A stretch of DNA of 64,000 nucleotides from an uncultured Acidobacteriota bacterium (GTDB lineage Bacteria; Acidobacteriota; Terriglobia; Terriglobales; Acidobacteriaceae). Below are positions 1 to 64,000 of the stretch, piece after piece; positions within the stretch are counted from its first letter, which is position 1; the number at the start of each line of letters is the position of its first letter. Where the stretch lies: NCBI GenBank assembly GCA_963837635.1, contig CAWINY010000006.1:725236-789235 (forward strand). Direction: 5' to 3'. The notes below the pieces were generated by a model. It saw nothing but the letters and a program-made list of their open reading frames with translations, did not search any database and was not told where the DNA came from. The position numbers were made by a program, and so were the translations under genes.

Positions 1-259
1 AATCCTGTGGCGCGGGAACGAGTTCGTCCTGATAAACGGACGGCTACATCCAGCCAACAATCCGTTTTGCGCGCCACCAGCTCCGACTTCTCCGCGCATG
101 AACGAGTAATCCAACGGATTTCTGACTTATCCGTTAAGGCCTACCGCGGATTCGCGCGGATCGGGCACGGATCAACACGGATCGTTCTCCGATTCTTTCG
201 ATCAGCGCAAATCCGTTCCCGATCCGTGTAATCCGCGGTAAGCCTTAGGGCCGGTGGGC

Positions 260-691
260 TTAGGCCGCCAATTTGACCTTCTGAGGCACGGCGCCAAGTT
301 GCACCAGCATTCCGTACACATCCCAGATCTCGCGCTCTTGTGTCAGTTTGCCCTTGGCGAAGCGACTGACTATCGTACCGTGCACCGTGCACTTCTCGCC
401 GGTGGGCTTGATCCCGAACAGCTCACCGCGATGCGTCCCGGTGGCCGTCCAACAGGTCACCACCTGATCTCCTTCAGCGATCTGATCGTCAATCGACATC
501 CGGACATCGGGGAAGGCGGCCCGGTACATCGAGACGAGTTGCTTATACCCCTCCTTCCCGCGTTTCTCCCCGACCGTAGGCTCATGATAGATGTAGTCGT
601 TGGCAAACAGCTCGTCGCAAACCGCGAAATTGCCCTTGTTAACACACTCTTCGACGATGCGGCGCACAATGGACTTGTTTGTGTCGGACAT
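260..691 (-). CDS. SnoaL-like / ester-cyclase family protein (NTF2-like fold)
   Basis: 143-aa ORF. The pattern 'IVRRIVEECVNKGNF..LFANDYIYHEP...AFPDVRMSIDDQIAEGDQVV..W...GTHRGELFGI.PTGK' is typical of SnoaL/ester-cyclase-like proteins. Confidence 0.6.
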   Translation of the reverse strand: MSDTNKSIVRRIVEECVNKGNFAVCDELFANDYIYHEPTVGEKRGKEGYKQLVSMYRAAFPDVRMSIDDQIAEGDQVVTCWTATGTHRGELFGIKPTGEKCTVHGTIVSRFAKGKLTQEREIWDVYGMLVQLGAVPQKVKLAA

Positions 692-720
692 GACTTCTCC
701 TTCGTTGGGTACTTAGCAGC

Positions 721-772
721 CAGTGATTCAGTACTCAGTGCTCAGGCAACTGAGTACTGGGTACTGAGTACT
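721..772. repeat. 7-mer word array arranged as an imperfect inverted repeat (CAGTACT/CAGTGCT ... CTGAGTACT)
   Basis: cagtgattcagtactcagtgctcagg-caa-ctgagtactgggtactgagtact read directly. Lies between two minus-strand genes. Confidence 0.6.
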
Positions 773-787
773 TAAGAGAACGACGTT

Positions 788-1897
788 TCAGGCCGCCTTG
801 CCCGCGGGATACTGATGCAAGTCCCGCCCGGCATTGCGGCCGAGTTTGGTAATCCAGGATTGGGTTAGCCGGGTTTCGCTTTCTTTCCCGGTGCGGCGGG
901 ACTGGCCGATCCCGCCATTCGAGGGCAGCATGCGGTTCACGAGGCCCAGCAAATCGCTCGTTACTCCGGGGAGGAGGCCATGAAACATGGTCAGCAGCTT
1001 GGCCTGTGGGCTTAGGATGATTTCGGCCTGTCCACGCCGGATGGCCTGCACGATGCGCCGCGCCGCCCTGCGCCCGTTCATCGCCACCAGAGGATTGGTC
1101 GCGCCCAGCGCGAACCACCGGTACTCGGCCCGATGCTGGCCCTTGAAGTAGGCGTTCACATGCGAACCGGTGCGCATCAGGCCGGGCACGACCGTGGTGA
1201 TCTTGATGCCGTCTTTGGCAAGCTCGGCGCGCAAGCCCTCGGAGAAGGCGACCGCCGCGGCCTTGGCGCATCCATAGGGCAAAAGGTGCGGCATAGAAAC
1301 CTTGCCGCCCAGCGAGGTGATGTTGGCGATGTAGCCCGCGCCCCGCCGCAGCATGTGGGGCAGAACCGCCAGCGTGGGATAGACCTGGCCCCAGAACATC
1401 ACGTCCATGGCTTCCTGGAAGTCCACCAGCGTCTGGCTTTCCAGCGGACCCACCATGATCACGCCGGCATTGTTGATGAGAATGTCGATCGTGCCAAAGT
1501 GTGCGATGGCGCGATCGATCATGCTTTGCACGTCGTCGGCGTTGCTGACGTCGCAGACCACCGCCAGCACGGTGGCGCCGAGCTGTTCCAATTCCCGTCG
1601 CGCCCAATCGAGCTCGTCTTGATCCCGTGCGCAGATGACCAGCCGCGCGCCCGCGGATGCGAGTTCGCAGGCCATGGCGAATCCCAGCCCGCGCGAGCCG
1701 CCGGTGATCACGGCAACTTTCCCTTGCACGCTAATTTCACGGTGCCACCGCCGCCACAGCGCCCATCCAGCCACGCCAGCGCCAACCCCGGCGATGGCCA
1801 TGCCAGCAGCCCCGAACATCGCGATCCGCGTCGCCGTCCTGAGCCGTTTCTCAATCGACGTATGCAACCGCATGGAATTATTCCCCGTATGTTCCAT
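788..1897 (-). CDS. SDR family oxidoreductase with N-terminal membrane anchor
   Basis: 369-aa ORF. Has the Rossmann motif 'VAVITGGSRGLGFA', 'NNAG', and a catalytic 'Y..CKAA'-type motif ('PYGCAKAAAVAF'). The N-terminus 'IAMFGAAGMAIAGVGAGVAGWALW' is hydrophobic. Confidence 0.8.
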   Translation of the reverse strand: MEHTGNNSMRLHTSIEKRLRTATRIAMFGAAGMAIAGVGAGVAGWALWRRWHREISVQGKVAVITGGSRGLGFAMACELASAGARLVICARDQDELDWARRELEQLGATVLAVVCDVSNADDVQSMIDRAIAHFGTIDILINNAGVIMVGPLESQTLVDFQEAMDVMFWGQVYPTLAVLPHMLRRGAGYIANITSLGGKVSMPHLLPYGCAKAAAVAFSEGLRAELAKDGIKITTVVPGLMRTGSHVNAYFKGQHRAEYRWFALGATNPLVAMNGRRAARRIVQAIRRGQAEIILSPQAKLLTMFHGLLPGVTSDLLGLVNRMLPSNGGIGQSRRTGKESETRLTQSWITKLGRNAGRDLHQYPAGKAA

Positions 1898-2020
1898 TGA
1901 GTTGCTTGGAGCGAGTTTGCAGTTGCCAGGGGTAAGGCGTGAAAACCATACTGCGGATTAGAGGGATAGAAGCCGGATTAGCGCGGAGTTGCGATCAAGC
2001 GAGTCGCGGGACCTTGACGC

Positions 2021-4375
2021 CTAAGCCACGGCCGCTCGCTTCAGGACCGGGGCCTCGTCCAGGGTGCGGCGAACCGCATGCGCCAGGGTCGCCAGGGAGA
2101 AGGGCTTTTGCAGGAAGGTTGCCCGGCCATTCTGAAGCGCCTGCTCCGGAGGCATCTGCTCCGCGTATCCAGACATGAAAATGACCCTGAGTTCAGGGCG
2201 TGCCACGACTAAGTCGGCTATCAGCTCGGGCCCGGTGCGCCCGGGCATGATGACGTCCGTCACCACAATATGGATCTGATCGCGGTGCGCCTTGAAGATC
2301 TCCAGCGCCTGCGCGGCGTCCCGGGCCGCAAGTACGGTAAAGCCCTTGGCGTGAAGGAACTCGGCGGCGGCCTCGCGCAACGAATCCTCATCCTCCACCA
2401 GCAGGATGGTTTCCGAGCCCCGAACCTCGCATTCCGCGGTCATTGACGCCATCTGCTCGGCGGTCTCGGATTCCTCCAGCCGCGGGAGGTAGGCGCGGAA
2501 TGTGGTTCCCTTTCCCGGATCGCTACTGACGAACACGTGTCCGCCGCTTTGGCGGACGATGCCATAGACGGTGGACAGGCCCAGGCCGGTGCCTTTACCC
2601 CGTTCCTTGGTGGTGAAGAATGGTTCAAAGATATGGGGTAAGGCCCCCGGCGCAATCCCCTCCCCGGTGTCGGTCACCGAGAGCATGACGTACTCGCCCG
2701 GCTTGAGCGGCGCCGGCGCCGGCCCCGGCCAGTCGCCGAATACCGCCCGGGCGGTATGGATCGTAAGTTGGCCGCCCCGCGGCATGGCGTCCCGCGCATT
2801 CACCGCAAGGTTCATGATGACCTGCTCGATTTGCGCCGGATCGGCCAGCACATTGCCGGCTTCGGGCGAAAGCACAAGCGAAACTCGGATCTGTTCGCCC
2901 AGCAAGCGGGGCAGCATTTTGCCGGTCTCCTCGAGGACCGAGTTCAGCCGCAGGACCCTGGGGGACATGACCTGGTTCCGGCTGAAGGCCAGCAGTTGCC
3001 GGGTCAAGCTGGCGGCCCGGCGCGTGGCGCTCAGGATCGAATCGGCGTGACGCCGCAGGCGCCCTTTCTCGACCTGGGCATCGCCTTCGGTCTCGTCGCG
3101 CACGAACTCGGCGTAGCTGCTGATCACCATCAGCACATTGTTGAAGTCGTGGGCTACCCCGCCGGCGAGCTGCCCGATGGCCTCCATTTTTTGCGCCTGC
3201 AAGAGTTGCCGGGCCAGATTGCGAGACTCCGTAATGTCGAGCACCGTGCCCTCGATCGCGATCGGGCGCCCCTCGCCATCACGTAACAGGGTGGAATTGC
3301 TGAGCACCCAGGCCTCGCTTCCGTCCCGCTTGCGAACCCGGCTCTCCCGGTTCAGGACCACCGGATCGTGTTCCATATCCTCCGCCACCCGCTCGCCATG
3401 TTCCGGACCGGCATACAGCGTGCGGATCGAGACCCCGGCGGCCTCCTGCCGGGAAGCGAAGCCAAAAATGCGGGCAAATGAGTCGTTGCATTCAATCAAT
3501 TCCCCGGCCGGCGAAGCCCGGAAGACCCCGGCGAGGTTGCGCTCGAACAAGGTGCGATAGCGTTCCTCCGAGATCGCCCGCATCTCCATCGCCCGCTTGC
3601 GCTCGCTGATGTCGCGCTGGTTGAGCACGATGGCATGCACCGCGGGATGCTCCAGATGGTTGACGCAGGTGGCTTCCACGTCGATATAGCGGCCTGCTGG
3701 AGCGGCCACCCGGTACTCCAGCGTAAAGGGCTGGCCCCTCCTGGCAAGCCCCCTTCTCATGGCCCGGATCACGGCGGGGCGGTCTTCCGGGTGGAGAAAG
3801 CCGGCGGCAGCGCGCCCGGACACTTGCTCGCTGGAATAGCCCAAAATGCGCTCGCCGGCACGGCTCTGGTACAGGACGATTCCGTTGCGGTCGATGAGCG
3901 TCAGGACATCGGAACTGTTTTCCACCAGCGCCCGGAAGCGCTCCTCACTGGCGCGCATGGCTTCGCGCGCATGGCGCAGAACGTTGTCCTTTTTCTTCAG
4001 ATTGAGCGCGTAGCGCACCGCCAGCCGTAGCGCCGCCTCGCTTAATTTCGATTTCGGCAGGTAGTCGGTGGCGCCCGCTTTCATGGCGAGGATGGCCACT
4101 TGCTCGTCGCCCTGGTCGCTGATGAAGACCACGGGCGCGGGCAGGCCCTGGCGGCGCAGTTTCTGCAGCAATTCCAAGCCGTTATCGGGACCCAGGCGGT
4201 AATCGATCAGAAGCAGGTCGTAGTGAGAGGTGGTTAGCAGCACGGTCGCCTCGTTGGCGGTCCGCGCCTGATCGAGGACCAAGTCGACCTCCGGCAGGCC
4301 ACGGCGCAGCAGGTCGCTGACGAGCAGAAAATCGTTCTCGTCGTCGTCCGCGATCAAAATCCGCAGCTTCTGCAT
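2021..4375 (-). CDS. Hybrid sensor histidine kinase / response regulator (REC-PAS-PAS-HisKA-HATPase-REC)
   Basis: 784 aa. N-terminal receiver ('[11 protein letters not shown]...LLLIDYRLG'), PAS-like repeats, H-box '[11 protein letters not shown]', ATP lid 'DTGEGI...[11 protein letters not shown]', C-terminal receiver ('[11 protein letters not shown]...VVTDVIMPG'). Confidence 0.85.
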
Positions 4376-4519
4376 GAGCCGCGCGCTCCGGGGACAGAGG
4401 TCCGTACCGCACTTGGATCTCTAAGTTGGAAGCAAAAGAGGAAGGGCCGGTGACCGTGCAAGTGCAGAAGATTGCAAACCCGGTTGCAAATCCGGAAGCG
4501 GACCAAAATGGTCGGGCGG

Positions 4520-4601
4520 CCCACTCAAGCACGCTTTTGCTTGAGTGGGGCATTTCTCAGGCACACCAAACCCACTCAAGCCAACACCAGGCTTGAGTGG
4601 G
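4520..4601. repeat. Two tandem REP-like hairpins (CCCACTCAAGC-N-GCTTGAGTGGG)
   Basis: Hairpin 1 is 4520-4549 and hairpin 2 is 4571-4601. A half copy 'gcttgagtggg' recurs at 33271-33281. Confidence 0.6.
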
Positions 4602-4657
4602 CCACCCACCAAGCCCCGGCTGGATGGGCCGGGGCGTCCGTTGTTGCCGCAGTTCGA

Positions 4658-6166
4658 TCACGGGGTGAAGGCAAACTGGTCGCAGGTCCCGTTGAGCAAT
4701 TGATTGGGTGCGGGGATATCCTTCGGCGTGGTCAAGTTCGGCCCTGACCAGTCGAACAAGCCAGAGTCAACCGAAAGGTCCGGCATGCTGGCATCGCGTT
4801 GCGTCAAAGGCGACAGATTGAAACGGCTCTCGATCAATTTCAGGATCGCCGTGTTGTCGTAACCGGTGTGCGTGATGGCGTGGGGCGTGGCAAAGGGCGA
4901 CACGATCATCACCGGAAGGCGGTAGCCGGTGCGGGTGAAATCGCAACCCGGCCCGGAAGTGCAGACCGTGCCCGCCGCATCCTGCGGCTGGATCCCGTCC
5001 GGGTTGGGCACGTTCAACGGCTGTACGTGGTCGAAGAAATCGCCACCTTCATCGTAGGTCAGGATAAAGATTGTGCCTGCCCACACCGCCGGATCCGGGC
5101 TCTTTTGCACGGCGTCGATCAGGCTCTTCACGTATGCGGCCCCGACCTGAGCACTGCTCTTCGGATGCTCGTCCAGCCCGGTTTCGTAGCCGCCCTCGAT
5201 CTGGACGACCGCCGGCAGGGTGCTGTCGCTCTGCACGTCGGTGAAGAATTCGCTGACCGGCTTCACGTTGGCTTGCATCTTTGGGTCGTTCGAACTGGAA
5301 AAATTTTGGAAGTACTGATCCTGATTGGCGGGTGCGCAGGTTACGCCGGGTTGTCGAGCGTCGATTTTTCCGTGGCAATCCGTGTAATAAATCCTCCAGC
5401 TCACGCCCGCCGCCTGGAGGCGGTCGAAGATGGTAGGCACGTTCAACTGGGCTAACGGCTGGCTGACATGGCCTTGCGAGGTGGCCGCATATAGATAGAT
5501 CCGGTTGACCTGGGTGCGGGTGGGCGCCGGAGCGAACCAGTTGTCCGCCAACGCGTACTGACTTGTCATGAAATAGTAGTAGTTGAGCTCCGTTTGGTCG
5601 TAGAAGCCCATGGCCCGATAACCGCACACATCACGCAGGCCCACCCCGGGGGCCGTAGGAACATCGGGGGAAGTGCTGGCGTAGTTGCCCGCCGTATGGG
5701 CAAAGCCATCGCCCTTGAATGTGGTTGAGGTGGGGTCGCTCATGTTGTAGGCCACGTGGCTCTCGCTCCAGAAGGGGCTGAGGTTCTGCAGGCAAACCGT
5801 CCTCAGATGGAACGGGGGAATCGAGCTCCCAGCAACGGGACAGGTTTTCCCATCCACATCGGTCCCCGTGAAGGCTGGGTTGGGCTCGGGGTTGGCCGGC
5901 GTAACGTGAACGTCGGTCGATAAATGGAGCGATGCGCGGTATTTGTTGATCTGGCTGTAGTAGTGGTCGAAACCTTCATTTTCCTGCGCGATGAAGATGA
6001 TGTGCTTCACCGCCGTCTGGAAGGTGGCGGTGGTGGTCCCGCCGCTGGGGCCGGTATTGGTCGGTGGGGCATTGCTGCTGCCGCTCACTCCGGAGCAAGC
6101 CGATAACAAAGCAAGGCTGAGAAAGACAATCGTGATCGGGAACAGCCGGTTTTTCCAGAACGCCAT
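4658..6166 (-). CDS. Phosphoesterase-family protein (phospholipase C / acid-phosphatase-like), predicted lipoprotein
   Basis: 502 aa. Lipobox-like 'LSLALLSAC|SG'. Phosphoesterase-family signatures 'IFIAQENEGFDHYY' and 'ILTYDEGGDFFDHV'. Confidence 0.7.
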   Translation of the reverse strand: MAFWKNRLFPITIVFLSLALLSACSGVSGSSNAPPTNTGPSGGTTTATFQTAVKHIIFIAQENEGFDHYYSQINKYRASLHLSTDVHVTPANPEPNPAFTGTDVDGKTCPVAGSSIPPFHLRTVCLQNLSPFWSESHVAYNMSDPTSTTFKGDGFAHTAGNYASTSPDVPTAPGVGLRDVCGYRAMGFYDQTELNYYYFMTSQYALADNWFAPAPTRTQVNRIYLYAATSQGHVSQPLAQLNVPTIFDRLQAAGVSWRIYYTDCHGKIDARQPGVTCAPANQDQYFQNFSSSNDPKMQANVKPVSEFFTDVQSDSTLPAVVQIEGGYETGLDEHPKSSAQVGAAYVKSLIDAVQKSPDPAVWAGTIFILTYDEGGDFFDHVQPLNVPNPDGIQPQDAAGTVCTSGPGCDFTRTGYRLPVMIVSPFATPHAITHTGYDNTAILKLIESRFNLSPLTQRDASMPDLSVDSGLFDWSGPNLTTPKDIPAPNQLLNGTCDQFAFTP

Positions 6167-6341
6167 GGGACCCTGGCACCTCTCGTGAGACTTAACTCAA
6201 GGCCGTTGGATGGAAGCGGTGCTCCTGGTGTTGGCTCCGGCTGCTCACAATTTGTGAGTTGCAAGCGAACATCCCTTGGCTGGCTATTCTCATCCCCAAC
6301 CAAGCCCTTGGCATTGCCTGGGCTGGTCGCTTTGATTAGGA

Positions 6342-8069
6342 TTGCCGTCCATGCTGGTTTTCCGCAAACCACTGGCTGGTATCGAGCGTCCGCAGATGGA
6401 GGCCGACATCGTAATCGTCGGCGGCGGACCGGCGGGCATGGCCTGCGCGCTCCGTTTATCCCAACTGATTGATCAGCACAACGTCAGTCATCCCGATCAG
6501 CCACTGACCAAGGACAACATTTACCTGCTGGAAAAGGCGCGGGAGATCGGTGCGCACTGCTTGTCGGGTGCGCTGCTCGACCCGCGCTCGATGCGCGAAT
6601 TGTTGCCCGGCTTCGAGCAGGAGGCGCCCATCGAGGCGGAGGTCGGCGCAAAGGAAGCAGTCTATTACCTCACCCGCAGCGGGCAGTTCCGGCTGCCGAT
6701 TACTCCGCCGCCGCTGCGCGACCACGGCAACTACGTCATCTCGCTGAACCGCTTCGTGAAGTGGCTGGGAGGCAAAGTGGAGGAGGCCGGGGTGACCGTC
6801 TTCACCGGCTTTGCCGCCTCGGAAATCCTGGTCGAAGGCGATCGCGTGATCGGGGTTCGCACCGACGACAAGGGCCTCGACAAGAACAATCAGCCGAAGG
6901 CCAACTTCGAGCCGGGGTACGACCTGAAAGCGAAGCTGGTGATCTTCGCCGAAGGCGCCCGCGGAAGCTGCACCAAGCAGTTGATCGGCCGCTTCCAGTT
7001 GGACCGCGAGCGCAATCCGCAGACCTATGGCGTGGGCGTGAAGGAGCTGTGGGAGGTGCCCGCGGGCCGTGTGGCCCCGGGCGAGGTGATCTACACCATG
7101 GGCTGGCCGCTGACCACGAAAGAGTACGGCGGCTCGTGGATCTACGGCGGCAAAGATAACGTGGTATCGCTCGGCTTCGTCACCGGGCTCGATTATCCCG
7201 ACCCGCGTCTGGACCCGCATCGCGTGCTGCAGGAATTCAAGACGCATCCTTTCGTGCGCAGGCTTTTGGAAGGCGGCAAGATGATCCGCTATGGCGCCAA
7301 GGCGCTGCCTTACGTAGGATGGTGGGCGATCCCGCCGCTGGCCGGCGCCGGATGGATGATCGTCGGCGACGCCGCGGGCTTCCTCAACTCACAGCGGCTC
7401 AAGGGAATTCATCTGGCCATCAAGAGCGGCATGCTGGCGGCCGAGACTGCCTTTGACGCCATGCGCAACGACGATTTTTCGCCGGCTCAGTTGAGCGCGT
7501 ATTCGCAGCGGGTGGAGACAAGCTGGATCAAGCAGGAACTTTGGCCTGTGCGCAACTTCCACCAGGGATTCGAGCATGGCTTCTGGCAGGGCATGTGGCA
7601 CGCTGCCCTCCAGCAGTTTACAGGTGGGCGCGGCCTGCAGGAGCGGTATCCGGCCTGCGCAGGTCATGCCCGCTTGAAGAAGCTAAGCGATTGTCCCGCG
7701 GACGGCGGAGAAGAGGCGCACCTGCTCAATGATTTCCGGGGCGACGGCAAGCTGACCTTCGATAAGCTCACCGACGTCTATCACTCGGGCACCAAGCACG
7801 AGGAGGATCAACCCGCGCACCTAGTCATTCACGATACGGAGATTTGCAACACCCGCTGCACCCGAGAGTATGGCAATCCCTGCCAGCACTTCTGTCCGGC
7901 AAAGGTCTACGAGATGAACGAGGCAGCGGAGGCGCCCGGCGGCAAAGAGATCCACTTGAACCCCTCCAACTGCGTGCATTGCAAGACCTGCGACATCATG
8001 GACCCCTACCAGATCATCACCTGGGTGCCGCCGGAGGGCGGCGGCGGCCCAAACTACGATGGCATGTAA
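6342..8069 (+). CDS. Electron-transfer flavoprotein:ubiquinone oxidoreductase (ETF-QO)
   Basis: 575 aa. FAD dinucleotide fold 'DIVIVGGGPAGMACALRL'. C-terminal 4Fe-4S region 'CPAKVYE....NPSNCVHCKTCDIMDP'. Ends 'PPEGGGGPNYDGM' as in ETF-QO. The start could be 6342 or a nearby Met. Confidence 0.85.
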   Translation: MPSMLVFRKPLAGIERPQMEADIVIVGGGPAGMACALRLSQLIDQHNVSHPDQPLTKDNIYLLEKAREIGAHCLSGALLDPRSMRELLPGFEQEAPIEAEVGAKEAVYYLTRSGQFRLPITPPPLRDHGNYVISLNRFVKWLGGKVEEAGVTVFTGFAASEILVEGDRVIGVRTDDKGLDKNNQPKANFEPGYDLKAKLVIFAEGARGSCTKQLIGRFQLDRERNPQTYGVGVKELWEVPAGRVAPGEVIYTMGWPLTTKEYGGSWIYGGKDNVVSLGFVTGLDYPDPRLDPHRVLQEFKTHPFVRRLLEGGKMIRYGAKALPYVGWWAIPPLAGAGWMIVGDAAGFLNSQRLKGIHLAIKSGMLAAETAFDAMRNDDFSPAQLSAYSQRVETSWIKQELWPVRNFHQGFEHGFWQGMWHAALQQFTGGRGLQERYPACAGHARLKKLSDCPADGGEEAHLLNDFRGDGKLTFDKLTDVYHSGTKHEEDQPAHLVIHDTEICNTRCTREYGNPCQHFCPAKVYEMNEAAEAPGGKEIHLNPSNCVHCKTCDIMDPYQIITWVPPEGGGGPNYDGM

Positions 8070-8123
8070 GGCAGGAAAGTCCAACGCGAAAACGCAAAGG
8101 CGCGACGAATCGGAAAACCGAAG

Positions 8124-8621
8124 CTAAGGCATGAGCCTAGTGGTGGCCGTATTGACCGCCTGCCATTTGCCGTCGCGCTTGACGAACACATCGGTAAAGC
8201 GGTAATCGCCGGTGATGTCTTCCCCATTTTCCTGCCCTTTGACATGGGCTATACCGGTCACAATGCCTGTATCGCCGTACATGCGAATCTCCAGGTCGCT
8301 GTTGGAAATATCGGTGTAGTTCGCGTTGGCCAGCGCCGCGATGTCTTCCTGCTGCCCATGCACCTTGCCGTCGGCGGTGATGGACTGATAATCCAGCGCT
8401 TCGATCCGGGCTATTTCCACTTTGTTCTTTTGTACGGTAGCCTTGACCCAGTCGTCTTCCATCTGTTTGAGTTGCGCGGAGGCGTTCAAAGTTTCAGAAG
8501 CGACCCCCGTGTTGCCCGTCGTGGGCGAAGGATCAGCCATGGCCGACGGTTGCGATCGCTGAGCGAAAGCCATCGTGCCAGTGAAAAGCAGCAATCCCAG
8601 GACTGCCGTCACGTATCTCAT
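8124..8621 (-). CDS. Secreted DUF4440/SnoaL-like (NTF2-fold) protein
   Basis: The track ORF (8124..8996) was trimmed to the Met at 8621, which begins the signal peptide 'MRYVTAVLGLLLFTGTMAFAQ'. The C-terminus 'DYRFTDVFVKRDGKWQAV' is typical of DUF4440. Confidence 0.55.
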   Translation of the reverse strand: MRYVTAVLGLLLFTGTMAFAQRSQPSAMADPSPTTGNTGVASETLNASAQLKQMEDDWVKATVQKNKVEIARIEALDYQSITADGKVHGQQEDIAALANANYTDISNSDLEIRMYGDTGIVTGIAHVKGQENGEDITGDYRFTDVFVKRDGKWQAVNTATTRLMP

Positions 8622-8913
8622 GCAGGCTCCTCTAGCGTGTGCCCTACTCCAGCCACCCATCTTGGCCGGACCGGACATTCGATTCTCAACAGATTCCAAT
8701 CTACTGGCCAGGGTTGCAGCTATTCTTTGAGAACTGTCAAGAGCGCTTACCGATTTGGAACAAGCGCTGTTGGCTCTTGAAACACACCCACATCTGCTAA
8801 AACCAGGCACTTCCGACGGGCTCGATGTGGGACACCGGCTCACAGCCGGGCTCTTCCGACCAAGACAAAATCCAAAGGCGGTTTTTCCAAAGCAGTGGGC
8901 TGGGCAAGGAACT

Positions 8914-10182
8914 CTAGGCGGTGCGCGACTCGTGGTGCTGCGGGCTGCTGATTCTGAGCCGCTCGATGTGGCGATCAGTCGAGGCGAGCACCTCAAAGCG
9001 GAGCCCGTCGTGCTCTAGCACCTCCCCGGGCTGTGGGATGCGGCCGAGCTCCTCGCTGACCAGGCCCGCCACGGTGGTGGCCTCGCCCCCTGCCAGCCGC
9101 ACGCCGAACAGGTCCTCAATCCGGTCTACGTCGAGACTACCGGGCACGATGTACGAGTGCTCGCCCTCGCGGACCACGTCCGCCTTGGCTTCATGCTCAT
9201 CGCGAATCTCGCCCACGATCTCCTCGACCATGTCTTCGATGGTCACCAGACCGGCGACGCCGCCGTACTCGTCGATCACGATCGCCATATGCGTATTCTG
9301 CTTCTGCAGTTCGCGCAGCAGATCGCTGACCAGTTTGCTCTCGGGGACGAAGGTCACGTCGCGATGCATCAACTCGCCCACGGTGCGCGTGTGCGCCTCC
9401 ACGTCGGCTATCTGAAGCACGTCGTGAGCAAAGACAATGCCTTGAATGTTATCCAGCGAGCCCTCATAGACCGGGACTCGCGAATAGGGCTTGGCGCGCA
9501 GCATCTCAATGAACTGCTCGACCGTGGTGCTGGCCGGCGCGGCCTTCATGGCCGGTCGCGGCGTCATCACCTCGCGCACCGTTTTGTCGCCGAACTCCAC
9601 GACCGAGTGGATCAACTCGCGATCGCTTTCTTCGAGGATGCCTTCTTCCTGCCCCGCTTCGATCAGCGCATCCACCGCCTCGGACGGATGCTCCGGTTCC
9701 GGGTCGCCGTGCTCGCGGGTCAGCGCCGCCACCGACATGCAAAATCCCAACAGCAGCGTGAGCGGCAGAACCAGATACATCAGTCCCCGCAGTACCGAGA
9801 TGAACTTGACCAGCCACTTTCCCTTGGTGCGAGAGAAGAGCAGGAAGGGCAGCAGGTGGGCGAACACCAGGATGCCTAGCACGACGCCGACAATCGCCTG
9901 CGTCAGGTCGCCCGCATCCCATCCCAAATGGCGAACCACCGCAGTGACGACGAGCACGGCGATGGCCGCAATGCTGAGCTGAGTGAGCACGGCCATGGAC
10001 AAGCGCGCCCGGTCGTGACTAAGGCCGAGCTTCGGCTCGACATGCTGCTCAAAGGCCTCGATGTTTTCCTGAAATTCCCGCGACAGAAACTTGCCGGCTT
10101 CCCTATAGAGCCGATCGGTGTAGGAAGCCAGCGTCAGCACGGCCAGCAGCCCAATCAGCGGAAGGATGAGGGAGAGCATCAT
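8914..10182 (-). CDS. CNNM/HlyC-CorC family transporter (DUF21 TM domain + CBS pair + CorC_HlyC)
   Basis: 422 aa. N-terminal TM helices, a CBS-pair region ('VREVMTPR...'), and a C-terminal 'HSYIVPGSLDVDRIEDLFG...GLRFEVL' transporter-associated domain. Start overlaps the ybeY stop. Confidence 0.8.
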   Translation of the reverse strand: MMLSLILPLIGLLAVLTLASYTDRLYREAGKFLSREFQENIEAFEQHVEPKLGLSHDRARLSMAVLTQLSIAAIAVLVVTAVVRHLGWDAGDLTQAIVGVVLGILVFAHLLPFLLFSRTKGKWLVKFISVLRGLMYLVLPLTLLLGFCMSVAALTREHGDPEPEHPSEAVDALIEAGQEEGILEESDRELIHSVVEFGDKTVREVMTPRPAMKAAPASTTVEQFIEMLRAKPYSRVPVYEGSLDNIQGIVFAHDVLQIADVEAHTRTVGELMHRDVTFVPESKLVSDLLRELQKQNTHMAIVIDEYGGVAGLVTIEDMVEEIVGEIRDEHEAKADVVREGEHSYIVPGSLDVDRIEDLFGVRLAGGEATTVAGLVSEELGRIPQPGEVLEHDGLRFEVLASTDRHIERLRISSPQHHESRTA

Positions 10183-10742
10183 CGTTTCCTCCCGCGCTTG
10201 GCTCGCTCCTTAATCGGTTCTGGCTTGGAATGTGACTCCTTGAAAGGGCGTGGCTTCAGCCGCGCCGTCAGCCTCCCTTTGCTAGCGGCTTTAGCCGCTG
10301 AGGGAACTTCTTGGGTCCGCTCGATCAACGATTCCGGCAACCGCAACTGTTTCCGCAGCGCCGCTTCCTTGCGTGCCATCTCGCCATCATCGGTCTCGTG
10401 GTCATACCCCGCCAGATGCAAGACCCCGTGCAGTACCAGAACCTTCAACTCGTCGCCCATACTGTGCCCCAGGCGTTCGGCGTTTTCGCTGGCAATCTCG
10501 GCTGAGATCGCGATATCCCCTTGGAGGCCATTTGTCATTGGTGCTGCAGCACTGGGAAACGACAACACATCGGTGGGCTTGTCCTTATGGCGAAAACGGC
10601 GGTTCAGCTCCTGGAGCTCGCGGCTGGAAGTGATCAGCACATCAACCAGCCCGCGCACTCCGGCGGCTCGCCGGGCCTTTGCCAGGAAGCGGGCCAGGGC
10701 CAACTGGCTCACGTCGACCCTCTGTTTTCTAACCGTAACCAA
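10179..10742 (-). CDS. ybeY: rRNA maturation RNase YbeY with a ~45-aa Lys/Arg-rich C-terminal extension
   Basis: Metal-binding motif 'HGVLHLAGYDHE'. The extension 'SAAKAASKGRLTARLKPRPFK...' is encoded by REP-like sequence (see findings). Confidence 0.85.
   Translation of the reverse strand: MVTVRKQRVDVSQLALARFLAKARRAAGVRGLVDVLITSSRELQELNRRFRHKDKPTDVLSFPSAAAPMTNGLQGDIAISAEIASENAERLGHSMGDELKVLVLHGVLHLAGYDHETDDGEMARKEAALRKQLRLPESLIERTQEVPSAAKAASKGRLTARLKPRPFKESHSKPEPIKERAKRGRKR
10286..10305. repeat. 20-nt REP word CGGCTTTAGCCGCTGAGGGA (copy 1, inside the ybeY tail)
   Basis: An identical 20-mer is at 19853-19872. Confidence 0.7.
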
Positions 10743-10838
10743 TCTCTTCCTCGCGGAGCTTAAAGCGTGTGTGCGAATCCTTTGTGCCGTCCCGGCCTAG
10801 GGTTATCACACATGCTCTCAAGTACCGGGGCAACCGCG

Positions 10839-10874
10839 CAAAAGACAAACGGGAGGGCGCATGAGAGCCCTCCC
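10839..10874 (-). terminator. Rho-independent terminator downstream of phoH
   Basis: On the minus strand: GGGAGGGC-tctcatgc-GCCCTCCC followed by GTTTGTCTTTTG. Confidence 0.5.
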
Positions 10875-10891
10875 GCAACTTCTCCTCGATT

Positions 10892-11977
10892 CTACTCCGG
10901 GCGCTGGTCTGCCGCTATACTCTCCTGCCCCGAATTGCTGCTCCCCTTATTCGTAAGCCCACCCAACGCTTCGCGCTCACCGCTGTAGGGGCGCAGTTCG
11001 CGCACATCGAGCGGAAACAGTAACTGGGTTTCGGTTCGGCTCTTGAAGTCGTCATAGGCGCGCACGATGCGTTGCACCAACTGATGCCGCACCACATCGC
11101 TTTCATCGAAGAGCACGAATGCAATGCCCGCGACCCCATTCAGCACGTCCATGGCCTCGACCAGACCGCTGCGTCGCGCGCTAGGCAGGTCAATCTGGGT
11201 AATGTCACCGGTGATGACGCACTTGGAATTGAACCCCATGCGGGTGACGAACATCTTCATCTGCTCGGAGGTTGTGTTCTGCGCCTCGTCCAGGATGATG
11301 AAGGAATCGTTCAAGGTGCGGCCGCGCATGAAGGCGATGGGCGCGACCTCGATCACATTCTTCTCCAGCAGGCGGTCCACCTTCTCCGGTTCCAGCATGT
11401 CGTAGAGCGCGTCGTAGAGCGGGCGCAGGTAGGGATCGACCTTCTCCTGCAGCGTGCCGGGAAGGAAGCCGAGCCGTTCGCCCGCCTCCACCGCGGGACG
11501 GGCCAGGATGATCCGGTTCACGCGCTTGGCCATGAGCGCCGAAATGGCCATCGCTACCGCCAGGTAAGTCTTGCCGGTACCCGCGGGTCCGATGCCGAAC
11601 ACCATGTCGGACTTCTCGATCATGTCCAGATAGCGGCGCTGGTTCATGCTCTTGGGCTGTACCGTGCGCTTACCGAACGAGCGCTGCCGTCCGGCCTCGG
11701 CCAACCCGCGCAGGGTGGCATTCGGGTCGGTGCCCAAGAGGCGCAGCATGGAGGCCAGATCGCCGTTGACGAACGAAAAATTGTTGCGCTGGAGATAATC
11801 GAAGTCGGTGAAGACCTGCTCGGCGCGGGAGACGTCGTGCGGCGCGCCCTCAATCTCCACCGAGTCGGGTTTCAGCTCGATGCTGACGTTGAGTCCGTTT
11901 TCCAGCACGCGGAGATTTTCGTCGCGCGTACCGAATAGGGTCTCGATATTCGGCGTGATCTCGATGTTTTTTTTCAT
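10892..11977 (-). CDS. phoH: PhoH-like ATPase (PhoH/YbeZ family)
   Basis: 361 aa. Walker A '[15 protein letters not shown]'. 'FIILDEAQN' and '[12 protein letters not shown]' motifs. Conserved phoH-ybeY-corC gene order. Confidence 0.85.
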
Positions 11978-12496
11978 TCAGGAGCTGGCGTTTTCCTCCC
12001 TCGCGTTATGCACCCCGGTAAACACGCGCTGCCCGGCGTCGCGACTGCCCAAACCCCCAAACCGCCCGCGATCCCACGCAGTGCAGAGCGCTCGGGGACA
12101 AAATTTGGACATGAGTTGTTCTGGATTTGCTAGAGGCCGGGTTGCTCGCCACCAAAGGGCTCGCATTGAGCACAGCGTACCCTGACCCGCTGCCGGAGTC
12201 AATGCTGAAGACGGCTTCCCACGGGATGCACATCCCACAAACTTTAGATGTGGCGTAGCGGTATTTGGGAGGCAAAATTGCGAGCAGACAGGACTGCTGT
12301 CCCGGCAATATGGATCGGTTGAGAGAACCTTGCCGCGGATTGACGCGGATTAAAGGCGCGCGGATTAGCACCGAATCGTTCCCAAGTCATCAAGACATTC
12401 GGAAAAGATCAGCGTGGATCGGTCTCCATCCGTGAAATCTGCGGTATGGCTTTCCAGCGCGGTGACCGGATAAACGCCCGGCGTGTCCCGGCAACA

Positions 12497-12525
12497 TTGC
12501 CGCCCTGCCGCCGCTCATTTATACT
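12497..12525 (+). promoter_or_regulatory. Candidate sigma70-type promoter for rpmH (TTGCCG-N17-TATACT)
   Basis: Read directly. About 70 nt upstream of the rpmH ATG. Sequence match only. Confidence 0.35.
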
Positions 12526-12597
12526 CTGGGATTGCCCCAGGCTGTTGATGATCTTCTGGGAACGCTATCTTGTTGAGTTAGGAGTACTAGGTTTTCC

Positions 12598-12753
12598 ATG
12601 CCCAAGCGTACATTTCAACCCAACCGGCGGCACCGGTCCAAGGTTCACGGCTTCCGTTCGCGCATGAAAACGAAGAGTGGCCAGGCGGTCCTGTCGCGCC
12701 GCCGCGCCAAGGGACGCAAGCGCGTCTCGGTCAGCGCCGGATACCGTGACTAG
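12598..12753 (+). CDS. rpmH: 50S ribosomal protein L34
   Basis: Not in the ORF track (51 aa). Hand translation gives [51 protein letters not shown]. Confidence 0.9.
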
Positions 12754-12769
12754 GATTGTGGTCGAGTCC

Positions 12770-13312
12770 ATGGAGCGCCCGCCGGATCCCCAAAAACCCG
12801 CTGCAGTTGCGAGTCTTGGGGCGGAGCAGGCGGCCGAAGCCGATTCTCCTTTGAAGGCTCGGTTTCCCGCCTCGGTCAGGCTGCTCAAGCATGCTGATTT
12901 CGAGCGCGTCTACAAGCAGGGACAGCGGCAGTTCTCGACGAACCTTACCGTTTTCTTCTTGGGGCGTTCGGAGGGCAAGGGCGCGCGCGTCGGTTTTACC
13001 GTGAGCCGCGCCTTGGGCGGGGCCGTGGACCGCAACCGCATGAAACGGCGGCTGCGCGAGGCGGTTCGCCTTCACCTGAATCTGCTGAAGAAGCCGACGG
13101 ACGTCGTCATCAACCCAAAGCGGTCGGTCCTGCGCGTCGAGTTCGGCCAGATTCTCGCCGAGATCGAGCGGGCCTTCGCGGCGGTCGAGAAGCGGTGGGT
13201 CACCATGAAGGCAGATGGAGTGAGTCAAGCGGCTCCGATGCGGGCGAAGCGCCCCTCGGGGAGGAAGCCGGGCATCCCCGCGCAGCGAGTGGTGGGAAAG
13301 AAGCAGCGATGA
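12770..13312 (+). CDS. rnpA: Ribonuclease P protein component
   Basis: 'LLKHADFERVYKQGQR...VGFTVSRALGGAVDRNRMKRRLREA' (RNR motif). Start set to the first ATG after the rpmH stop. Has a basic C-terminal tail. Its stop overlaps the yidD ATG (ATGA). Confidence 0.8.
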   Translation: MERPPDPQKPAAVASLGAEQAAEADSPLKARFPASVRLLKHADFERVYKQGQRQFSTNLTVFFLGRSEGKGARVGFTVSRALGGAVDRNRMKRRLREAVRLHLNLLKKPTDVVINPKRSVLRVEFGQILAEIERAFAAVEKRWVTMKADGVSQAAPMRAKRPSGRKPGIPAQRVVGKKQR

Positions 13313-13581
13313 AAGCCGTCGCGCAATTCGTGCTTCGTGCCTACAAGCGTTGGCTCTCGCCGATGTTGCCGGCCAGCTGTCGCTATGTTCCGACTTGCTC
13401 GGAATACGCCCTGGAGGCGATTGAAATCCACGGCGTGCTGCGCGGAAGCCTGATGGCCGTGGCCCGCCTGCTGCGCTGTCATCCGTTCGGCAAGAGCGGC
13501 TACGATCCGGTGCCACATCCGCAGGGCTTGGCAGAATCGCAGACGATGTGTCCACACGCCCGAAACCAGGCGGCCGGTTGA
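13309..13581 (+). CDS. yidD: Membrane protein insertion efficiency factor YidD
   Basis: 'YKRWLSPMLPASCRYVPTCSEYALEAIEIHG...RLLRCHPF..GYDPVP'. Track ORF trimmed to the ATG at 13309. Confidence 0.85.
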   Translation: MKAVAQFVLRAYKRWLSPMLPASCRYVPTCSEYALEAIEIHGVLRGSLMAVARLLRCHPFGKSGYDPVPHPQGLAESQTMCPHARNQAAG

Positions 13582-13770
13582 TTAAGAACTGGTAGGAAAC
13601 CGAAACACCAGCCCGCCCAGCGGGCGACGGAATTTGGCCCCGGGCGACAGCCCGGGGTAAGCTGGGCTAAGCAGTCGAGCCCCTTCAGGGGCGAGTGGCC
13701 ACGGGCCGTGATCGTTGAATTCGAGAAGCGCTCCTAACCACGGAGGGCTGATCGCTGAGAGCTGAAAAGT

Positions 13771-15516
13771 TTGAGCGAATTTAAAAACCCCAATCAAGAT
13801 CCCGGCATGGAGCGGCGCCTGCTCCTGGTGTTTGCGCTCACCTTCGTCATCCTGGTGGCGGTGCAGCCGCTGATGCGCAAGTACGCTAAGCCGCCGGCAG
13901 AGCCTGTTCGCCAGCAGCAAGCGCAACCGGAAGCAGCAGCCCCGGCCACTTCCAATACTCGTAGTACTTCGGCAGCGTCCGCCAAGGTTTCTGCTGCGCG
14001 CGCTCCCGCCGCGCGCCAAGCGAACGCGGAATCCGAAATCGTGGTCGAGAACGGCCTCTATCGCATCACGCTGACGAACCGGGGCGGCGTGGCGAAGTCT
14101 TGGGTGCTCAAAAAGTATCAGAACGACAAGGGCGCGCCCCTGGAACTGGTCAACGAAGTGGCGGCCTCGAAGTATGGCCTGCCGCTTTCCTGGTGGAGCT
14201 ACGACGACAATCTGAGCAACCAGCTGAACTCGGCGCTGTTCGTGACGAGTGCCAGCGGCACCCTGCAGGCTCCGGCGGAGGTGACCTTTGAGTACGCCGA
14301 AGGCGACCTGAACGTGCGCAAGACCCTGCGTTTCGACCACAGCTACGAGGTGAAGGTCGAGGCCGAGGTGACGCGCAACGGCCAGCCACTGGAAGCCTTG
14401 ACCGCGTGGCCCGCCGGGTTCGGCGATCAGACGGCGAGCCCCTCCTATGCGGCGGCAAACGTCGCCATCGATCGCGGCGACAAGGTGGAGCGCCACGATG
14501 CCGGCAAGGTGGTAGGCGGCAGTACGCTCCGCGGACCGTTCTACTGGGGCGGCGCCGCCGACCAATACTTCGCCGCAGTGTATATCCCGGATCGGCCGGA
14601 ATCCGCAGTGCTGGTCCCGCTGCACCAGCAGATCGAGATCCCCAAGAACCTGGACAAGCCCGACCCGAAGGACATGGCCCCGGTCCCGGTCGTAGGCGCG
14701 GCGGCAGGAAGCATCAGCGGCAGCTCCAGTGGCCGCTGGTTCGTCGGGCCGAAGAGCTTGGTCGTGCTCAACGCGGTCAATACCGGCGGCGGGCGCGATC
14801 TCGGTACCATGGTCGATTTTGGCTATTTCGGCGTGATTGCCAAGCCGCTGTTTCTGTGGCTCAAGTGGACCCAGGCCCACTTGATTCCGAACTGGGGATG
14901 GGCCATCGTCTTTCTGACGGTGGTCATCAATCTGGCTCTGCTGCCGCTGCGCATTACCAGCATGAAATCGTCGCTGAAGATGCAGCGCGTTCAGCCGCAG
15001 ATGAACGCCATCAAGAACAAGTACAAGGGCATGAAGGTGAACGATCCACGGCGCCAGGAGCAGAACGCCGAGATCGCCGCACTATTCAAGGAACATGGCG
15101 TCAACCCGGCGGGGGGCTGCTTCCCGATGTTGATCCAGATGCCCTTCCTGTTCGCCTTCTACAAGATGCTCGCCGTGGCCATCGAACTGCGGCACGCCCA
15201 TTTCCTGTGGATCCACGACCTGTCAGCGCCGGACGTCTTGCACATTTTGCCGGTCGCGATCGTCGTCTCCACGTTATTCATGCAGAAGATGACGCCGACT
15301 CCGGGCATGGACCCCGCGCAGCAACGCATGATGACTCTGATGATGCCGATGATGCTGGGCTTCTTCTCGTGGAATGTGGCATCCGGCTTGGGGGTGTACT
15401 GGCTGGTGGGCACAGTGATCGCCATCCTCCAGCAGTACGTCATGAACCATAGCGAGTTGGGCGGCGAAATGCGTGCCCTGGCCGAGAAACGGGCTCGTAA
15501 AGGCCAGGGCAAGTAG
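13771..15516 (+). CDS. yidC: Membrane protein insertase YidC
   Basis: 581 aa. Large periplasmic domain followed by the conserved C-terminal core ('GWAIVFLTVVINLALLPL...MQRVQPQM..IKNKYK...NPAGGCFPMLIQMPFLFAFY'). A TTG start at 13771 or an ATG at 13807 is possible. Confidence 0.9.
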   Translation: MSEFKNPNQDPGMERRLLLVFALTFVILVAVQPLMRKYAKPPAEPVRQQQAQPEAAAPATSNTRSTSAASAKVSAARAPAARQANAESEIVVENGLYRITLTNRGGVAKSWVLKKYQNDKGAPLELVNEVAASKYGLPLSWWSYDDNLSNQLNSALFVTSASGTLQAPAEVTFEYAEGDLNVRKTLRFDHSYEVKVEAEVTRNGQPLEALTAWPAGFGDQTASPSYAAANVAIDRGDKVERHDAGKVVGGSTLRGPFYWGGAADQYFAAVYIPDRPESAVLVPLHQQIEIPKNLDKPDPKDMAPVPVVGAAAGSISGSSSGRWFVGPKSLVVLNAVNTGGGRDLGTMVDFGYFGVIAKPLFLWLKWTQAHLIPNWGWAIVFLTVVINLALLPLRITSMKSSLKMQRVQPQMNAIKNKYKGMKVNDPRRQEQNAEIAALFKEHGVNPAGGCFPMLIQMPFLFAFYKMLAVAIELRHAHFLWIHDLSAPDVLHILPVAIVVSTLFMQKMTPTPGMDPAQQRMMTLMMPMMLGFFSWNVASGLGVYWLVGTVIAILQQYVMNHSELGGEMRALAEKRARKGQGK

Positions 15517-15562
15517 CCGTCGGCCGCCAGGTAGGCCGATGGTGGTTGCGGGTGTTCTGTGT

Positions 15563-15666
15563 GTCATCCTGACGCTGAGCGCAGCGAAGCGGAAGGATCT
15601 ATGGATTGATCCTTCGAGTGGGCGAAATCCATAGATTTTTCGCTCCCTTGGGTCGCTCAGAATGAC
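15563..15666. repeat. MITE/REP-like inverted-repeat element (GTCATCCTGA..GAGCG ... CGCTCAGAATGAC family)
   Basis: Terminal arms are inverted and an inner palindrome GGATCTATGGATT/AATCCATAGATTT is present. Related copies are at 33948-33989, 49027-49117 and 53445-53572. Confidence 0.6.
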
Positions 15667-15717
15667 AGCTCTGTGGTTGTATCGCGAAGTTGCTGGACTA
15701 TAGCTGAGCATCCTCAC

Positions 15718-16257
15718 ATGCCGATCGAAGACAAAATCGCCGCCGCCAAAAGAATCGACGCGCTGCTGCGCGGGATCATTACCACCTCGGGTCTGCGCCT
15801 GCGCTACCGCATCGCTGTGGACCCTCCCATGGCCGAGCAGCGCGACTGGGAGCGTCCGGTCATCCTGGTCGATCTCAGCGGGCCCGACACCGATCTGTTG
15901 CTGGAGCGCGGCGCCGAACTGCTGCGCGCCCTGGAGCACCTCGCCATCGAGATGCTCCGCCTGCCGGGCAACGAACACGAGAAGATCAGCTTCGACGCCC
16001 GGAACTATCGTGCCATGCGGCTCGAGGAGCTGCGCCTGGCCGCCCAAATGGCTGCCGAGCGCGTGCGCAAGAGCGGAGCCCCGTACACCTTCAGCCCTAT
16101 GTCTTCGCGCGAGCGCCGCATTCTGCACCTCGCCCTGCGAGACGAATCCGACCTGCGCACCGAAAGCCAGGGAGAGAGCGGACGCCGCGCGGTGGTAGTG
16201 CTTCCAAAGGACTACAAACCGCAGCAGACACGCCGCCCTTCGTTCCGGCGGCGATAA
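15718..16257 (+). CDS. Jag/KhpB-like RNA-binding protein (KH + R3H domains)
   Basis: C-terminal R3H-like 'FSPMSSRERRILHLALRDESDLRTESQGE..RAVVV'. Conserved position downstream of yidC. Trimmed to the Met at 15718. Confidence 0.7.
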   Translation: MPIEDKIAAAKRIDALLRGIITTSGLRLRYRIAVDPPMAEQRDWERPVILVDLSGPDTDLLLERGAELLRALEHLAIEMLRLPGNEHEKISFDARNYRAMRLEELRLAAQMAAERVRKSGAPYTFSPMSSRERRILHLALRDESDLRTESQGESGRRAVVVLPKDYKPQQTRRPSFRRR

Positions 16258-16402
16258 GCCGTCTTCCAGCAGCGGCCGGTTGCCCCGGTCGTAGCCGGAG
16301 CCGCACGATCTGCTGCGCGAAATAGCGCGTCCAACGCCCTTCGCGGGCGCGCGCGGTTACCATACAATGCTGCTTTTAGCTCCGTCCTTTATAAGGAGTC
16401 CC

Positions 16403-17020
16403 ATGGACGCAACTGGCACTTCCTCCCGCGACCGTCTACTGCAGGCCGGCAAGCACCTGTTCGCCACGCGCGGATACGAGAACACCAGCACGATGATGAT
16501 CGCCCGCACCGCCGCCACCAGTGAATCGCAACTGATGAAGCACTTCGGCAGTAAGGACGGTTTGTTGGAGGCAATCTTCGACCACGGCTGGACCTCGATG
16601 AAGGACCGCTTCGCGGCGGCGCTGCTGGCGCCGGCCCCAGTGGAGCGCTTGCGCAGGCTGCTCGACGAGATGATCGCCTGGCTCGATCGCGATCAGGAGA
16701 TGAAAGAGTTGATGCTGCTGGAGTCTCGCAGGCTAAAACGCGAGGGTCAACCGGTGCTGATGGCCGCGGGCTTCCTCAGTTTTCTGAACGCGATCGATAC
16801 GGTCTTGGCCGATATGCGCGCGGCCGGCCAACTGCGCTCCGATCTTCGTCCCGAGGTGGTGCGCTCTGCCCTGTTCGGCATGGCTGAAGGCATGTTGCGC
16901 GACCAGGTGGTCGCCCGCCGAATGAACCAGCCCCCCACCTGTTCTTCGGAAGAAACGCGGCAGATGCTGGAGGTTCTCTTACCGGCACTGCAACCCAAGC
17001 AGAAGGCGGCGGCGGGGTAA
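16403..17020 (+). CDS. TetR/AcrR family transcriptional regulator
   Basis: N-terminal HTH 'RDRLLQAGKHLFATRGYENTSTMMIARTAATSESQLMKHFGSKDGLLEAIF'. Confidence 0.8.
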   Translation: MDATGTSSRDRLLQAGKHLFATRGYENTSTMMIARTAATSESQLMKHFGSKDGLLEAIFDHGWTSMKDRFAAALLAPAPVERLRRLLDEMIAWLDRDQEMKELMLLESRRLKREGQPVLMAAGFLSFLNAIDTVLADMRAAGQLRSDLRPEVVRSALFGMAEGMLRDQVVARRMNQPPTCSSEETRQMLEVLLPALQPKQKAAAG

Positions 17021-17171
17021 GACGTGAAAAACCTGCGCGACAAACTCAACCGGCAACTGTGCTTCGGATGGCAATTGCAGTATTCAGGTGAAAACGCTTG
17101 CAGGATTTGTATGATGGTGGTTCACTGCCCTGACATAAGGCTGGTTCGTTTCAGTTGATTAGAGGTGTCGC

Positions 17172-18341
17172 ATGGGCCATCGCACGCTGATGTCGCTTAC
17201 TGTAATCCTCCTTTTCGGCGCTCTGCTGAGCATCGGGGTGATTGCAAAAGCGCAGCTACCTACCTTGCACCCGAGCGAGGAATCGAGCGAGAGCGTGACG
17301 CCGCGTACCCCGCCGCCAGTGATCCTTGCAATGCAGGAACCGGTGAGAAGTTCCGCCACCCCAATGCTTGCAGAAGGAACGGTGATTCCACTGCTCCTTA
17401 CGCGTGAAGTTAAAGTGAAGGAAGCGCAACCTGGGGACACCGTGGATTTCGTCCTCAGCCAGGACCTCTGGTATCGCGACACGCTCGTCGCCCGGCGTGG
17501 TACACCTGTCCAGGTGGTTGTGCAGACAGCGGAAAAGGCAAAGTGGCTGAGCCGCGGGTCTAGGCTCGGTTTCGACATTCAGAGTTTGAAATTGCTCAAC
17601 AGCGGCCTCGTTCCACTGCGAGGCGAATTCATTACCAAGGGCGGGATCAATTCAGTTTCCGGTGGAGCGTTCTCCGTTGCTGGCGAGGGAAGCGGGGGAA
17701 GCAGCGCAAGCGGACTCGCCTCCGGAGGCGGAGGAGTAGTCGACGCCGCAATCATGGCTGCCCCGTTGGTGGTTGGAGCATTCGGCTTAATCGCTCCTGG
17801 CAAGAACCAAGATGCCCGGGCCGGCGATCGGGCAGATGCGTGGGTTGCGCAAGATGTCGCGCTAGATATGGATTCCTTCCGTGCTTTGCAATCGGCGCGG
17901 GACCCAGTGGCGACAGGCAAAGTGCAAGTCGTGCGCGCCTACTTCGGTAGGCTCGTGAACCGTGATCTTTACTGCAACGGAATCCCTCTCGCTCACCTAA
18001 CCGGCAATCGTAAGTATGTCGCTGACTTTAAGCCGGGCTGGTACCGCTTTGCCATCCATCCGAAGAAACCGCCGGTAGAAATTTTTGTTGTTCCCGGAGA
18101 TGTTTATACGCTGGTTGCCCTTCCTGACTCCATCCGTCTCGTTGACTCAGAATTCAGCAGTGACGCGACGCACAAAGTCAAGTTGTTCAGTCTCGGCTCC
18201 GGCATAGTACCGAGGTCTGCTCAGGAAATGGTGAACGATGCGAAACCGGTGAACAAACTTGACCTGTACGGCGACGCCAGCCAGTGTGAACCGTTAGCTG
18301 AAGAGTTTGTGCCCGCAGCCGCGCCCACAGAAGCGCCTTAG
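17172..18341 (+). CDS. Secreted hypothetical protein with Gly/Ser-rich linker and DUF2846-like C-terminal domain
   Basis: Signal peptide 'MGHRTLMSLTVILLFGALLSIGVIAKAQ'. The C-terminal 'VQVVRAYFGRLVNRDLYCNGIPLAHL..FKPGWYRFAIHP' resembles DUF2846. Function is unknown. Confidence 0.5.
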   Translation: MGHRTLMSLTVILLFGALLSIGVIAKAQLPTLHPSEESSESVTPRTPPPVILAMQEPVRSSATPMLAEGTVIPLLLTREVKVKEAQPGDTVDFVLSQDLWYRDTLVARRGTPVQVVVQTAEKAKWLSRGSRLGFDIQSLKLLNSGLVPLRGEFITKGGINSVSGGAFSVAGEGSGGSSASGLASGGGGVVDAAIMAAPLVVGAFGLIAPGKNQDARAGDRADAWVAQDVALDMDSFRALQSARDPVATGKVQVVRAYFGRLVNRDLYCNGIPLAHLTGNRKYVADFKPGWYRFAIHPKKPPVEIFVVPGDVYTLVALPDSIRLVDSEFSSDATHKVKLFSLGSGIVPRSAQEMVNDAKPVNKLDLYGDASQCEPLAEEFVPAAAPTEAP

Positions 18342-18371
18342 CAGTGCGTGTGAACCGTCCCCCTTGCTAGC

Positions 18372-18887
18372 CTACCCCCCGCTCGCATGCCCGTCACTCG
18401 CTCTGCCATTGAGCTTTGCCAGCGCGTTCAGCACGTCGGAGTTGGGAGGAGTCTCCCCCAGACCGTACATCTTGAACCATGCGATCTTGCCCTGCTTGTC
18501 CACGATGAAGACGGCGCGTTCGCTGATTCCGGGCAGAGGAGGGCCTTCGCGCAGCACGCCGTAGGCCTGCGCCACCGCGCCATGAGGCCAGAAGTCGCTC
18601 AACAGCGGATAAAAGACTTTACCGATCTCAAAGCGCTGCCAGGCGATATGAACGAAATAGGTGTCCGGACTAATGCCCACGACCTGGGCATCCTGCTCGG
18701 CAAACTTGGCCGCATCGGCCTGGTATGCCGGCATCTGCACCGCTCAAGCGGGGGTGAAATCCGCGGGATAGAAGGCAAGGACCGTGTGCTTGCCGCGCTG
18801 CTCGCTTAGCCGGAATCTGTCGCGGCGCTCGCCGATCACACCCTGCAGTTCGAAATCCGGAGCTTCGTCGCCGATCTTCAACGGCAT
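18372..18887 (-). CDS. AhpE-like 1-Cys peroxiredoxin, predicted selenoprotein (in-frame UGA = Sec at codon 48)
   Basis: The track ORF 18372..18740 lacks the N-terminus. In the same frame, ATG 18887 (SD GAGGTG upstream) encodes MPLKIGDEAPDFELQGVIGERRDRFRLSEQRGKHTVLAFYPADFTPA. Next comes TGA (18744-18746), then AVQMPAYQ... The Prx active-site motif FYP.DFTP.C therefore has TGA where the peroxidatic Cys should be. The downstream 'FYPLLSDFWPHGAVAQAYGV' is AhpE-like. Confidence 0.75.
18709..18732 (-). promoter_or_regulatory. Candidate bacterial SECIS hairpin
   Basis: mRNA GCC(G)GCAU-ACCAGGCCG-AUGCGGC. It has 7 bp with one bulged G and a 9-nt GG-containing loop, and starts 12 nt after the UGA. Folded by hand only. 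Confidence 0.35.
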
Positions 18888-19021
18888 TCTCACCTCTCAC
18901 CAACATTTTATTGGCAACGCTGGCGCCGCAGCAAGTTCCGCGCAGGGTGTCTCCTCGGTAGTTTTTCCGAGCGAGCCGGGAATGTTGCCGTCCTACGGGC
19001 TAAAATCAGCTTATCGAATCT

Positions 19022-19768
19022 ATGCGAGCCTTTTTCCGAGTAGTGCTGCTGGTGCTGGTGCTGATGTCGGTGGCTTTGGTGTCGGCGCTGACCGCCATGC
19101 GCTTCGCCATCCACGGGCGTCAGGTGGCGGTGCCCAAGTTCGTGGGCATGTCGCTGGGCCAAGCGGGGGCCGTGGCGCAGGACAACGGTTTACTCCTGAC
19201 CAGCGATGATCGCTACTACAGCGCGGAAGTGCCCGAGGGCAAAGTGATGTCGCAGTCGCCTGCTCCGGGAACCGAGGTGCGGCGGGGGTGGCGGGTCCGT
19301 TTGGCCGAAAGCCTGGGGCCGCAGCGGGTCGAAATCCCGAACGTCGGCGGCCAGAGCGTTCGGGCAGCGGAGATCAACCTTGGACGGCGCGGACTGGAGC
19401 CGGGGACGGTCGCGATCGCGCACCTGCCGGGATTGCCCGTCGATCAGGTGGTCGCCCAGGATCCTCCACCCAGCGCGGGTGGCGTGACCTCTCCCAAGGT
19501 CAGCTTGCTGGTGTCCGCAGCCAACGATGCCGGTGGGGCCTACGTCATGCCCGACTTCACCGGCCAGACTCTGGCCGAAGCCAAAATAGCCGTCGAGGAT
19601 GCCGGATTCAAAATGGCTCCGGCAACCCTTTCCCTGGCGCTCACCAATGGTTCGTCACCCAAGAGCAAGCACGCAGCAGCGTCGGACCTCATCGTGCGAC
19701 AGACGCCGGTGGCCGGACAAAAGATCGAGGCTGGCGCAACCATCTCGTTTCAGGTAGCAAAGCCCTAA
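19022..19768 (+). CDS. PASTA domain-containing membrane-anchored protein (three PASTA repeats)
   Basis: N-terminal TM 'VVLLVLVLMSVALVSALTA'. Repeated 'VPKFVGMSLGQA', 'IPNVGGQSVRAAE' and 'MPDFTGQTLAEAK' PASTA starts. Confidence 0.75.
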   Translation: MRAFFRVVLLVLVLMSVALVSALTAMRFAIHGRQVAVPKFVGMSLGQAGAVAQDNGLLLTSDDRYYSAEVPEGKVMSQSPAPGTEVRRGWRVRLAESLGPQRVEIPNVGGQSVRAAEINLGRRGLEPGTVAIAHLPGLPVDQVVAQDPPPSAGGVTSPKVSLLVSAANDAGGAYVMPDFTGQTLAEAKIAVEDAGFKMAPATLSLALTNGSSPKSKHAAASDLIVRQTPVAGQKIEAGATISFQVAKP

Positions 19769-19852
19769 TCCAGGTTTGTCATGAATGCCCCTCCGATGGG
19801 GCTCTGTATGAAAGGCACGCCTTCAGGCGTGCCGTAAGGGTAAGGGAGAACC

Positions 19853-19872
19853 CGGCTTTAGCCGCTGAGGGA
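19853..19872. repeat. 20-nt REP word CGGCTTTAGCCGCTGAGGGA (copy 2) within a cluster of GC hairpins
   Basis: Identical to 10286-10305. Neighbouring hairpins are GGCACGCC-ttca-GGCGTGCC and GGCACGGC-tgaa-GCCGTGCC. Confidence 0.7.
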
Positions 19873-19973
19873 CAAGCACCTCAGGGCCTAAAGGCCCGGT
19901 TAATTACTGTGCGTTGTCGGCACGGCTGAAGCCGTGCCCTTTCAAAGCCCGACCACATCGATCGGAAACAGTT

Positions 19974-20387
19974 CTAGCGCTTGTCCAGCTCTTTGGCCAC
20001 GCTGTCCAGCACGCCGTTGATGAAGTGCACCGACTCGGGTGCGGAGAACTTGCGGGCGATCTCCAGCGCCTCGTTGATGACGACCGGTTTGGGGGTTTTG
20101 GGGAAGCCCACGAATTCGGCGACCGCGGTGCGCAGCAGGTTGCGATCGACGGCGGCCATGCGCTCCATGCGCCAGTGTTGGGTGTGCTTCTCGATCAGGG
20201 TATCGATCTGCTCGTTGCGTTCGCTGGCAATGCGAAACAAGTCGTCGGCAAAACCGCGGATGCTGTCCTCGATATCGTGGCGTTCGCCCCAGAAGGTGCG
20301 GCGCACGTGCTCAAGGTCCTGTTTGCCCATGTCGGACTGAAACAGCATCTGCAGCGCCAGCTCGCGTGCTTTTCGTCGTGTGCCCAT
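19974..20387 (-). CDS. nusB: Transcription antitermination factor NusB
   Basis: 137 aa. 'RRKARELALQMLFQ' N-terminus. Conserved ribH-nusB order. Confidence 0.85.
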   Translation of the reverse strand: MGTRRKARELALQMLFQSDMGKQDLEHVRRTFWGERHDIEDSIRGFADDLFRIASERNEQIDTLIEKHTQHWRMERMAAVDRNLLRTAVAEFVGFPKTPKPVVINEALEIARKFSAPESVHFINGVLDSVAKELDKR

Positions 20388-20537
20388 TCGCTCCTTGGCC
20401 GTTGGCTAAAACCTGCCACAGAGACACAGAGGAACCCAAATTCAGTTTTTCTCTGTGGCTCTGTGCCTCTGTGGCAGGTGTTTCTGACGCCCTGATCCGT
20501 CTCAATCCGTGCAATCCGCGGTTAGCTTTTTGTTTTC

Positions 20538-21377
20538 TCACTGCTGGCTGATGGCCTTCTTCAGCGACGCCATCTCGATGGCCGCCATGCCGGCTTCGAA
20601 TCCCTTGTTCCCAGCCTTCAGGCCGGCGCGGTCGATGGCCTGGGCCAGGGTCTCGCAGGTCAGGACGCCGTAGGCGTGCGGCACCCCGGTTTCCTGGGCG
20701 GCCTGCCCGATGCCGCGCGTGGCCTCGGTAGCGATGTGTTCGAAGTGCGTGGTCTCGCCACGAATGAGGCAGCCCAGACAGATCATCGCGTCCACCCGGC
20801 CGGTCTCGGCCATGGCGCGCGAGGCCCCAGGGATCTCAAAGGCTCCGGGCACGCGCAGCACGCTGATGTCGCTGTCCTTGGCGCCCGCGCGGTGCAGAGC
20901 GTCGATCGCACCCTCCAGCAGTCGCTCGGTGATGAAGCTGTTGAAGCGGCTCACCACGATGCCGAAGCGCTTGCCGCGCGCATCCAGGGTGCCTTCGAAC
21001 ACTTGCTGGTGGGCGGGGCGCTTCTCCGGCAGATAGGAGAAGATGGCGACTGTGGCCTCAGGCACGGGTTCCACGATGAACAGGCGCGCGCCGAATTTGC
21101 GGTCGCTGATCTCTTCGGCGATTTTGAAACCGCGGGCGCGAACGAAGTCGTAAGCCTCATCGGCGCTGGCGACTTCGAGCACCAGATCGGTGCGCGGGAA
21201 CTCGTTGCCCCAGCCGATCTCAATCCCGGCTTGCGGGGTGCGGAACAGGACGCCGCGGTTGTGGCGCCCCTGCCAGTCGTCGGCGCGGTCGAGACCGAGC
21301 GCGGTGAAGAAATCGTCGAGTTGCTTGAATTGCGCTTCATCGCGCGCCAAGCGGACGGTATAAATGGCTTTAATCAT
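20538..21377 (-). CDS. ribH: 6,7-dimethyl-8-ribityllumazine synthase fused to an N-terminal ~125-aa VOC/glyoxalase-like domain
   Basis: The C-terminal 154 aa begin 'VFEGTLDARGKRFGIVVSRFN...RVPGAFEIP...GCLIRGETTHFE', which is canonical RibH. An in-frame GTG at 21002 would give a standalone 154-aa RibH. No stop codon separates the upstream domain. Confidence 0.8.
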   Translation of the reverse strand: MIKAIYTVRLARDEAQFKQLDDFFTALGLDRADDWQGRHNRGVLFRTPQAGIEIGWGNEFPRTDLVLEVASADEAYDFVRARGFKIAEEISDRKFGARLFIVEPVPEATVAIFSYLPEKRPAHQQVFEGTLDARGKRFGIVVSRFNSFITERLLEGAIDALHRAGAKDSDISVLRVPGAFEIPGASRAMAETGRVDAMICLGCLIRGETTHFEHIATEATRGIGQAAQETGVPHAYGVLTCETLAQAIDRAGLKAGNKGFEAGMAAIEMASLKKAISQQ

Positions 21378-21664
21378 CAGGGTAATTGCCGGCTGGTTTT
21401 GATAAGGGCCGGAAGGACAAAACTAAATGAGATCAAGGGAGAAAACAACTGAGCGTTAGCCATCCGCCATCAGCCGTCAGCGATCAGTCTTCGACTCTCG
21501 CCACCGCCATCGACCGAGGGGGGCGCAAGTCCTGGGTGAGAGCAGTTATGAACCAAGTCCCGTAGGGACGGCACCTCGCGCCAGGGGTCTCGCACTTCCC
21601 GCTATCGCCCCGCGCGAAGATTTCGTGGTCCGTAGAGCATGAATCGCCAAAATTGCGTTCGCCG

Positions 21665-22624
21665 CTACGCCGGCACTGGCACGCTCTCCACAATCTCGCG
21701 GAGCACATCCTCGGCCTGCCCGGATTTCTTTTTGGTTGAGGAGTAGCGGGCGTTGACCACCACACGATGGGCCAGCACCGGAATCGCGAGCGACTTGAAA
21801 TCCTCCGGCGTGGTAAAGGTGCGGCCGTGCACATAGGCCATGGCCTGGGCGGCGCGCTGCAGCATCAGCGAGCCGCGCGGCGAGACACCCAGCGAAAGGT
21901 AGTCCGATTCGCGGGTGCGGCGGACGATCTCCAGGGTGTAATCGAGCAGGGAATCCTCGACCCGCACCTGGCCCACCTCCTCCTGCAGCGTGCAAACCTC
22001 TTCCGCGTTGAGGATGGGCTTGACGTGATCGAGCTGCGGCGTGCCGCCCTCGGAGCGCAGGATCGCACGCTCGCTCGCCGGACCCGGATAGCCCATGTGC
22101 GCCCGGATCAGGAAGCGGTCCATCTGCGATTCCGGCAGCGGATAGGTGCCGTGGTGCTCGATCGGGTTCTGGGTCGCGACCACCAGGAAGGGTTTCGGCA
22201 GCGGATACGAGTAGCCGTCCATGGTGACTTGGGCGTCGTTCATCGCTTCCAGCAATGCGGACTGGGTCTTCGGCGTGGTGCGGTTGATCTCGTCGGCCAG
22301 CAGCACATTGGTGAACACCGGGCCGGGTTTGAATTCGAACTCCTGCTCGGCGGCGGCATAGAGGGTGATGCCCAGCACGTCGCTGGGCAGCATATCGCTG
22401 GTGAATTGAACCCGCTGGAAGTTGCAATCCAGCGCCCGGGCGATAGTGTGCGCCAGCGTGGTTTTGCCCACCCCAGGCACGCCTTCAAGCAGCAGGTGAC
22501 CGCGCGCCAGCAGCGCCACCAGCGCCAGACGGACCACCTCGTCCTGTCCGCGGATAACGCTGCGCAGGGTGGATTCAAGCTCGGCGATGCGCGCCGCGGC
22601 ACGTCCGGTGAGCGGAGCAACCAT
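21665..22624 (-). CDS. MoxR-like AAA+ ATPase
   Basis: 319 aa. Walker A 'GVPGVGKTTLA', 'LLADEINRTTPKTQSALLEAM', 'FLVVATQNPIE..GTYPLPESQLDRF'-type motifs. Confidence 0.85.
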   Translation of the reverse strand: MVAPLTGRAAARIAELESTLRSVIRGQDEVVRLALVALLARGHLLLEGVPGVGKTTLAHTIARALDCNFQRVQFTSDMLPSDVLGITLYAAAEQEFEFKPGPVFTNVLLADEINRTTPKTQSALLEAMNDAQVTMDGYSYPLPKPFLVVATQNPIEHHGTYPLPESQMDRFLIRAHMGYPGPASERAILRSEGGTPQLDHVKPILNAEEVCTLQEEVGQVRVEDSLLDYTLEIVRRTRESDYLSLGVSPRGSLMLQRAAQAMAYVHGRTFTTPEDFKSLAIPVLAHRVVVNARYSSTKKKSGQAEDVLREIVESVPVPA

Positions 22625-22803
22625 GCTCTGGATTTTATCAGCCGGTAGGCAAACCCTACCGTTACGAAGGGTTACGAAGGACGCGAGATAAGGCTTACTG
22701 CGGCTTCACGCGGATTGAAACCGAACCTCGTTCGGCAGGAATTGGAAGAACCGGCCGGAATTTCGAATTCTACGAAGGGTTACCCGGAAACAGTAGCGGG
22801 TAG

Positions 22804-22822
22804 TTGGTAGCGCTACCGGGAA
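22804..22822 (-). repeat. 19-bp direct repeat of the tRNA-Glu 3' end (putative distal att site)
   Basis: TTGGTAGCGCTACCGGGAA at 22804-22822 is identical to 30949-30967. That second copy is the CCA end, 3' acceptor strand and start of the T-arm of tRNA-Glu, in the same orientation. Confidence 0.6.
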
Positions 22823-23044
22823 ACAGCCCCGGACAGCCTGTAATATTGCGACAAATATAGGCAAAACGCCAGTGTTCGTTTCGCCCGACCCAGGGAAAAG
22901 CGGCGAATATTGTGGCGGCGGGCATCACGATATTTTCCAAGGCTGCGCTCAAGCGCAAAACTTTTCTCTTGCTGGTCGATGGCAACCCGGCATCCAACCG
23001 GCGTTTCCAACTTTCAACCCTTAGTAAGCTCCGAGGTTGGCCCT

Positions 23045-23905
23045 ATGCGCGTGCTCCGCCCCTTGTTTCTCTCGCTGTTGCTCAGTTTTCAGGCGCTCGC
23101 GGCGACTCCGGCCTTAGCACCGATCGTCGTCATCGCATTCGAAAATCATCCTTACTCGTCGGTGGTCGGCAGCTCGGCCATGCCGTACCTGAATAGCCTG
23201 ATCCAGGAGTATTCGCTGGCGGCCAACTTCTACGCCACAGCGCCGGGTTCGGTGCCGGACTATTTCATGATTACCACGGGAGAAAGGGTCGCGTGTTGCC
23301 CCTCCTATGCCGGACCCTACACAGGCAACAACCTGGTGCGCGTGCTGGGAAATGGCGGAAAAAGCTGGAAGGTGTACGCCCAGAGCCTCCCCTACGCGGG
23401 CTATCTTGGTTCCGGCTATTATCCCTATGTGAAGTACCACAATCCATTCGCCTACTTCAGCGACGTTGTGAACAACTCGACGCAAAAAGCGAAAATCGTG
23501 CCGCTCTCGCAGCTTTCTGCCGATCTTTCCACAGGCCAGCTGCCGATCTTCATGTACATCCTCCCGGACAATGTTCACAACGCACACAGTTGTCCGGGAG
23601 CGACGAACTGCACCGATGCCGACAAGCTGCGCGCCGCCGACCTGTTTTTGCAGGACTACGTTCCGGCGCTCTTGCACACCCCGGCATTCGAAAAGAGTGG
23701 TTTGCTGGTGATTTGGTGGGACGAGGGAAACTCCACCACGGAGCATACGGCTATCACGTTTGTCGGGCCGCTGGTCAGGAAGGGGTATAAGTCTTACACC
23801 TTCTATAAAGACCAAAACCTGCTGCGCACGATCATTGAAGGCCTCCGGCTGAATTCGTTCCCCGGCGTGTCGGTCACTGCGAGCGACATGAGTGACATCT
23901 TCTGA
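23045..23905 (+). CDS. Secreted phosphoesterase-family protein (acid phosphatase/PLC-like)
   Basis: Trimmed to the Met at 23045, which begins the signal peptide 'MRVLRPLFLSLLLSFQALAA'. 'IVVIAFENHPYS' and 'LLVIWWDEGN' phosphoesterase-family motifs. Confidence 0.7.
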   Translation: MRVLRPLFLSLLLSFQALAATPALAPIVVIAFENHPYSSVVGSSAMPYLNSLIQEYSLAANFYATAPGSVPDYFMITTGERVACCPSYAGPYTGNNLVRVLGNGGKSWKVYAQSLPYAGYLGSGYYPYVKYHNPFAYFSDVVNNSTQKAKIVPLSQLSADLSTGQLPIFMYILPDNVHNAHSCPGATNCTDADKLRAADLFLQDYVPALLHTPAFEKSGLLVIWWDEGNSTTEHTAITFVGPLVRKGYKSYTFYKDQNLLRTIIEGLRLNSFPGVSVTASDMSDIF

Positions 23906-24042
23906 GCCGATCTCCATTCGCCATTGCCAAAACGATGTTCCTGCCGGAGTGGGCCGCATCGCGGCTTCTTCGGTCATAACGGGCTCCTTCGGCGGACCAC
24001 AGGGATTACCATACTCCTGCTGGCAATGATCCTGGAGGCGAG

Positions 24043-24537
24043 ATGACGAAAAGCGGAATTACAATCGACATTCCCGGAATCGGGTTGCGGCACGTCCACA
24101 CGGTCTTGACCGATTACACAGGAACCCTGTCGCGGGGCGGTCGGCTGGATGTCGGCGTCAGAGAACACCTTTGCAAGCTCGCCCAAGTGGTGGACATCCA
24201 CGTAATCACGGCGGATACCTTTGGCATTGCCGAAGATGAACTGAGGGGTATTCCCGTCACATTCCACAGGCTAACTGGCGATCAGCAGGATGTTCAAAAG
24301 CAAGAACACGGGACGAGCGTTGGTCTTAGGCAGTGTGCCGTGCTGGGGAACGGGAACAATGATCGCTTGCTTCTAAAGGCAGCCAAGGACGAGGGCGGTC
24401 TTGCGATTGCGGTTGACAACGGGGAGGGCTGCGCGACCGATGCCCTTTTGAATTCCAACATCTTCATCGTCGGAGCCGCCAACGCGCTCACGCTGCTGCT
24501 TGAACCGAGGGGCTGCAATGCCACGCTGCGGTTTTGA
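24043..24537 (+). CDS. HAD-superfamily protein resembling soluble P-type-ATPase-like domain proteins (COG4087-like)
   Basis: Motif I 'VLTDYTGTL' (DxT), 'HVITADT', 'GNGNNDRLLLKAA'. Confidence 0.65.
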   Translation: MTKSGITIDIPGIGLRHVHTVLTDYTGTLSRGGRLDVGVREHLCKLAQVVDIHVITADTFGIAEDELRGIPVTFHRLTGDQQDVQKQEHGTSVGLRQCAVLGNGNNDRLLLKAAKDEGGLAIAVDNGEGCATDALLNSNIFIVGAANALTLLLEPRGCNATLRF

Positions 24538-24677
24538 TGGGCTTTCTCGGCCTGCCGATCGCGACAGTCGTCACCACACAAATGGAATCAGCGCCCCTCA
24601 GACTGCTAAGGCAACGGTGTACTTGTATTCCTTTTGTTTTCAGGATAGCTTTACCCACCTACAGATGGGAGAGGCGT

Positions 24678-25049
24678 ATGCTTGTCGCCACCAACAAACA
24701 ATCTTCGGGAGTCGTGCCTCTGCAATGCGCTGTGCTTTGTGTTGATTGCGAGTCAGTCAGCAATAGCCAATTGGACGTGTGCCCCGTCTGCGGCGGACAT
24801 TCGCTGCTCAGCATCGCACGAATACTCGGCGGCACTCTTTTCGCGGAGAAGGCTAAACCTGCCGTAGTGCTGTTCGACATGGAAATCTCCATCCAGTTGA
24901 AGCAAGTGGAGGGCAGCGATTTGACCACAACCGTTAAAGGCATTACCAACGCCATCCAGCCAAGCCTCAGCAGAGGTCGAGCTTCATTTCACGTCAATGT
25001 GGAACCTGCCGCAGAGGTCGATGCTCCTTACAAGTTGAAGGTCGCGTAG
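24678..25049 (+). CDS. Zinc-ribbon protein, paralog A (C-x2-C-x12-C-x2-CG-x-SLLS-x-A-x-ILGG)
   Basis: Track ORF trimmed to the ATG at 24678, preceded by GGGAGAGG. 'LQCAVLCVDCESVSNSQLDVCPVCGGHSLLSIARILGGTL' matches paralog B at 26802..27182. Confidence 0.5.
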   Translation: MLVATNKQSSGVVPLQCAVLCVDCESVSNSQLDVCPVCGGHSLLSIARILGGTLFAEKAKPAVVLFDMEISIQLKQVEGSDLTTTVKGITNAIQPSLSRGRASFHVNVEPAAEVDAPYKLKVA

Positions 25050-25192
25050 TCAGGCATAACATGAGCGCTCACGATGCTGGCGTGACCGCCCATGCGGCCA
25101 ACGAGTACATGCGTAAGCATTGCGATCCAATGCAGCCGAGTTCGGCACAGCACGGTCTCGCCCGAACTGAGATTTTCGTCGATGTAGCTCAT
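25028..25192 (-). CDS. Short ORF whose N-terminus resembles bPH_2/YdbT-type (DUF304) proteins, possibly a truncated remnant
   Basis: Not in the track (54 aa). An AGGAGG lies 6 nt upstream of the ATG. The 'MSYIDENLSSGETVLCRTRLHWIA' start is like DUF304 proteins, but the expected TM segments are missing. Confidence 0.35.
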   Translation of the reverse strand: MSYIDENLSSGETVLCRTRLHWIAMLTHVLVGRMGGHASIVSAHVMPDYATFNL

Positions 25193-25341
25193 GCCGGCCT
25201 CCTGAGAACACCAGTGCAGGCAATCCTAGAACTTACATCGCGACGAAAGCAATGAGCCGATCGGATGCGTCAACTGGATCAGCAGTGAGCCGCCCATGGG
25301 ACTGGATAGGAAATTGACGTTGATGCCATAATCCGTGTCCA

Positions 25342-25379
25342 GAAAAAATACGACCCACAGTGATTACCGCTGTGGGTCG
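25342..25379 (-). terminator. Rho-independent terminator
   Basis: Minus strand CGACCCACAG-cggtaatca-CTGTGGGTCG followed by TATTTTTTCT. Lies downstream of the 25437..25760 ORF. Confidence 0.65.
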
Positions 25380-25436
25380 CTTGGTAATGGGAGGGGATGT
25401 TGCTTTTGGTTGTTGGACGTGTGACGGATCGAAGCG

Positions 25437-25760
25437 TTAGCAGGACGATACTCGGGTCGGTTTGCTGCTGGTTGGGTTAAGTTTGCTTGTCCTCGTGCCC
25501 TTTTTTCGACCAGCAGCTTCGCGAGTTGATCGTGCGGTTCTATGGGCGTGCTCCCCGAAATCGTCCCCGGCCTTGGGGCTTCCCAACACGGCGTTGTCTG
25601 CTGGACGGACTCGAACTTCGGATGTGCCCTGCTGCATAGTATTAGTGTTGTTCATGGTATTAGTGCTGTTCATCACGTGTGCACCTGTCGGTATATCCAT
25701 TGATCCGGCAATCCACAAGAGAACCATACACACGACGAGCATGAATAAATATCGTTTCAT
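25437..25760 (-). CDS. Small secreted hypothetical protein (Asn/Thr-rich then basic)
   Basis: Signal-like 'MKRYLFMLVVCMVLLWIAGS'. Followed by a strong terminator. No recognisable family. Confidence 0.45.
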   Translation of the reverse strand: MKRYLFMLVVCMVLLWIAGSMDIPTGAHVMNSTNTMNNTNTMQQGTSEVRVRPADNAVLGSPKAGDDFGEHAHRTARSTREAAGRKKGTRTSKLNPTSSKPTRVSSC

Positions 25761-26580
25761 GATTAACCGCCTTTCTTCCATAAGCTCCTGGCTCCTGCGT
25801 CAGTCAACTGCGCATTCCACAGTCAGAGCTAGACCGGGATGCTGACGGGTATAGGGGTGACGAACTGTCGCCTCTGTGACGAGGAGCCGTTTTGATTCCC
25901 GGAGCGCTTCTCCATGGCATCCGGTAGCTCATCCAAGGTATGAGATTTGCTGTTAGCGCCGGTTTAGAATCGAGCCACTTAAGCCGGTATAGGTGTGGGT
26001 TGAGCTTGCGACACGATCGTCGGCACTCACCCGTTGGATGGCAAAGGTAATTATAAACTACAGTAGAGTGACTTACCAGCGTCCTCGCCAATAAGGGGCT
26101 TTCCCCGGTTCACTTCTCCGGCCTCCTCTGGCGAGAATGGCTCCGTTTTTCACCGGCAATTACAAATTTACTAACCTTCTGTTTCAGTGTGATGTTATCA
26201 GCGTTAATTTTCGATAACAAACGATTCCTGAGCGAGTTCCACGCCAAGCGTTCGCGCCAAGAGATTGCCGAGGCGAATGGGCTTGTTTGTGCTGGTTGAA
26301 CCACGGTAGTAAACCTGACCACGATGGCGGGGAACAAGTATCACGATGCCTCAACCGGCAGCAAGCACCGTAGCGCGATTCCCAAAAGAAACGACCTACA
26401 GTGGAGGCCACCGTGGGTCGCGTTTGAAGGAAGGCGGTATGTGTCCTAGCTGTCCCTCATAAACCGGCCCCGGTGGTGGCGGCGAAACGCAAAATCAAGA
26501 TCTAGCGCATTCGGAAAAATCAGGAAACCAACCAGGCAGTTGTCCCTGTTGCTGGGCGCACCAGGGGCGCGGGATCGATT

Positions 26581-26595
26581 GGGGGGGGGGTGGGG
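26581..26595. repeat. Homopolymer G10-T-G4 tract
   Basis: ggggggggggtgggg read directly, in a non-coding, AT-richer part of the island. Confidence 0.9.
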
Positions 26596-26801
26596 AAAAA
26601 CAGGAAAACCTCAATTTGGGAAGAACCGTAGGGGAACAGCCCGACTGTAACTGTGGGCTGTGATCGTTGCAGCAAGCGCCCGGTGTTACTTCCTGTAGTT
26701 AAGTAGATGCTGTCTTGCTGGTGGAAAGATGCACGTCCTTCGGGATTCCTCCGAGCAGAAGTGCTCCGGCTTTCGTTACCCGTCTCCAGCGCCATTCGCT
26801 T

Positions 26802-27182
26802 TCATCCTTGCAACCGGCCCCTGGATCGAATGCGGACGAGCCGCTTCCGCCGACTATGGTTGTGCTCGGGCGGCGGCATCACGATCAACGGTGGCAGGGC
26901 GAAAAGTGTTTGCTGCGCATCGTTGCCGATCACCTGAGTCCTGCGAGTCGGCAGGGCACCGCCCAGGATGCAGGCGAGACTTAGCAGCGAGCGGCTTCCG
27001 CAGATTCGGCAGGCATCATGCGGGCTGTCGCTGATCACTTCGCACCCGGCGCAATGAACGAGCGGCAACGAGTGATTACCGCGCGCATCGAAGCTATCGC
27101 GGGCGAAAGGCAAACCATCGCAAGGCGCATCTTCGAGACGTGGTACGCCGAGTGCCAAACCGTTGTCAGGGCAGCCGAGCAC
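26802..27182 (-). CDS. Zinc-ribbon protein, paralog B
   Basis: 'LVHCAGCEVISDSPHDACRICGSRSLLSLACILGGAL' aligns with paralog A. The true start is unclear. It overlaps a plus-strand ORF (27018..27374) that cannot be excluded. Confidence 0.4.
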   Translation of the reverse strand: MLGCPDNGLALGVPRLEDAPCDGLPFARDSFDARGNHSLPLVHCAGCEVISDSPHDACRICGSRSLLSLACILGGALPTRRTQVIGNDAQQTLFALPPLIVMPPPEHNHSRRKRLVRIRSRGRLQG

Positions 27183-27431
27183 GGGCTGTTTTGCACCTTG
27201 CTAGACGGCCTGAAGGCGAGCTTCTACGAGTTTCAGGACCGCACCGGCACCGGGGGAACTCTTGACCGGCCCTTTTCCTTTCTCGTTCAAGACCATTACC
27301 TCTCAAACCTCACCGCGGATGAGCACAGCGCGGAGTGGAACAGCGGAAGTCGCTGGTACAGCGGGCGTCGATGAGGCGCCCTTTTTTATCGTGCGCTTTC
27401 CCGCGCGTAAGTCAATCTGCGAGGTGAGTCA

Positions 27432-27779
27432 GTGAGGAAAAAAGGCGATCTGCCGTTGACCTCGGAGGAAATCAGCCGAGCGAAGACCTATGCCGCTATG
27501 GGTTATTCCTTCCGCGCGATCGGCCGCGAGTTGAAGCGGAGCGACCGTACCATCAAAGCACTTCTGTCGAAGCCAGCCATAGCCGCTGAGGTTTGCACTA
27601 AGAAGGCAGAATTGAGCGATATGTTCGAACGGCTCGCTATCCGTACCATCGAAGCGGTCAGTGCGGACGACATCAAGGACGCCTCTCTGTTGCAGAAAGC
27701 CACCACTGCGGGGATTGCCGTCGACAAGATGCGTTTGTTGCGCGGCGAGAGCACGAGCATATCGACGTTCACGCCCTGA
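27432..27779 (+). CDS. Small HTH-domain protein (resolvase/terminase-small-subunit-like HTH)
   Basis: 'LTSEEISRAKTYAAMGYSFRAIGRELKRSDRTIKALL' helix-turn-helix. GTG start preceded by GAGGTGAG. Confidence 0.5.
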   Translation: MRKKGDLPLTSEEISRAKTYAAMGYSFRAIGRELKRSDRTIKALLSKPAIAAEVCTKKAELSDMFERLAIRTIEAVSADDIKDASLLQKATTAGIAVDKMRLLRGESTSISTFTP

Positions 27780-27869
27780 TGGAGGTGGCCGACCTGATCA
27801 GGTCGCAAGATGACGACGAGGATCAGAGGCAACTACCCGCCCCACCCTGCCAGTAGCCGCTGCTTCGCC

Positions 27870-28545
27870 TTTTCGGCTAATGAAATGGGAGTTCCCCCGG
27901 CTCTGCCGGGGAGGCACGCGAAGTTTGACAGATACGGGAGTCCATCCAAGAAACTCCTGGCGTGAGCCGCGAAGCACACGCAAAGGAGAAACTGGATGGA
28001 CGAGTATGAAAGCTTAAGCCACTCGAAATGGGAGTGCAAATACCATGTGGTGTTTATCCCAAAGGGCCGGCGGAAAGCGTTGTATGGGGAGTTGCGGAAG
28101 TATTTGGGAGAGGTGTTCCGCAAACTGGCGGAGCAGAAGGAAAGCCGGATTGAGGAAGGGCATCTGCTGGCGGACCACGTGCACATGTTGATATCGATCC
28201 CGCCGAAGTACGCGGTGGCGCAGGTGGTTGGGTTTATGAAAGGGAAGAGTGCGATTCATCTGGCGCGAGTGTACGGAGGGCGGAAACAGAATTTTGTAGG
28301 GCAGAGTTTCTGGGCGCGGGGATACTTTGTGTCGACGGTCGGGCGGGACGAGACATCGATCCGAGAGTACATCCGCACGCAGGAGGAAGAGGACAAGCGC
28401 CTGGATCAGTTGAACATGTGGCGCTGAAGGGGCCACCTTCAGGTGGCCAAGAATGTCGGGGCCGCGTTAGCGACCCCGCTCAGCCGCTTTGAGCGGCTCA
28501 CATCCTAAAGCCCCCGGCTCTGCCGGGGGATATTTACTCCATCCG
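27870..28545 (+). mobile_element. IS200/IS605-family insertion sequence (IS200-like, tnpA only); ends approximate
   Basis: A Y1/HUH transposase gene is flanked by nearly identical subterminal hairpins CCCCGGC-tct-GCCGGGG at 27895-27911 and 28511-28529. Confidence 0.6.
27996..28427 (+). CDS. tnpA: IS200/IS605 family transposase TnpA (Y1 HUH)
   Basis: 143 aa. 'YHVVFIPKGRRK', HUH 'DHVHMLISIPP', 'GYFVSTVG...IREYIR'. Confidence 0.9.
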   Translation: MDEYESLSHSKWECKYHVVFIPKGRRKALYGELRKYLGEVFRKLAEQKESRIEEGHLLADHVHMLISIPPKYAVAQVVGFMKGKSAIHLARVYGGRKQNFVGQSFWARGYFVSTVGRDETSIREYIRTQEEEDKRLDQLNMWR

Positions 28546-28602
28546 CCCGCTTGCTTCCGACTCGTCTCGGGCGTACAGTGGGAACCGTTTTTCAGCCCTT
28601 AG

Positions 28603-29885
28603 GCACCGTAAATAAATAACGTTTACATCTACTATCCTGATCTGTTATTACGGTGGGCATGGACTCGGATGCCCAGCTCGGCCGGTACTTTGCTGGCATG
28701 TGGCCGCATCTGGACGAACACGCTCGGCGTTTGGTGGCTGCCAGCGAAGCTTTGGAACTGGGCTATGGCGGCATCTCGCGAGTCAGCCGCGCCTGCGGCC
28801 TATCGCGGGTCACGTTGACCAAGGGTATCGAGGAATTGAAAGCCGCGCCGCTGGCCCCGGGCCGGATTCGCCACGAGGGCGGCGGACGACACTCGTTGAC
28901 GTCCAGCGATCCCGGCATGGCGCCCGCCTTGGACAGCATGGTCGAACCCACGGCACGCGGCGACCCGCAGTCGCCCTTGCGCTGGACCTGCAAGAGCGCC
29001 CGCACGCTGGCGGCGGAACTAACAGCCCGGCACCACCCGGTCAGCCACACCAAAGTGACCCAACTCCTGCGAGAGAGTGGCTACAGCCTGCAGGGCAATC
29101 GCAAGACGGAGGAAGGGGATGACCATCCCGATCGTGACGCGCAGTTCCGTCATATCAATAGCGCCGTCAAACGCGCTTTGCGGGCAGGCGAGCCCGTCAT
29201 TTCCGTGGACACGAAGAAGAAAGAACTGATCGGTAACTACCAAAACCAGGGCCGCCAGTGGCGCCAAACCGGAACGGCGGATAAGGTCAACGGACATGAT
29301 TTTCCCGGTCCCGATGTACCCCGCGCCTATCCCTACGGAATCTACGACCTGGGGCGCAACGCGGGCTTCGTCAACGTGGGCACGGACCACGACACGGGGG
29401 CCTTCGCGGTGGCTTCGATTCGGGGCTGGTGGCGCGCCGACGGCCGGAACCTGTATCTGGGGGCACGGCGACTGCTGATCACCGCCGATGGCGGGGGTAG
29501 CAACGGCTGGCGGCTGCGACTGTGGAAATGGGAGTTACAGCGTCTGGCCGACCAGACCGGGCTGATACTGATGGTCTGCCATTTTCCGCCGGGCACGAGC
29601 AAATGGAATAAGGTGGAGCATCGGTTGTTTTCCTTCATTTCGTCCAACTGGCGCGGCGAGCCGCTACGCGATTATGAGACGGTGGTACGGCTGATCGCCG
29701 GAACGACGACGGCCAAGGGTTTGAAAGTGACCTGCCGCCTAGATCACCGCAAGTATCCCGTGGGGCGAAAGATCACGGATGAAGAGTTTGCCCATGTCAA
29801 CCTCAAGCCAGACAAATTCCATGGTGAGTGGAACTACACCATTCATCCAAGCAACTAGGTTGTAAATGTTATATATTTACGCCGC
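28603..29885 (+). mobile_element. ISAzo13-family insertion sequence, copy 1 (~1283 bp)
   Basis: Imperfect terminal IRs GCACCGTAAATAAATAACGTTTACA / TGTAAATGTTATATATTTACGCCGC. Flanked by the direct repeat (C)TTAG at 28598-28602 and 29886-29890. End positions are +/-1 bp. Confidence 0.85.
28653..29858 (+). CDS. ISAzo13 family DDE transposase
   Basis: 401 aa. 'ISVDTKKKELIGN', 'ITADGGGSNG.R..LWK', 'HFPPGTSKWNKVEHRLFS' motifs typical of ISAzo13-type transposases. Protein is identical to 61401..62606. Confidence 0.9.
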   Translation: MGMDSDAQLGRYFAGMWPHLDEHARRLVAASEALELGYGGISRVSRACGLSRVTLTKGIEELKAAPLAPGRIRHEGGGRHSLTSSDPGMAPALDSMVEPTARGDPQSPLRWTCKSARTLAAELTARHHPVSHTKVTQLLRESGYSLQGNRKTEEGDDHPDRDAQFRHINSAVKRALRAGEPVISVDTKKKELIGNYQNQGRQWRQTGTADKVNGHDFPGPDVPRAYPYGIYDLGRNAGFVNVGTDHDTGAFAVASIRGWWRADGRNLYLGARRLLITADGGGSNGWRLRLWKWELQRLADQTGLILMVCHFPPGTSKWNKVEHRLFSFISSNWRGEPLRDYETVVRLIAGTTTAKGLKVTCRLDHRKYPVGRKITDEEFAHVNLKPDKFHGEWNYTIHPSN

Positions 29886-29914
29886 CTTAGCTTCTCTCCC
29901 CCAGGGGGTCACGT

Positions 29915-30504
29915 ATGCGCTACCTGTGCGCTCTCGTCTTTGCGTTGCTGTCGTTCGTTCCTGCAAGAGCCGATGTGCTGTATACGTACACTGGGAATCC
30001 GTGGACTAGCTGCATCAATGGCTATGGCAATTGCGATCCATCCTGGCCCCCCTGACGGCCAGTTTCACCTACTCCGAACGGCTGCCCGCCGACTTCACGG
30101 CTACTTTTTACTATTCGAATTTCGGACCCAGCCTGTACGGCGTGTTTGATCCCCAACGCACCAACATCACGCCCGTATCTGTTACCGTCGGTGACGGGAC
30201 GCTCTACACAGATCCTTTTCCCTATGGAACCTTTGTGAATGGCACGCTCGTTACTGGAGACAGCGGCCAGATTGTAGACTGGCAGTTTTATTGGTTCGGA
30301 TGGTACTGTGGGGACATCGGCACGATTAATTCTACTCCGCAGTCCGATTCGTATTTGCGACATCAGCCAGCGTCGCCAAATTTCAGCAACGCCAACGATC
30401 CAGGCTCCTGGACCGTTACCGAGGTTCCAGAGCCATCGACATTGGCCCTTCTCGGCAGTGGATTGTTGTTGGCGTTTCATCGTGTGCGCCGTCGCTATCG
30501 GTAA
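29915..30504 (+). pseudogene. PEP-CTERM sorting-domain protein, frameshifted at a C6 tract (or sequencing error / phase-variable)
   Basis: The signal-peptide ORF from ATG 29915, 'MRYLCALVFALLSFVPARA|DVLYTYTGNPW...DPSWPP', stops at 30053. The rest of the protein is in the -1 frame (30031..30504) and ends 'VPEPSTLALLGSGLLLAFHRVRRRYR'. One extra C in the run 30047-30052 would join the two frames. Confidence 0.6.
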
Positions 30505-30835
30505 CTTCCGGCACGCCGGGTGCCTGCGCCGAAGCCTGCGGGAGTGCTGCTGTCGCCCGCGTTGGTCTGGTTAAGCCTACGGGGGCCTTCCCTACGTTGC
30601 CCCCCGTCCTGGAAGCGCCTCCCCCCTTAAAACGCGATTGCGGGGCGTTGTGGGGCGATTCTGGAAACACTCAGGCCGGCGCGGACCTTATCGCGATGTC
30701 CTGCAAGTCCACGCTTAGACTTGCGGCCGTTCTGGCCGCGCTTTTGCCAAAAAAATCGCGGAGCTACACGATACGGCATCGAGGGCGGGGACGGTCGAAT
30801 GGGGGCATAGGGGCTGGGCAAAAGTAGGACCCGGC

Positions 30836-30864
30836 CTGGTGTACCACCTGGTGTACCACGGTGT
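30836..30864. repeat. Tandem 12-mer CTGGTGTACCAC x2.4
   Basis: Read directly. About 90-110 bp from the tRNA-Glu 3' end. Confidence 0.8.
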
Positions 30865-30906
30865 CCGCTTTCTGCCGCTAGTGAGTGTCAGAACCTTTTT
30901 CAGGCA

Positions 30907-30933
30907 CAAAGAAAACCCGCTGATTTAGCGGGT
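30907..30933 (-). terminator. Rho-independent terminator after tRNA-Glu
   Basis: Minus strand ACCCGC-taaatca-GCGGGT followed by TTTCTTTG. Confidence 0.55.
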
Positions 30934-30949
30934 CTTAGCGGATATTGAT

Positions 30950-31024
30950 TGGTAGCGCTACCGGGAATCGAACCCGGGTTTGAAGATTGAGAATCTTCCG
31001 TCCTAACCCCTAGACGATAGCGCC
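30950..31024 (-). tRNA. tRNA-Glu (anticodon CUC), CCA encoded
   Basis: Hand-folded cloverleaf. Acceptor GGCGCTA/TAGCGCT, D-arm GTCT-AGGGGTTA-GGAC, anticodon arm GAAGA-TTCTCAA-TCTTC, 4-nt variable loop, T-arm CCGGG-TTCGATT-CCCGG, A73-CCA. Confidence 0.9.
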
Positions 31025-31270
31025 CCTGCTGGTGAATTGATTATAACAAAGCGCTAGTTTGTGCGGCTCTCGCGCTTCGGGTTGGGGTGCGGGATGTCGT
31101 TGCTCAAAATGGTCGAAGAAGCCAGGAAATGAACCAAGCTGTTGCCGTCGGATCGGCTGTGCCGGCGGGCCTGCAAGACCCACCACGGATTCAAGCGGAT
31201 TGAGACGGATCAGGAAACGACTGGAGAAAGCAGATCGGAGAAGGTAGAGCCGGGTTCCTTCTGATTTTTC

Positions 31271-32365
31271 TCAATCCGTTGTTGCTTTATATTCTCCCGC
31301 TGCTACCGTGGCCGGGGTTGGTCCTGCGAAATACCGGCGCTGGAAATAGAACGACACGTTGACCAGCGCGATCATCACCGGGACCTCGACCAGCGGGCCG
31401 ATCACCGCCGCGAAGGCCGCTCCGGAGTTAATGCCGAACACGGCCACGGCCACCGCAATCGCCAGCTCGAAGTTGTTGCTGGCGGCGGTGAACGCGAGGG
31501 TGGCAGTCTTGGAATAATCCGCGCCCAGTTTCCGGCCCATATAGAACGACACCAGGAACATGACCACGAAGTAAATCAACAGCGGCACGGCGATCCGCGC
31601 CACGTCGAGCGGAAGCCGCACCATGGTTTGGCCCTTTAGGGAAAACATCACCACGATGGTGAACAGCAGGGCAATTAGCGTCAGCGGACCCACCCGCGGA
31701 ACAAACTTGTTTTCATACCACTGCCGTCCTTTAACCGGGATCAGCACGGTGCGGGTAACAAACCCAGCGAGGAAGGGAATGCCGAGGTATATGAAAACGC
31801 TTTTCGCGATTTGGGCGATAGAGATATTGACCACGACTCCGTGTAGCCCGATCCATTCCGGCAGCACCGTGATGAATACCCAGGCATAGACCGAGTAAAA
31901 GAACACCTGAAACAGGGAATTGAAGGCGACCAGACCGGCCGCGTACTGGGTGTCGCCCTTGGCCAGTTCGTTCCAGACGATGACCATCGCAATGCAACGC
32001 GCCAGGCCGATCAGAATAAGCCCCGCCATGTATTCCGGATATCCGCGCAGGAAAATGATGGCGAGCACGAACATCAGGATTGGTCCCACGATCCAGTTCT
32101 GCACCAGGGATAATCCCAGAACCCGCTTGTTGCGAAAGACTTCATGCAGCTCTTCGTAGCGCACCTTGGTGAAGGGCGGGTACATCATCAGGATCAAGCC
32201 GGCGGCAATGGGAATCGAAGTCGTGCCCACGCTAAAGCGATTGAGGAAGGGCACGATCCCCGGCGCCAGCCACCCCCCCACGACGCCGAGAACCATCGCT
32301 CCGAAAATCCATGCCGTCAGATAACGATCGAGAAAACGCAGCCTGCGCGTGCTTGCTCCGCTCAT
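31271..32365 (-). CDS. acr3: Arsenite efflux permease ACR3
   Basis: 364 aa with about 10 TM segments. '[10 protein letters not shown]', '[10 protein letters not shown]', '[13 protein letters not shown]' ACR3 signatures. Confidence 0.9.
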
Positions 32366-32373
32366 TGGCTGGC

Positions 32374-33222
32374 CTACTTTCTACCGTGCAGCTTGATCGA
32401 GGCCACGGCTTCGGCTGCCTCGCGTACCAGCTTGTCCGGGTTTTTCAGAGATGAAGCCGAGATCGTGGACCCGCAGCATGACGTTCCCCCGCCGCAGCTG
32501 TCTTTACCCTGAGCCTGAGCCTGAGCCTGAGGCGCGAGCATCTTCACCAGATCGGGACCGTAAGCGATCCGCGGGATCGAGAGATCGCGCAGGCCGGCGG
32601 CGAGCGCCGTGCTGAGATAGTCGGTCAGCAGACTGGCCCCGGAAACACACCCCACGTAGGCGCTTATGCTTCTTGTGAGCGCTTCCGGCAGCGGCTTGAG
32701 CAGCACGATGTCACTCACCGCAAAGCGGCCGCCCGGCTTCAGCACGCGGGCGATTTCCCGGAAGACCGCGGGCTTGTCCGCCGAAAGATTGATCACGCAA
32801 TTGCTGATGACGTAATCGACAGTTGCGCTTTCGACCGGCAGATCTTCGATGAATCCCTTGCGGAATTCTACGTTCGCCACCCCGCGTTTTTCCGCGTTCT
32901 GCCGCGCCAGGGCAAGCATGTCATCGGTCATATCCACGCCGATCACGCGTCCCGCGGCTCCGACCCGGTGCCAGGCGAGAAACGCATCGAAGCCCGCGCC
33001 CGCGCCGAGATCCACCACCGTCATGCCGGGAGCGAGTTCGGTGAGCGCCAGGGGATTGCCGCAACCCAGGCCGAGGTTAGCGTCGCCGGCCAGCGCCAAG
33101 TCTTCGTCGCTGTAGCCGATCGAGCGCGCCACTTCTTCGGTCGGCGCTCCGCAGGCCGACGCCTCGCCGCGCGCCACCGCTCCATAGTGCTCTTCCACTG
33201 CGTTGGTAATTTCGTGCTTCAT
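32374..33222 (-). CDS. arsM: Arsenite S-adenosylmethionine methyltransferase
   Basis: SAM motif '[13 protein letters not shown]'. Conserved Cys positions in 'LGLGCGNP', 'ISNCVINL', 'YVGCVSGA'. Cys-rich tail '[10 protein letters not shown]'. Confidence 0.85.
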
Positions 33223-33839
33223 TCGGCTTCCTCGATTCTGGGGCGGACGCCCCGTCCGAGCCCGATTCTTGCTTGAGTGGGAATTTCCCCGGGGTTCTTG
33301 GTGCGTAGTTTAGTTGCTCGCCGCTCCTCGCGGGCGATGGGATGGCCAAGCGAGGAACGCTCATCGGGCAGCTTGGCGATGGGCGCATTCAAAGCACAGC
33401 AGTTCGCCGATTCCATGGCGTGGTTCAGCAGACTCAGGGCTTTGAGGATCTGGGCGCGTTGTCGTTCGGGCAGGGAACTAACGATGCGCTTGGTGCGCTG
33501 GCGCATGAGGTCATCGAGTTGCTTGCGCGTGCGGCGCCCCTCGGGTGTAATCCGCACCATGGCGGCGCGCCCATCGCTCTGCGCCCCACGGACGCGCTCC
33601 ACCAGGCCGCGCGTTTCGAGCTTTTCCAGCACGCGGGTCATGGCGCTCGGCGTAATCCTGGAGCTGGCTGCCAGATCGCAGATGCGCGCCCCCTCTTGCG
33701 CTACCAGGGTGCGCAGGATGGCGCATTGGCGCTGGCTCAGTCCTTCGCAGCAGACCTCGTCCGGGCCGATTTGCCCGAGGATGCGGGCCAGTCGCTCCAG
33801 TTCATTCCACCAGCGCAGGGTATCGGAATCGGATTTCAC
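33219..33839 (-). CDS. MarR-family transcriptional regulator with two vicinal Cys pairs (putative As(III)-responsive regulator)
   Basis: Winged HTH 'LSQRQCAILRTLVAQEGARICDLAASSRITPSAMTRVLEKLETRGLVERV'. 'EVCCEG' and 'ANCCAL' pairs. Its stop overlaps the arsM ATG (ATGA). Confidence 0.75.
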   Translation of the reverse strand: MKSDSDTLRWWNELERLARILGQIGPDEVCCEGLSQRQCAILRTLVAQEGARICDLAASSRITPSAMTRVLEKLETRGLVERVRGAQSDGRAAMVRITPEGRRTRKQLDDLMRQRTKRIVSSLPERQRAQILKALSLLNHAMESANCCALNAPIAKLPDERSSLGHPIAREERRATKLRTKNPGEIPTQARIGLGRGVRPRIEEAE

Positions 33840-34098
33840 GAGAAAAGGCTAACGCAATATACTTGTATGCGTCAAGCAAGTAAACGCTCGGCAAGAAAAA
33901 GTTCTGGGTGTGTTCAATTGCCCGCATTTCGCCGAAAAGAGAGAGTTGTCATTCCGACGCGGAGCGCAGCGAAGCGGAGGAATCTGCAGCTCCCGTTAAT
34001 TTGCCAGCACTGCGAACGCACTGAACAGCGAGCGCCGCTATCTATTCATGCTCGGTAGTTGCCGCAGGTCATGAGCAGAACGACAACCGTCCGATCCC

Positions 34099-34530
34099 TC
34101 ACGCCTTGCCCGCTACGGCTACTAGCGATTTTTCGGGTTCGAAGGTCTCGTTCTCCGGATAGACTACGATGTCCGCGCCCAGGACCGTGTCCATGGCACG
34201 CTCGAAGGAATCGGCAGTAACCGCCCTGACCTTGCTGGGCCTGCGCCGTGCGTCATGGGCTTCCAGCGCAACCAGATTCTGCAGGTTCAACATCTTCCTT
34301 TGGGTTTGGACGTAGCTCGCGAATACCAACCGGGTCCAGGCAAACAGAAGCAGGACAGGCGGTGCGAATCGAAACAGCCCTAACCAGGTTTCCAGCGCTT
34401 CGGAACCGGCGCGGAACATCGGGCCTCCCGGCAAGGATTCCAGCGCGCGCGGGAGCGGAAATCCGCAGGCTCGCGTCATCGCCGCTTCCGGGGAAGGATC
34501 AATCTCAGAGGAATAAGGACGAGGATTCAT
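34099..34530 (-). CDS. Hypothetical membrane protein
   Basis: ORF trimmed to the Met at 34530. One hydrophobic segment 'WLGLFRFAPPVLLLFAWTRLVFA'. No family recognised. Confidence 0.3.
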   Translation of the reverse strand: MNPRPYSSEIDPSPEAAMTRACGFPLPRALESLPGGPMFRAGSEALETWLGLFRFAPPVLLLFAWTRLVFASYVQTQRKMLNLQNLVALEAHDARRRPSKVRAVTADSFERAMDTVLGADIVVYPENETFEPEKSLVAVAGKA

Positions 34531-35124
34531 AGTTTCTCCCAACAGGATTCGATGGAACCAGAGCCCGCAACGGGAATGCCGATTGATAGCCAAGTCGCCG
34601 AAAAGCGCCGCCGTGGATCACATCTAAGCCGCGCCCCGTCCCCATCCGAATCTTCGAGCAGACGATGCAACGCCATCCAGTGTTCGAGAGTGTGTTCGTA
34701 TCCTGAATCATATGAAGCGACACGCGACCCTTCCCGAGATTCAAGGGTGGTCATTGGTTGAACGGCATTATGGTACATCACGGTTTCACCCCTTGCATTC
34801 TCGGATGCGCGGAATACGCCCGCCGAAATTTGCCGAGCCCGCAAAAACCAGATGGAACGGATTCGTCCTATTTGCTACTTCCAAGAAGCGTAAAACAAGA
34901 CATAAGTAACTAACCTTAGTTGTCTGCCCGGATCTGTATTCTTTTTTGAGGGCCACAGAAACCTCTCAAATTTGTCGGGTCAGGTGAAAGTTGGATAGTA
35001 CTTACCACAGTAATGCGATAAAGTGACACGAACCGAGCTAAACTCACTTCATTCCCGATAGAAAACCCTTGGCGTGATCGTCCTGACGATTCCGTCTCCG
35101 GGAAAATTCTTGGGCAGCGCGCAT

Positions 35125-37278
35125 ATGGACTCCTCCGATTGGCAAGAACCGAAGGTGGCGGATGAGGCGGACCTCGAGCGCCTGGAACTAGCCGACATCA
35201 TTGACGTTGAATTGGTTCAATCGCTGATGGACGACTTTTATGAGCTGGTGCCCATTCACATGTCCATCCTTGACGTCCAAGGCAAACCGCTCGTCGGCGT
35301 AGGCTGGCAAGATATCTGCATGAAATTCCACCGGGTCAGTCCGGAGAGCTGCAAGAACTGCCTAGAGACTGCCACCGAACTTACCCTTGATGTTCCCCCG
35401 GGCGAGTATAGGCTCTTCAAATGCAAGAACAATATGTGGGATGTCGCCACCCCGCTGATCGTGGCGGGAAAGCACGTCGGCAACCTGTTTGCGGGACAAT
35501 TCTTCTTCGACGGCGAGCTGCGGGATCGCGAACTCTTTCGCGCTCAAGCCATGCGTTACGGCTTCAACGAGAAAGAGTATCTTGCGGCAATGGACGCGGT
35601 GCCGCAGGTGAGCCGGGAGCGTTTGCACAGGTGCATGGGCTTTTTGATCAAGCTGGCCCACATGCTCTCGGCCATGGGCTACAGCAACCTCAAGCTGGCC
35701 CGGTCGTTAGCGGAACGCAAACAGTCCCAAGAGGCTTTGACTAAGAGCGAGGAACTGTTGCGCCGGCTGATTGACGCGCAAATGGTTGGCTGCGTCCTGT
35801 CGAACCAAGGGCAAATCGAAGTCGCCAATGACACCTTCTTGGCCATGCTCGGCTACACGCGAGAGGAGTTGGAACGGGGAGAGGTTAACTCCTACAGCTT
35901 CACGCCTTCTGCTTACCACGACAAGCTGGACGCTGCCATCAGCCTACTTCAGGCGACGGGCTTGTGTCCGCCCTTTGAAACCTTGCATCGGCGGAAGGAT
36001 GGCACCGATATTCCTGTTCTGGTCGCCTTCGCCAAAACCGACAAGCCCGGGGTAAGGATTGGATGGGTGCTCGACATCTCGCGGCAGAAAGAACTCGAAG
36101 CTCAGCTCCTGCAGACCCAGAAAATGGAAGCGGTCGGCGAGTTGGCGGGAGGCATCGCCCACGATTTTAACAATCTGCTGATGGCCATCAGCAGCCACGC
36201 CGAGCTCCTGCTCGCCACCATGCCGGAGAATCCGCGGGTGGGGAAGACTGCTTCCACCATTTTGGCGGCGACCATGCACGGCGGCCAACTGACCCGCAAG
36301 CTGCTGGCCTTCAGTCGGAAGCAAGACTTGAGTATATCCAGCTTCAACCTGAACGAGCTGCTGGCGGAAACGGCGGAGCTGGTCATGCATCTTCTTCCCG
36401 GATCGATCGATTTTCGAGTCCAGCCCTCTCCGGCGCCCTGTTGGGTCAGGACCGACCGGACGCTGATGGAACAAGTGATGGTCAACCTGGTTCTCAACGC
36501 GCGCGATGCGATGCCCGATGGCGGCAAGTTGGTCGTGCGCGCGGCTGGGGTTGTGGTTCGAGACGAAGATGTTAGCTTTCACAGTGCGGTTCCGGCCGGC
36601 CATTACGGGCTGATCACCGTTGCCGACACCGGCCACGGGATTCCCGAGCAACTGCATAGCAGGATTTTTGAGCCTTTTTTTACGACCAAGCCGAAGGAAC
36701 GAGGCACCGGACTCGGGCTGGCCATGGTCTATGGCACGGTCACCCAGAGCGGCGGGCATATCCGTGTCAAAAGCAATGTCAACACCGGAACTACGCTGGC
36801 GGTCTATCTTCCGACGATCGCGGAACCGGCCCTTCAGGAAGCAGAGGACGTCCCCTGTCTGATGGTCGCTAATGCGAAGCCATGCCCGGTCCATGGCACG
36901 GTGCTGGTGGTCGATGACGAAGCTCTGGTGCGCTCCAGTGTGCGGGTGTTCTTGGAGGACCGGGGACTTCGTGTGTCCGATACCGGTAATCCGCGGGAAG
37001 CCATTCACCTGGCAGAGCAGCTAGGCGAGGAGCTATCCACGCTGATTACCGATGTGATCATGCCGGATCTGCCCGGGACCGAACTGGCCCGGAAGCTGCT
37101 GTCGATTCGGCCTGATCTTCAGGTCATATTTATGTCTGGATACGCCGCTGGCGCCATTCGTCAGGAAGAGTTTCCCTCCGCCAAGTTTCTGCAGAAGCCA
37201 TTCACGCGGGCAACCCTGCTGGGCTCCGTCTGTGGCCACTGCAAACGCAAGCCTCTGGCGGAGAGTTCCGAACAGTAG
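35125..37278 (+). CDS. Hybrid sensor histidine kinase with PocR-like sensory domain, PAS, HisKA, HATPase and C-terminal receiver
   Basis: PocR-like 'ILDVQGKPLVGVGWQDICMKFHR....FKCKNNMWDVATPLIVAGKHVGNLFAGQFFF'. H-box 'GGIAHDFNNLLMAI'. 'DTGHGIP...GTGLGLAMVYG'. Receiver 'VLVVDDEALVR...LITDVIMPD'. Confidence 0.8.
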   Translation: MDSSDWQEPKVADEADLERLELADIIDVELVQSLMDDFYELVPIHMSILDVQGKPLVGVGWQDICMKFHRVSPESCKNCLETATELTLDVPPGEYRLFKCKNNMWDVATPLIVAGKHVGNLFAGQFFFDGELRDRELFRAQAMRYGFNEKEYLAAMDAVPQVSRERLHRCMGFLIKLAHMLSAMGYSNLKLARSLAERKQSQEALTKSEELLRRLIDAQMVGCVLSNQGQIEVANDTFLAMLGYTREELERGEVNSYSFTPSAYHDKLDAAISLLQATGLCPPFETLHRRKDGTDIPVLVAFAKTDKPGVRIGWVLDISRQKELEAQLLQTQKMEAVGELAGGIAHDFNNLLMAISSHAELLLATMPENPRVGKTASTILAATMHGGQLTRKLLAFSRKQDLSISSFNLNELLAETAELVMHLLPGSIDFRVQPSPAPCWVRTDRTLMEQVMVNLVLNARDAMPDGGKLVVRAAGVVVRDEDVSFHSAVPAGHYGLITVADTGHGIPEQLHSRIFEPFFTTKPKERGTGLGLAMVYGTVTQSGGHIRVKSNVNTGTTLAVYLPTIAEPALQEAEDVPCLMVANAKPCPVHGTVLVVDDEALVRSSVRVFLEDRGLRVSDTGNPREAIHLAEQLGEELSTLITDVIMPDLPGTELARKLLSIRPDLQVIFMSGYAAGAIRQEEFPSAKFLQKPFTRATLLGSVCGHCKRKPLAESSEQ

Positions 37279-37328
37279 GTCCCCGCGAATCGGCAGCCCC
37301 GTCTCCGTAGCGAGTAGCGGACGCTTCA

Positions 37329-37367
37329 GTGCCCCACATCTGCCAAAACCGGGCAGATGTGGGGCAC
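37329..37367. repeat. REP hairpin GTGCCCCACATCTGCC-aaaacc-GGCAGATGTGGGGCAC
   Basis: Perfect 16-bp stem. A related copy is at 52875-52906. Lies between convergent genes. Confidence 0.8.
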
Positions 37368-37459
37368 CTTCAACAGGACAGGATGCGATGCAGTCGTCTG
37401 ACATGACGACCGCATCGCATCCTGTTCGTTGGGATTGGGGACTAGATGTCTGCCTGGGT

Positions 37460-38356
37460 TCAGCGCGACGTTAAGGCCTTGGCGTCCTTGCCGATGGCCT
37501 TAATCAGGGTTTCGCCGATCACGGCCGGCGAATTGGCGACGTGCACTCCAGCTTTTTCCAGGGCCGCAATCTTCTCTGCCGCGGTGCCCTTGCCGCCGGC
37601 GATGATGGCCCCGGCATGGCCCATGCGGCGTCCCGGAGGCGCGGTCTGGCCCGCGATGAAGGCGGCCACCGGTTTCTTGACGTGCGCCCGGATGTACTCG
37701 GCGGCGGTTTCTTCGGCGTCGCCGCCGATCTCGCCGTTCATGATGATCGCGTCCGTCTCCTCGTCCTCATTGAACATCTTCAGCGCGTCGAGAAAAGTGG
37801 TGCCGATGATCGGGTCCCCGCCGATGCCAATGACGGTGGACTGCCCGATGCCCTGCTGGGTCAACTGGTGCACGGCTTCGTAGGTCAGCGTGCCCGAACG
37901 GGAGACGATGCCCACCCGGCCTTCCAGATGGATGCGCGCGGGCATGATGCCGATCTTGCACTTGCCCGGGGAGATGATGCCCGGGCAGTTGGGGCCGATC
38001 AGCCGCGATTTCTTCCCCGCCAGGAACTGCTTTACCTTCACCATGTCGAGCGCGGGGATGCCTTCCGTGATGCAGACGATTAGCGCAACGCCGGCCTCGG
38101 CGGCTTCCATGACGGCGTCGGCGGCGAACGGGGGAGGGACAAAGATAACGGTCGCATTGGCCCCGGTCTCGCGCACCGCGTCCCCGACCGTATTGAACAT
38201 CGGCCAGCCTTCGTAAATCGTGCCGCCCTTGCCTGGGGTCACGCCCCCGACAATCTTTGTGCCATATTCCGCGCAGGCTTTGGCATGGAAGGTCCCTTCC
38301 TTGCCGGTCAGGCCTTGTACGATTACCCGGGTAGACTTGTTTACAAGAATGCTCAT
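37460..38356 (-). CDS. sucD: Succinate--CoA ligase subunit alpha
   Basis: 298 aa. '[14 protein letters not shown]', 'SRSGTLTYE', 'GHAGAII' (active-site His). Confidence 0.9.
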
Positions 38357-38365
38357 GTATTCGCT

Positions 38366-38484
38366 CTCAAAAGCAGTGACTAGTGCCTAGTGACTAGTGA
38401 CTAGCGGCTAGGAATTCGTGAATCGTGGCTTGTAGCAGTGACTTGCGACCTGATGATCACTTCCTAGTCCCGAGTCACTGCTTG
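38366..38484. repeat. Word-repeat (AGTGACTAG) imperfect long hairpin inserted between sucC and sucD
   Basis: aagcagtgactagtgcctagtgactagtgactagcggctagg ... cctagtcccgagtcactgctt. Confidence 0.6.
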
Positions 38485-38494
38485 CTCAATCCCA

Positions 38495-39667
38495 TTACTT
38501 CGCGGCTACGGCAACCACCTTTTCGGCCGCGTCTTTCATGGTCTCGGCCAAAACAAAGTTCAGTCCGCTGTCCTTCAGGATCTGCCGGCCAGCCTCTACG
38601 TTGGTGCCTTCCAAGCGCAGCACCAACGGAATCCCCAGTTTAGTGGTGCGAGCTGCAGCGACCACCCCCTTGGCCAGGGTGTCGACGCGCAGGATGCCGC
38701 CAAAGATATTGATCAGCACCGCCTTCACGCTCTTATCGCTGAGCAGGATTTCAAAGGCGTGGGTGATCTGTTGTTCATTGGCGCTGCCGCCCACGTCGAG
38801 AAAATTGGCCGGCATGCCTCCGGCATACTTGATGATGTCCATGGTGGCCATGGCCAGTCCGGCGCCATTCACCATGCAGCCGATATTGCCGTCCAGCTTG
38901 ATGTAGTTCAGGCTGTACTTGCTGGCCTCGACCTCCAGCGGGTCCTCCTCGGTCACGTCGCGCAGCTCGCGAATGTCCTGATGGCGGAACAGGGCGTTGT
39001 CGTCGTAGTTGATCTTGGCATCCAGCGCGTACAGCCGCCCGTCGGTGGTGCTGATGAAGGGATTGATCTCGACCAGCGAGGCGTCGCCGCCCTCGGCGGC
39101 GCGGGCCAAGGCGGTCATGAACTTCACTCCGAGGTTGAGCACGGACGGCTTCAGACCCAGAGCGAACGCCAGTTTGCGCGCCTGGAACGGCAGCAACCCG
39201 AAGCCGGGCTCCATGTACTCTTTCACGATGGCCTCGGGATTCTTGGCGGCCACCTCTTCAATTTCCATGCCGCCGAACCTGGAAGCCATAAAGACGTTCT
39301 TGCCCACTGCCCGGTCGAGCACGATGCCGAGATAGAACTCCTTCTCGATGGGTAGCGTTTCTTCGACCAGTAAGCGGCGCACGGTCTGGCCTTGTGGACC
39401 GGTCTGGTGGGTGACCAGTTTCATGCCCAGCATCTTGCCGGCAAGCTCGGCGGCCTCCGCTACCGACTTGGCCAGCTTGACTCCGCCGCCTTTGCCCCGG
39501 CCGCCGGCATGGATCTGCGCCTTGACCACCACGCCTTGCGCGCCATTGTCGAACAGCCCCTTGGCCACCGCCTCGGCTTCCTCCGCGGTGGTCGCCATTT
39601 GCCCCTGGGGAACGACAACCCCGTATTGGGACAGGATATGTTTTGCCTGATACTCGTGTATTTTCAT
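38495..39667 (-). CDS. sucC: Succinate--CoA ligase subunit beta (ADP-forming)
   Basis: Trimmed to '[17 protein letters not shown]'. ATP-grasp N-terminal domain. '[17 protein letters not shown]'. Confidence 0.9.
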
Positions 39668-39903
39668 AAGAGTGCAGATTGCCCGTAGTTCTGGGCTGAA
39701 AGTTGATAGCGGGAATTGTAAATTGAGGGATGCTCCAGAGGCAATTATTTTTTGGGGCAACTGTCCCGCGCGGCATGAACGGGGACCTGCGGCACCGCTG
39801 ATGAACGCTGATCATGACCAGACTTGCTTGTTTCTTAATCAGCGTGAATCAGCCGCGGCTTCCACTCGGTAATGGTTGATGAAATGATAGATTGTTGAAA
39901 TCC

Positions 39904-40944
39904 ATGATCACCGACGCACTCCACTGCATTGCCAACCGGGGGCAGTCCCTGTCGCGCCAGCAGGCACGGACGGTTATGGGCGACATCCTAGCGGGCAAAT
40001 GCACCGATGCGCAGATTGCCGCCCTGCTGGTGGCGCTGCACATGAAGGGCGAGACCGTGGACGAGATCGTGGGCTTTGCCCAGGCGATCCGCGCCGCCGC
40101 GACACCCCTGTTCCCGCGGGATGGCGAGTGCGCTCTGGTGGACACTTGCGGCACTGGAGGCGACGCCAGCGGCACCTTCAACATCTCGACCGCAACCGCC
40201 TTGATCGTTGCCGGCGCCGGCGTGCACGTTGCCAAGCACGGCAATCGCAGCGTGAGCTCCAAGTGCGGCTCGGCCGATGTAATCGAGGCGCTGGGCGTCA
40301 AGCTCACCCTTCCTCCGGATCGAGTGGCAGAGTGTCTTGACCAGGTGGGGATCGCGTTTCTGTATGCTCCGGCAATGCATTCGGCGATGAAGTACGTCCA
40401 GCCGGCGCGCCGCGAGCTGCGCCTGCGCACCGTGTTCAACCTGCTCGGCCCGCTCTGTAATCCGGCGAACGCCTCGGCCCAGGTGGTGGGCGTCTACTCC
40501 GACGATCTGGTGCTGAAGCTGGCCGAAGTGCTGCGCCAGTTGGGTCTGAACCGGGCGCTGGTGGTGCACGGTAGCGACGGCCTCGACGAGATCACCATCA
40601 GCGGCGCGACGCGGGTGGCGGAGCTCCGCGAATCTGAAATCCACAACTACGTGATTAATCCGGAAGACGTTGGCCTGGAGCGCGCGCCCTTGAGCGCGAT
40701 TGCCGGTGGCGACGTTCAGACCAACGCGGAGATCATCCGCGCTATTCTTGCCGGGGAACGCTCGGCACGCCGGGATGTCGTGCTCCTCAATGCCGCGGCG
40801 GCGCTGGTCGCTGCCGGACGAGCGGAGACGATCAAAGATGCTGTCCCCCTGGCGGCCTACTCCATCGATTCCGGCAATGCTCGCGGCAAGCTGGAACAGT
40901 TGGCGAGCTTCACGAATAGTTCACAGGTAGCAGGTCACAGGTAG
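39904..40944 (+). CDS. trpD: Anthranilate phosphoribosyltransferase
   Basis: '[18 protein letters not shown]', '[16 protein letters not shown]'. The last ~8 codons run into the 7-mer word array. Confidence 0.85.
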
Positions 40945-40998
40945 CAGGTGCAATAGCCGACGTGGCTGAAGCCGTACCTGATACCTGATACCTGATAG
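40924..40998. repeat. 7-mer word array as inverted repeat (CAGGTAGCAGGTCACAGGTAGCAGGTG ... TACCTGATACCTGATACCTGATAG)
   Basis: Read directly. Overlaps the trpD stop codon. Confidence 0.7.
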
Positions 40999-41117
40999 AG
41001 ATAGCCACTCGTTGAAGTTCTGGCTCCACGATGCCGATTTACCGGTAACAATTGTCGAGTATTTGCATTAATTAGTTGGAACGTGGGTGAAGAAAGCCGT
41101 CTCAAGGAGCCAGGGAA

Positions 41118-41291
41118 ATGCCGCTTTATGATTACCTGTGCCGCGCGTGCGGCAGGCAATTCGAGCTGCTGCGCCGGATCAAGGATAAGGATCAAGGCTT
41201 GCAGTGCCCGGACTGCAACTCGGATCAGGTTGAGCGAATCTTCTCCACGTTTGCCGCGGGGGGATGCGGCGGAGCAGGCCACTTTCGTTGA
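41118..41291 (+). CDS. FmdB-family zinc-ribbon protein (CxxC...CxxC)
   Basis: Not in the track (57 aa). MPLYDYLCRACGRQFELLRRIKDKDQGLQCPDCNSDQVERIFSTFAAGGCGGAGHFR. Confidence 0.7.
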   Translation: MPLYDYLCRACGRQFELLRRIKDKDQGLQCPDCNSDQVERIFSTFAAGGCGGAGHFR

Positions 41292-41799
41292 GGGACGTAA
41301 AGGACGGCCGGTCGGCCGTCTCAGGGGACCACAAGGTTCCTTCGCTACCCTATGCGTCATTGCTTCCTCCCGGCGTGGAAGCGGTAGAAAGCGCGGAAAA
41401 AGACGTTACGCACCGTCACGCGCTACCACCCTTCCCGCCGGGTGGCGTCACACTTATCGGTCCAGCACGCGCCTTCCAGGTCACACTCAGGAACGGCCTC
41501 GACTCATCCAGAGCGGCAACGACCTTTACCGTTCCACACCCGATTCAGCGTACCTGTCCTGACCGATTTTCATCTCTGTGGGTGGGCCGAAGGCCCATGT
41601 GTCACTCAGGATGACAACTCTTCTGTTGACGCTCCTCTCCTTACTTCTGTCCACTTTTCCTTCGCGCCTTAGTCTTCGCGTTGGATTTTCTCTGTGCTTT
41701 TTCTCGGGCGTCCTCTGCGCGACCTCTGTGTCCTCCGCGGTAAATGGTTTTTCCAATTCGATTGCGCGCGGTGGCAGGCATCGTTAAACTTAGCGGGAT

Positions 41800-42297
41800 A
41801 TGCCGGAAAACACCTTCGACGTTGTCAGCAAGCTGGACTTGCAAGAGGTTGCCAACGCCATCCAGATGGCGATGAAGGAGATCACCACCCGTTTCGACCT
41901 GAAGGATTCCAAGTCGAACATCGCCCTGGAAGGCAAGGACGCCATCGTCCTGACCTCGGCCGATGACTACAAGCTCAAGGCGATCAACGACATACTGCAG
42001 ACCAAGCTGGTCAAGCGCGGGGTGCCGATCAAGAATCTGGAGTACGGCAAGATCGAGCCGGCCGCCGGCGCCAGCGTGCGCCAGCAGGTGAAAATGCAGC
42101 AAGGCATCGACATCGACCGGGCGCGGAAGATCGTGAAGCTGATCAAGGACACGAAGAAGAAAGTGCAGGCTTCGATCCAAGGCGATTTGGTGCGGGTCAG
42201 CGGCAAAGACCGCGACACGCTGCAGGAGATCATGGCGCTGCTGCGCAAGCAGGATTTCGGCATTGATATGCAGTTCACCAATTACCGGTCATCGTAG
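41800..42297 (+). CDS. yajQ: YajQ family nucleotide (c-di-GMP)-binding protein
   Basis: 165 aa. 'FDVVSKLDLQEVANAIQMAMKEITTRFDLKDSKS' is typical of UPF0234/YajQ. Confidence 0.85.
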   Translation: MPENTFDVVSKLDLQEVANAIQMAMKEITTRFDLKDSKSNIALEGKDAIVLTSADDYKLKAINDILQTKLVKRGVPIKNLEYGKIEPAAGASVRQQVKMQQGIDIDRARKIVKLIKDTKKKVQASIQGDLVRVSGKDRDTLQEIMALLRKQDFGIDMQFTNYRSS

Positions 42298-42312
42298 GAA
42301 ACCCGAGGGTAC

Positions 42313-43311
<999 letters not shown>

Positions 43312-43592
43312 CGGGATAGGCACCCTTCACCTCGCGCCCGCCCGGTCCCAAAACCGGGGACCGGAAGAAGGGCGGGCACTCGCCGAAGGGCCACCATCCT
43401 TTGCGACGCTTACCCCGGGCTCACGCCCGGGGCTACCTTCTGTCGCCCCCTTCGGGGGCTTGATGCATCGCCAACTCACAAAAAACGCAAGGTGCTTCGA
43501 CTCGCCGGATCGCACAAGACGTGCGACCGTCTCGCTCAGCATGACAAGGAAATCGCTGGAACGCCCTACTAGTCACTAGTTACCAGTCACTA

Positions 43593-44486
43593 GAGCGTGT
43601 TTCATAAATAGGTTCGGCCTCAGCTTAGGTACTTACGTACGAGGCGGGTGAACTGATGAGCTTCTGTCATGAAGAAGCGGCAGAAGCTGTTGACGGACGA
43701 GCAGTGGCAACTGATTGAACCTTTGCTTCCCGAACCGAAGCGCCGGCGGGACAACCGGGGGCGACCGTGGGCACCGAACCGGGCCTGTTTTGAAGGCATT
43801 CTGTGGATTCTGCAAACCGGAGCGGCATGGCGGTTTCTGCCGGACGAGTTCCCCTCACCCGCGACCTGCTGGCGGCGGTTGAAGCAATGGGAAGATGAAG
43901 GCGTCTGGCTGAATGCGTGGCGCGCCTTGCTCGGTGCGCTGGATGAGGAAGGGCTGCTCCAGTGGGACGAGACCTTCCTGGACGGCAGCTTCGCGCCGGC
44001 AAAAAAAGGGGCGCTGCCGTCGGTAAAACCAAGCGGGGCAAGGGAACGAAGTGGATGGTACTGGTCGACGGTCAAGGTCTTCCGCTGGGAGTTCGGCTGG
44101 AAAGTGCCTCTCCGGCAGAAGTTACGCTTGCGGAAGCCACGCTCGCCGAAGTCCGCGTCCCGCGCCCGAAAGGACGGCCGCGGCAAAAGCCCGAGCGCAT
44201 AATCGCTGACCGTGGTTATGACTCCGACCCGCTGCGTGAGCGACTGAAGAAGCGAGGCATCGAGCTGATTGCGCCCTACCGCAAGAACAACAAGGAACGG
44301 CGCTACGAAGATGGCCGTAAACTGCGGCGGTATCTGCGTCGCTGGATCGTGGAGCGAACCAATGCATGGCTTGGCCAGTTCCGCCGATTGCTGGTTCGTC
44401 ATGAGCATCTGCTCTCCACCTACCGCGCCTTCTTCTACCTTGCCTGTTTCTGGATTACGCTGAGGCGCTGTTTATGAAACACGCTC
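43593..44486 (+). mobile_element. IS5-family (IS427-group-like) insertion sequence, 894 bp
   Basis: Perfect 16-bp terminal IRs GAGCGTGTTTCATAAA / TTTATGAAACACGCTC. Flanking TA/TA. Two overlapping transposase ORFs. Confidence 0.8.
43669..44477 (+). CDS. IS5-family DDE transposase produced by programmed -1 frameshift at A7G (44001-44008)
   Basis: OrfA '..LTDEQWQLIEPLLP...GRPW...FEGILWILQTGAAWRFLP'. OrfB, in the -1 frame, has 'GKGTKWMVLVDGQGLPLG...IADRGYDSDPLRE...RWIVERTNAWLGQFRRL'. The slippery run is gcAAAAAAAGgg. Confidence 0.8.
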
Positions 44487-44508
44487 TAATCACTTATAGC
44501 TTGAATCA

Positions 44509-44814
44509 CTATGCTTGCGGATACGTGGTCTGCTGAGGCGCGACCGGAGCCGAGGCCGGAAAGGCAAGCGGCTCTTCCGGAATAATCACCCACCCGACGA
44601 GGTACCCAATCACCCCCAGCGGGAAGCCGAGGATCGCTGCCAGCGCCCACACAACCCGCAAAAGGTTGACGTCCAGTTCGAAGTACTCGGCGAACGCCAG
44701 GCACACGCCCGCAATCTTCCGTCCCACGCGAGGCCGCATCAGGCGGCGGCGCGCCGCCACCGCCCCCACGCGCTTGCCGCAGTAGGCACACAGGTTGGCG
44801 TCATCCTGGATCAC
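44509..44814 (-). CDS. PspC domain-containing membrane protein
   Basis: 'LMRPRVGRKIAGVCLAFAEYFELDVNLLRVVWALAAILGFPLGVIGYLVGWVIIP'. Confidence 0.75.
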   Translation of the reverse strand: MIQDDANLCAYCGKRVGAVAARRRLMRPRVGRKIAGVCLAFAEYFELDVNLLRVVWALAAILGFPLGVIGYLVGWVIIPEEPLAFPASAPVAPQQTTYPQA

Positions 44815-44960
44815 CTTACCGCAATAGTTGCATTACATAGCCATCTCCTCCAACAAGTATACGGATGCTGGCGCGGAGGTTCCGCGGCCAGAGCTGCTGC
44901 AGATTCGGTCCCTGTTGTGACGGCTTCTGCAACGTAAGCGGGTGGTGGAACATCTATAAA

Positions 44961-44990
44961 CTTGACAGTATGTGACTCAGGTTCTATTAT
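44961..44990 (+). promoter_or_regulatory. dnaK promoter (TTGACA-N17-TATTAT) overlapped by a HAIR-like HspR operator (CTTGACA-N7-ACTCAGG)
   Basis: -35 at 44962-44967 and -10 at 44985-44990. The inverted repeat 44961-44981 matches the HAIR consensus CTTGAGT-N7-ACTCAAG at 11 of 14 positions with exact spacing. hspR is the last gene of the operon. Confidence 0.55.
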
Positions 44991-45071
44991 GCGTTCGTTA
45001 GCAGCAGGAATGCTGTAAAGTTCAACGACAGCAATCATTTAAAGGGAATCGTAAGCAGGAGGCAGCTACCG

Positions 45072-47024
45072 ATGGCAAAGATTATAGGCATTGACTTGGG
45101 TACCACCAACTCGGTGGTAGCAGTAATGGAGGGGGGCGAGCCCAAGGTGATCCCCAACGAGGAGGGCGGGCGCACCACTCCGTCGGTCGTGGCCTTCACC
45201 AAGACCGGGGAGCGGCTGGTCGGCCAGGTGGCCAAGCGCCAGGCGATCACCAACCCGGAGAATACGGTTTATTCGATCAAGCGCTTCATGGGGCGGCGCT
45301 ACAACGAAGTCAACGAAGAGATGAAGATGGTCCCCTTTAAGGTTGTCCAGTCGGGCGACCACGTGGGCGTGGTGGCCCAGGGCAAGGAGTACACCCCGCC
45401 GCAGATCTCGGCCATGATCCTGCAGAAGCTGAAGAAGGCGGCGGAAGACTACCTGGGCGAGTCGGTGAGCGAGGCGGTCATCACCGTGCCGGCGTACTTC
45501 AATGACGCCCAGCGGCAGGCGACCAAGGATGCCGGCCAAGTCGCCGGCCTGAGCGTGAAGCGCATCATTAACGAGCCCACGGCGGCCGCGCTTGCCTATG
45601 GCTTGGACAAGAAGAAAGACGAAACCATTGCCGTCTACGACTTCGGCGGCGGCACCTTCGATATCTCGGTGCTGGAAGTCGGCGAAGGCGTAGTCGAGGT
45701 GAAATCCACCAACGGTGACACCCACCTGGGCGGCGACAACATCGATCAGCGCATCGTGGACTGGCTGATCGACGAGTTCAAGAAGGACGAAGGTCTTGAC
45801 CTGCGCGCCAAGGGCAATGAAATGGCGCTGCAGCGCCTGCGCGATGCGGCCGAGCGCGCCAAGATCGAGCTCTCCACCACGATGGAGCACGAGATCAACC
45901 TGCCCTTCATCACTGCCGATGCCAGCGGCCCGAAGCACTTGGTCAAGCGGCTAACGCGGGCCAAGCTGGAGTCGATGGTGGAGGACATCATCCGCCGCGC
46001 CATCGGTCCTTGCGAGCAGGCGTTGAAGGATGCCGGGGTCACGCCGGCGCAGATTGACGAAGTGGTGCTGGTCGGCGGCCAGACGCGCATGCCGGCGATC
46101 CAGGAGCAGGTGAAAAAACTGTTCGGCAAGGAGCCGCACAAGGGCGTCAACCCGGACGAAGTGGTGGCGGTCGGCGCGGCGCTTCAGGGTGGCGTGCTGG
46201 GCGGCGAGGTCAAGGACCTGCTGCTGCTCGACGTGACCCCGCTAACGCTGGCGATCGAAACCCTGGGCGGCGTGGCGACGCCGATGATCCCTCGCAACAC
46301 GACCATTCCGACGCGCAAGACCGAGACCTTCTCGACCGCGGCCGACAGCCAGACCTCGGTCGAGGTGCACGTGCTGCAGGGCGAACGGCCCATGGCGGGA
46401 CAGAACCGCACCCTGGGCAAGTTCCACCTGACCGGCCTGCCCCCGGCTCCGCGTGGCGTGCCGCAGATCGAGGTCACGTTCGACATCGACGCGAACGGCA
46501 TACTGAACGTCACCGCCAAGGACCGGGCCACGAGCAAAGACCAGAAGATCACGATTACCTCGTCGTCCGGCTTGTCGAAGGACGAGGTGGAGCGCATGGC
46601 CAAGGAAGCCGAGGCGCACTCGGCCGAGGACAAGGCCAAGCGCGACGAGGTCGAGGCGCGCAACCAACTCGATGGCATGGTTTACAACATCGAGAAGATG
46701 CTGCGCGAGCACGGCGATAAGATCAGCGGCAGCGAGCGCGGCGACGTGGAAAGCGCACTGGCCGACGCTAAGACTGCTCTCCAGGGCACTGACGCCAGCG
46801 CCATGAACTCGGCCCGCGAGCGCCTGACCCAGGCTTCGCACAAGCTGGCCGAGGCGATGTACAAAGCTGCCCAGTCGGGTTCGCCCGCCGAGGGCGGTGC
46901 CGCTCCAGGCGCAGCTCCCAGCGAGGAGCACGGCGCGGGACCCGAGCCAGGCGCCAACGGCGGCGCCAAAGAAAAGGAAGGCGTCATCGACGCGGAGTAC
47001 GTGGACGTGGATGAGAAGAAATAG
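45072..47024 (+). CDS. dnaK: Molecular chaperone DnaK (Hsp70)
   Basis: 650 aa. '[14 protein letters not shown]', '[12 protein letters not shown]', '[10 protein letters not shown]'. Confidence 0.95.
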
Positions 47025-47123
47025 CCAGGTCCGGTGTGGGGCGGGTCTCTGACCCGCCCCATCTTTGGGACGGGTCGAAGACCCGTCCCACATGTACTCT
47101 AACGACCAACGACCAACGACAAA

Positions 47124-48362
47124 ATGGCCACCACTGCGACCAAAGATTATTACGGCACTCTGGGCGTGAAGAAGAGCGCCTCGGCGGAGGAGATCCGCAA
47201 GGCGTTCCGCAAGCTCGCGCGTAAGTATCACCCCGACGTCAATCAGGGGGACAAGGCCGCGGAGGAGAAGTTCAAGCTGCTTTCCGAGGCCAACGACGTC
47301 CTGAGCGACCCCAAGAAGCGCAAGATCTACGACCAGCTCGGCTTCTATTCCGACAACATCGATCCGGCGGCAGCCGAGGCCTATGCCCGTGGCGGCAACA
47401 CCGGTTTCGGCGCGGGCGGATTCGGCGGCTTTCCCGGCGGAGGTGGACAGGGCGGCCGTGGGCAGGGAATTCCCGTGGATTTTGGCGGCTTCGACTTTTC
47501 CGACATCATCGACAAGGCGCAGCAGCAAGGTGGCCGGCAGCAGGGCGGGGGAGGCGGGTTTCGCGATATCTTCTCCAACATCTTCGGCCGGGGCGGGGCA
47601 GCCGCCCACGAGGCGCCGGAGCCGGGCAGCGATCTGGAGTACCAGGTCAACGTGCCTTTCTGGGAGGCGATCCGCGGCAGCGTGATGCGGTTGAGCATCA
47701 CCCGCCAGCAGAGCTGCGGGCATTGCCACGGTGAAGGCTATTTGCAGGGTACGCAGACCTGTCCCGAATGCGGCGGCAAGGGTCAGGTCACCCAGACCTC
47801 GGGCGGCATGAAGTTTAACTTGCAATGCCCGCGTTGCGGCGGCAGCGGCAAGACGCGCAACGTCTGCCCGGCCTGCCACGGGAGCGGCCTGGTGACGCAT
47901 GCGGAACCGCTGGAGGTGCGCATCAAGCCGGGCACGCGCGATGGGCAGCGCATCCGGCTGGCCGCCAAGGGCAACGCGGGCGGGCATGGCGGCGTGCCGG
48001 GCGACCTCTACATCATCGTGCGCACGGGCAGCCATCCGGTCTTCCAGCGCGAGGGCGACGATATCCAGCTGACGGTTCCGGTCACCATCACCGAAGCCGC
48101 ACTGGGCGCCAAAATTGAAGTGCCCACCATCGACGGCCGCGCCCTGTTGCGCATCCCGCCGGGAACCCAGAGCGGGCAAAAGCTGCGCCTGCGGGAAAAG
48201 GGCGTGCCCTCAGCGATACGCGAGGGCGCGCGTGGCGACGAAATCGTCGAGGTAACGGTTGTGACGCCGCATGTGCACGACGAGCGCTCGAAGGAGATCC
48301 TGCGCGAGTTGGGCAAGCTGAATCCCGAGGACCCGCGGCAAGAGTTGTGGAAGGAAGTGTAG
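47124..48362 (+). CDS. dnaJ: Molecular chaperone DnaJ
   Basis: J domain '[34 protein letters not shown]', G/F-rich region, four CxxCxGxG repeats. Confidence 0.95.
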
Positions 48363-48500
48363 GAAGTTTTACCGCGGATCGCGCGGATTCAAAACGGATT
48401 CTCACGGATTGTTTCCAAATTAATCCGCGTTGATCCGGTCTCAATCCGTGTACATCCCCGGTAAGAAGCAGGTTTGCTGACGGCTGATGGCTGAGAGCTG

Positions 48501-48905
48501 ATGGCTAAGAAACGCGGCAAAGGCGCATACATGATTTCCGCGGTGGCGGAGATGTACGACATCCATCCGCAGACGCTGCGGCTCTATGAGCGCGAAGGTT
48601 TGCTGAAGCCCTCGCGCACTGAGGGAAATACGCGTCTCTACACCGACGAAGACCTGGAGCGACTGGAGTTCATCCTCACCCTGGCGCGTGACCTGGGCGT
48701 AAACATCAGCGGCATCGGCATCATCCTGCAGATGCGCGAGCGCATGGAAATGATGGAGCGCCAGATTCACGAGTTCTTCAGCAGCATGCAAGAGGAGATG
48801 ATGCGCCGCGTCGAGCAGCAGGTCCCGCCGGAGAGCGGAGCGCTCGTGCCGGTCCACCGCATGGTCGTCAGCCCGTCGGACAATCAGAAGAAGAACAAGC
48901 AATAG
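48501..48905 (+). CDS. hspR: MerR-family heat-shock repressor HspR
   Basis: 'YMISAVAEMYDIHPQTLRLYEREGLLKPSRTEGNTRLYTDEDLERLEFI'. Positioned after dnaJ, as in the actinobacterial dnaK operon. Confidence 0.8.
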   Translation: MAKKRGKGAYMISAVAEMYDIHPQTLRLYEREGLLKPSRTEGNTRLYTDEDLERLEFILTLARDLGVNISGIGIILQMRERMEMMERQIHEFFSSMQEEMMRRVEQQVPPESGALVPVHRMVVSPSDNQKKNKQ

Positions 48906-49026
48906 GGTTTCAGGTACCAGGTGACAGTTTCTAGGGCTGGTTCAGATGTCGCAAGTATCATTCTGAGCGGCACATGGGTCTTTCGGCCCACGTCAAACAT
49001 TACGGCCAAGTGACGCCCCTGGATTT

Positions 49027-49117
49027 GTCATTCCGAGCGCGCGGTTTTGGCGCGAGGAATCCGCAGTTTCGCCCTAGTCAGCCATAAATGCGGATTCCTC
49101 GCTTCGCTCGGAATGAC
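49027..49117. repeat. MITE/REP-like inverted-repeat element (GTCATTCCGAGCG...CGCTCGGAATGAC)
   Basis: gtcattccgagcgcgcggttttggcgcgaggaatccgcag ... tgcggattcctcgcttcgctcggaatgac. A further half copy is at about 48955. Confidence 0.65.
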
Positions 49118-49189
49118 AAAAAGGTTCGCGGAGTTCTCCCTGCTCCCGTGGTAGGTTCTTAGGCCACGTCTACGCGTGGTTCCGCTCCG

Positions 49190-50197
49190 ATGCTCAACTT
49201 CAAGCTGGTCTATTCCGACGACTACACGCTGCCGCTAGGCCAACACGTCTTTCCCGCACAAAAATACCGGCTCATTCACCAGCGGCTGCTCGGCTCCGGC
49301 CTGGTCACGCCTGAGGACTTTGTAGCGCCACAGCCGGCGACGGATGAGGACGTCCGGCTCGTCCATACGGAAGAGTATGTACACGCCCTCAAGAGCGGTG
49401 AGCTCTCTGACAAGCAGCGACTCCAGATGGAGATCCCCTACTCGCCGCAACTGGTGCAGGCGTTCTGGCTCTCGGCGGGGGGATCAATCCTGGCTGCCGA
49501 CCTCGCGCTGCAGGATGGGGTTAGCATCAGCCTCGGCGGCGGATTTCACCACGCGTTCCCGAATCATGGCGAGGGCTTCTGCATGATCAACGACGTCGCC
49601 ATCGCCGTGCGCAAGCTGCTTCGTGAGAGGAAGGTGCGCCGGGTGATGGTGCTCGACTGCGACGTGCATCACGGTAACGGTACGGCCGCGATCTTCAGCA
49701 ACATGGATACGGCCGCCGTGGAACCCGCACTGATTGCGCAAACTCACGCGTGGTCGGCCGGCGTGCTCGCCCCGCAGCGGCCAGCGTGCGTGGGGGAAGC
49801 CGATGCCGGGGACGTGTTCACCGTGTCGCTGCACCAGGAGCACAACTACCCGGTGTGGAAGCCGCCTTCCTCGCTGGACGTGCATCTGCCCGACGGTACC
49901 GACGATGCCGAGTACCTCACTTGGCTGGACAACGCGCTCAGCGCGGCGCTGCGCCGCTTCGAGCCGGATTTGATCGCCTATCTCGCGGGCGCCGACCCCT
50001 ACCAGGACGACCAGCTTGGCGGCCTGGGCCTGACCATCGGCGGGCTGCGCCAGCGCGACGAGTACGTATTCCGTGTGGCGCAGTCGCGCGCCATCCCGAT
50101 CTTCGTCACGCTCGCCGGCGGCTATGCGAAGAAGGTGGAGGACACGGTGACCATCCACAGCAACACGGTGTTCGTGGCGGCAGAGGTCTACAGGTAG
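49190..50197 (+). CDS. Histone deacetylase-family (class II-like) deacetylase/amidohydrolase
   Basis: 'GGGFHHAFPNHGEGFCMINDVAIA', 'DCDVHHGNGT', 'SLHQEHNYP'. Contains a ~35-aa insertion between 'IFSN' and 'VFTVSLH'. Confidence 0.8.
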   Translation: MLNFKLVYSDDYTLPLGQHVFPAQKYRLIHQRLLGSGLVTPEDFVAPQPATDEDVRLVHTEEYVHALKSGELSDKQRLQMEIPYSPQLVQAFWLSAGGSILAADLALQDGVSISLGGGFHHAFPNHGEGFCMINDVAIAVRKLLRERKVRRVMVLDCDVHHGNGTAAIFSNMDTAAVEPALIAQTHAWSAGVLAPQRPACVGEADAGDVFTVSLHQEHNYPVWKPPSSLDVHLPDGTDDAEYLTWLDNALSAALRRFEPDLIAYLAGADPYQDDQLGGLGLTIGGLRQRDEYVFRVAQSRAIPIFVTLAGGYAKKVEDTVTIHSNTVFVAAEVYR

Positions 50198-50202
50198 CTA
50201 TA

Positions 50203-50281
50203 AAAAGCGCTTTCAGCTCTCGGCTTTCAGCTTGAAACCTTGATCGCGTGAGCTGAAAGCTGATAGCCGATAGCGCCTTTT
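50203..50281. repeat. Word-repeat inverted repeat between convergent genes (GCTTTCAGCT.. / ..AGCTGAAAGC)
   Basis: aaaagcgctttcagctctcggctttcagct-N18-agctgaaagctgatagccgatagcgcctttt. Likely a bidirectional terminator. Confidence 0.6.
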
Positions 50282-50976
50282 CACTGCTGCGGCTGGCCTC
50301 CGCTCTGCTGCGTGGAGTTGGCAGGCGCCGTCTTCTTCCGTACGGTCTTCTTTTTTGGGGTCGTCTCATCGTCGACGATGATCTTTTTGGGCGGGGCAGC
50401 CGCGGCGGCTGCGGCGGCGGCTGCGCGGATCTGCTGCTGCTCGGCCCGGAGACTGTTCAACTGAGCCAGGGTGAAGGTGGCGAGGCTCTCGACATGGTCG
50501 GCTAGAGTGCGGCGCGCGGTGTCGAAATCATTCACATCGGTGGCGAGCGCCTGGAATTCTTCCTTCGGGCCGAAGGCCCCGGCCGATTCGGTCAACGACG
50601 ATAACACATCGTATAGGGCATTTATGTTCCGGTACAGCTTGAAGGAATTGCCGACATTCTGCGGCTCCGAGCGCACCTGGGCAATCAGGCCGGGCAGCGC
50701 CACCTGCATGTTGCGCTGCAGGGATGTGGTATTGGACTCCGCCTGCTGCTTCTGCTGGGAATCGGTTTTCCACTTGTTCACGTGCAGCCGGCCGAGATCG
50801 GAGAGGGAGCGCTGTACGCTGCTTTCGATCTGCGCCAGCACCGGGGTGACATCCGGCGGCGGGGTCACGGCGGGCGCTGCGGTCTGAGTGGGTCGCGCGG
50901 CCAGGTTCGGAGAGGCAATTTGCGCGGGTGCGGCCATGCCGAAGGCAAGGAGTGCGGCGAAAACCGTCAGTTTCAT
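50281..50976 (-). CDS. Secreted hypothetical protein with poly-Ala/Lys-rich C-terminus
   Basis: Trimmed to 'MKLTVFAALLAFGMAAPAQ'. No family recognised. 'AAAAAAAAAPPKK' tract. Confidence 0.5.
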   Translation of the reverse strand: MKLTVFAALLAFGMAAPAQIASPNLAARPTQTAAPAVTPPPDVTPVLAQIESSVQRSLSDLGRLHVNKWKTDSQQKQQAESNTTSLQRNMQVALPGLIAQVRSEPQNVGNSFKLYRNINALYDVLSSLTESAGAFGPKEEFQALATDVNDFDTARRTLADHVESLATFTLAQLNSLRAEQQQIRAAAAAAAAAAPPKKIIVDDETTPKKKTVRKKTAPANSTQQSGGQPQQ

Positions 50977-51230
50977 GATTGTGCTCTCATCCCGGCGCTC
51001 GCCGGTCCTAGCGAGACTATTCTGCCGAAGGGCTACTCGCAATACGATGTGTGCGGCGAGCCCTTTCGTTGCAAGGCGCCAATCAGTACGTACGTGAAGT
51101 GTGGGCTGAGGCGAGCAGGAATGGAGGCTTTGTTGGCTAGTCCAAACGACGCGAACGTGATGGTGGGGAACTCGGTCAGTGAGTGGGATTTGACGAAGCA
51201 GGTTGCCTGAGCGAGAATAGGCATGTAAGT

Positions 51231-51306
51231 GGGCCTGTGGCGCAGCTGGGAGCGCGCTTCCATGGCATGGAAGAGGTCGTCGGTTCGATCCCGACCAGGT
51301 CCACCA
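51231..51306 (+). tRNA. tRNA-Ala (anticodon GGC), CCA encoded
   Basis: Acceptor GGGCCTG/CAGGTCC with G3:U70. D-arm GCGC-AGCTGGGA-GCGC, anticodon arm CTTCC-ATGGCAT-GGAAG, T-arm GTCGG-TTCGATC-CCGAC, A73-CCA. Confidence 0.9.
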
Positions 51307-51643
51307 ACTAACCCCTTAGTCTTCAATCCCCTACAACGTTATCCAAATTCCAACTCCTCTCAATTTGATAGCATTTGGTAGCAAATTCTGACGCTTCCTT
51401 TCGCCAGGGCTTGCACTGGGCCGTGAGAAAGCGCTCGGAGGTGGCTGCGGGCATTATCCCATTGCTGCTAATTTCTGCGGAGACGGGAAGCCGATTCGCT
51501 TCGTTTCGGAGGAGATCCCGGGGCGCTGTCCAGCAGGGAAGGATGAGTGGCACAAAAGGCATAAAACAAGAGGTACAATGGGAAATGCCGTTGAATCTGT
51601 GGCACTTGCTAGCGTTGATGGAGGGTCTGCCAAAGTTCTATCC

Positions 51644-51671
51644 GGCGGTTCGATTCCGCCCCGCGCCTCCA
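51644..51671 (+). pseudogene. Orphan tRNA 3' fragment (T-arm + 3' acceptor strand + U73 + CCA); Cys/Gly-like
   Basis: GGCGG-TTCGATT-CCGCC-CCGCGCC-T-CCA. No complementary 5' acceptor strand (GGCGCGG) and no foldable D or anticodon arm was found within 350 nt upstream. Confidence 0.5.
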
Positions 51672-51710
51672 ATTCGCATCTGAAGCCGTGAGCGTCAGCG
51701 GCTTGTTTTC

Positions 51711-52442
51711 ATGACCCATCCCATCCAGACAGCGACCCTGCTGCGTATCGTCCATCTCTCCGATCAGACCAGTCATCTCGAATTGCAAGTGGACGACGTG
51801 GAGGAGTTCCGTTATAAGCCGGGTCAATTCATCGCGGTCCGCGAGCCGTTGGTGGAAGGCAAGCAACTGACGCGGGCCTACTCGATCGCCTCGGCGTCGG
51901 GCAGCAACCGCTTTGAGCTGTGCCTGAACCGCATCACCGAAGGCAAGATGTCGAATTTCCTCTGCGATCTGCCGGAGGGGAGCACGATCCACTTTCACGG
52001 GCCGCACGGACTGTTCACCCTGCGCGAGCCGCGGCGCGATTCCCTATTTCTTTGCACCGGCACGGGAATCGCCCCGCTGCGCGCCATGCTCCAGTGGCTG
52101 CTGGCCGAACCCGGACGGAGCTGTGGACACCAGCTTTGGCTCATCTATGGAACGCGTTGGGAGACGGACATCTACTACGCCGACGAGTTCCGCGCACTCG
52201 AAAGTCGCTACGCGAATTTCCGCTATCTGCCCACGCTCAGCCGCGCCGGACCCAGTTGGAGCGGACTGCGCGGCTATGTGCAGGAGTACGCGAGAAAGAT
52301 CGCGACCGCGCGGCCCAACAACGGTGTAGGTTCGCTGCATGCCTATATCTGCGGCCTGCATACCATGGTGGCCGATAACCGCGACCTGCTGCTCTCCCTC
52401 GGCTGGGACAAGGGCGACGTCATCTATGAGCGGTACGACTGA
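51711..52442 (+). CDS. Ferredoxin-NADP reductase-like FAD/NAD(P)-binding oxidoreductase
   Basis: 'RAYSIAS' (RxYS FAD motif), 'GPHGLF', 'LFLCTGTGIAPLRAM', 'YICGLHTMV'. Confidence 0.75.
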   Translation: MTHPIQTATLLRIVHLSDQTSHLELQVDDVEEFRYKPGQFIAVREPLVEGKQLTRAYSIASASGSNRFELCLNRITEGKMSNFLCDLPEGSTIHFHGPHGLFTLREPRRDSLFLCTGTGIAPLRAMLQWLLAEPGRSCGHQLWLIYGTRWETDIYYADEFRALESRYANFRYLPTLSRAGPSWSGLRGYVQEYARKIATARPNNGVGSLHAYICGLHTMVADNRDLLLSLGWDKGDVIYERYD

Positions 52443-52596
52443 CAGGTATCAGGTATTAGGTATCAGGTATTGAGATCCGGCGATGCACGCGAGATCCTTC
52501 GCGTCCTCGCGCCAAAGGCGGACGCTCGTTTCAGGATAACGCCTTCGTTGAGGATTGTTGTGCGTGCTGATTTTAAGGGCAGAGAGGTGAAGAGGT

Positions 52597-52869
52597 ATGA
52601 AAAAGCGGCGAAACCCTGAAAAGATCGATAAGGAGAACCCGGAATGGACGGGTGCTGATTTCGAACGTGCGGTTTCGCTCTCCGCGCTACCAAAGGGGAT
52701 ACAAAAGGCCATTTCCACTAGGAAGCGCGGGCCACAGAAGACGCCGACGAAGCAGTTTGTGTCACTCCGCCTTTCGCGCGAGGTGTTAGCTCACGTCAAA
52801 GCTAAAGGTGCGGGCTGGCAGACGCGAATTGACGAGACTTTGAAATCGGCGATTCGTAAGGTCGGATGA
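52597..52869 (+). CDS. BrnA-family (DUF4415) antitoxin-like protein
   Basis: 'ENPEWTGADFERA......KRGPQKTPTKQFVSLRLSREVLAHVKAKGAGWQTRIDETLK' is typical of BrnA. Confidence 0.65.
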   Translation: MKKRRNPEKIDKENPEWTGADFERAVSLSALPKGIQKAISTRKRGPQKTPTKQFVSLRLSREVLAHVKAKGAGWQTRIDETLKSAIRKVG

Positions 52870-52969
52870 ACAAACCCACATCTGCAAACGGCGCGCAGAT
52901 GTGGGGCACCCTCAGGGCCGGCCTTGAAACGTACACGAAGAGAGCCAACGCTCGCGCTACAATCAGTCC

Positions 52970-53425
52970 ATGAAGATTGCCATCGGTTCCGACCACGCCG
53001 GCTATGAACTCAAAGAGAAGATCAAAAGCGAGCTCCACCGCCGGGGTATCCAACTGAGCGATGCGGGGACGAACTCGACCGACTCGGTGGACTATCCCGA
53101 CTTCGCCCATGCCGTGGCCGAGTCGGTTGCCAGCGGCCAGGCGGAGCGTGGCATCCTGGTGTGCGGCAGCGGAATCGGCATGTCGATCGCGGCCAACAAG
53201 GTGCCGGGCGTGCGCGCGGCAAACGTCAGCACGGAGTACGAGGCGCAGATGAGCCGCGAGCACAACGACGCCAACGTGCTCGCGCTGGGGGCGCGCATTG
53301 TGGACGACGAGTCGGCCTTCAAGATCGTCGAGACTTGGCTGAACAGCGAGTTTTCCGGCGGACGCCACCAGCGCCGGGTGGACAAGATCGCGCAGATCGA
53401 ACGTACGAATGGGGCAGGGAAGTGA
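52970..53425 (+). CDS. rpiB: Ribose-5-phosphate isomerase B
   Basis: 'MKIAIGSDHAGYELKEKIK', 'GILVCGSGIGMSIAANK', 'HNDANVLALGARI'. Confidence 0.9.
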   Translation: MKIAIGSDHAGYELKEKIKSELHRRGIQLSDAGTNSTDSVDYPDFAHAVAESVASGQAERGILVCGSGIGMSIAANKVPGVRAANVSTEYEAQMSREHNDANVLALGARIVDDESAFKIVETWLNSEFSGGRHQRRVDKIAQIERTNGAGK

Positions 53426-53444
53426 ATTTTTTTGCCGAAGAATT

Positions 53445-53572
53445 GTCATCCTGATCGAAGTCGAGGCGATTGGCGGGCGTCTGAGCCCGCCGCCGAGATC
53501 CTGAGCGAAGCGAAGGACCTGCTTCCTTCGAAATGATTTCAACAGCGGTTCCTTCACTGCGCTCAGGATGAC
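53445..53572. repeat. MITE/REP-like inverted-repeat element (GTCATCCTGA...GCTCAGGATGAC)
   Basis: Terminal arms are inverted. The interior contains 'cctgagcgaagcgaaggacctgc'. Same family as 15563-15666. Confidence 0.6.
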
Positions 53573-53689
53573 AATTCGCACAACTTCCGCACCCATAAGC
53601 ATTTCCGTGCACCCCGCCGGAGCGGTAGAATTCACTTTCATCCAAAATCAGATTCGGGCTCGCCGCGGCCCTCAAGAGGTGATTTCATT

Positions 53690-55003
53690 ATGAACAAGCT
53701 TATGTCGCGCTCGCTGTGGGAAGTAGATCCGGAGATCGCCCAGGCCATCGCCAATGAAGAACGCCGCCAGCATGAAGGCCTGGAACTGATTGCGTCGGAG
53801 AACTTTGTCAGCGAAGCGGTGCTGCAGGCGATGGGGTCGGTGTTCACCAATAAGTATGCTGAAGGCTATCCCGGCAAACGCTATTACGGCGGCTGCGAGT
53901 TCACCGACGTCGTCGAGAGCCTGGCCCGCGAGCGCGCCAAGCAGTTATTTGGCGCCGAGCACGCCAACGTGCAGCCCCACTCCGGCACCTCGGCCAACAT
54001 GGAAGCCTACGCGGCAGTGCTGCATCCCGGTGACACGATCCTGGGGCTGAACCTGGCGCATGGCGGGCACCTCTCGCACGGCCACCCGCTGAATTTTTCC
54101 GGCAAGACCTATCGCATCGTTCCCTATGGCGTGACGAAGGAAACGGAAACTCTCGATTATGACGAGATCGAGCGCCTGGCCGAGCAGGAACGGCCCAAGC
54201 TGATCATCGGCGGCGGCAGCGCCTATCCCCGGATCATCGATTTCGAACGCATGCGCAAGGTCGCGGATAAGGTCGGAGCGCTGTTCATGGTGGACATGGC
54301 GCACTTTGCCGGCCTGGTCGCCGGCGGCGTGCACCCCTCGCCGGTGCCGCACGCGCAGATCGTCACCACCACCACCCACAAGACCCTGCGCGGCCCACGG
54401 GCCGGCATGATCCTGTGCCAGAAATCGATCCAGCTTGGGGATCAGCAAATCGAGTTGGCCGCCGCGATCGACAAGAGCGTCTTCCCGGGCGATCAGGGCG
54501 GACCGCTGGTGCACATGGTCGCCGCCAAAGCCGTGTGCTTCCAGGAGGCGATGCAGCCGGAATTCCGGGACTACGCCCGGCAGATCGTTGCCAATGCCAA
54601 AGCGCTCGCCGCGCAGCTTGCCGGCGACGGCTGGCGCATCATCAGCGGCGGTACCGACACTCACCTGATGCTGGTGGACGTATTTTCCCAGGGCATGCTG
54701 GGCAGCGAAGCCGAGAAGGCCCTGGGCGAAGCCGGGATCACGGTCAATAAGAACGCCATTCCGTTCGACACCAACCCGCCGCTGCGGCCTAGCGGTATCC
54801 GCCTCGGAACCCCGGCCGTAACCACCCGAGGCATGAAGGAAGCCGAGATGCGGCAGATCGGCGCCTGGATTACTGAGGCGCTGCGGCATCGCGCCGAGCC
54901 CGACCGCCTGACGAAGATCCGCCGCCAGGTGCTCGAAATGGCCGAGATTTATCCGCTCTATCCGGAGCGTCGCGCCCGGGCCGCGCAGTTGGCCCCAGCA
55001 TAG
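53690..55003 (+). CDS. glyA: Serine hydroxymethyltransferase
   Basis: 437 aa. 'LELIASENF', '[14 protein letters not shown]', '[12 protein letters not shown]' (PLP Lys). Confidence 0.95.
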
Positions 55004-55008
55004 CGCTT

Positions 55009-55089
55009 AGGTAACAGGTACCAGGTAGCAGGTCTCAAGCACTCGTATATGATCTGGCGCCTGATACCTGATACCTGATACCTGATACC
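55009..55089. repeat. 7-mer word array as inverted repeat (AGGTAACAGGTACCAGGTAGCAGGT ... CCTGATACCTGATACCTGATACCTGATACC)
   Basis: Read directly. Starts 6 nt after the glyA stop. Confidence 0.7.
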
Positions 55090-55175
55090 CGTCACACCTA
55101 GAAATTCAACCTGCCTGCAAGCGTCCCAAGCGCTCTCGGCTGCATCTCCCAATATGGGGAGATTCGGAGTCCGCA

Positions 55176-56024
55176 ATGGCACTCAACCAAATACTGGAAG
55201 AACAGGAACTCCCGCCCGAGCTGAAGGCGATCTATGCCGACGTGCGCGCGAGCTTCGATCTGCCGTTCGTACCCAATGTCTTCAAGCTCGCCGCCGGCAG
55301 TCCGGAATACCTGAAGATCATGTGGTCCGATCTTGGGCCGGTGGTCCGCTCCAAGGAGTTCCATAGCGCGTCGAAAGCGATGGAAGAGTTCGTGCGCTCG
55401 CTGGTGATCGCCGGCGGCTGGCGTTTCTCCGATCAGGAAAAAGTCCTGGCAGCGCAGAAGTTCTCAACCAACGACATTGAGCAACTCGGGGCGATCGTGG
55501 CTACCTTTGCCCGTGCCGCCGCCCGTATGACGCTGTTTACCCGCCTGTTGCAGCGCGGCTACTCCGGCGGCCAGCCCGGACGGGTCAGCAACGGGCATCA
55601 CGCCTCGGCTCTGTCCCGAATGATCACCCTCCACGTACCTTCCGAAAGCGAGGCCAGCATGCGGGTCTGGCTGCTCTACAACGACATCAAGCGGACCCTC
55701 CACGCCAAGCACGTGATGAGCGTCTTCCGCGTCATCTCGCCGTTTCCCACTTATCTTGCTTCGGTGTGGATGGACTCGAAAAAGATCATGGCCGACCCCG
55801 GGTTTCTCCGCGCCAAGGAAGAGGTTTCCAAGCGCACCCTCGGCCTGATCACCGGGTTGCCGGTCAAGGACCACCACAGCCTCGCCAAGCAGATTCCGGC
55901 GCAGGAGTGGCGCGAGATCGAAGAGATGGTGGACTCGTACGCTCGGCAGCTGCCCCAGTTCGCGCTGGTCAGCGTCGTCTGGCAGCGCTCGTTTCCCTAC
56001 ATAGGGCAGATCATCGCGGCCTGA
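55176..56024 (+). CDS. Hypothetical protein, possibly DehI-like (halocarboxylic acid dehalogenase DehI family fold)
   Basis: The N-terminal 'LKAIYADVRASFDLPFVPNVFKLAAGSPEYLKIMWSDLGP' and a second internal repeat resemble DehI-family proteins. Assigned from memory of the family pattern only. Confidence 0.4.
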   Translation: MALNQILEEQELPPELKAIYADVRASFDLPFVPNVFKLAAGSPEYLKIMWSDLGPVVRSKEFHSASKAMEEFVRSLVIAGGWRFSDQEKVLAAQKFSTNDIEQLGAIVATFARAAARMTLFTRLLQRGYSGGQPGRVSNGHHASALSRMITLHVPSESEASMRVWLLYNDIKRTLHAKHVMSVFRVISPFPTYLASVWMDSKKIMADPGFLRAKEEVSKRTLGLITGLPVKDHHSLAKQIPAQEWREIEEMVDSYARQLPQFALVSVVWQRSFPYIGQIIAA

Positions 56025-56052
56025 TAAGCAGCGTTTCGGCGACCGGGTACCG

Positions 56053-56859
56053 TCAGTCTGCTTCCACCGTCCAACAGTTTTGTACTTCTTCTTCTGTCCA
56101 GGTGTTGAACATCCGACCAAATAGTTCCAAGTAGCACGTCAGGAATCTTGCCGCATGCCGGAAAACATTGCCGACATCGCCTTCTTCCGCTCGTTGCGAC
56201 CACACCGGTCCATCGGGACGATGCTGGAGAAAGCGATCTGCCAGGTGCACGTCACCGTGAGCGAACGACGAAAGTTCAGAGTAGAAGATGTCATATGCCT
56301 CGGCGTGATCAACCTCAGCAGCCATCTGGCAAATCTGCTTTCCCGACCAGCTACGCCAAACCTCCGTGCTTCCATCTCTTTTCTTGCGCGTAAATTGAGG
56401 TGCAACCGAATCGTATTTCTTCTCGATGTCAGATTGTCGGGGCTCCCAGTAGTTGCGCCAAAGGAGGTCCATGCCTTCACGCCAATCTGAATGTTTGCTA
56501 TTCCTATGCTTATTGCACGCTTGCATCTCCCGTCTTGTTAGAACCTTACCGAAGTCGATGTATTGTCGGGCGCGGTCCGCAGGGCTTTGGGAGATATAGT
56601 GGGCGGTTACATCTGTCTCAAACATCGTTCGCGCAATGGCATAGCCAACGGTCACGGGGAACCATCCAATGCCGAACGAGTCGCCAATTCGAACAAGAGT
56701 CTCTGTAGCCGAAAGGTTGTGCAAGAAGAGACTCATCATCACCGAGGTATATGCCAACCCGGCGGGGTGAGACGGGATTCCGTCTTCGGCATGACCCCTT
56801 CCGAAACCTAACAAACGTCGCACGACCTCTTGGTGTTGCTCAGATGTGAGAAACAACAC
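56053..56859 (-). CDS. Hypothetical protein in a visibly lower-GC segment (DUF5677-like 'Y..LS.F.H' pattern)
   Basis: 268-aa ORF. 'AYDIFYSELSSFAHGDVH'. Composition is AT-richer than its neighbours by eye. Flanked by 7-mer word arrays. Confidence 0.45.
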   Translation of the reverse strand: MLFLTSEQHQEVVRRLLGFGRGHAEDGIPSHPAGLAYTSVMMSLFLHNLSATETLVRIGDSFGIGWFPVTVGYAIARTMFETDVTAHYISQSPADRARQYIDFGKVLTRREMQACNKHRNSKHSDWREGMDLLWRNYWEPRQSDIEKKYDSVAPQFTRKKRDGSTEVWRSWSGKQICQMAAEVDHAEAYDIFYSELSSFAHGDVHLADRFLQHRPDGPVWSQRAEEGDVGNVFRHAARFLTCYLELFGRMFNTWTEEEVQNCWTVEAD

Positions 56860-56914
56860 AGGTCATCTCCTTTGCATTTCCCGCTCTCCCTCTGCGACCG
56901 CGCCTCATGTTCCC

Positions 56915-56937
56915 GGTACCTGATACCTGGTACCTGA
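56915..56937. repeat. 7-mer word array GGTACCTGATACCTGGTACCTGA
   Basis: Read directly. Lies 5 nt upstream of the dacB stop codon position. Confidence 0.7.
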
Positions 56938-56941
56938 AAAC

Positions 56942-58492
56942 CTACTTGTCCTCCACCACCGCCTCCACAATGTGGTCGATGGTGTCCAGCGCGCGTTTGC
57001 TGGGCAGGTTGTGGTTGTTGGCCAGAATCGAGAAGGCGACCCGCTCGCCTTTGAGCGTGGTGGCGTAGCCGCTGAGCGCGTTGACGTGGCCCAGCGATCC
57101 CGTCTTGGCCTTCACCCGGCCCTCGGCGGGGCTGCCCTTGAAGCGATCCGAGAGCGAGCCATCCACGCCGGCAACGGGTAGCGTGCTTTGGAACATCGGG
57201 CCCCAGGACTGCCGGCTGTCGTAGATGAGCAGCTTGACCACCGCCTCGGGGGTGACCAGGTTTTGGCGGGACAGGCCGGAACCGTCGAAGAAGACGTATT
57301 CGTCGCTGCCAATGCCCGCTTTAGTCAGGAATCCGCGGACGACCTCCAGCCCACCCTCGATCGTGCCCGAACTCCCTTTCTCGTGGCCGAGCAGGCGTAG
57401 CATCAGTTCGGCATGCAGGTTCTGGCTGACCTTGTTGGTGACGCGCAAGTCCTGCGCAATCGGTTGCGATTCGTAGGTGGCCAGTTGCAGCGGCGGAGCG
57501 ACCTTCGGCTGTGGACCGCTATCGCCGCCACCAGCGGGAGCGGTGGTGGTCACGCGGAGGGTTGAAAGCTTCGACAGTTCGCTGTGCCGGGTGCGCGCGC
57601 TGCCGTAAACCGCCACGCCCTGGCGCTCCAGCAGTTCGCGGAACACCCGCGCGGCGAAGTCGGCGGGGTCTTCAATGGCTAGTGCTTCGTTGGCGCCGGA
57701 GTCGTCGAGCGGCATGTTGCCCCACAGCGTCAACTGGTTCGAGCCTGGCTCGCGGTTGATATAGATCCGGCGCGGTCCGGTTCCCGGTGGCGTAGTCAGA
57801 ATGCGGTTATCGACGTGGTAATAATCGCTGGAGGGATTCAGCGTGAGGAACGCTTTTTCCCCGGCGCGGTCCGCCGGCATGATGCTGAGGAACACCACAT
57901 TGTCGTTGATGCTCAGCGCGGATACCGGCGCGCCCCATTCCCAGACAAGATCGTCCTGAGTCCATCCCTCGCCGTAGGGCTCGAAGGGGTAGTAGGAGTC
58001 ATCCGCCACCACATCGCCGTCGATATAACGGACACCCTTCTGCACCACCTGCTCGGCCAGTTCCTCCAGCACGTGGATCGGCGGCAACTTGCGCTCGGTT
58101 CGCAGGTTGTACGGCAGCGTGCGGCCGGAAAGGTTGGGGTCGCCGCGGCCGATCAACACCAGATTCCCGTTGAGCCGGCCATATTTGTCCACCATGCCGT
58201 CAGCCTCGACCGTGGTATGGAAGCGGTAGTCGGGGCCGATCAAGGCAAGCACCGCCGAGGTCGTGAACAACTTGGTATTGGAGGCCGGCGTGAAGTATTT
58301 ATCGGCGTTGTTCGCGTACAGGACTTTGCCCGAATCGAGCGACTGCACCTGGATCCCCCACAGGCCGCGGGAAATTTCCGGCTGGTCGAGGATGTTGTCG
58401 ATGCGCGAGGCAAGCCTGTCCTTGGCCAAGGCGAGCGTCTGAACCGCCATCAGCAAGGCTAGCAAGGACACGGCAGCGCGCGACCGATGCAT
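56942..58492 (-). CDS. dacB: D-alanyl-D-alanine carboxypeptidase/endopeptidase (PBP4, peptidase S13)
   Basis: Signal peptide 'AAVSLLALLMAVQTLALA'. SxxK 'PASNTKLFT', 'SQN', 'KTGSL' motifs. Confidence 0.85.
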   Translation of the reverse strand: MHRSRAAVSLLALLMAVQTLALAKDRLASRIDNILDQPEISRGLWGIQVQSLDSGKVLYANNADKYFTPASNTKLFTTSAVLALIGPDYRFHTTVEADGMVDKYGRLNGNLVLIGRGDPNLSGRTLPYNLRTERKLPPIHVLEELAEQVVQKGVRYIDGDVVADDSYYPFEPYGEGWTQDDLVWEWGAPVSALSINDNVVFLSIMPADRAGEKAFLTLNPSSDYYHVDNRILTTPPGTGPRRIYINREPGSNQLTLWGNMPLDDSGANEALAIEDPADFAARVFRELLERQGVAVYGSARTRHSELSKLSTLRVTTTAPAGGGDSGPQPKVAPPLQLATYESQPIAQDLRVTNKVSQNLHAELMLRLLGHEKGSSGTIEGGLEVVRGFLTKAGIGSDEYVFFDGSGLSRQNLVTPEAVVKLLIYDSRQSWGPMFQSTLPVAGVDGSLSDRFKGSPAEGRVKAKTGSLGHVNALSGYATTLKGERVAFSILANNHNLPSKRALDTIDHIVEAVVEDK

Positions 58493-59007
58493 GGGAAACC
58501 CCGGCCAAAATTCTACAACGATTTTCGAGCAGGAGTGCGGACTGTTATGCCCTTGTCGCAGGATTTGTGGTGTTGGGGCATCGGTTACTCAATTTCTGAT
58601 CTATTTCCGATTTCTGATTGCAACTTCGCGCGCTTGGTGGCTTGGGCTCAGCGCCTGCCTGGAACGGCGCCTCGACGTAGGATTTCCTCCCCGTACTCGG
58701 CGTCCTCTGGCAAGATCCTTCACTTCCTCCGCCCAAAACCAGGGCTCCGGTCGTTCAGGATGACGCCATCCATTTTTCATGTTTTCTGGGTGGGATGTCT
58801 CATCCCATGTGCGACTGCGGTGAAGAGGTTCACGATTCAACGAATCATCTGCCAGCATGCGCACCCACAGCATGAGGATGCAAACTCGGGGGTCGAGCAG
58901 GCGCTCGGCATCGCCAACACCGGCTACATTGGCTTGGCAGCCAAGACCGTCAACATGTCGGAATTCTTCAAATAGCGCAGCCGCAAGCTCCCGACGGCAA
59001 GGCGATC

Positions 59008-59043
59008 GAGCCAACGGTGATCATGACCGTTGGCTCGTTTTTT
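59008..59043 (+). terminator. Strong rho-independent terminator (plus strand)
   Basis: GAGCCAACGG-tgatcatga-CCGTTGGCTC followed by GTTTTTTCC. Confidence 0.65.
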
Positions 59044-59062
59044 CCGTTCTCATCCCCCGTTA

Positions 59063-59644
59063 TCAAGCAAACAGCAGATCGGCGCCGTAGATGAGGCCGT
59101 CTCCCTCGAGCCGGGCTCCAGCCGTCATACGATGCGGTCGGGCGGGCGCGGCGCTCTCGATGTGCAACACGGTGTGGCCGTGCGCCGCAAGATAATCGGC
59201 GACCAGCATGCGGTGGCAATGGAAGTAGACCTGCCTCTCCGCGCACATGATCGCGGTCCGTTCCTGTGTAGCCAGTGTGACCAGTTCGCCGATGGCCAGG
59301 CGGAACTCGGGAGTCAGCATGTAATCGGCGTAGTTGCGGAACGAGGCGCAGGTGAGCCCGAGATTGGGCGAGTCGTCGCGTATCTTCTTGCGGCGGCCTC
59401 CTAGGGAAGGCATCCAGAGATAGGCGATGCCGGCGTGTGGCAGCGTGGCCTCCAGCGCTTCGTGCTGAAGCGCCTCAGCCTCGGTCATAAATGGCGGACG
59501 CTGCGGGCCTTGAAACCACGGCATGCGCCGCGAAGCGGGATAGGACCGAATGTCCACCACCCGGTGAATCCCGTGCGCCTGCAGCACGGAAATGAACTCC
59601 TCCAGCGTGCGGGTGGAGTGGCCGATGGTGTAGAGGGTCGCCAT
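59063..59644 (-). CDS. DUF488 family protein
   Basis: 'LYTIGHSTRTLEEFISVLQAHGIHRVVDIRSYPASRR.P.F' is typical of DUF488. Confidence 0.75.
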   Translation of the reverse strand: MATLYTIGHSTRTLEEFISVLQAHGIHRVVDIRSYPASRRMPWFQGPQRPPFMTEAEALQHEALEATLPHAGIAYLWMPSLGGRRKKIRDDSPNLGLTCASFRNYADYMLTPEFRLAIGELVTLATQERTAIMCAERQVYFHCHRMLVADYLAAHGHTVLHIESAAPARPHRMTAGARLEGDGLIYGADLLFA

Positions 59645-59780
59645 TTTGGGGTTGAAACCTTTTCACCGCTGAGGACGTAGAGTACGCAGAGGAAGAGCGC
59701 AGAGGAGTAAAAAATGACCATCTTTAGAGTGCGCTATTCCTGCGCCCTCGGCGTCCTCAGTGGTGAAGAGGCTCTTATCT

Positions 59781-61259
59781 TCACTCGGCGCAGAAGCGTT
59801 CCACCCGACTCAGCGCCTCAACCAGTTCCCCATCCTGCTCAGGAAACACGGTGCGCAGATCGAGGAGTACGGTATCTCCTTCGACGCGCGCAATGACTGG
59901 GGGCACGCCCTCGCGCAGCTCGCGTGCGATCTCGTCGGCGCTCGCGTTTTCCGATTGCACGGCGAGTACGCGCGTGGGCAGAGTCGCCGATGGGGCAGAG
60001 CCGCCGCCCGGCACCGACTCGGATTCGCGCACCTCCACCAGGATGTGCGAGTGTGGAGCGAGCCTACGTTGAATCTCCCTGGCGCGGCCCTCGAGTTCAG
60101 CGACGCCGGTGCGCATCATGCGCATAGCCGGAATGGCATCCAGGTCCTGACGGATGTAGGCAAGCAGCGTAGCTTCCAGGGCGGCGTAGGTGAGTTTATC
60201 CACGCGCAAGGCGCGGAACAGAGGATTGGAGCGGATGCGCGCCACCAGCTCGCGACGGCCGGTGATCAGCCCGGCCTGCGGGCCTCCGAGCATCTTGTCC
60301 CCGCTGTAGGTGACCACGTCCGCTGCCGTGGCGAGCGTATCCAGCACGTTCGGTTCGCCGTGAATGCCGAGCGTGACGAGGTCGATCAACGCTCCGCTGC
60401 CGAGATCATGCATGACCGGGATTTCAAGTCGGCGCCCGAGTTCGACCAGTTCTTCCAGCGCGGGTTGTTCGGTAAATCCCCGGATCTCGAAATTCGAGCG
60501 ATGCACGCGCAGCAGCAGGCGCGTGCGCTCGTTGATCGCCTCAGCGTAATCCCGGATGCGGGTGCGGTTGGTGGTGCCAACCTCGCGCAGGATCGCTCCG
60601 GACTTGGCCATCACCTCGGGGATGCGGAACGAGCCGCCAATCTCCACCAGTTCGCCGCGCGAGACGATCACCTCGCCGCCTTCCGCCAGCGCATTGAGGC
60701 AGAGCAACACGGCGGCGGCATTATTGTTGACCACGATCGTCGCCAGATCATCCCGCGATTCGCCGCACAGTAGCCGCGCAAAAAGGCGGTTCGCATGAAC
60801 ATCGCGTTTGCCGCGCGCGCCGCTGGCGAGGTCGTATTCGAGGTTGGAATACCCACCAGCAGTCTCGAGGATATGTTCGAGGGCGGCGCGTCCCAAGGGC
60901 GCGCGACCGAGGTTGGTATGCAGCACGACGCCGGTGGCGTTGATTACCGGGCGAAGAGAGTACGAGAGATCTTCTGCCAAGCGGCGCGCGATGCTGCTAT
61001 TGACTTCGGCGATGGCCTGGGCCAAGCCCGCTTCATCGAGTTCATCGGCGGCAATGGATTCCCGGATCTTTCCCAGCACGCAACGCGCGGCTTCGGCCAA
61101 GGCCGCGTGGCCAGCCGCCTGCATAGGCTCGGCAAACGCCGCCGAGCGCAGCAGTTCGTCCACCGAAGGAAGCTGGCGAAAGAGGTCGGATTTCGAGCTT
61201 GGCGCCACGGGGAGAGTGTAACCCACGCGCGAGCGGGACGAGTATTCAATCGTCGCCAT
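59781..61259 (-). CDS. selA: L-seryl-tRNA(Sec) selenium transferase
   Basis: 492 aa. 'LPSVDELL', 'LRPVINATGVVLHTNLGRAPL', 'NLEYDLASGARGKRD', 'VNNNAAAVLL', 'SGDKMLGGPQAG' (PLP Lys). Confidence 0.9.
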   Translation of the reverse strand: MATIEYSSRSRVGYTLPVAPSSKSDLFRQLPSVDELLRSAAFAEPMQAAGHAALAEAARCVLGKIRESIAADELDEAGLAQAIAEVNSSIARRLAEDLSYSLRPVINATGVVLHTNLGRAPLGRAALEHILETAGGYSNLEYDLASGARGKRDVHANRLFARLLCGESRDDLATIVVNNNAAAVLLCLNALAEGGEVIVSRGELVEIGGSFRIPEVMAKSGAILREVGTTNRTRIRDYAEAINERTRLLLRVHRSNFEIRGFTEQPALEELVELGRRLEIPVMHDLGSGALIDLVTLGIHGEPNVLDTLATAADVVTYSGDKMLGGPQAGLITGRRELVARIRSNPLFRALRVDKLTYAALEATLLAYIRQDLDAIPAMRMMRTGVAELEGRAREIQRRLAPHSHILVEVRESESVPGGGSAPSATLPTRVLAVQSENASADEIARELREGVPPVIARVEGDTVLLDLRTVFPEQDGELVEALSRVERFCAE

Positions 61260-61313
61260 CGGGCGGCGATTGAGTACTCTGGAAGCGAATCACCGTGAGC
61301 TGCCGCCGGTTTA

Positions 61314-61350
61314 TCACGGCTCCATTCGCTTCAGCGCCACGCGAGCTAAG
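61314..61350 (-). pseudogene. Displaced 3' end (last ~11 codons + TGA) of the Sel1-repeat gene split by ISAzo13 copy 2
   Basis: Removing the IS and one target-duplication copy joins ...AEAHGFAL to ARVALKRMEP* in frame. Confidence 0.55.
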
Positions 61351-62633
61351 GAACCGTAAATAAATAACGTTTACATCTACTATCCTGATCTGTTATTACG
61401 GTGGGCATGGACTCGGATGCCCAGCTCGGCCGGTACTTTGCTGGCATGTGGCCGCATCTGGACGAACACGCTCGGCGTTTGGTGGCTGCCAGCGAAGCTT
61501 TGGAACTGGGCTATGGCGGCATCTCGCGAGTCAGCCGCGCCTGCGGCCTATCGCGGGTCACGTTGACCAAGGGTATCGAGGAATTGAAAGCCGCGCCGTT
61601 GGCCCCGGGCCGGATTCGCCACGAGGGCGGCGGACGACACTCGTTGACGTCCAGCGATCCCGGCATGGCGCCCGCCTTGGACAGCATGGTCGAACCCACG
61701 GCACGCGGCGACCCGCAGTCGCCCTTGCGCTGGACCTGCAAGAGCGCCCGCACGCTGGCGGCGGAACTAACAGCCCGGCACCACCCGGTCAGCCACACCA
61801 AAGTGACCCAACTCCTGCGAGAGAGTGGCTACAGCCTGCAGGGCAATCGCAAGACGGAGGAAGGGGATGACCATCCCGATCGTGACGCGCAGTTCCGTCA
61901 TATCAATAGCGCCGTCAAACGCGCTTTGCGGGCAGGCGAGCCCGTCATTTCCGTGGACACGAAGAAGAAAGAACTGATCGGTAACTACCAAAACCAGGGC
62001 CGCCAGTGGCGCCAAACCGGAACGGCGGATAAGGTCAACGGACATGATTTTCCCGGTCCCGATGTACCCCGCGCCTATCCCTACGGAATCTACGACCTGG
62101 GGCGCAACGCGGGCTTCGTCAACGTGGGCACGGACCACGACACGGGGGCCTTCGCGGTGGCTTCGATTCGGGGCTGGTGGCGCGCCGACGGCCGGAACCT
62201 GTATCTGGGGGCACGGCGACTGCTGATCACCGCCGATGGCGGGGGTAGCAACGGCTGGCGGCTGCGACTGTGGAAATGGGAGTTACAGCGTCTGGCCGAC
62301 CAGACCGGGCTGATACTGATGGTCTGCCATTTTCCGCCGGGCACGAGCAAATGGAATAAGGTGGAGCATCGGTTGTTTTCCTTCATTTCGTCCAACTGGC
62401 GCGGCGAGCCGCTACGCGATTATGAGACGGTGGTACGGCTGATCGCCGGAACGACGACGGCCAAGGGTTTGAAAGTGACCTGCCGCCTAGATCACCGCAA
62501 GTATCCCGTGGGGCGAAAGATCACGGATGAAGAGTTTGCCCATGTCAACCTCAAGCCAGACAAATTCCATGGTGAGTGGAACTACACCATTCATCCAAGC
62601 AACTAGGTTGTAAACGTTATATATTTACGCCGC
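61351..62633 (+). mobile_element. ISAzo13-family insertion sequence, copy 2 (~1283 bp)
   Basis: Same length and orientation as copy 1. I found only 3 nucleotide differences (positions equivalent to 28604, ~28850, ~29869). Flanked by (C)TAAG at 61346-61350 and 62634-62638. Confidence 0.85.
61401..62606 (+). CDS. ISAzo13 family DDE transposase
   Basis: 401-aa protein identical to 28653..29858. Confidence 0.9.
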   Translation: MGMDSDAQLGRYFAGMWPHLDEHARRLVAASEALELGYGGISRVSRACGLSRVTLTKGIEELKAAPLAPGRIRHEGGGRHSLTSSDPGMAPALDSMVEPTARGDPQSPLRWTCKSARTLAAELTARHHPVSHTKVTQLLRESGYSLQGNRKTEEGDDHPDRDAQFRHINSAVKRALRAGEPVISVDTKKKELIGNYQNQGRQWRQTGTADKVNGHDFPGPDVPRAYPYGIYDLGRNAGFVNVGTDHDTGAFAVASIRGWWRADGRNLYLGARRLLITADGGGSNGWRLRLWKWELQRLADQTGLILMVCHFPPGTSKWNKVEHRLFSFISSNWRGEPLRDYETVVRLIAGTTTAKGLKVTCRLDHRKYPVGRKITDEEFAHVNLKPDKFHGEWNYTIHPSN

Positions 62634-63288
62634 CTAAGGCAAACCCGTGCGCTTCGGCCTTGCGATACCAATCGACGGCCTGCGCGTTGTTCAGCGCCAC
62701 TCCCTGGCCCGCCGCGTAGAAATACCCGACCTTGTATTCGGCTTCCGGTCGCTGCTGCTCGGCAGCTTGCAGATAGTATCGGAATGCGGCGGAGTAGTCC
62801 TGGCCCACGCCTCGGCCCTCCTCATACATTTGGCCAAGTTGGAGCGCCGCTTGGGTGTGGCCCTGGCTGGCTGCTCGCTGCAACCACTTGGCGGCCTGCG
62901 CGCCATCCTTCTTGACTCCGCGACCCGACTCATACATAACGCCGAGCCGGTACTCGGCGTCGCGGTGGCCTTGCGCGGCGGCAAGCTTGTGCCACTTGAT
63001 GGCCGTGGCGGGATCCTGATTGCTCAATCCGACGTCGTAGATAACCCCCAAGCGGTACTGCGCGTCGGCGTAGCCTTGGTCGGCGGCTTTCTGGAACCAC
63101 TCCCGGGCTTTGTCCATGTCGCGCGGCAATCCTTGCCCAAAGGCATACCTCATCCCCACCTTAACCTGAGCTGCGGGATCGCCCGCTTTGGCCTGCTGCA
63201 GCTCCGTGGCGAGGCCACCTTGGCAGAAGGAGAAGGCAACGCTAGCAGTCAAAAAGACAACGATGCCCAGAATCGTTCTCATCTTCAT
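62617..63288 (-). CDS. Sel1-repeat (SLR/TPR-like) secreted protein, C-terminus replaced by IS-encoded residues
   Basis: Signal peptide 'MKMRTILGIVVFLTASVAFS'. About six repeats of 'A..W..KAA.QG...A...LG.MY..G.GV..D...A'. The last 5 codons and the stop lie inside the IS right end. Confidence 0.75.
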   Translation of the reverse strand: MKMRTILGIVVFLTASVAFSFCQGGLATELQQAKAGDPAAQVKVGMRYAFGQGLPRDMDKAREWFQKAADQGYADAQYRLGVIYDVGLSNQDPATAIKWHKLAAAQGHRDAEYRLGVMYESGRGVKKDGAQAAKWLQRAASQGHTQAALQLGQMYEEGRGVGQDYSAAFRYYLQAAEQQRPEAEYKVGYFYAAGQGVALNNAQAVDWYRKAEAHGFALGGVNI

Positions 63289-63361
63289 CCTGTTCGTCTC
63301 CGGGTTCTGATGAGGTCGTGTCAGCCTCATCCTGCATCAGCGAAGTGATTTGCGTTGCGCC

Positions 63362-64000
63362 TTACTTGCGCGATAGCTGTTGCTGTGCCATGCGTGCATT
63401 GGCAAGTTGCTGGTCCACCATCTCTTTCAGGGTCTTGTAATCAACCGCCCCACTGAAGAAATGTCCGTTGACGAAGAAACTGGGGGTTCCGCCCAGGCCC
63501 AGGCGTTTCCCCTGTTCAAGGTCTTGCTTGACGGCCGCGGCCTGGATGCCGTCGTCCAGGCAGCGATCAAAGTGATTGCCGTTGAGCTTCAAGTCGCGCG
63601 CCTGGCTTTTCAAGTCCGCTATATCGAATCGGCGGCGGGAGAAGAGCACATCGTGCATCTCCCAGAACTTACCCTGATCGCCGGCACAGCGGGCAGCTTC
63701 CGCCGCCTTTTGCGCGCGGTGATGCATCGGCAGGGGGAAATCCTTGTAGATCACGGATAACTGGCTGCCGTATTCCTTCTCCAGCTGCTGGAGGAGAGGA
63801 TTGACTTGCCCACAATAGGGGCACTCGTAGTCGGCAAACTCCACCAGGGTGACCGGCGCATCCTTGGCGCCGCGCACGAAGCCGGCTTGGGTGTCGACCT
63901 CGGCCGCGGGCGACTCCAGCAGGATGTGTACCTGGGCCTGTTGGTGCAGTCCTTGCAGATAGGCGGCGCGCGCTTTGCTGCGGCGGAGCTCGCGAATGCG
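63362..64000 (-). CDS. DsbA-family thiol:disulfide oxidoreductase (partial, N-terminus beyond window)
   Basis: 'VTLVEFADYECPYCGQ' CxxC thioredoxin-fold motif. 'GGTPSFFVNG'. The reading frame stays open to the window edge. Confidence 0.75.
   Translation of the reverse strand, partial: RIRELRRSKARAAYLQGLHQQAQVHILLESPAAEVDTQAGFVRGAKDAPVTLVEFADYECPYCGQVNPLLQQLEKEYGSQLSVIYKDFPLPMHHRAQKAAEAARCAGDQGKFWEMHDVLFSRRRFDIADLKSQARDLKLNGNHFDRCLDDGIQAAAVKQDLEQGKRLGLGGTPSFFVNGHFFSGAVDYKTLKEMVDQQLANARMAQQQLSRK

What the first reader, a model, noticed from the sequence alone, without database searches (positions are those of the whole stretch)
18372..18887. Predicted selenocysteine peroxiredoxin: UGA sits exactly at the peroxidatic-Cys position of an AhpE-like Prx
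The ORF track reports only a 122-aa C-terminal piece (18372..18740), which starts at a GTG. Reading the same frame upstream gives a well-formed Prx N-terminus from ATG 18887, with GAGGTG 6-8 nt upstream: MPLKIGDEAPDFELQGVIGERRDRFRLSEQRGKHTVLAFYPADFTPA. A single TGA follows at 18744-18746, and the frame continues as AVQMPAYQ.... In peroxiredoxins the motif is (F/Y)P.DFT(P/F).C, so the stop codon replaces the catalytic Cys. The downstream sequence (FYPLLSDFWPHGAVAQAYGV...RAVFIVDKQGKI) closely resembles mycobacterial AhpE-type 1-Cys Prx. The window also encodes SelA (59781..61259), so the organism has at least part of the Sec-insertion machinery. A hand-folded hairpin (18709-18732) begins 12 nt after the UGA, at roughly the spacing used by bacterial SECIS elements. 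Sec-containing Prx exist (for example PrxU of Eubacterium acidaminophilum). An AhpE-like Sec form in this lineage would usually be mis-annotated as a truncated gene or pseudogene.
Basis: partly seen in the sequence, partly recalled or inferred. Interest (0 to 1): 0.8.

Follow-up and report, generated by a model that had tools for sequence, protein, structure and literature searches.

The report
Selenocysteine peroxiredoxin gene with two-hairpin signal
This is a real but ordinary selenocysteine-containing peroxiredoxin gene from an acidobacterium, annotated as a truncated gene because its UGA was read as a stop; the unusual part is that its recoding signal appears to consist of two conserved RNA hairpins rather than one.

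Summary
On the minus strand, 18887..18372 is one 171-codon AhpC/TSA peroxiredoxin frame. Its only interruption is a UGA (18746..18744), which sits at the peroxidatic position of the motif PxxxTxxU.

In 160 homologous loci that column reads TGA 39 times, TGC or TGT 116 times, Ser or Thr 5 times, and never TAA or TAG. TGA ends 13 of the 33 longest non-overlapping ORFs in the window, so it still works as a stop and recoding must be local. SelA is present and intact. selB, selC and selD are not in the window, and the rest of the genome could not be searched.

Selenocysteine peroxiredoxins are a long-catalogued bacterial selenoprotein family. Homologs about 49% identical, with TGA in the same column, occur in Anaeromyxobacter, a genus listed in 2006 as having three. 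This gene is therefore a new member of a known kind.

The new point concerns the RNA. Two hairpins specific to the Sec forms follow the UGA:
- Hairpin 1 (18733..18694) covaries and has a variable loop.
- Hairpin 2 (18692..18672) is nearly invariant across four phyla, including at synonymous sites. It carries the GGUC loop found in canonical SECIS elements of neighbouring selenoprotein genes and of E. coli fdhF, but it lies 59 nt from the UGA.

If hairpin 1 is folded, the unpaired linker between the UGA and hairpin 2 is 11 nt. I infer a bipartite SECIS in which hairpin 1 acts as a folded spacer. This has not been tested.

The parts
18372..18887 (-). Complete selenoprotein gene: 171-codon AhpE-like peroxiredoxin with ATG at 18887, Sec codon 48 and TAG stop at 18374..18372. 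The catalytic residues are Pro41, Thr45, Sec48 and Arg124. The product contains no Cys.
   Evidence: sequence and frame; Pfam AhpC-TSA, 115.3 bits; alignment to solved peroxiredoxins, including the conserved Arg.
18744..18746 (-). In-frame UGA, read as selenocysteine, at the peroxidatic position of the motif PxxxTxxU.
   Evidence: the same column in 160 homologous loci reads TGA 39, TGC 105, TGT 11, AGC 3, ACC 2, with no TAA or TAG. One search confirms column identity with the peroxidatic Cys.
18893..18896 (-). Shine-Dalgarno-like GAGG, 5 nt upstream of the ATG.
   Evidence: read directly from the sequence. Function is inferred.
18694..18733 (-). Hairpin 1: a 40-nt stem-loop starting 10-11 nt after the UGA. 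Its apical loop lies 27-28 nt after the UGA. The structure is conserved but the loop sequence varies. It is either the canonical SECIS or, on my reading, a folded spacer.
   Evidence: fold; z-score -2.9; 9 of 12 pairs show changes on both sides, 87-88% of cells are paired, 0 of 500 shuffles reach that, and slid controls give 26-54%; mean MFE is -20.3 kcal/mol in Sec forms against -12.9 in Cys forms, p = 1.5e-15; about 11 different loop sequences.
18672..18692 (-). Hairpin 2: GAUGCCCA-GGUCG-UGGGCAUU, a 7-8 bp stem with the loop motif GGUC at 18684..18681. It begins 1 nt after hairpin 1. It is nearly invariant in all Sec forms and is the candidate SelB-binding minihelix.
   Evidence: present in 36 of 36 distinct Sec forms; mean MFE -12.5 against -7.2 kcal/mol in Cys forms. 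(third-codon-position identity 0.89-1.00 at codons +19..+23, against about 0.6 elsewhere). (GCC 32/32 against 20/34; GTC 32/34 against 11/38). (a compensatory GC to AU change). (same loop as canonical SECIS elements elsewhere).
59781..61259 (-). selA, L-seryl-tRNA(Sec) selenium transferase. It is the only component of the Sec machinery found in the window.
   Evidence: TIGR00474 at 555.5 bits against a cutoff of 267.9, covering the full model.

Best explanation
**What it is.** The locus is one intact gene for a selenocysteine-containing, AhpE-like peroxiredoxin in an acidobacterium.

**How the enzyme works (inferred from the family).** Sec48 replaces the peroxidatic cysteine in the P41-x3-T45-x2-U48 ... 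R124 active site. It attacks the peroxide and forms a selenenic acid. This protein has no cysteine at all, so an external thiol partner must reduce the selenenic acid. That makes it a '1-Sec' mechanism, like the 1-Cys AhpE.

**How the UGA is decoded.** Decoding as Sec requires Sec-tRNA(Sec), which SelA makes and SelB delivers, plus an mRNA signal just downstream of the UGA. Here the signal has two parts, and both are specific to the Sec forms:
- Hairpin 1 is 40 nt long and starts 10-11 nt after the UGA. Its structure is conserved but its loop is not.
- Hairpin 2 abuts hairpin 1. It has a 7-8 bp stem and an invariant GGUC(N) loop.

**Proposed roles of the hairpins (inferred, about even odds).** My reading is that hairpin 2 is the SelB-binding minihelix and hairpin 1 is a folded spacer. 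With hairpin 1 folded, 10 + 1 = 11 unpaired nucleotides separate the UGA from the base of hairpin 2. That matches the 11-13 nt seen in canonical SECIS elements of the same lineages.

**Shown versus inferred.**
- Shown: the frame; the Sec/Cys column; both hairpins and their restriction to Sec forms; SelA.
- Inferred: actual selenium insertion; presence of SelB, tRNA-Sec and SelD elsewhere in the genome; which hairpin binds SelB; the identity of the reductant.
For: **The gene and its catalytic site.**
- There is a single in-frame TGA in an otherwise open 171-codon frame.
- Pfam AhpC-TSA scores 115 bits.
- Residue 48 aligns with the peroxidatic Cys, and Arg124 with the conserved Arg, of solved peroxiredoxins.

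**The Sec/Cys column.**
- It reads TGA 39, Cys 116 and Ser/Thr 5 in 160 loci, with no other stop codons.
- TGA forms occur in Terriglobales, Pyrinomonadaceae, Anaeromyxobacter, Chloroflexota and Armatimonadota.
- 13 of the 33 longest non-overlapping ORFs in the window end in TGA, so there is no genome-wide reassignment.

**Sec machinery.**
- SelA is intact.
- A Sec-form relative, L029, has a SelB homolog 1.6 kb from its Prx gene.

**Hairpin 1.**
- 9 of 12 pairs carry compensatory changes, and 0 of 500 shuffles reach the observed values.
- It is more stable in Sec forms than in Cys forms at equal G+C.

**Hairpin 2.**
- It shows the highest synonymous-site conservation in the gene.
- Its codon choices differ from those of Cys forms (p = 2e-5 and 7e-9).
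- There is one compensatory GC to AU change.

**The GGUC or NGUN loop on a 6-7 bp stem is the canonical SECIS in related genes.**
- The PrdB-like selenoprotein gene next to the Sec-Prx in Anaeromyxobacter-type loci: 20 nt from UGA to the loop.
- A YDTT(U/C)LG selenoprotein family in Pyrinomonadaceae: 17 nt.
- E. coli fdhF: loop at nt 22-25.

**Specificity.** A covariance model of the two-hairpin element scores all Sec forms at 47.9 bits or more and all Cys forms at 37.3 bits or less, over 827 kb. The Sec forms were the training set.

**Literature.** Sec-Prx is an established family (PMC1794560, PMC13188914).
Against: - selB, selD and tRNA-Sec are not in the 64-kb window. The rest of the genome could not be examined. 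selA has no selB downstream of it.
- There is no direct evidence of selenium incorporation.
- For the bipartite model, hairpin 1 on its own largely satisfies the published bacterial SECIS rules: spacing of 24-28 nt, and a G in the first two loop positions in 27 of 33 sequences. The simpler single-hairpin reading is therefore not excluded.
- Hairpin 2 lies 59 nt from the UGA, outside the 16-37 nt range of that model.
- The Sec forms are related to each other and many come from one genus. The shuffle statistics and Fisher tests therefore overstate independence.
- RNAalifold returned no consensus structure for the alignment.
Confidence: 0.85

Rival explanations
1. The gene is the same selenoprotein, but its SECIS is an ordinary single hairpin. 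Hairpin 1 binds SelB. Hairpin 2 is an accessory element (for example a ribosome-pausing or mRNA-stabilising structure) or is unrelated to recoding.
For: - Hairpin 1 meets the published bSECIS constraints. The constraints are; spacing of 24-28 nt and MFE of -13.5 to -24 kcal/mol are; the structure covaries.
- 27 of 33 hairpin 1 loops begin with G.
- Hairpin 2 lies 59 nt from the UGA, outside the 16-37 nt range of the model.
Against: - Hairpin 1 loops differ in sequence and size between lineages: AUG, GAUCU, GAC, CCGCC, UCAAGGC, GACAAAGAA and others.
- In contrast, the canonical SECIS loops of the same lineages are GGUC or AGUU.
- Hairpin 2 carries exactly that loop. It is held invariant at synonymous sites across four phyla and only in Sec forms.
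- Hairpin 2 starts 1 nt after hairpin 1, which suggests a single integrated structure.
Confidence: 0.4
2. The locus is a pseudogene or a truncated gene. The TGA is a true nonsense mutation, and only fragments, if anything, are made.
For: - Public annotation calls only the 120-aa C-terminal piece.
- selB, selC and selD were not seen in the window.
Against: - The stop sits exactly at the catalytic Cys column and is always TGA in 39 other loci from several phyla.
- Both halves remain open and conserved.
- Structures specific to Sec forms follow the codon.
- SelA is intact.
Confidence: 0.04
3. The UGA is read through without selenium. Cys or Trp would be inserted by near-cognate suppression, or Cys would be loaded through the Sec pathway, giving an ordinary thiol peroxiredoxin.
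For: Nothing in the sequence favours this. It stays formally possible because no selenium data exist and selD was not found in the window.
Against: - Conserved SECIS-type hairpins are specific to TGA forms.
- SelA is present.
- TGA ends 13 of the 33 longest non-overlapping ORFs in the window.
Confidence: 0.03
4. A sequencing or assembly error turned TGC or TGT into TGA.
For: TGT and TGA differ by a single base.
Against: - The same TGA appears in 39 independent assemblies.
- Matching RNA structures accompany it and are absent from Cys forms.
- The deposited annotation of the source contig has the same truncation.
Confidence: 0.01

Closest known systems
Bacterial Sec-containing peroxiredoxin family ('Prx', PF00578, TxxU), as catalogued by Zhang et al. 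2006 (PMC1794560) and the 2026 review PMC13188914. It includes the three Sec-peroxiredoxins listed for Anaeromyxobacter dehalogenans.
   Same: - It has the AhpC/TSA fold family and Sec at the peroxidatic position of PxxxTxxU.
- Sec/Cys pairs occur among homologs.
- Anaeromyxobacter homologs about 49% identical to this protein carry TGA in the same column and the same two hairpins.
   Different: - The host is an acidobacterium (Terriglobales-like).
- This particular protein has no other Cys.
- I found no published description of the two-hairpin signal for this clade. That search covered only a limited library.
PrxU of Eubacterium acidaminophilum (NCBIfam NF040737), the biochemically characterised Sec-peroxiredoxin.
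   Same: It is a peroxiredoxin with Sec at the peroxidatic position.
   Different: - It belongs to a different subfamily: this protein scores 81.3 bits against the PrxU cutoff of 270.
- The PrxU model is 233 positions long, against 171 aa here.
Mycobacterium tuberculosis AhpE (Rv2238c; PDB 1xxu, 1xvw, 4x0x), a 1-Cys peroxiredoxin.
   Same: - The two align end to end (residues 3-158 against 2-150).
- They share the block PLLSDFWPHGAV(A/S)QAYGV.
- Neither has the insertions of 2-Cys peroxiredoxins or a resolving Cys.
- They are similar in length.
   Different: - AhpE has Cys rather than Sec.
- A 2-Cys Prx scores higher (84.5 bits against 74.4 for AhpE), so the subfamily assignment is not clean.
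- The reductant known for AhpE is actinobacterial, and no equivalent is evident here.
E. coli fdhF SECIS, with its SelB-binding minihelix and GGUC loop.
   Same: - Hairpin 2 has the same loop motif in a similar context: CA-GGUC-UG in fdhF against CCA-GGUC-GUGG here.
- With hairpin 1 folded, the unpaired linker to the UGA is 11 nt. From my own knowledge, that is the spacing required in E. coli.
   Different: - In fdhF the GGUC loop is at nt 22-25 from the UGA, within a single hairpin.
- Here it is at nt 63-66, with a separate 40-nt covarying hairpin in between.

Membership tests
Peroxiredoxin (Pfam PF00578 AhpC/TSA) | The profile score is above the curated cutoff. | tested here: met
   115.3 bits against a cutoff of 26, over residues 5-137 and profile positions 1-123 of 124. 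Cys was substituted for Sec.
Peroxiredoxin (Pfam PF00578 AhpC/TSA) | The active site has PxxxTxx(C/U) plus the conserved Arg. | tested here: met
   P41, T45, U48 and R124 align with the corresponding residues of solved 2-Cys Prx and AhpE.
AhpE subfamily of peroxiredoxins | It is closest to AhpE among characterised peroxiredoxins. | tested here: inconclusive
   AhpE is the only solved relative aligned end to end, and it shares the LLSDFWPHGAV.QAYGV block. However, a 2-Cys Prx scores higher (84.5 against 74.4 bits). No subfamily phylogeny or PREX-type classification was run.
AhpE subfamily of peroxiredoxins | It is a 1-Cys type with no resolving cysteine. | tested here: met
   the 171-aa product has no Cys; 9 Sec forms have none, while most others have one additional Cys.
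PrxU (NCBIfam NF040737, equivalog) | The score is above the equivalog cutoff. | tested here: not met
   81.3 bits against a cutoff of 270.
Bacterial selenoprotein gene | An in-frame UGA aligns with Cys in homologs (a Sec/Cys pair), and both flanks are conserved. | tested here: met
   TGA 39, Cys 116, and no TAA or TAG in 160 loci; the closest full-length relatives (61-69% identical) have Cys.
Bacterial selenoprotein gene | There is a SECIS downstream of the UGA that fits the bSECIS model: loop of 3-9 nt, upper stem of 4-16 bp, G in the first two loop positions, 16-37 nt spacing, and MFE of -7.5 kcal/mol or lower (PMC13188914). | tested here: inconclusive
- Hairpin 1 meets the spacing, stem and energy rules. 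Its MFE loop in the window is AUG, with G in third position, so it meets the G rule only if the loop is drawn as GAUGC.
- Hairpin 2 meets the loop, stem and energy rules (GGUCG) but lies 59 nt from the UGA.
- Neither hairpin meets all the rules cleanly. Together they cover all of them.
Bacterial selenoprotein gene | The downstream structure is conserved and covaries in UGA-containing orthologs, and is absent from Cys orthologs. | tested here: met
Bacterial selenoprotein gene | The genome has the Sec machinery: selA, selB, selC and selD. | tested here: inconclusive
   selA is present. The window holds no tRNA-Sec and no selB or selD.
Bacterial selenoprotein gene | Selenium is incorporated at the UGA position. 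| not testable with these tools
   This requires 75Se labelling or mass spectrometry.

The most novel reading that the evidence does not exclude
This peroxiredoxin clade may use a bipartite bacterial SECIS.
- The SelB-binding minihelix (7-8 bp stem, invariant GGUC loop) sits 59 nt downstream of the UGA. That is well outside the 16-37 nt range of the accepted model.
- A covarying 40-nt hairpin lies in between. Folding it out of the way would leave the canonical 11-nt effective distance.

If this is right, bacterial SECIS spacing rules apply to folded distance rather than linear distance. SECIS-based gene finders would then mislocate or miss such elements.
Probability: 0.45. Interest if true: 0.65.

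Novelty: new member of a known kind. Interest (0 to 1): 0.4.

Why it matters
**Annotation.** The gene should be recorded as one 171-aa selenoprotein with U at residue 48, not as a 120-aa fragment. Dozens of metagenomic homologs are truncated at the same point. The gene also shows that this acidobacterium uses selenocysteine for peroxide defence.

**Biology.** The gene itself is unsurprising, because Sec-peroxiredoxins have been catalogued since 2001-2006. The more useful result is the anatomy of the RNA signal. Two hairpins specific to Sec forms are conserved across four phyla. The sequence-invariant one carries the GGUC loop of canonical SECIS elements but lies too far from the UGA for the current bacterial SECIS model.

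**Why the RNA result is testable.** It offers a concrete natural case for asking whether SelB positioning depends on linear or on folded distance. It may also explain some of the SECIS elements that reviews describe as failing the consensus model.

Tried and rejected
- **RNAalifold** on the 31-sequence alignment returned no consensus structure. I therefore named the structure from the individual folds and tested it by pair counting.
- **Rfam** gave nothing for the region at gathering threshold or at E up to 10.
- **Recovering the source contig**, to look for selB, selC and selD beyond the window, failed. The truncated Prx piece, a window-edge protein and SelA are not on record with exactly these sequences. 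The cluster look-up gave no accession.
- **tblastn** with E. coli SelB and SelD against the window found nothing better than E = 1.
- **A scan for other TGA-interrupted ORFs** with coding-like GC3 on both sides found no second convincing selenoprotein gene in the window.
- **The promoter and terminator scan** around the gene found nothing.
- **NCBIfam** does not recognise the YDTT(U/C)LG family.
- **Explanations considered and rejected:** genome-wide UGA reassignment (13 of the 33 longest non-overlapping ORFs in the window end in TGA), pseudogene, and sequencing error (see the rival explanations).
- **PrxU membership** was tested and not met.
- **Literature search** for two-hairpin bacterial SECIS elements found nothing relevant in the held library. 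That is weak evidence of absence.
Full report
**Observation.**
- The minus strand from 18887 to 18372 reads as a single 171-codon frame. It contains one internal TGA at 18746..18744 (codon 48) and a terminal TAG.
- With Cys placed at residue 48, the protein matches Pfam AhpC/TSA at 115.3 bits against a cutoff of 26.
- In HMMER alignments to solved structures, residue 48 falls on the peroxidatic Cys of a 2-Cys peroxiredoxin and of M. tuberculosis AhpE. Arg124 falls on the conserved active-site Arg. The motif is P41-x3-T45-x2-U48.
- The product contains no cysteine.

**Is it more than chance?**
- I collected 80 homologous loci from species-representative genomes and 80 from metagenomes, then read the codon aligned to residue 48 in each. 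The counts were TGA 39, TGC 105, TGT 11, AGC 3 and ACC 2. No TAA or TAG occurs there, and the frame stays open on both sides.
- TGA forms occur in Terriglobales (L001, L003), Pyrinomonadaceae (L029), many Anaeromyxobacter genomes, a Chloroflexota MAG (L013) and an Armatimonadota MAG (L015).
- The protein database shows the same split. Full-length relatives at 61-69% identity have Cys. Many closer relatives are 108-120-aa fragments that begin just after the UGA, which is the signature of gene callers stopping at a Sec codon.
- 13 of the 33 longest non-overlapping ORFs in this window end in TGA, so the codon has not been reassigned genome-wide.

**Sec machinery.**
- The ORF at 59781..61259(-) is SelA, scoring 555.5 bits on TIGR00474 against a cutoff of 267.9.
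- The window contains no tRNA-Sec, and no SelB or SelD detectable with the E. coli proteins.
- I could not reach the rest of the genome.
- One Sec-form relative, L029, has a SelB homolog 1.6 kb from its peroxiredoxin gene.
- The Acido-Lenti-1 RNA at 43413..43460 and the best relatives place the window in Acidobacteriota, probably Terriglobales.

**The RNA signal: hairpin 1.**
- The 79 nt after the UGA fold into two adjacent hairpins, with an MFE of -35.7 kcal/mol and a z-score of -2.9.
- Hairpin 1 spans alignment columns 14-53, counting the U of UGA as column 1. In the window this is 18733..18694.
- It is present in every distinct Sec form as a single long stem-loop, with an MFE of -13.5 to -24 kcal/mol.
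- It covaries. 9 of 12 pairs show changes on both sides, and 87-88% of cells are paired against 26-54% when the partner is slid. No shuffle out of 500 reaches the observed values.
- The same segment is much less stable in Cys forms at equal G+C: -12.9 against -20.3 kcal/mol, p = 1.5e-15. The sequences are not phylogenetically independent.
- Its apical loop differs between lineages in both sequence and size: AUG, GAUCU, GAC, GAACU, CCGCC, UCAAGGC, GACAAAGAA and others.

**The RNA signal: hairpin 2.**
- Hairpin 2 spans columns 55-75, which is window 18692..18672.
- It is present in all 36 distinct Sec forms and almost invariant at the nucleotide level. It is mostly absent from Cys forms: mean MFE of the 30-nt segment is -12.5 against -7.2 kcal/mol.
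- Among 19 non-redundant Sec forms that are only about 50% identical as proteins, third-codon-position identity reaches 0.89-1.00 at codons +19 to +23. This is the highest in the gene, against a background of about 0.6.
- Codon choice differs from Cys forms that encode the same residues. Ala is GCC in 32/32 against 20/34 (p = 2e-5). Val is GTC in 32/34 against 11/38 (p = 7e-9). Leu is CTG rather than CTC. The Gln codon CAG at +20 is essentially confined to Sec forms.
- Two lineages carry a compensatory GC to AU change, AUACCC...GGGUAU.
- Hairpin 2 is therefore under selection as RNA, and only when the gene carries UGA.

- Hairpin 1 meets the spacing rule (24-28 nt), the stem rule and the energy rule. 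It meets the G rule in 27 of 33 sequences, but its loop is not conserved.
- Hairpin 2 meets the loop rule (GGUC), the stem rule and the energy rule, but it lies 59 nt from the UGA.

To see what SelB recognises in these lineages, I looked for other selenoprotein genes in the fetched loci.
- In Anaeromyxobacter-type loci, the gene immediately after the Sec-peroxiredoxin is a PrdB-like selenoprotein (motif LTGGURLCH). It scores 139 bits on TIGR04483, below the equivalog cutoff. Its SECIS is compact: GCACGGU-GGUC-ACCGUGC, with 20 nt between the UGA and the loop, and a compensatory change in L113.
- In Pyrinomonadaceae, a family of small proteins with the motif YDTT(U/C)LG has the SECIS GACGGC-GGUC-GCCGUC, or the same stem with the loop AGUU, 17 nt after the UGA. 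Full-length homologs have Cys at that position.
- E. coli fdhF has GCA-GGUC-UGC with the loop at nt 22-25.
- In all three, 11-13 unpaired nucleotides separate the UGA from the base of the minihelix.
- In the peroxiredoxin, if hairpin 1 is folded, the unpaired nucleotides between the UGA and hairpin 2 number 10 + 1 = 11.

From this I infer that hairpin 2 is the SelB-binding minihelix and hairpin 1 is a folded spacer that keeps the effective distance canonical. This is an inference with roughly even odds. The simpler alternative, that hairpin 1 alone is the SECIS, is not excluded.

A covariance model of the two-hairpin element separates Sec forms (47.9 bits or more) from Cys forms (37.3 bits or less). 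It finds no full two-hairpin match outside the aligned Prx position in 827 kb. The Sec forms were its training set.

**Subfamily.**
- The protein is not PrxU: it scores 81.3 bits against a cutoff of 270.
- M. tuberculosis AhpE is the only solved relative aligned end to end. It shares the block PLLSDFWPHGAV(A/S)QAYGV and lacks the insertions of 2-Cys peroxiredoxins.
- A 2-Cys Prx scores slightly higher over the core (84.5 against 74.4 bits).
- 'AhpE-like' is a fair description, but membership was not established.

**Evolutionary pattern.**
- A rough neighbour-joining ordering places the Sec forms in three groups interleaved with Cys forms.
- The closest Cys relatives of the window's group use TGT (L002, L084-L086), whereas distant Cys forms mostly use TGC. 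This is consistent with single-base Sec/Cys conversions, a pattern already described for this family (PMC1794560).

**Comparison with what is known, and novelty.**
- Sec-containing peroxiredoxins were shown biochemically in E. acidaminophilum; the reference is cited in PMC13188914.
- They ranked among the most frequent bacterial selenoprotein families in 2006, with three listed for Anaeromyxobacter dehalogenans and selenoproteins noted in Acidobacteria.
- The homologs I found in Anaeromyxobacter carry the same TGA and the same hairpins.
- What I could not find described is the two-hairpin arrangement (limited library). The 2026 review notes only that some predicted bacterial SECIS elements do not fit the consensus model.

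**Verdict.**
- Confidence that this is a functional selenoprotein gene is about 0.85-0.9. It is limited by the unseen selB, selC and selD and by the lack of selenium data.
- Interest is 0.4. The gene is ordinary, but its recoding signal has a modestly interesting and testable feature.

Noticed in passing
L005 3484..4194 (+); the same arrangement occurs in L006, L007, L009-L011, L014, L016, L017, L019, L021, L023, L089, L096, L097, L099, L101 and L103-L106, L113: In Anaeromyxobacter-type loci, the gene immediately downstream of the Sec-peroxiredoxin is a second selenoprotein. It is a PrdB-like protein with the motif LTGGURLCH, scoring 139 bits on TIGR04483 (below the cutoff of 300). Its SECIS is canonical: GCACGGU-GGUC-ACCGUGC, 20 nt after the UGA. 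The pair looks like a two-selenoprotein operon.
   Followed up: partly
L029 4095..4493 (-); also L165-L170 (gene end at 1722, 819 or 638): This is a small selenoprotein family with no Pfam domain on record for any homolog and no NCBIfam match.
- Its motifs are QDEFTHD...YDTT(U/C)LG...GHAAC.
- Many database members are truncated at the UGA (67-73 aa), while full-length homologs (126-131 aa) have Cys.
- It occurs in Pyrinomonadaceae and Blastocatellia, often next to a HEAT/PPIase protein and a DUF4112 protein.
- The SECIS is GACGGC-(GGUC or AGUU)-GCCGUC, 17 nt after the UGA.
- I did not find it in the 2026 review's table.
   Followed up: partly
L029 275..1411 (- in locus coordinates): A SelB homolog (37% identity to E. 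coli SelB over residues 1-365, 234 bits) lies about 1.6 kb from the Sec-peroxiredoxin gene of this Pyrinomonadaceae MAG.
   Followed up: no
L004, L088, L134 (AGC) and L124, L132 (ACC) at the column aligned to codon 48: A few acidobacterial homologs have Ser or Thr in place of the peroxidatic Cys/Sec (for example FYPFNWEPISSKH). They presumably cannot act as peroxidases.
   Followed up: no
L002, L084, L085, L086 compared with the other Cys forms: The Cys forms closest to the window's Sec clade use TGT, while distant Cys forms mostly use TGC (105 TGC against 11 TGT overall). This suggests recent single-base TGA/TGT conversions.
   Followed up: partly
window 28852..29866 and 61600..62614: Two copies of a 1015-bp stretch are exactly identical. 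Each lies within a 405-aa ORF that looks like a transposase (28641..29858 and 61389..62606, + strand), so this is probably an insertion sequence present twice. One copy lies next to selA.
   Followed up: partly
window 43413..43460 (+): An Acido-Lenti-1 small RNA (Rfam RF01687) scores 45.5 bits against a gathering score of 37. It supports an acidobacterial origin for the window.
   Followed up: no
window 59063..61259 (-): selA stands alone. The ORF downstream of it (59063..59644, 193 aa) has no NCBIfam match and is not selB, unlike the selAB arrangement in E. coli.
   Followed up: partly
L006 ~2181, L010 ~2153, L017 ~1186, L023 ~2251 (+): Several Anaeromyxobacter loci carry a second, Cys-containing peroxiredoxin gene (motif FYPRDFT.VCPTE) about 1 kb upstream of the Sec-peroxiredoxin.
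   Followed up: no

What the first reader, a model, noticed from the sequence alone, without database searches (positions are those of the whole stretch)
22804..31024. Degenerate ~8 kb island inserted at tRNA-Glu(CUC), delimited by a 19-bp direct repeat of the tRNA 3' end
TTGGTAGCGCTACCGGGAA occurs at 30949-30967, which is the CCA end, 3' acceptor strand and start of the T-arm of the minus-strand tRNA-Glu. It occurs again in the same orientation at 22804-22822. That second position is where the displaced original tRNA 3' end is expected after site-specific integration into a tRNA gene. A 19-mer recurring by chance in 64 kb is very unlikely. The enclosed DNA differs from the flanks. It holds IS200, ISAzo13, a frameshifted PEP-CTERM gene, truncated gene remnants, an AT-richer stretch with no convincing ORF (about 25800-26800) containing a G10 tract, and orphan small genes. 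No integrase or excisionase is recognisable, so the element appears fossilised. A perfect tandem 12-mer (CTGGTGTACCAC x2, 30836-30859) lies about 100 bp from the tRNA and could be a leftover arm-type recombinase site.
Basis: partly seen in the sequence, partly recalled or inferred. Interest (0 to 1): 0.7.

Follow-up and report, generated by a model that had tools for sequence, protein, structure and literature searches.

The report
Fossil integrated element at tRNA-Glu gene
About 8 kb of foreign DNA sits at the 3' end of a tRNA-Glu gene in a soil acidobacterium; it is the decayed, integrase-less remnant of mobile elements that commonly insert at this tRNA, so it is a real but ordinary genomic island.

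Summary
The 19-mer TTGGTAGCGCTACCGGGAA occurs exactly twice, in direct orientation. One copy is the 3' end of tRNA-Glu(CUC) (30950-31024, minus strand). The other lies 8.1 kb downstream of the tRNA, at 22804-22822.

The enclosed DNA is a compositional outlier. It holds IS200, ISAzo13, a frameshifted PEP-CTERM gene and orphan ORFs. No recombinase was found in any frame.

No close relative with an empty site could be found. A different comparison settled the interpretation. This stretch matches a conserved module found downstream of tRNA-Glu(CUC) in more than 120 soil metagenome contigs (nhmmer E=1e-36).

In 11 of those contigs the module is followed, 2-6 kb on, by a closely related tyrosine integrase. 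In six of them, read to the far end, a P arm with the same GGTACAC pair, a 47-nt tRNA fragment and unrelated host DNA come next. The module is therefore the P' arm of a family of small integrative elements.

The window keeps only that arm and a shorter, T-loop-type 19-nt fragment. The integrase, the P arm and the 47-nt copy are gone. It is probably a composite or truncated fossil. This is a new member of a known kind, of low to moderate interest.

The parts
30950..31024 (-). Intact tRNA-Glu(CUC), the integration target. Its 3' part is the att core.
   Evidence: ARAGORN; Rfam RF00005, 63.6 bits. Identical or near-identical tRNA in Terriglobales genome and metagenome loci.
30949..30967 (-). tRNA-proximal copy of the 19-bp direct repeat: last 2 nt of the T-loop through CCA plus 1 nt.
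   Evidence: Exact match.
30827..30948 (-). P' arm ('module') of a family of tRNA-Glu(CUC) integrative elements. It now provides the 3' flank of the tRNA.
   Evidence: An nhmmer profile built from 71 other loci hits 30962-30827 with E=1.1e-36. The same module lies next to the tRNA in more than 120 metagenome contigs.
30913..30936 (-). Terminator-like hairpin (AGACCCGCU AAAUC AGCGGGUUU followed by UCUUUG), the most conserved part of the module. It is the likely terminator of the tRNA gene.
   Evidence: Fold -14.4 kcal/mol, z = -2.56; column conservation 80-99%. The simple terminator scan did not list it.
30836..30859 (-). Inferred arm-type integrase binding sites.
   Evidence: Only such pair in the window. 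The second repeat is about 90% conserved although the search pattern did not require it. The same pair lies in the P arm beside the integrase in 9 of 11 family members.
29915..30504 (+). Frameshifted PEP-CTERM gene: signal peptide in one frame, body and PEP-CTERM anchor in another.
   Evidence: PF07589, E=2.4e-6; six-frame translation.
28602..29886 (+). ISAzo13-family insertion sequence, a later simple insertion with a 3-4 bp target duplication (TTAG).
   Evidence: PF07592, E=1.5e-135. A 99.8% identical second copy lies at about 61350-62635 with its own duplication TAAG.
27880..28535 (+). IS200-type element (Y1 transposase 27996-28427) with the hairpin CCCCCGGCTCTGCCGGGG at both ends.
   Evidence: PF01797, E=1.6e-34; 18-mer at 27894-27911 and 28511-28528.
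27432..27779 (+). Small HTH_38 DNA-binding ORF, an orphan.
   Evidence: PF13936, E=5e-7; weak PHROG DNA-binding hit.
23045..25049 (+). Cargo-like genes: a secreted phosphoesterase-family protein (23045-23905) and two ORFs without family hits (24043-24537 and 24534-25049).
   Evidence: PF04185, E=6.6e-18. The closest homologue (76% identity) sits in a different context with no tRNA nearby.
22816..22832 (-). T-arm mimic at the inner edge of the distal repeat: CCGGG GCUGUUU CCCGG. The stem is kept, the loop differs from the tRNA, and there is no tRNA similarity beyond it.
   Evidence: Sequence; fold -15.4 kcal/mol, z = -2.0. The 5' part of the 47-nt fragment is absent from the window apart from the tRNA itself.
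22804..22822 (-). Distal copy of the 19-bp repeat. Inferred to be the displaced original 3' end of the tRNA (attR-type remnant, T-loop boundary) and the outer limit of the inserted DNA.
   Evidence: Exact match in direct orientation. It is followed by non-module DNA (only profile positions 1-26, E=0.008). The same geometry is seen in six live elements.
21665..22624 (-). MoxR-type AAA ATPase, the first gene outside the island on the distal side.
   Evidence: PF07726, E=4e-63. Homology to the nearest relative L081 covers 21670-22660 only.

Best explanation
The 8.1 kb between 22823 and 30948 is the fossil of site-specific integration at the 3' end of tRNA-Glu(CUC) in a Terriglobales (Acidobacteriota) chromosome.

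What the data show:
- The tRNA is intact, and a 19-nt copy of its 3' end lies 8.1 kb downstream in direct orientation.
- The ~120 bp next to the tRNA belongs to a conserved module that flanks this tRNA in many soil acidobacteria.
- In intact elements the module is followed by cargo, then a tyrosine integrase on the tRNA strand, a P arm, a 47-nt tRNA fragment, and finally unrelated host DNA.
- The GGTACAC pair occurs in both the module and the P arm.

What I infer:
- The module is the P' arm of these elements. On integration it rebuilds the tRNA 3' end and brings its own terminator and arm-type integrase sites.
- The 19-mer is the displaced original tRNA end and marks the outer edge of the DNA added at this site.
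- The integrase, the P arm and the 47-nt core copy of the module-bearing element have been lost, so the island cannot excise on its own.
- IS200 and ISAzo13 inserted later.
- The proximal arm is of the 47-nt (anticodon-loop) type and the distal fragment is of the T-loop type. The island is therefore most likely a composite of at least two successive integrations with internal deletion. Less likely, it is one element whose distal end was truncated.
For: - The repeat is exact, correctly oriented and non-random.
- The interval is a compositional outlier.
- The module profile hits the tRNA flank with E=1e-36.
- More than 120 metagenome contigs carry a tRNA-Glu 3' end followed by the module.
- Six contigs show tRNA + module ... 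integrase ... 47-nt fragment + diverse non-module DNA. Two more show tandem forms.
- In 11 loci a family integrase (68-93% identical to one another) lies 2-6 kb downstream of the module. One locus (L111) keeps only a 102-aa integrase remnant.
- The GGTACAC pair is present in the P arms of 9 of 11 family members. It is absent from the P arm of an unrelated phage integrase that uses the same core.
- DNA beyond the distal fragments differs between contigs, while the module is conserved.
- Genes after the module show no synteny: 131 Pfam families among 144 ORFs.
- Cargo of intact elements includes Xis-like HTH_17 and Prim-Pol/PriCT_1 proteins.
- ISAzo13 is a clean insertion with a target duplication and a twin copy elsewhere in the window.
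- The principle that a tDNA and its displaced fragment mark island ends, and the T-stem and anticodon crossover classes, are established (PMC4383910; bioRxiv 10.1101/2020.11.02.365908).
Against: - No empty-site relative was found. The source contig itself could not be retrieved, and the nearest relative shares only MoxR.
- No integrase, excisionase or remnant is present.
- The distal fragment is 19 nt, not the 47 nt of the family whose P' arm is present. No P arm or second GGTACAC pair exists in the window.
- The island's ORFs share no homology with the cargo of family members.
- DNA beyond the distal fragment has no terminator-like structure, although the native tRNA flank would be expected to have one.
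- Five Terriglobales genomes have tRNA-Glu(CUC) 6.5-10 kb from MoxR in the opposite relative orientation. Rearrangements near this locus therefore cannot be excluded.
- At least one other perfect 19-mer pair exists in the window, a REP-like word. Perfect 19-mers are thus not unique to att sites here.
Confidence: 0.7

Rival explanations
1. This is a single element of the T-loop integration class. One integration produced both ends, the 19-bp repeat is its true core, and only the integrase gene was later lost. On this view its P' arm merely resembles that of the 47-nt family.
For: The 19-mer starts in the T-loop, a canonical crossover sublocation (PMC4383910; bioRxiv 10.1101/2020.11.02.365908). 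The inner flank keeps a T-stem mimic. One metagenome contig (L138) has a 25-nt identical short-fragment junction.
Against: In every intact element seen, the module pairs with a 47-nt fragment and a P arm carrying GGTACAC. No T-loop-class element with this module and its own integrase was found. The exact variant is absent from viral contigs.
Confidence: 0.18
2. The module is native chromosomal sequence downstream of tRNA-Glu(CUC), conserved because it is the tRNA terminator plus a host protein-binding site. On this view the 19-mer is an orphan scar, and the 8 kb is simply a variable chromosomal region.
For: About two thirds of the contigs show an intact tRNA plus module with no integrase in view. 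Module subtype tracks tRNA subtype. Genes after the module are mostly ordinary cellular functions.
Against: Six elements have the module on the tRNA side and unrelated DNA beyond the distal fragment. That is the opposite of what a native flank would give. The same GGTACAC pair sits beside the integrase gene inside the elements. Genome L018 has the identical tRNA without the module.
Confidence: 0.07
3. The second 19-mer is unrelated to integration. It could be a chance match, a dispersed repeat word, or the last remnant of a decayed duplicate tRNA gene.
For: Another perfect 19-mer pair, REP-like, exists in the same window. No recombinase is present.
Against: Zero matches are expected by chance. 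The word is the tRNA 3' end, is in the orientation that integration predicts, and lies at a distance typical of the family (3.3-8.8 kb). The interval is compositionally foreign. Apart from L211, which is the same DNA as the window, the other 214 fetched loci carry the word only in tRNA-Glu genes or their att-type fragments and in one phage ORF, L082, that looks like a chance match.
Confidence: 0.05

Closest known systems
tRNA-gene-integrated genomic islands as defined by Islander (tDNA plus displaced tDNA fragment, tyrosine integrase)
   Same: An intact tRNA gene at one end and a 3' fragment in direct orientation at the other. The fragment boundary is at a canonical sublocation (T-loop). Composition is foreign, and accretion at the same tRNA is seen in relatives (PMC4383910).
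   Different: There is no integrase gene, so it would fail Islander's integrase filter. The two ends appear to derive from different att classes.
Lambda-type attP organisation with arm-type integrase binding sites on the P and P' arms (established knowledge of lambda Int)
   Same: Short direct repeats (GGTACAC, 12-bp period) lie on both sides of the core. They are about 55-75 bp upstream and about 90 bp downstream of it in intact family members. The integrases have an N-terminal SAM-like domain plus a catalytic domain.
   Different: Binding has not been tested. The window retains only the P' set.
CIMEs (cis-mobilizable elements): att-flanked, integrase-less remnants of integrative elements, described in Streptococcus thermophilus (from my own knowledge, not checked here)
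   Same: An integrase-less remnant flanked by att-derived repeats at a tRNA-type hotspot where related elements accrete in tandem.
   Different: The distal end lacks the P arm and the full core. Mobilisation in trans by a family integrase is therefore unlikely, and it is untested.
P4-like and other small integrative satellites or mobilizable elements (integrase + Xis-like HTH + Prim-Pol primase)
   Same: Intact relatives of the element that left the P' arm are 3.3-8.8 kb. They carry an integrase, HTH_17 proteins and, in some cases, Prim-Pol/PriCT_1 or DnaB-like genes.
   Different: None of these genes is present in the window, and no helper-phage relationship is known.

Membership tests
tRNA-integrated genomic island (Islander definition) | Intact target tRNA gene at one end | tested here: met
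   tRNA-Glu(CUC) at 30950-31024.
tRNA-integrated genomic island (Islander definition) | Displaced 3' tRNA fragment in direct orientation on the 3' side of the tRNA | tested here: met
   Exact 19-nt copy at 22804-22822, same strand, 8.1 kb downstream of the tRNA.
tRNA-integrated genomic island (Islander definition) | Fragment starts at a canonical crossover sublocation (T-loop/T-stem or anticodon loop) | tested here: met
   Identity starts within the T-loop, and a T-stem mimic is retained. Classes as described in PMC4383910.
tRNA-integrated genomic island (Islander definition) | Tyrosine integrase gene inside the island | tested here: not met
   Six-frame Pfam scan at E<=1 and tblastn with 13 integrases found nothing in 22.6-31.0 kb.
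tRNA-integrated genomic island (Islander definition) | Empty site in a related genome | not testable with these tools
   The best relatives have 77-85% identical MoxR and no synteny. The source genome was not retrievable.
   nhmmer E=1.1e-36 over profile positions 1-135.
   Absent. A phosphoesterase gene on the opposite strand occupies that position.
   No second pair and no second copy of the 5' part of the 47-nt fragment in the window. The distal fragment is 19 nt.
ISAzo13 family insertion sequence (secondary insertion) | DDE_Tnp_ISAZ013 transposase, terminal inverted repeats, target duplication, multiple copies | tested here: met
   PF07592, E=1.5e-135. Inverted repeats and 3-4 bp duplications at both copies. 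The second copy is 99.8% identical.
IS200/IS605 family (secondary insertion) | Y1 transposase with subterminal hairpins | tested here: met
   PF01797, E=1.6e-34. The same 18-nt palindromic hairpin flanks the gene on both sides.

The most novel reading that the evidence does not exclude
The element-borne P' arm may have replaced the native 3' flank of tRNA-Glu(CUC) across much of Terriglobia and be kept by selection. On this reading it serves as the tRNA's terminator and as a permanent docking platform with arm-type sites. Integrase-less remnants such as this one would then persist, and could be rearranged or mobilised in trans by family integrases encoded elsewhere in the genome or by incoming elements.
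Probability: 0.12. Interest if true: 0.5.

Novelty: new member of a known kind. Interest (0 to 1): 0.3.

Why it matters
For this genome, the result marks 22.8-31.0 kb as acquired, decaying DNA rather than core chromosome. It also explains the odd small ORFs and pseudogenes there.

More broadly, the comparison defined a common family of small tyrosine-integrase elements that target tRNA-Glu(CUC) in soil Acidobacteria. The attP architecture of this family can be read directly from sequence: a 47-nt core with GGTACAC arm-type pairs on both arms. That could help with mapping islands in acidobacterial MAGs, where contigs often break at this tRNA. It also offers a candidate integrase/att pair for genetic tools in a phylum that is hard to manipulate.

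Nothing here challenges current understanding of how tRNA-targeted integration works.

Tried and rejected
1. Empty-site comparison.
- The exact-protein look-up of the window's MoxR, and of its 100% identical database entry, failed.
- The genome scan with MoxR gave relatives of at most 77% identity, sharing nothing but MoxR and, in five cases, a tRNA-Glu in the opposite orientation.
- The 85% relative L081 shares only MoxR.
- The Logan contig L211 is the same DNA as the window.

2. Integrase remnants.
- Six-frame Pfam scans, tblastn with 13 integrases and PHROGs on the orphan ORFs were all negative.
- A weak tblastn hit at about 15.2-15.4 kb, outside the island, has no Pfam support.

3. Viral contig L082 carries the 18-mer ending at the same base. 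I rejected it as a probable chance match inside a phage ORF.

4. The terminator word alone in viral contigs hit unrelated AT-rich phages.

5. I first leaned towards the module being native host sequence, with L084 as an attR carrying host flank. I dropped this after finding elements with the module on the tRNA side and the GGTACAC pair in their P arms.

6. Cargo homology between the window's island and family elements: none.

7. A search for a remnant of a second module beyond the distal 19-mer found only about 10 nt of weak similarity.

8. The T-loop variant GTTTCCCGGTAGCGCTACCA is absent from viral contigs.

9. Rfam finds no known RNA family in the module.

Full report
**Observation.** ARAGORN finds tRNA-Glu(CUC) at 30950-31024 on the minus strand, and Rfam agrees. 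The 19-mer TTGGTAGCGCTACCGGGAA occurs at 30949-30967 and 22804-22822 and nowhere else in the window, even with three mismatches. No shuffle produced a match. Read on the tRNA strand, it is the last two T-loop bases, the 3' T-stem strand, the 3' acceptor strand, the discriminator, CCA and one more base. The second copy is in direct orientation on the 3' side of the tRNA, which is where a displaced tRNA end is expected after integration.
- IS200-type and ISAzo13 transposases.
- A PEP-CTERM gene split between two frames.
- A G10 tract at 26581-26590.
- The perfect tandem 12-mer at 30836-30859.

**Content and composition.** The left flank is a MoxR-type ATPase (21665-22624, minus strand). The right flank is an ACR3 arsenite carrier, an ArsM-like methyltransferase and a MarR regulator. 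Inside the interval are:
- A secreted phosphoesterase-family protein.
- Several ORFs without family hits.
- A small HTH_38 protein.
- IS200.
- ISAzo13.
- The PEP-CTERM pseudogene.

A six-frame Pfam scan of 22625-31000 at E<=1 found no recombinase on either strand. tblastn with 13 integrases from the relevant families found nothing in the interval at E<=10. The interval has GC 0.572, against 0.611 +/- 0.008 for equal-sized windows elsewhere; none of those is as low. Its tetranucleotide distance is 0.19, against a maximum of 0.119 elsewhere. ISAzo13 is a clean later insertion. It has a 3-4 bp target duplication and a 99.8% identical twin at about 61.35-62.64 kb. It therefore did not delete an integrase.

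**Source and the failed empty-site test.** MoxR relatives place the window in Terriglobales (Acidobacteriota). The source contig is in the protein database (100% identical proteins on a 1.05-Mb contig). It could not be retrieved, and the only retrievable identical DNA is a 3.2-kb piece of the same sequence. The nearest relative (85% identical MoxR, L081) shares DNA homology only across MoxR (21670-22660), and both neighbouring regions differ. Five more distant genomes have tRNA-Glu(CUC) 6.5-10 kb from MoxR, but in the opposite relative orientation.

**The region next to the tRNA is a conserved module.** A viral contig (L084) carries phage tail genes, a tyrosine integrase and a 47-nt 3' fragment of tRNA-Glu. 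After the fragment comes a sequence clearly homologous to window 30827-30948. It has the same terminator hairpin and the same pair of GGTACAC repeats. I then scanned metagenomes for the tRNA 3' end followed, 80-110 nt later, by GTGGTACAC. Of the 81 loci examined, 53 have an intact tRNA plus the module. Most of the others have tRNA 3' fragments plus the module; four are merely cut by a contig end and one (L152) is a false hit. In all of them, similarity collapses right after the second GGTACAC. A profile built without the window hits 30962-30827 with E=1.1e-36. The hairpin folds at -14.4 kcal/mol and is followed by a U-run.

**Is the module host sequence or element sequence?** Several observations fit either answer, so I looked for loci with two copies of the tRNA end. 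Six contigs (L092, L097, L127, L129, L159, L164) read as follows: intact tRNA, module, 3.3-8.8 kb, then a 47-nt fragment followed by DNA that is not the module and differs in every contig. Two more (L105, L168) have a second module after the fragment, as expected for tandem elements. In seven of these eight, a 380-440-aa ORF on the tRNA strand ends about 137 nt before the distal CCA. Each of these ORFs is a tyrosine integrase (PF00589 plus PF13102). The eighth contig has the integrase slightly further in. These integrases are 68-93% identical to one another. Related copies lie 2-6 kb beyond the module in 11 loci, and one locus retains only a 102-aa remnant.

The stretch between the integrase stop codon and the 47-nt core contains the same GGTACAC-N5-GGTAYAC pair in 9 of 11 members. 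Two members have a GTGGCAC variant. The unrelated phage integrase of L084/L109 has neither. Repeats of one short word on both sides of the core, tied to one integrase family, are the signature of arm-type sites in attP.

The module is therefore the P' arm of a family of small integrative elements. It rebuilds the tRNA and supplies a terminator on integration. Cargo in intact members includes Xis-like HTH_17 proteins and Prim-Pol/PriCT_1 primases. Genes beyond the module in the wider set show no synteny: 131 families among 144 ORFs.

**What the window is.** The window has this family's geometry: tRNA, module, 8.1 kb, tRNA fragment, non-module DNA. It lacks the integrase, the P arm, any second GGTACAC pair and the 5' part of the 47-nt fragment. 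Its distal fragment is 19 nt and begins in the T-loop. The inner flank keeps a T-stem mimic (CCGGG-7 nt-CCCGG) but shows no other tRNA similarity. Published surveys recognise T-stem and anticodon-centred crossover classes that are used by different integrase subfamilies (PMC4383910; bioRxiv 10.1101/2020.11.02.365908). The proximal arm comes from an anticodon-type (47-nt) element and the distal scar looks T-loop-type. Tandem accretion is evident at this tRNA in relatives. The most economical reading is therefore a composite: an older integration left the 19-nt scar, a later family member left its P' arm, and deletions removed the recombination genes and the internal junction. The alternative is a single element with a truncated distal end. 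I rate it less likely (0.18) but it is not excluded. One metagenome contig (L138) shares a 25-nt identical short-fragment junction. No element carrying that variant was found.

**Caveats.**
- There is no empty site.
- The island ORFs have no homologues in the cargo of family members.
- The closest phosphoesterase homologue (76% identity) lies in an unrelated context. This fits cargo status, but also fits the generally poor synteny of this clade.
- The DNA beyond the distal fragment has no terminator-like fold.
- The window contains another perfect 19-mer pair of REP type, so perfect 19-mers alone are not proof of an att site here.

**Verdict.** It is an ordinary kind of feature. The by-product, a widespread and sequence-defined element family at tRNA-Glu(CUC) in soil Acidobacteria, is a modestly useful new member of a known kind.

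Noticed in passing
L092, L097, L105, L127, L129, L148, L149, L155, L159, L164, L168 (metagenome loci): A family of small (3.3-8.8 kb) integrative elements at tRNA-Glu(CUC). The layout is: module, cargo, integrase (68-93% mutual identity), P arm with a GGTACAC pair, 47-nt tRNA fragment. Cargo includes HTH_17, Prim-Pol/PriCT_1 and DnaB-like genes.
   Followed up: partly
L084 / L109 (viral and metagenome contigs): A prophage with GTA-like tail genes and an unrelated integrase (about 25% identity to the small-element family). It abuts a 47-nt tRNA-Glu fragment followed by the module. This looks like a phage integrated in tandem in front of an older element remnant. L131 and L165 show the same downstream DNA behind an intact tRNA.
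   Followed up: partly
window 31196-31214 and 20491-20509 (inverted): A second perfect 19-mer pair, CGGATTGAGACGGATCAGG, each preceded by another CGGATT unit. It lies in intergenic DNA and looks like a REP-type dispersed repeat. GCGGATTGA also occurs at 22710 and 12335.
   Followed up: partly
window 22662-22680 and 22770-22787: Three copies of TACGAAGG(G) (TACGAAGGGTTAC twice) lie between MoxR and the distal 19-mer. They start exactly where homology to the nearest relative ends (22660). Their function is unknown.
   Followed up: no
window about 61350-62635: A second ISAzo13 copy, 99.8% identical to the one in the island, with its own target duplication (TAAG). This indicates recent transposition within this genome.
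   Followed up: partly
L015, L018, L022, L025, L026 (Terriglobales genomes): tRNA-Glu(CUC) lies 6.5-10 kb upstream of the MoxR orthologue, on the opposite strand relative to the window's arrangement. L018 has the identical tRNA with no module after it.
   Followed up: partly
L096, L105, L108, L110, L116, L140, L141, L149, L159, L161, L164, L166, L169: Many metagenome contigs begin within or a few dozen bases upstream of the tRNA-Glu gene. This suggests that assemblies often break at this tRNA because of repeated fragments or population heterogeneity.
   Followed up: no
L111, 194-499 nt after the tRNA CCA end: A 102-aa remnant of a family integrase (87% identical to that of L092) lies directly after the module. 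This is an independent example of decay of such an element.
   Followed up: no
L138 905-925: A tandem TGAACTACAT x2 lies about 140 nt upstream of a short (about 19-21 nt) tRNA-Glu fragment that is followed by the module. These may be arm-type sites of a different, T-loop-class element.
   Followed up: no
L026 2313-2376: A stretch similar to the 5' half of the window's tRNA-Glu plus its upstream 28 nt lies about 200 nt from the annotated tRNA-Glu of that locus.
   Followed up: no
window 31271-33839: The tRNA's 5' side is an arsenic-type cluster (ACR3 carrier, ArsM-like methyltransferase, MarR-family regulator). GC dips at 31.0-32.5 kb and 34-35.5 kb, so this flank may also be accessory DNA.
   Followed up: no

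Follow-up and report, generated by a model that had tools for sequence, protein, structure and literature searches.

The window, that is, the whole stretch of 64,000 nucleotides that was analysed, carries three arsenic-related genes on the minus strand in the order MarR-family regulator, arsM and acr3, as checked from the open reading frames. The regulator gene (33219..33839 (-)) is of the MarR_ars type discussed below and codes for a protein of 206 residues from a GTG start. The arsM gene (32374..33222 (-)) codes for an As(III) S-adenosylmethionine methyltransferase, which scored 287.5 bits with model NF008823 (cut-off 263), and acr3 (31271..32365 (-)) codes for an arsenite efflux permease, with 459 bits for TIGR00832 (cut-off 282.8). 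This is the sole acr3 gene in the genome. The stop codon of the regulator gene and the start codon of arsM have 4 nt in common (ATGA), and arsM and acr3 are separated by 8 nt; the layout described in the earlier note was thus verified on the sequence in each of these respects. The overlap suggests that arsM is translationally coupled to the regulator gene, and it is kept in 40 of 71 related loci. ArsM has four cysteines, at positions 24, 54, 142 and 192, which we take to lie in the motif contexts typical of ArsM proteins. With a GC content of 0.57-0.64, against 0.60 for the genome, the operon showed no sign of foreign origin.

The regulator scored above the cut-offs of both MarR models tested (42.7 bits for PF01047, cut-off 24.6; 36.4 bits for PF12802, cut-off 27), and below those of the ArsR-type models (HTH_5, 18.5 against 22; NF033788, 28.9 against 55). 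The AF2 monomer has helices at residues 3-21, 36-47, 53-59, 64-76, 99-122 and 125-144 and strands at 80-84 and 93-97, a topology (a1-a2-a3-a4-b-b-a5-a6) that reproduces the six-helix MarR order with its wing. When the model was compared with the PDB using Foldseek, the best 50 fold matches were all MarR proteins, including oxidised MexR and ZitR, and none of these 50 was an ArsR/SmtB structure. The best PDB match by sequence was an ordinary MarR protein (45.6 bits). We conclude that the fold is that of MarR and not of ArsR/SmtB, as had been claimed in the earlier note. An assignment as an OhrR-type peroxide sensor was rejected, with only 24.5 bits for NF052638 (cut-off 200) and with arsM and acr3, not ohr, as neighbours; the score with the AdcR model was also far under its cut-off.

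Vicinal cysteine pairs and the regulator tail

The regulator has two vicinal cysteine pairs, and both motifs pointed out previously were found again, EVCCEG at residues 28-33 and ANCCAL at residues 145-150. Cys30-Cys31 (codons at 33747..33752 (-)) lies in the alpha1-alpha2 linker, within the sequence GPDEVCCEG, and Cys147-Cys148 (33396..33401 (-)) lies just past alpha6, within ANCCALNAP. Both regions were modelled with low confidence in the AF2 monomer, with pLDDT below 50 at residues 21-29 and 147-206, and there is no solved structure of a MarR protein with this four-cysteine, two-pair layout. A fifth cysteine, Cys39 (33723..33725 (-)), at the start of alpha2 in the motif RQC, appears to be facultative.

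The conservation of the pairs was assessed in a survey, of the kind proposed in the earlier note, of 75 related Terriglobia loci with 51-84% identity, 74 of them complete for both CC pairs. The first pair was invariant in 75/75 loci and the second in 74/74 complete loci. The two pairs were 116-118 residues apart in the complete loci, and are 117 apart in the regulator described here. Position 39, on the other hand, varied (Cys in 50 loci, Thr in 23, Ala in 1 and Ser in 1). The arsM gene was found directly downstream of the regulator gene in 71 of the 75 loci, and three of the remaining four stop at a contig edge. In closer relatives, a gene for a low-molecular-weight-phosphatase ArsC and acr3 also follow. 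The regulators form a tight clade restricted to Terriglobia; one homolog with the cassette, P0049, carries the annotation Candidatus Korobacter versatilis. More distant MarR proteins that bear the CC motif (26-35% identity) also adjoin ars genes, with ArsM encoded next to the regulator at L079, L080 and L085, an Acr3-like gene at L084 and an ars cluster at L086. As a control, MarR genes without the CC motif were inspected; ars genes were absent from the single informative contig (L088), and the other contig was too short.

The tail of this copy is unusual in that an in-frame insertion of 129 nt, or 43 codons, with a decayed REP-like arm (33240..33368 (-)), lies between AKL157 and RIEEAE. It starts nine residues past the second CC pair and is followed by the ancestral C-terminal end (RIEExE, here RIEEAE). 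Of 120 close homologs, 118 lack the insertion, and it is present in the homolog from a sister genome (P0002). A homolog such as P0003 is 163 residues long. It contains a single copy of the word GCTTGAGTGGG, from a family of REP-like hairpins spread over the genome, with 44 copies in 21 clusters, where about 2 were expected. The suggestion that REP-like sequence codes for the last ~45 residues therefore holds insofar as a REP word is present, but the element is an internal insertion ahead of the ancestral end and not a plain extension. The possibility that the insertion is a multi-copy MITE was also considered and rejected: no second full copy was found in the genome, in which only fragments of 15-24 nt recur. 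Between the two insert-carrying genomes, synonymous and non-synonymous differences number 5 and 12 in the insert and 20 and 11 in the core. The insertion is predicted to code for a disordered loop, and its position near the second CC pair could weaken the function of this copy.

A conserved operator and a probably leaderless promoter

Upstream of the regulator gene we found a predicted operator, a 21-bp pseudo-palindrome with 9-3-9 arms (ACTTGCTTGACGCATACAAGT; 33861..33881 (-)). Its consensus, ATTTGCTTGACnCATGCAAGT, was present upstream of the regulator gene in all 74 of the related loci having upstream DNA, with a match requiring at least 12 of the 14 core positions. The copy in the window has one core mismatch to the consensus, which could also weaken the function of this copy. 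Within its own genome, no other site within one mismatch of the operator was found at a comparable position, nor was there a second good operator. A site at C4:110000 was considered as a further member of the regulon and rejected, since it has one mismatch but lacks the CATGCAA arm.

The operator overlaps the putative -35 hexamer (TTGACG; 33870..33875 (-)), which lies within it, and the spacer of the promoter. The putative -10 hexamer (TAGCCT; 33846..33851 (-)) ends 6 nt before the GTG start codon. TTGACn was found in 59 of 72 loci, and in about 62 of 72 the elements were spaced as TTGACn, 17-18 nt, TAnnnT, 6-7 nt, start codon. No Shine-Dalgarno sequence was visible before the GTG codon of the regulator gene. 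That the putative -10 hexamer is only 6 nt from the start codon, together with the conserved geometry, implies a leaderless mRNA, and the marR-arsM-acr3 transcript is thus probably leaderless. A consensus scan called a rival promoter, TTTACT-17-TATATT (33884-33856).

ArsR/SmtB repressors do the job that we propose for the regulator: they are autoregulated, and binding of As(III) by the thiolates of cysteines, among which there is often a vicinal pair, frees the ars genes. The position of the site differs between lineages, as in the R773 ArsR, the Acidithiobacillus ferrooxidans protein (Cys95/96/102) and the Corynebacterium glutamicum protein (Cys15/16/55). In fold and family, however, these repressors are unrelated to the regulator described here. 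No ArsR gene was found in the operon or elsewhere in the window. The prospect of a separate arsR in control of the operon had also been raised, and two ArsR/SmtB paralogs scored above the family cut-off in the genome, on contigs C4 and C7. It is conceivable that one of these is the real sensor, or that the four cysteines of the MarR protein coordinate Zn or Fe-S, as a structural metal or a cofactor, while the protein responds to some other effector. Four-cysteine sites often bind Zn or Fe-S, and the C7 paralog does have Cys39, Cys99 and Cys110. None of these cysteines, however, is at the classical ELCVCDL position or part of a vicinal pair, and the C4 paralog has no cysteine at all. Neither paralog is linked to ars genes; their neighbours code for a Mrp/Nuo-type membrane subunit, a histidine-kinase fragment and a molybdopterin-domain fragment. 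Moreover, the conserved operator is at the MarR gene's own promoter, and we know of no MarR protein with an Fe-S cluster. We regard both versions of this explanation as most improbable.

Relationship to MarR_ars and the nature of the inducer

A subfamily of MarR regulators from arsenic gene clusters, MarR_ars, has been described (Yu et al., 2021; bioRxiv 10.1101/2021.08.12.456183). Its characterised member, AdMarR_ars from Achromobacter sp./deleyi As-55, accession QVQ28260.1, is a repressor whose release is brought about by As(III) or Sb(III), and Cys36, Cys37 and Cys157 are required for the response to As(III), as shown with mutants (Yu et al., 2021). AdMarR_ars was assayed with a GFP reporter on a two-plasmid system in Escherichia coli AW3110, a delta-ars strain. 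AdMarR_ars controls arsV, and the targets of MarR_ars proteins in that study are arsV, arsN or arsP (Yu et al., 2021).

We compared the regulator with AdMarR_ars through primer-derived peptides and a clade of look-alikes rather than through the full AdMarR_ars sequence. The primer-derived peptide RDRDRICCYDVSV matches an AdMarR-like clade in alignment A2, and an hhalign comparison of alignments A1 and A2 (99.3% probability, E 2e-20) placed Cys30/31 on the CC pair of that clade. Cys147/148 fell one column off the C-terminal cysteine of the clade, in a gap-rich alignment of the tails. With the look-alike P0197 as the query, 26 relatives were retrieved in a homolog search, none labelled Achromobacter. 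In a maximum-likelihood tree of 116 representative MarR proteins the N-terminal CC label was clustered, with 0 of 500 shuffles giving a value as low; the deep branches of this tree are weak, and the Terriglobia clade was not placed as sister of the AdMarR-like clade.

AdMarR_ars and the regulator thus share the MarR fold, the location in arsenic gene clusters, an apparent autoregulation and a vicinal pair in the alpha1-alpha2 linker within the motif [DE]-x-x-CC-x3-[ST]-x2-Q. Both also have cysteine after the last helix, 117 residues from the first pair here and 121 in AdMarR_ars. At this C-terminal site, however, the Terriglobia proteins have a vicinal pair, which brings the number of invariant cysteines to four, whereas AdMarR_ars has the single Cys157. 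The target differs as well, arsM with acr3 here as opposed to arsV, arsN or arsP. Further differences from AdMarR_ars are a 21-bp operator proper to the Terriglobia clade, a promoter that is probably leaderless and, in this copy, the 43-residue REP-derived insertion. From these sequence comparisons, the regulator matches the MarR_ars subfamily of metalloid-sensing MarR repressors. Yu et al. (2021) report neither a second vicinal pair nor the fact that in Terriglobia the regulator is strictly paired with arsM, and neither the conserved operator nor the probably leaderless promoter is described there. Searches of the literature for MarR proteins in connection with arsM or arsenite, with Acidobacteria or with vicinal cysteines returned nothing else that was relevant, and no later work on MarR_ars or MarR-arsV was found in the literature searched. 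The idea that the regulator is an independent, MarR-based solution to arsenite sensing is therefore tenable with respect to ArsR, but it is not new, as it matches the MarR_ars subfamily published in 2021.

The MarR scaffold is also common to OhrR, MexR, MgrA/SarZ, ZitR/AdcR and the copper-oxidised form of Escherichia coli MarR, in which the chemistry of cysteines or metals within or close to the dimerisation domain sets the spacing of the winged-helix lobes. These proteins sense peroxides, Zn(II) or copper-driven oxidation; they show no linkage to ars genes and do not have two vicinal pairs. Since thiol oxidation is commonly sensed by MarR proteins, and vicinal or paired cysteines can form disulfides, the cysteines of the regulator might act as a redox switch of the kind found in OhrR and MexR, the latter being among the fold matches in its oxidised form. 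Disulfides between the CC pairs would then release the repressor, and arsenic would act indirectly, via oxidative stress. We consider this very unlikely. The score with the OhrR model is far too low, neither a peroxidase gene nor one of the ohr type is linked to the regulator gene, and the partner is arsM in nearly all of the loci surveyed. Furthermore, As(III) and Sb(III) release the related AdMarR_ars from DNA even though the EMSA buffer contains DTT (Yu et al., 2021).

We favour a model, to which we assign a probability of somewhat under 80%, in which the regulator is a dimeric repressor of the MarR_ars type that is released by a trivalent metalloid at its cysteine pairs. The dimer would bind the 21-bp palindrome at its own promoter, where it would cover the -35 hexamer and the spacer and so shut off the leaderless marR-arsM-acr3 transcript. 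A trivalent metalloid, As(III) and probably also Sb(III) or methylarsenite, would be held by the thiolates of Cys30/Cys31 and Cys147/Cys148, both sites presumably sitting in the region of the MarR fold that connects the DNA-binding lobes with the dimer interface. The metalloid-loaded repressor would then leave the DNA, allowing production of ArsM for methylation and Acr3 for export.

The same repressor architecture could respond to methylarsenite, or another trivalent organoarsenical, instead of inorganic As(III), with each vicinal pair possibly holding one R-As(III) through two thiolates. ArsM yields methylarsenite, which competitors make as well, and it is arsM, not an efflux pump, that is the invariant partner of the regulator gene. 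In addition, the four invariant cysteines form two pairs, while an As(III) S3 site needs only three cysteines; the MAs(III)-selective ArsR of Shewanella has just one vicinal pair. Against this, AdMarR_ars responds to inorganic As(III) as well as Sb(III), and the operon of closer relatives includes arsC and acr3, which deal with inorganic arsenic. On balance, an organoarsenical inducer in place of inorganic As(III) seems unlikely to us. Somewhat less doubtful, if still speculative, is the view that the Terriglobia clade is a branch of MarR_ars with a function of its own, dedicated to arsenic methylation, in which the pairs form one four-thiolate site or two two-thiolate sites, so that selectivity and stoichiometry would differ from those of the three-cysteine AdMarR_ars, for example by allowing methylarsenite to be sensed. 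On this view, leaderless marR-arsM cassettes gated by the operator would switch on arsenic methylation in the soil Acidobacteriota in which they occur.

As the principle was published in 2021, the general picture is unchanged. If our favoured model is correct, MarR_ars control, so far characterised in a single protein that acts on arsV, would be extended to the arsM-acr3 pair, and the four-cysteine, two-pair layout would provide a natural variant for studying how metalloid binding is coupled in the MarR scaffold to release from DNA. Arsenic methylation by soil bacteria alters the mobility and toxicity of arsenic, for example in paddy and peat soils, where Acidobacteriota are abundant. The arsM genes described here would be governed by a MarR_ars-type sensor and a defined, predicted 21-bp operator rather than by ArsR, which offers a concrete candidate promoter and operator with which reporters can be built and the onset of methylation predicted.

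The arsenic operon and its regulator

Three head-to-tail ORFs on the minus strand make up the operon. The first (33219-33839) starts with GTG and codes for the regulator (206 residues), the second (32374-33222) for an ArsM methyltransferase of 282 residues (NF008823, 287.5 bits against a cut-off of 263), and the third (31271-32365) for an ACR3 arsenite efflux permease of 364 residues (TIGR00832, 459 bits against 282.8). The regulator stop and the arsM ATG have four bases in common (ATGA), and 8 nt separate arsM from acr3. ArsM carries Cys24, Cys54, Cys142 and Cys192 as well as a Cys-rich tail, and Acr3 has a single cysteine, within RCIAMV; we take these to be the catalytic positions of the respective families. 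The whole genome (4.3 Mb, 8 contigs) has one copy of acr3, and only the operon copy matches the entire arsM query, the remaining matches being partial and at most 52% identical.

The acr3 stop is followed, 246 nt on, by a gene for tRNA-Glu(CUC) on the minus strand (30950-31024). About 1.1 kb past it is an intact ISAzo13-type DDE transposase gene (28653-29858, plus strand; PF07592, 451.6 bits), and the ORF at 30031-30504 (plus strand) codes for a small secreted protein bearing a sorting signal of the PEP-CTERM type (PF07589, 27.8 bits). On the other side, a hybrid sensor kinase gene (35074-37278, plus strand; PocR sensory, PAS, HisKA, HATPase and receiver domains) is divergent from the operon, across a gap of about 1.2 kb without a convincing gene.

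The regulator passed the MarR model PF01047 (42.7 bits, cut-off 24.6), whereas its scores fell below the cut-offs of the ArsR models (HTH_5, 18.5 against 22; NF033788, 28.9 against 55). It contains EVCCEG at residues 28-33 and ANCCAL at residues 145-150. Together with the ORF layout and the curated-model matches, this confirms the observation of the earlier note, a regulator-arsM-acr3 operon headed by a MarR-type protein, not an ArsR, with two vicinal cysteine pairs. An AlphaFold2 monomer, modeled from a 20-sequence alignment (mean pLDDT 63.5), has helices a1 (3-21), a2 (36-47), a3 (53-59), a4 (64-76), a5 (99-122) and a6 (125-144), with two wing strands between a4 and a5, which is the MarR order of elements. 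The first CC pair falls in the linker between a1 and a2, the second immediately past a6; residues 147-206 are predicted to be disordered. The best 50 PDB structures in a Foldseek search were all MarR-family proteins (Rv0880, MexR, ZitR, BldR, MepR, SlyA and others), with no ArsR/SmtB structure among them, and the nearest solved structure by sequence search was an ordinary MarR (45.6 bits).

It is very unlikely that the cysteines form a structural-metal site or that a distant ArsR is in control of the operon. Nothing among the ArsR/SmtB genes of the genome points to such an ArsR: two score above the family cut-off, neither on this contig. One paralog, on contig C4, has no cysteines and sits before an Mrp/Nuo-type membrane subunit. 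The other, on contig C7, has Cys39, Cys99 and Cys110, but neither a vicinal pair nor a cysteine at the classical helix-3 position, and is flanked by two fragments, one of a histidine kinase and one with a molybdopterin domain. In this locus (C7:1365299-1366553) the paralog lies downstream of the latter, a 226-residue ORF with a C-terminal molybdopterin-dinucleotide-binding domain only, apparently the remnant of a molybdoenzyme gene.

Conservation of the cassette and of a putative operator

A homolog search with the regulator gave 699 matches, and the best 120 were examined for identity, length and CC pairs. These were 72-87% identical and nearly all 162-167 residues long, and all 120 had both pairs; the named sources among them were Terriglobales, Korobacter and Acidisarcina. 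A survey of contigs, with one genome per species, yielded 75 loci (51-84% identity), all from Terriglobia or Acidobacteriota MAGs. Neither vicinal pair varies in any complete copy, the spacing between them being 116-118 residues, and the position of a fifth cysteine, Cys39, is occupied by Cys (50 loci), Thr (23), Ala (1) or Ser (1). Immediately downstream of the regulator is arsM in 71 of the 75 loci, a contig edge ending three of the other four, and the 4-nt overlap recurs in 40 of the 71. The association of the pairs with ars genes, which the earlier note proposed to check in homologs, is seen across the survey. In closer relatives, arsM is followed by an arsC of the low-molecular-weight-phosphatase type and by acr3; the more distant loci retain the regulator-arsM pair alone. 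The clade is patchy: of 401 genomes sampled from the phylum, only 4 carry it. A preference of the regulator for methylarsenite over As(III), which we consider unlikely, is suggested by its strict tie to arsM and by the grouping of four cysteines into two pairs.

A 21-bp pseudo-palindrome, ACTTGCTTGACGCATACAAGT, lies at 33861-33881 and has one core mismatch to the consensus, ATTTGCTTGACnCATGCAAGT, in which 9-nt arms surround 3 nt. All 74 loci having upstream DNA contain the palindrome 5' of the regulator, each with at least 12 of the 14 core positions, and a scan of the window's own genome revealed no other site of comparable position or quality. In about 62 of 72 loci, TTGACn inside the palindrome is followed by 17-18 nt, TAnnnT, 6-7 nt and the start codon. 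The putative -35 (TTGACG, 33870-33875) and -10 (TAGCCT, 33846-33851) elements of the window are separated by 18 nt, and 6 nt precede the GTG. This conserved geometry and the lack of a Shine-Dalgarno sequence ahead of the regulator point to a leaderless marR-arsM-acr3 transcript, and a repressor on the palindrome would occlude the promoter. A generic promoter scan preferred TTTACT-17-TATATT, the -35 of which is not conserved in relatives. About 100 nt 5' of the operator is a short palindrome, GGAATCTGCAG/CTGCAGCTCCC (33979-33994).

A REP-like insertion in the regulator gene

In the alignment with homologs the native C-terminus (...AKL-x-RIEExE-stop) is complete but split by 43 extra codons, an in-frame insertion of 129 nt at 33240-33368. 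The earlier note had correctly seen a REP-like word in the C-terminal region; the residues concerned form an internal insertion and are not simply the last ~45. The insertion carries one arm of the hairpin CCCACTCAAGC...GCTTGAGTGGG, which occurs 44 times in the genome, in 21 clusters, against about 2 expected, four of the occurrences being at 4520-4601 of the window. The genome has no other complete copy of the 129-nt insertion. The family has the form GGCCCACTCAAGC-(7-9 nt)-GCTTGAGTGGGCC, frequently with a tandem pair of hairpins. The count of 44 is that of its 11-mer, and 20 of its clusters are elsewhere in the genome, for example at C4:445611-445941. The inserted segment begins 9 residues past Cys148 and is predicted by AlphaFold2 to be disordered.

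The same insertion, minus two codons, is found in P0002, an 87% identical homolog from a sister assembly (locus L087). Between the two genes, the insertion differs at 5 codons synonymously and at 12 non-synonymously, the core at 20 and 11; the insertion is therefore drifting almost neutrally while the frame is kept. The probable reason for the kept frame is the ATGA junction that couples the gene to arsM, which a frameshift would abolish. In the P0002 genome, the sole other carrier, arsM and acr3 (L087:6611-8533) read as frameshifted or fragmented, arsM breaking after GLGL and acr3 being called as 177 residues; either gene decay to pseudogenes or indel errors of long reads could account for this.

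Relationship to MarR_ars

MarR genes occur in ars operons across many phyla, upstream of arsV, arsN or arsP, and in Achromobacter sp. As-55 AdMarR_ars is the repressor of arsV and of its own gene (Yu et al. 2021, bioRxiv 10.1101/2021.08.12.456183). In EMSA, AdMarR_ars bound both promoters and was released by As(III) and Sb(III), a response that needs Cys36, Cys37 and Cys157 (Yu et al. 2021). We compared AdMarR_ars through peptides translated from the published mutagenic primers: RDRDRICCYDVSV around Cys36/37 and VASTCAADP around Cys157. The Cys36/37 peptide matches a clade reading QFRDRDRxCCYDxSVSQCYAL ... GGSCCVVR, one member of which (locus L085) is immediately upstream of an ArsM-like methyltransferase gene and another (L086) close to genes for LMWPc, MIP, an acetyltransferase and a glyoxalase. 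When the Terriglobia alignment and this clade were compared profile to profile, the probability was 99.3% (E 2e-20), with GPDEVCCEGLSQRQC placed exactly over DRDRACCYDVSVSQC and the C-terminal CC pairs within one column.

In keeping with this link, an exhaustive profile search extended the N-terminal pair beyond the tight clade, to 73 of 116 full-length sequences (members of both clades and the closest representatives of 50% clusters); the deep branches of their maximum-likelihood tree are weak. Distant CC-bearing MarRs (26-35% identity) have an ArsM neighbor at two loci (L079, L080) and an Acr3-like gene at a third (L084). Two cluster representatives sister to the Terriglobia clade, P0141 and P0153, have a further CC (EQCCWD) in place of the otherwise invariant WW of a1 (WWxELE) and no C-terminal pair, apparently another arrangement of cysteines on a shared scaffold. 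From these sequence comparisons, we conclude that the regulator is probably a member of MarR_ars, or at least of a close sister lineage. In both, a vicinal pair near the N-terminus and at least one cysteine near the C-terminus are set on a MarR scaffold. The suggestion of an independent, MarR-based solution to arsenite sensing therefore stands as to fold and ars linkage but not as to novelty, as an As(III) sensor of this design was published in 2021.

A disulfide redox switch is very unlikely. What we find unreported in Yu et al. (2021) and the other literature that we found is the Terriglobia-wide marR-arsM(-arsC)-acr3 cassette, a second vicinal pair that does not vary, a conserved operator with its seemingly leaderless geometry, and the REP-derived in-frame insertion. 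We favor, with a probability of about 0.78, an autoregulated MarR_ars repressor that would sit on the 21-bp operator at its own promoter, bind a trivalent metalloid through the thiolates of Cys30/31 and Cys147/148, and then be released, so that arsM and acr3 would be switched on.
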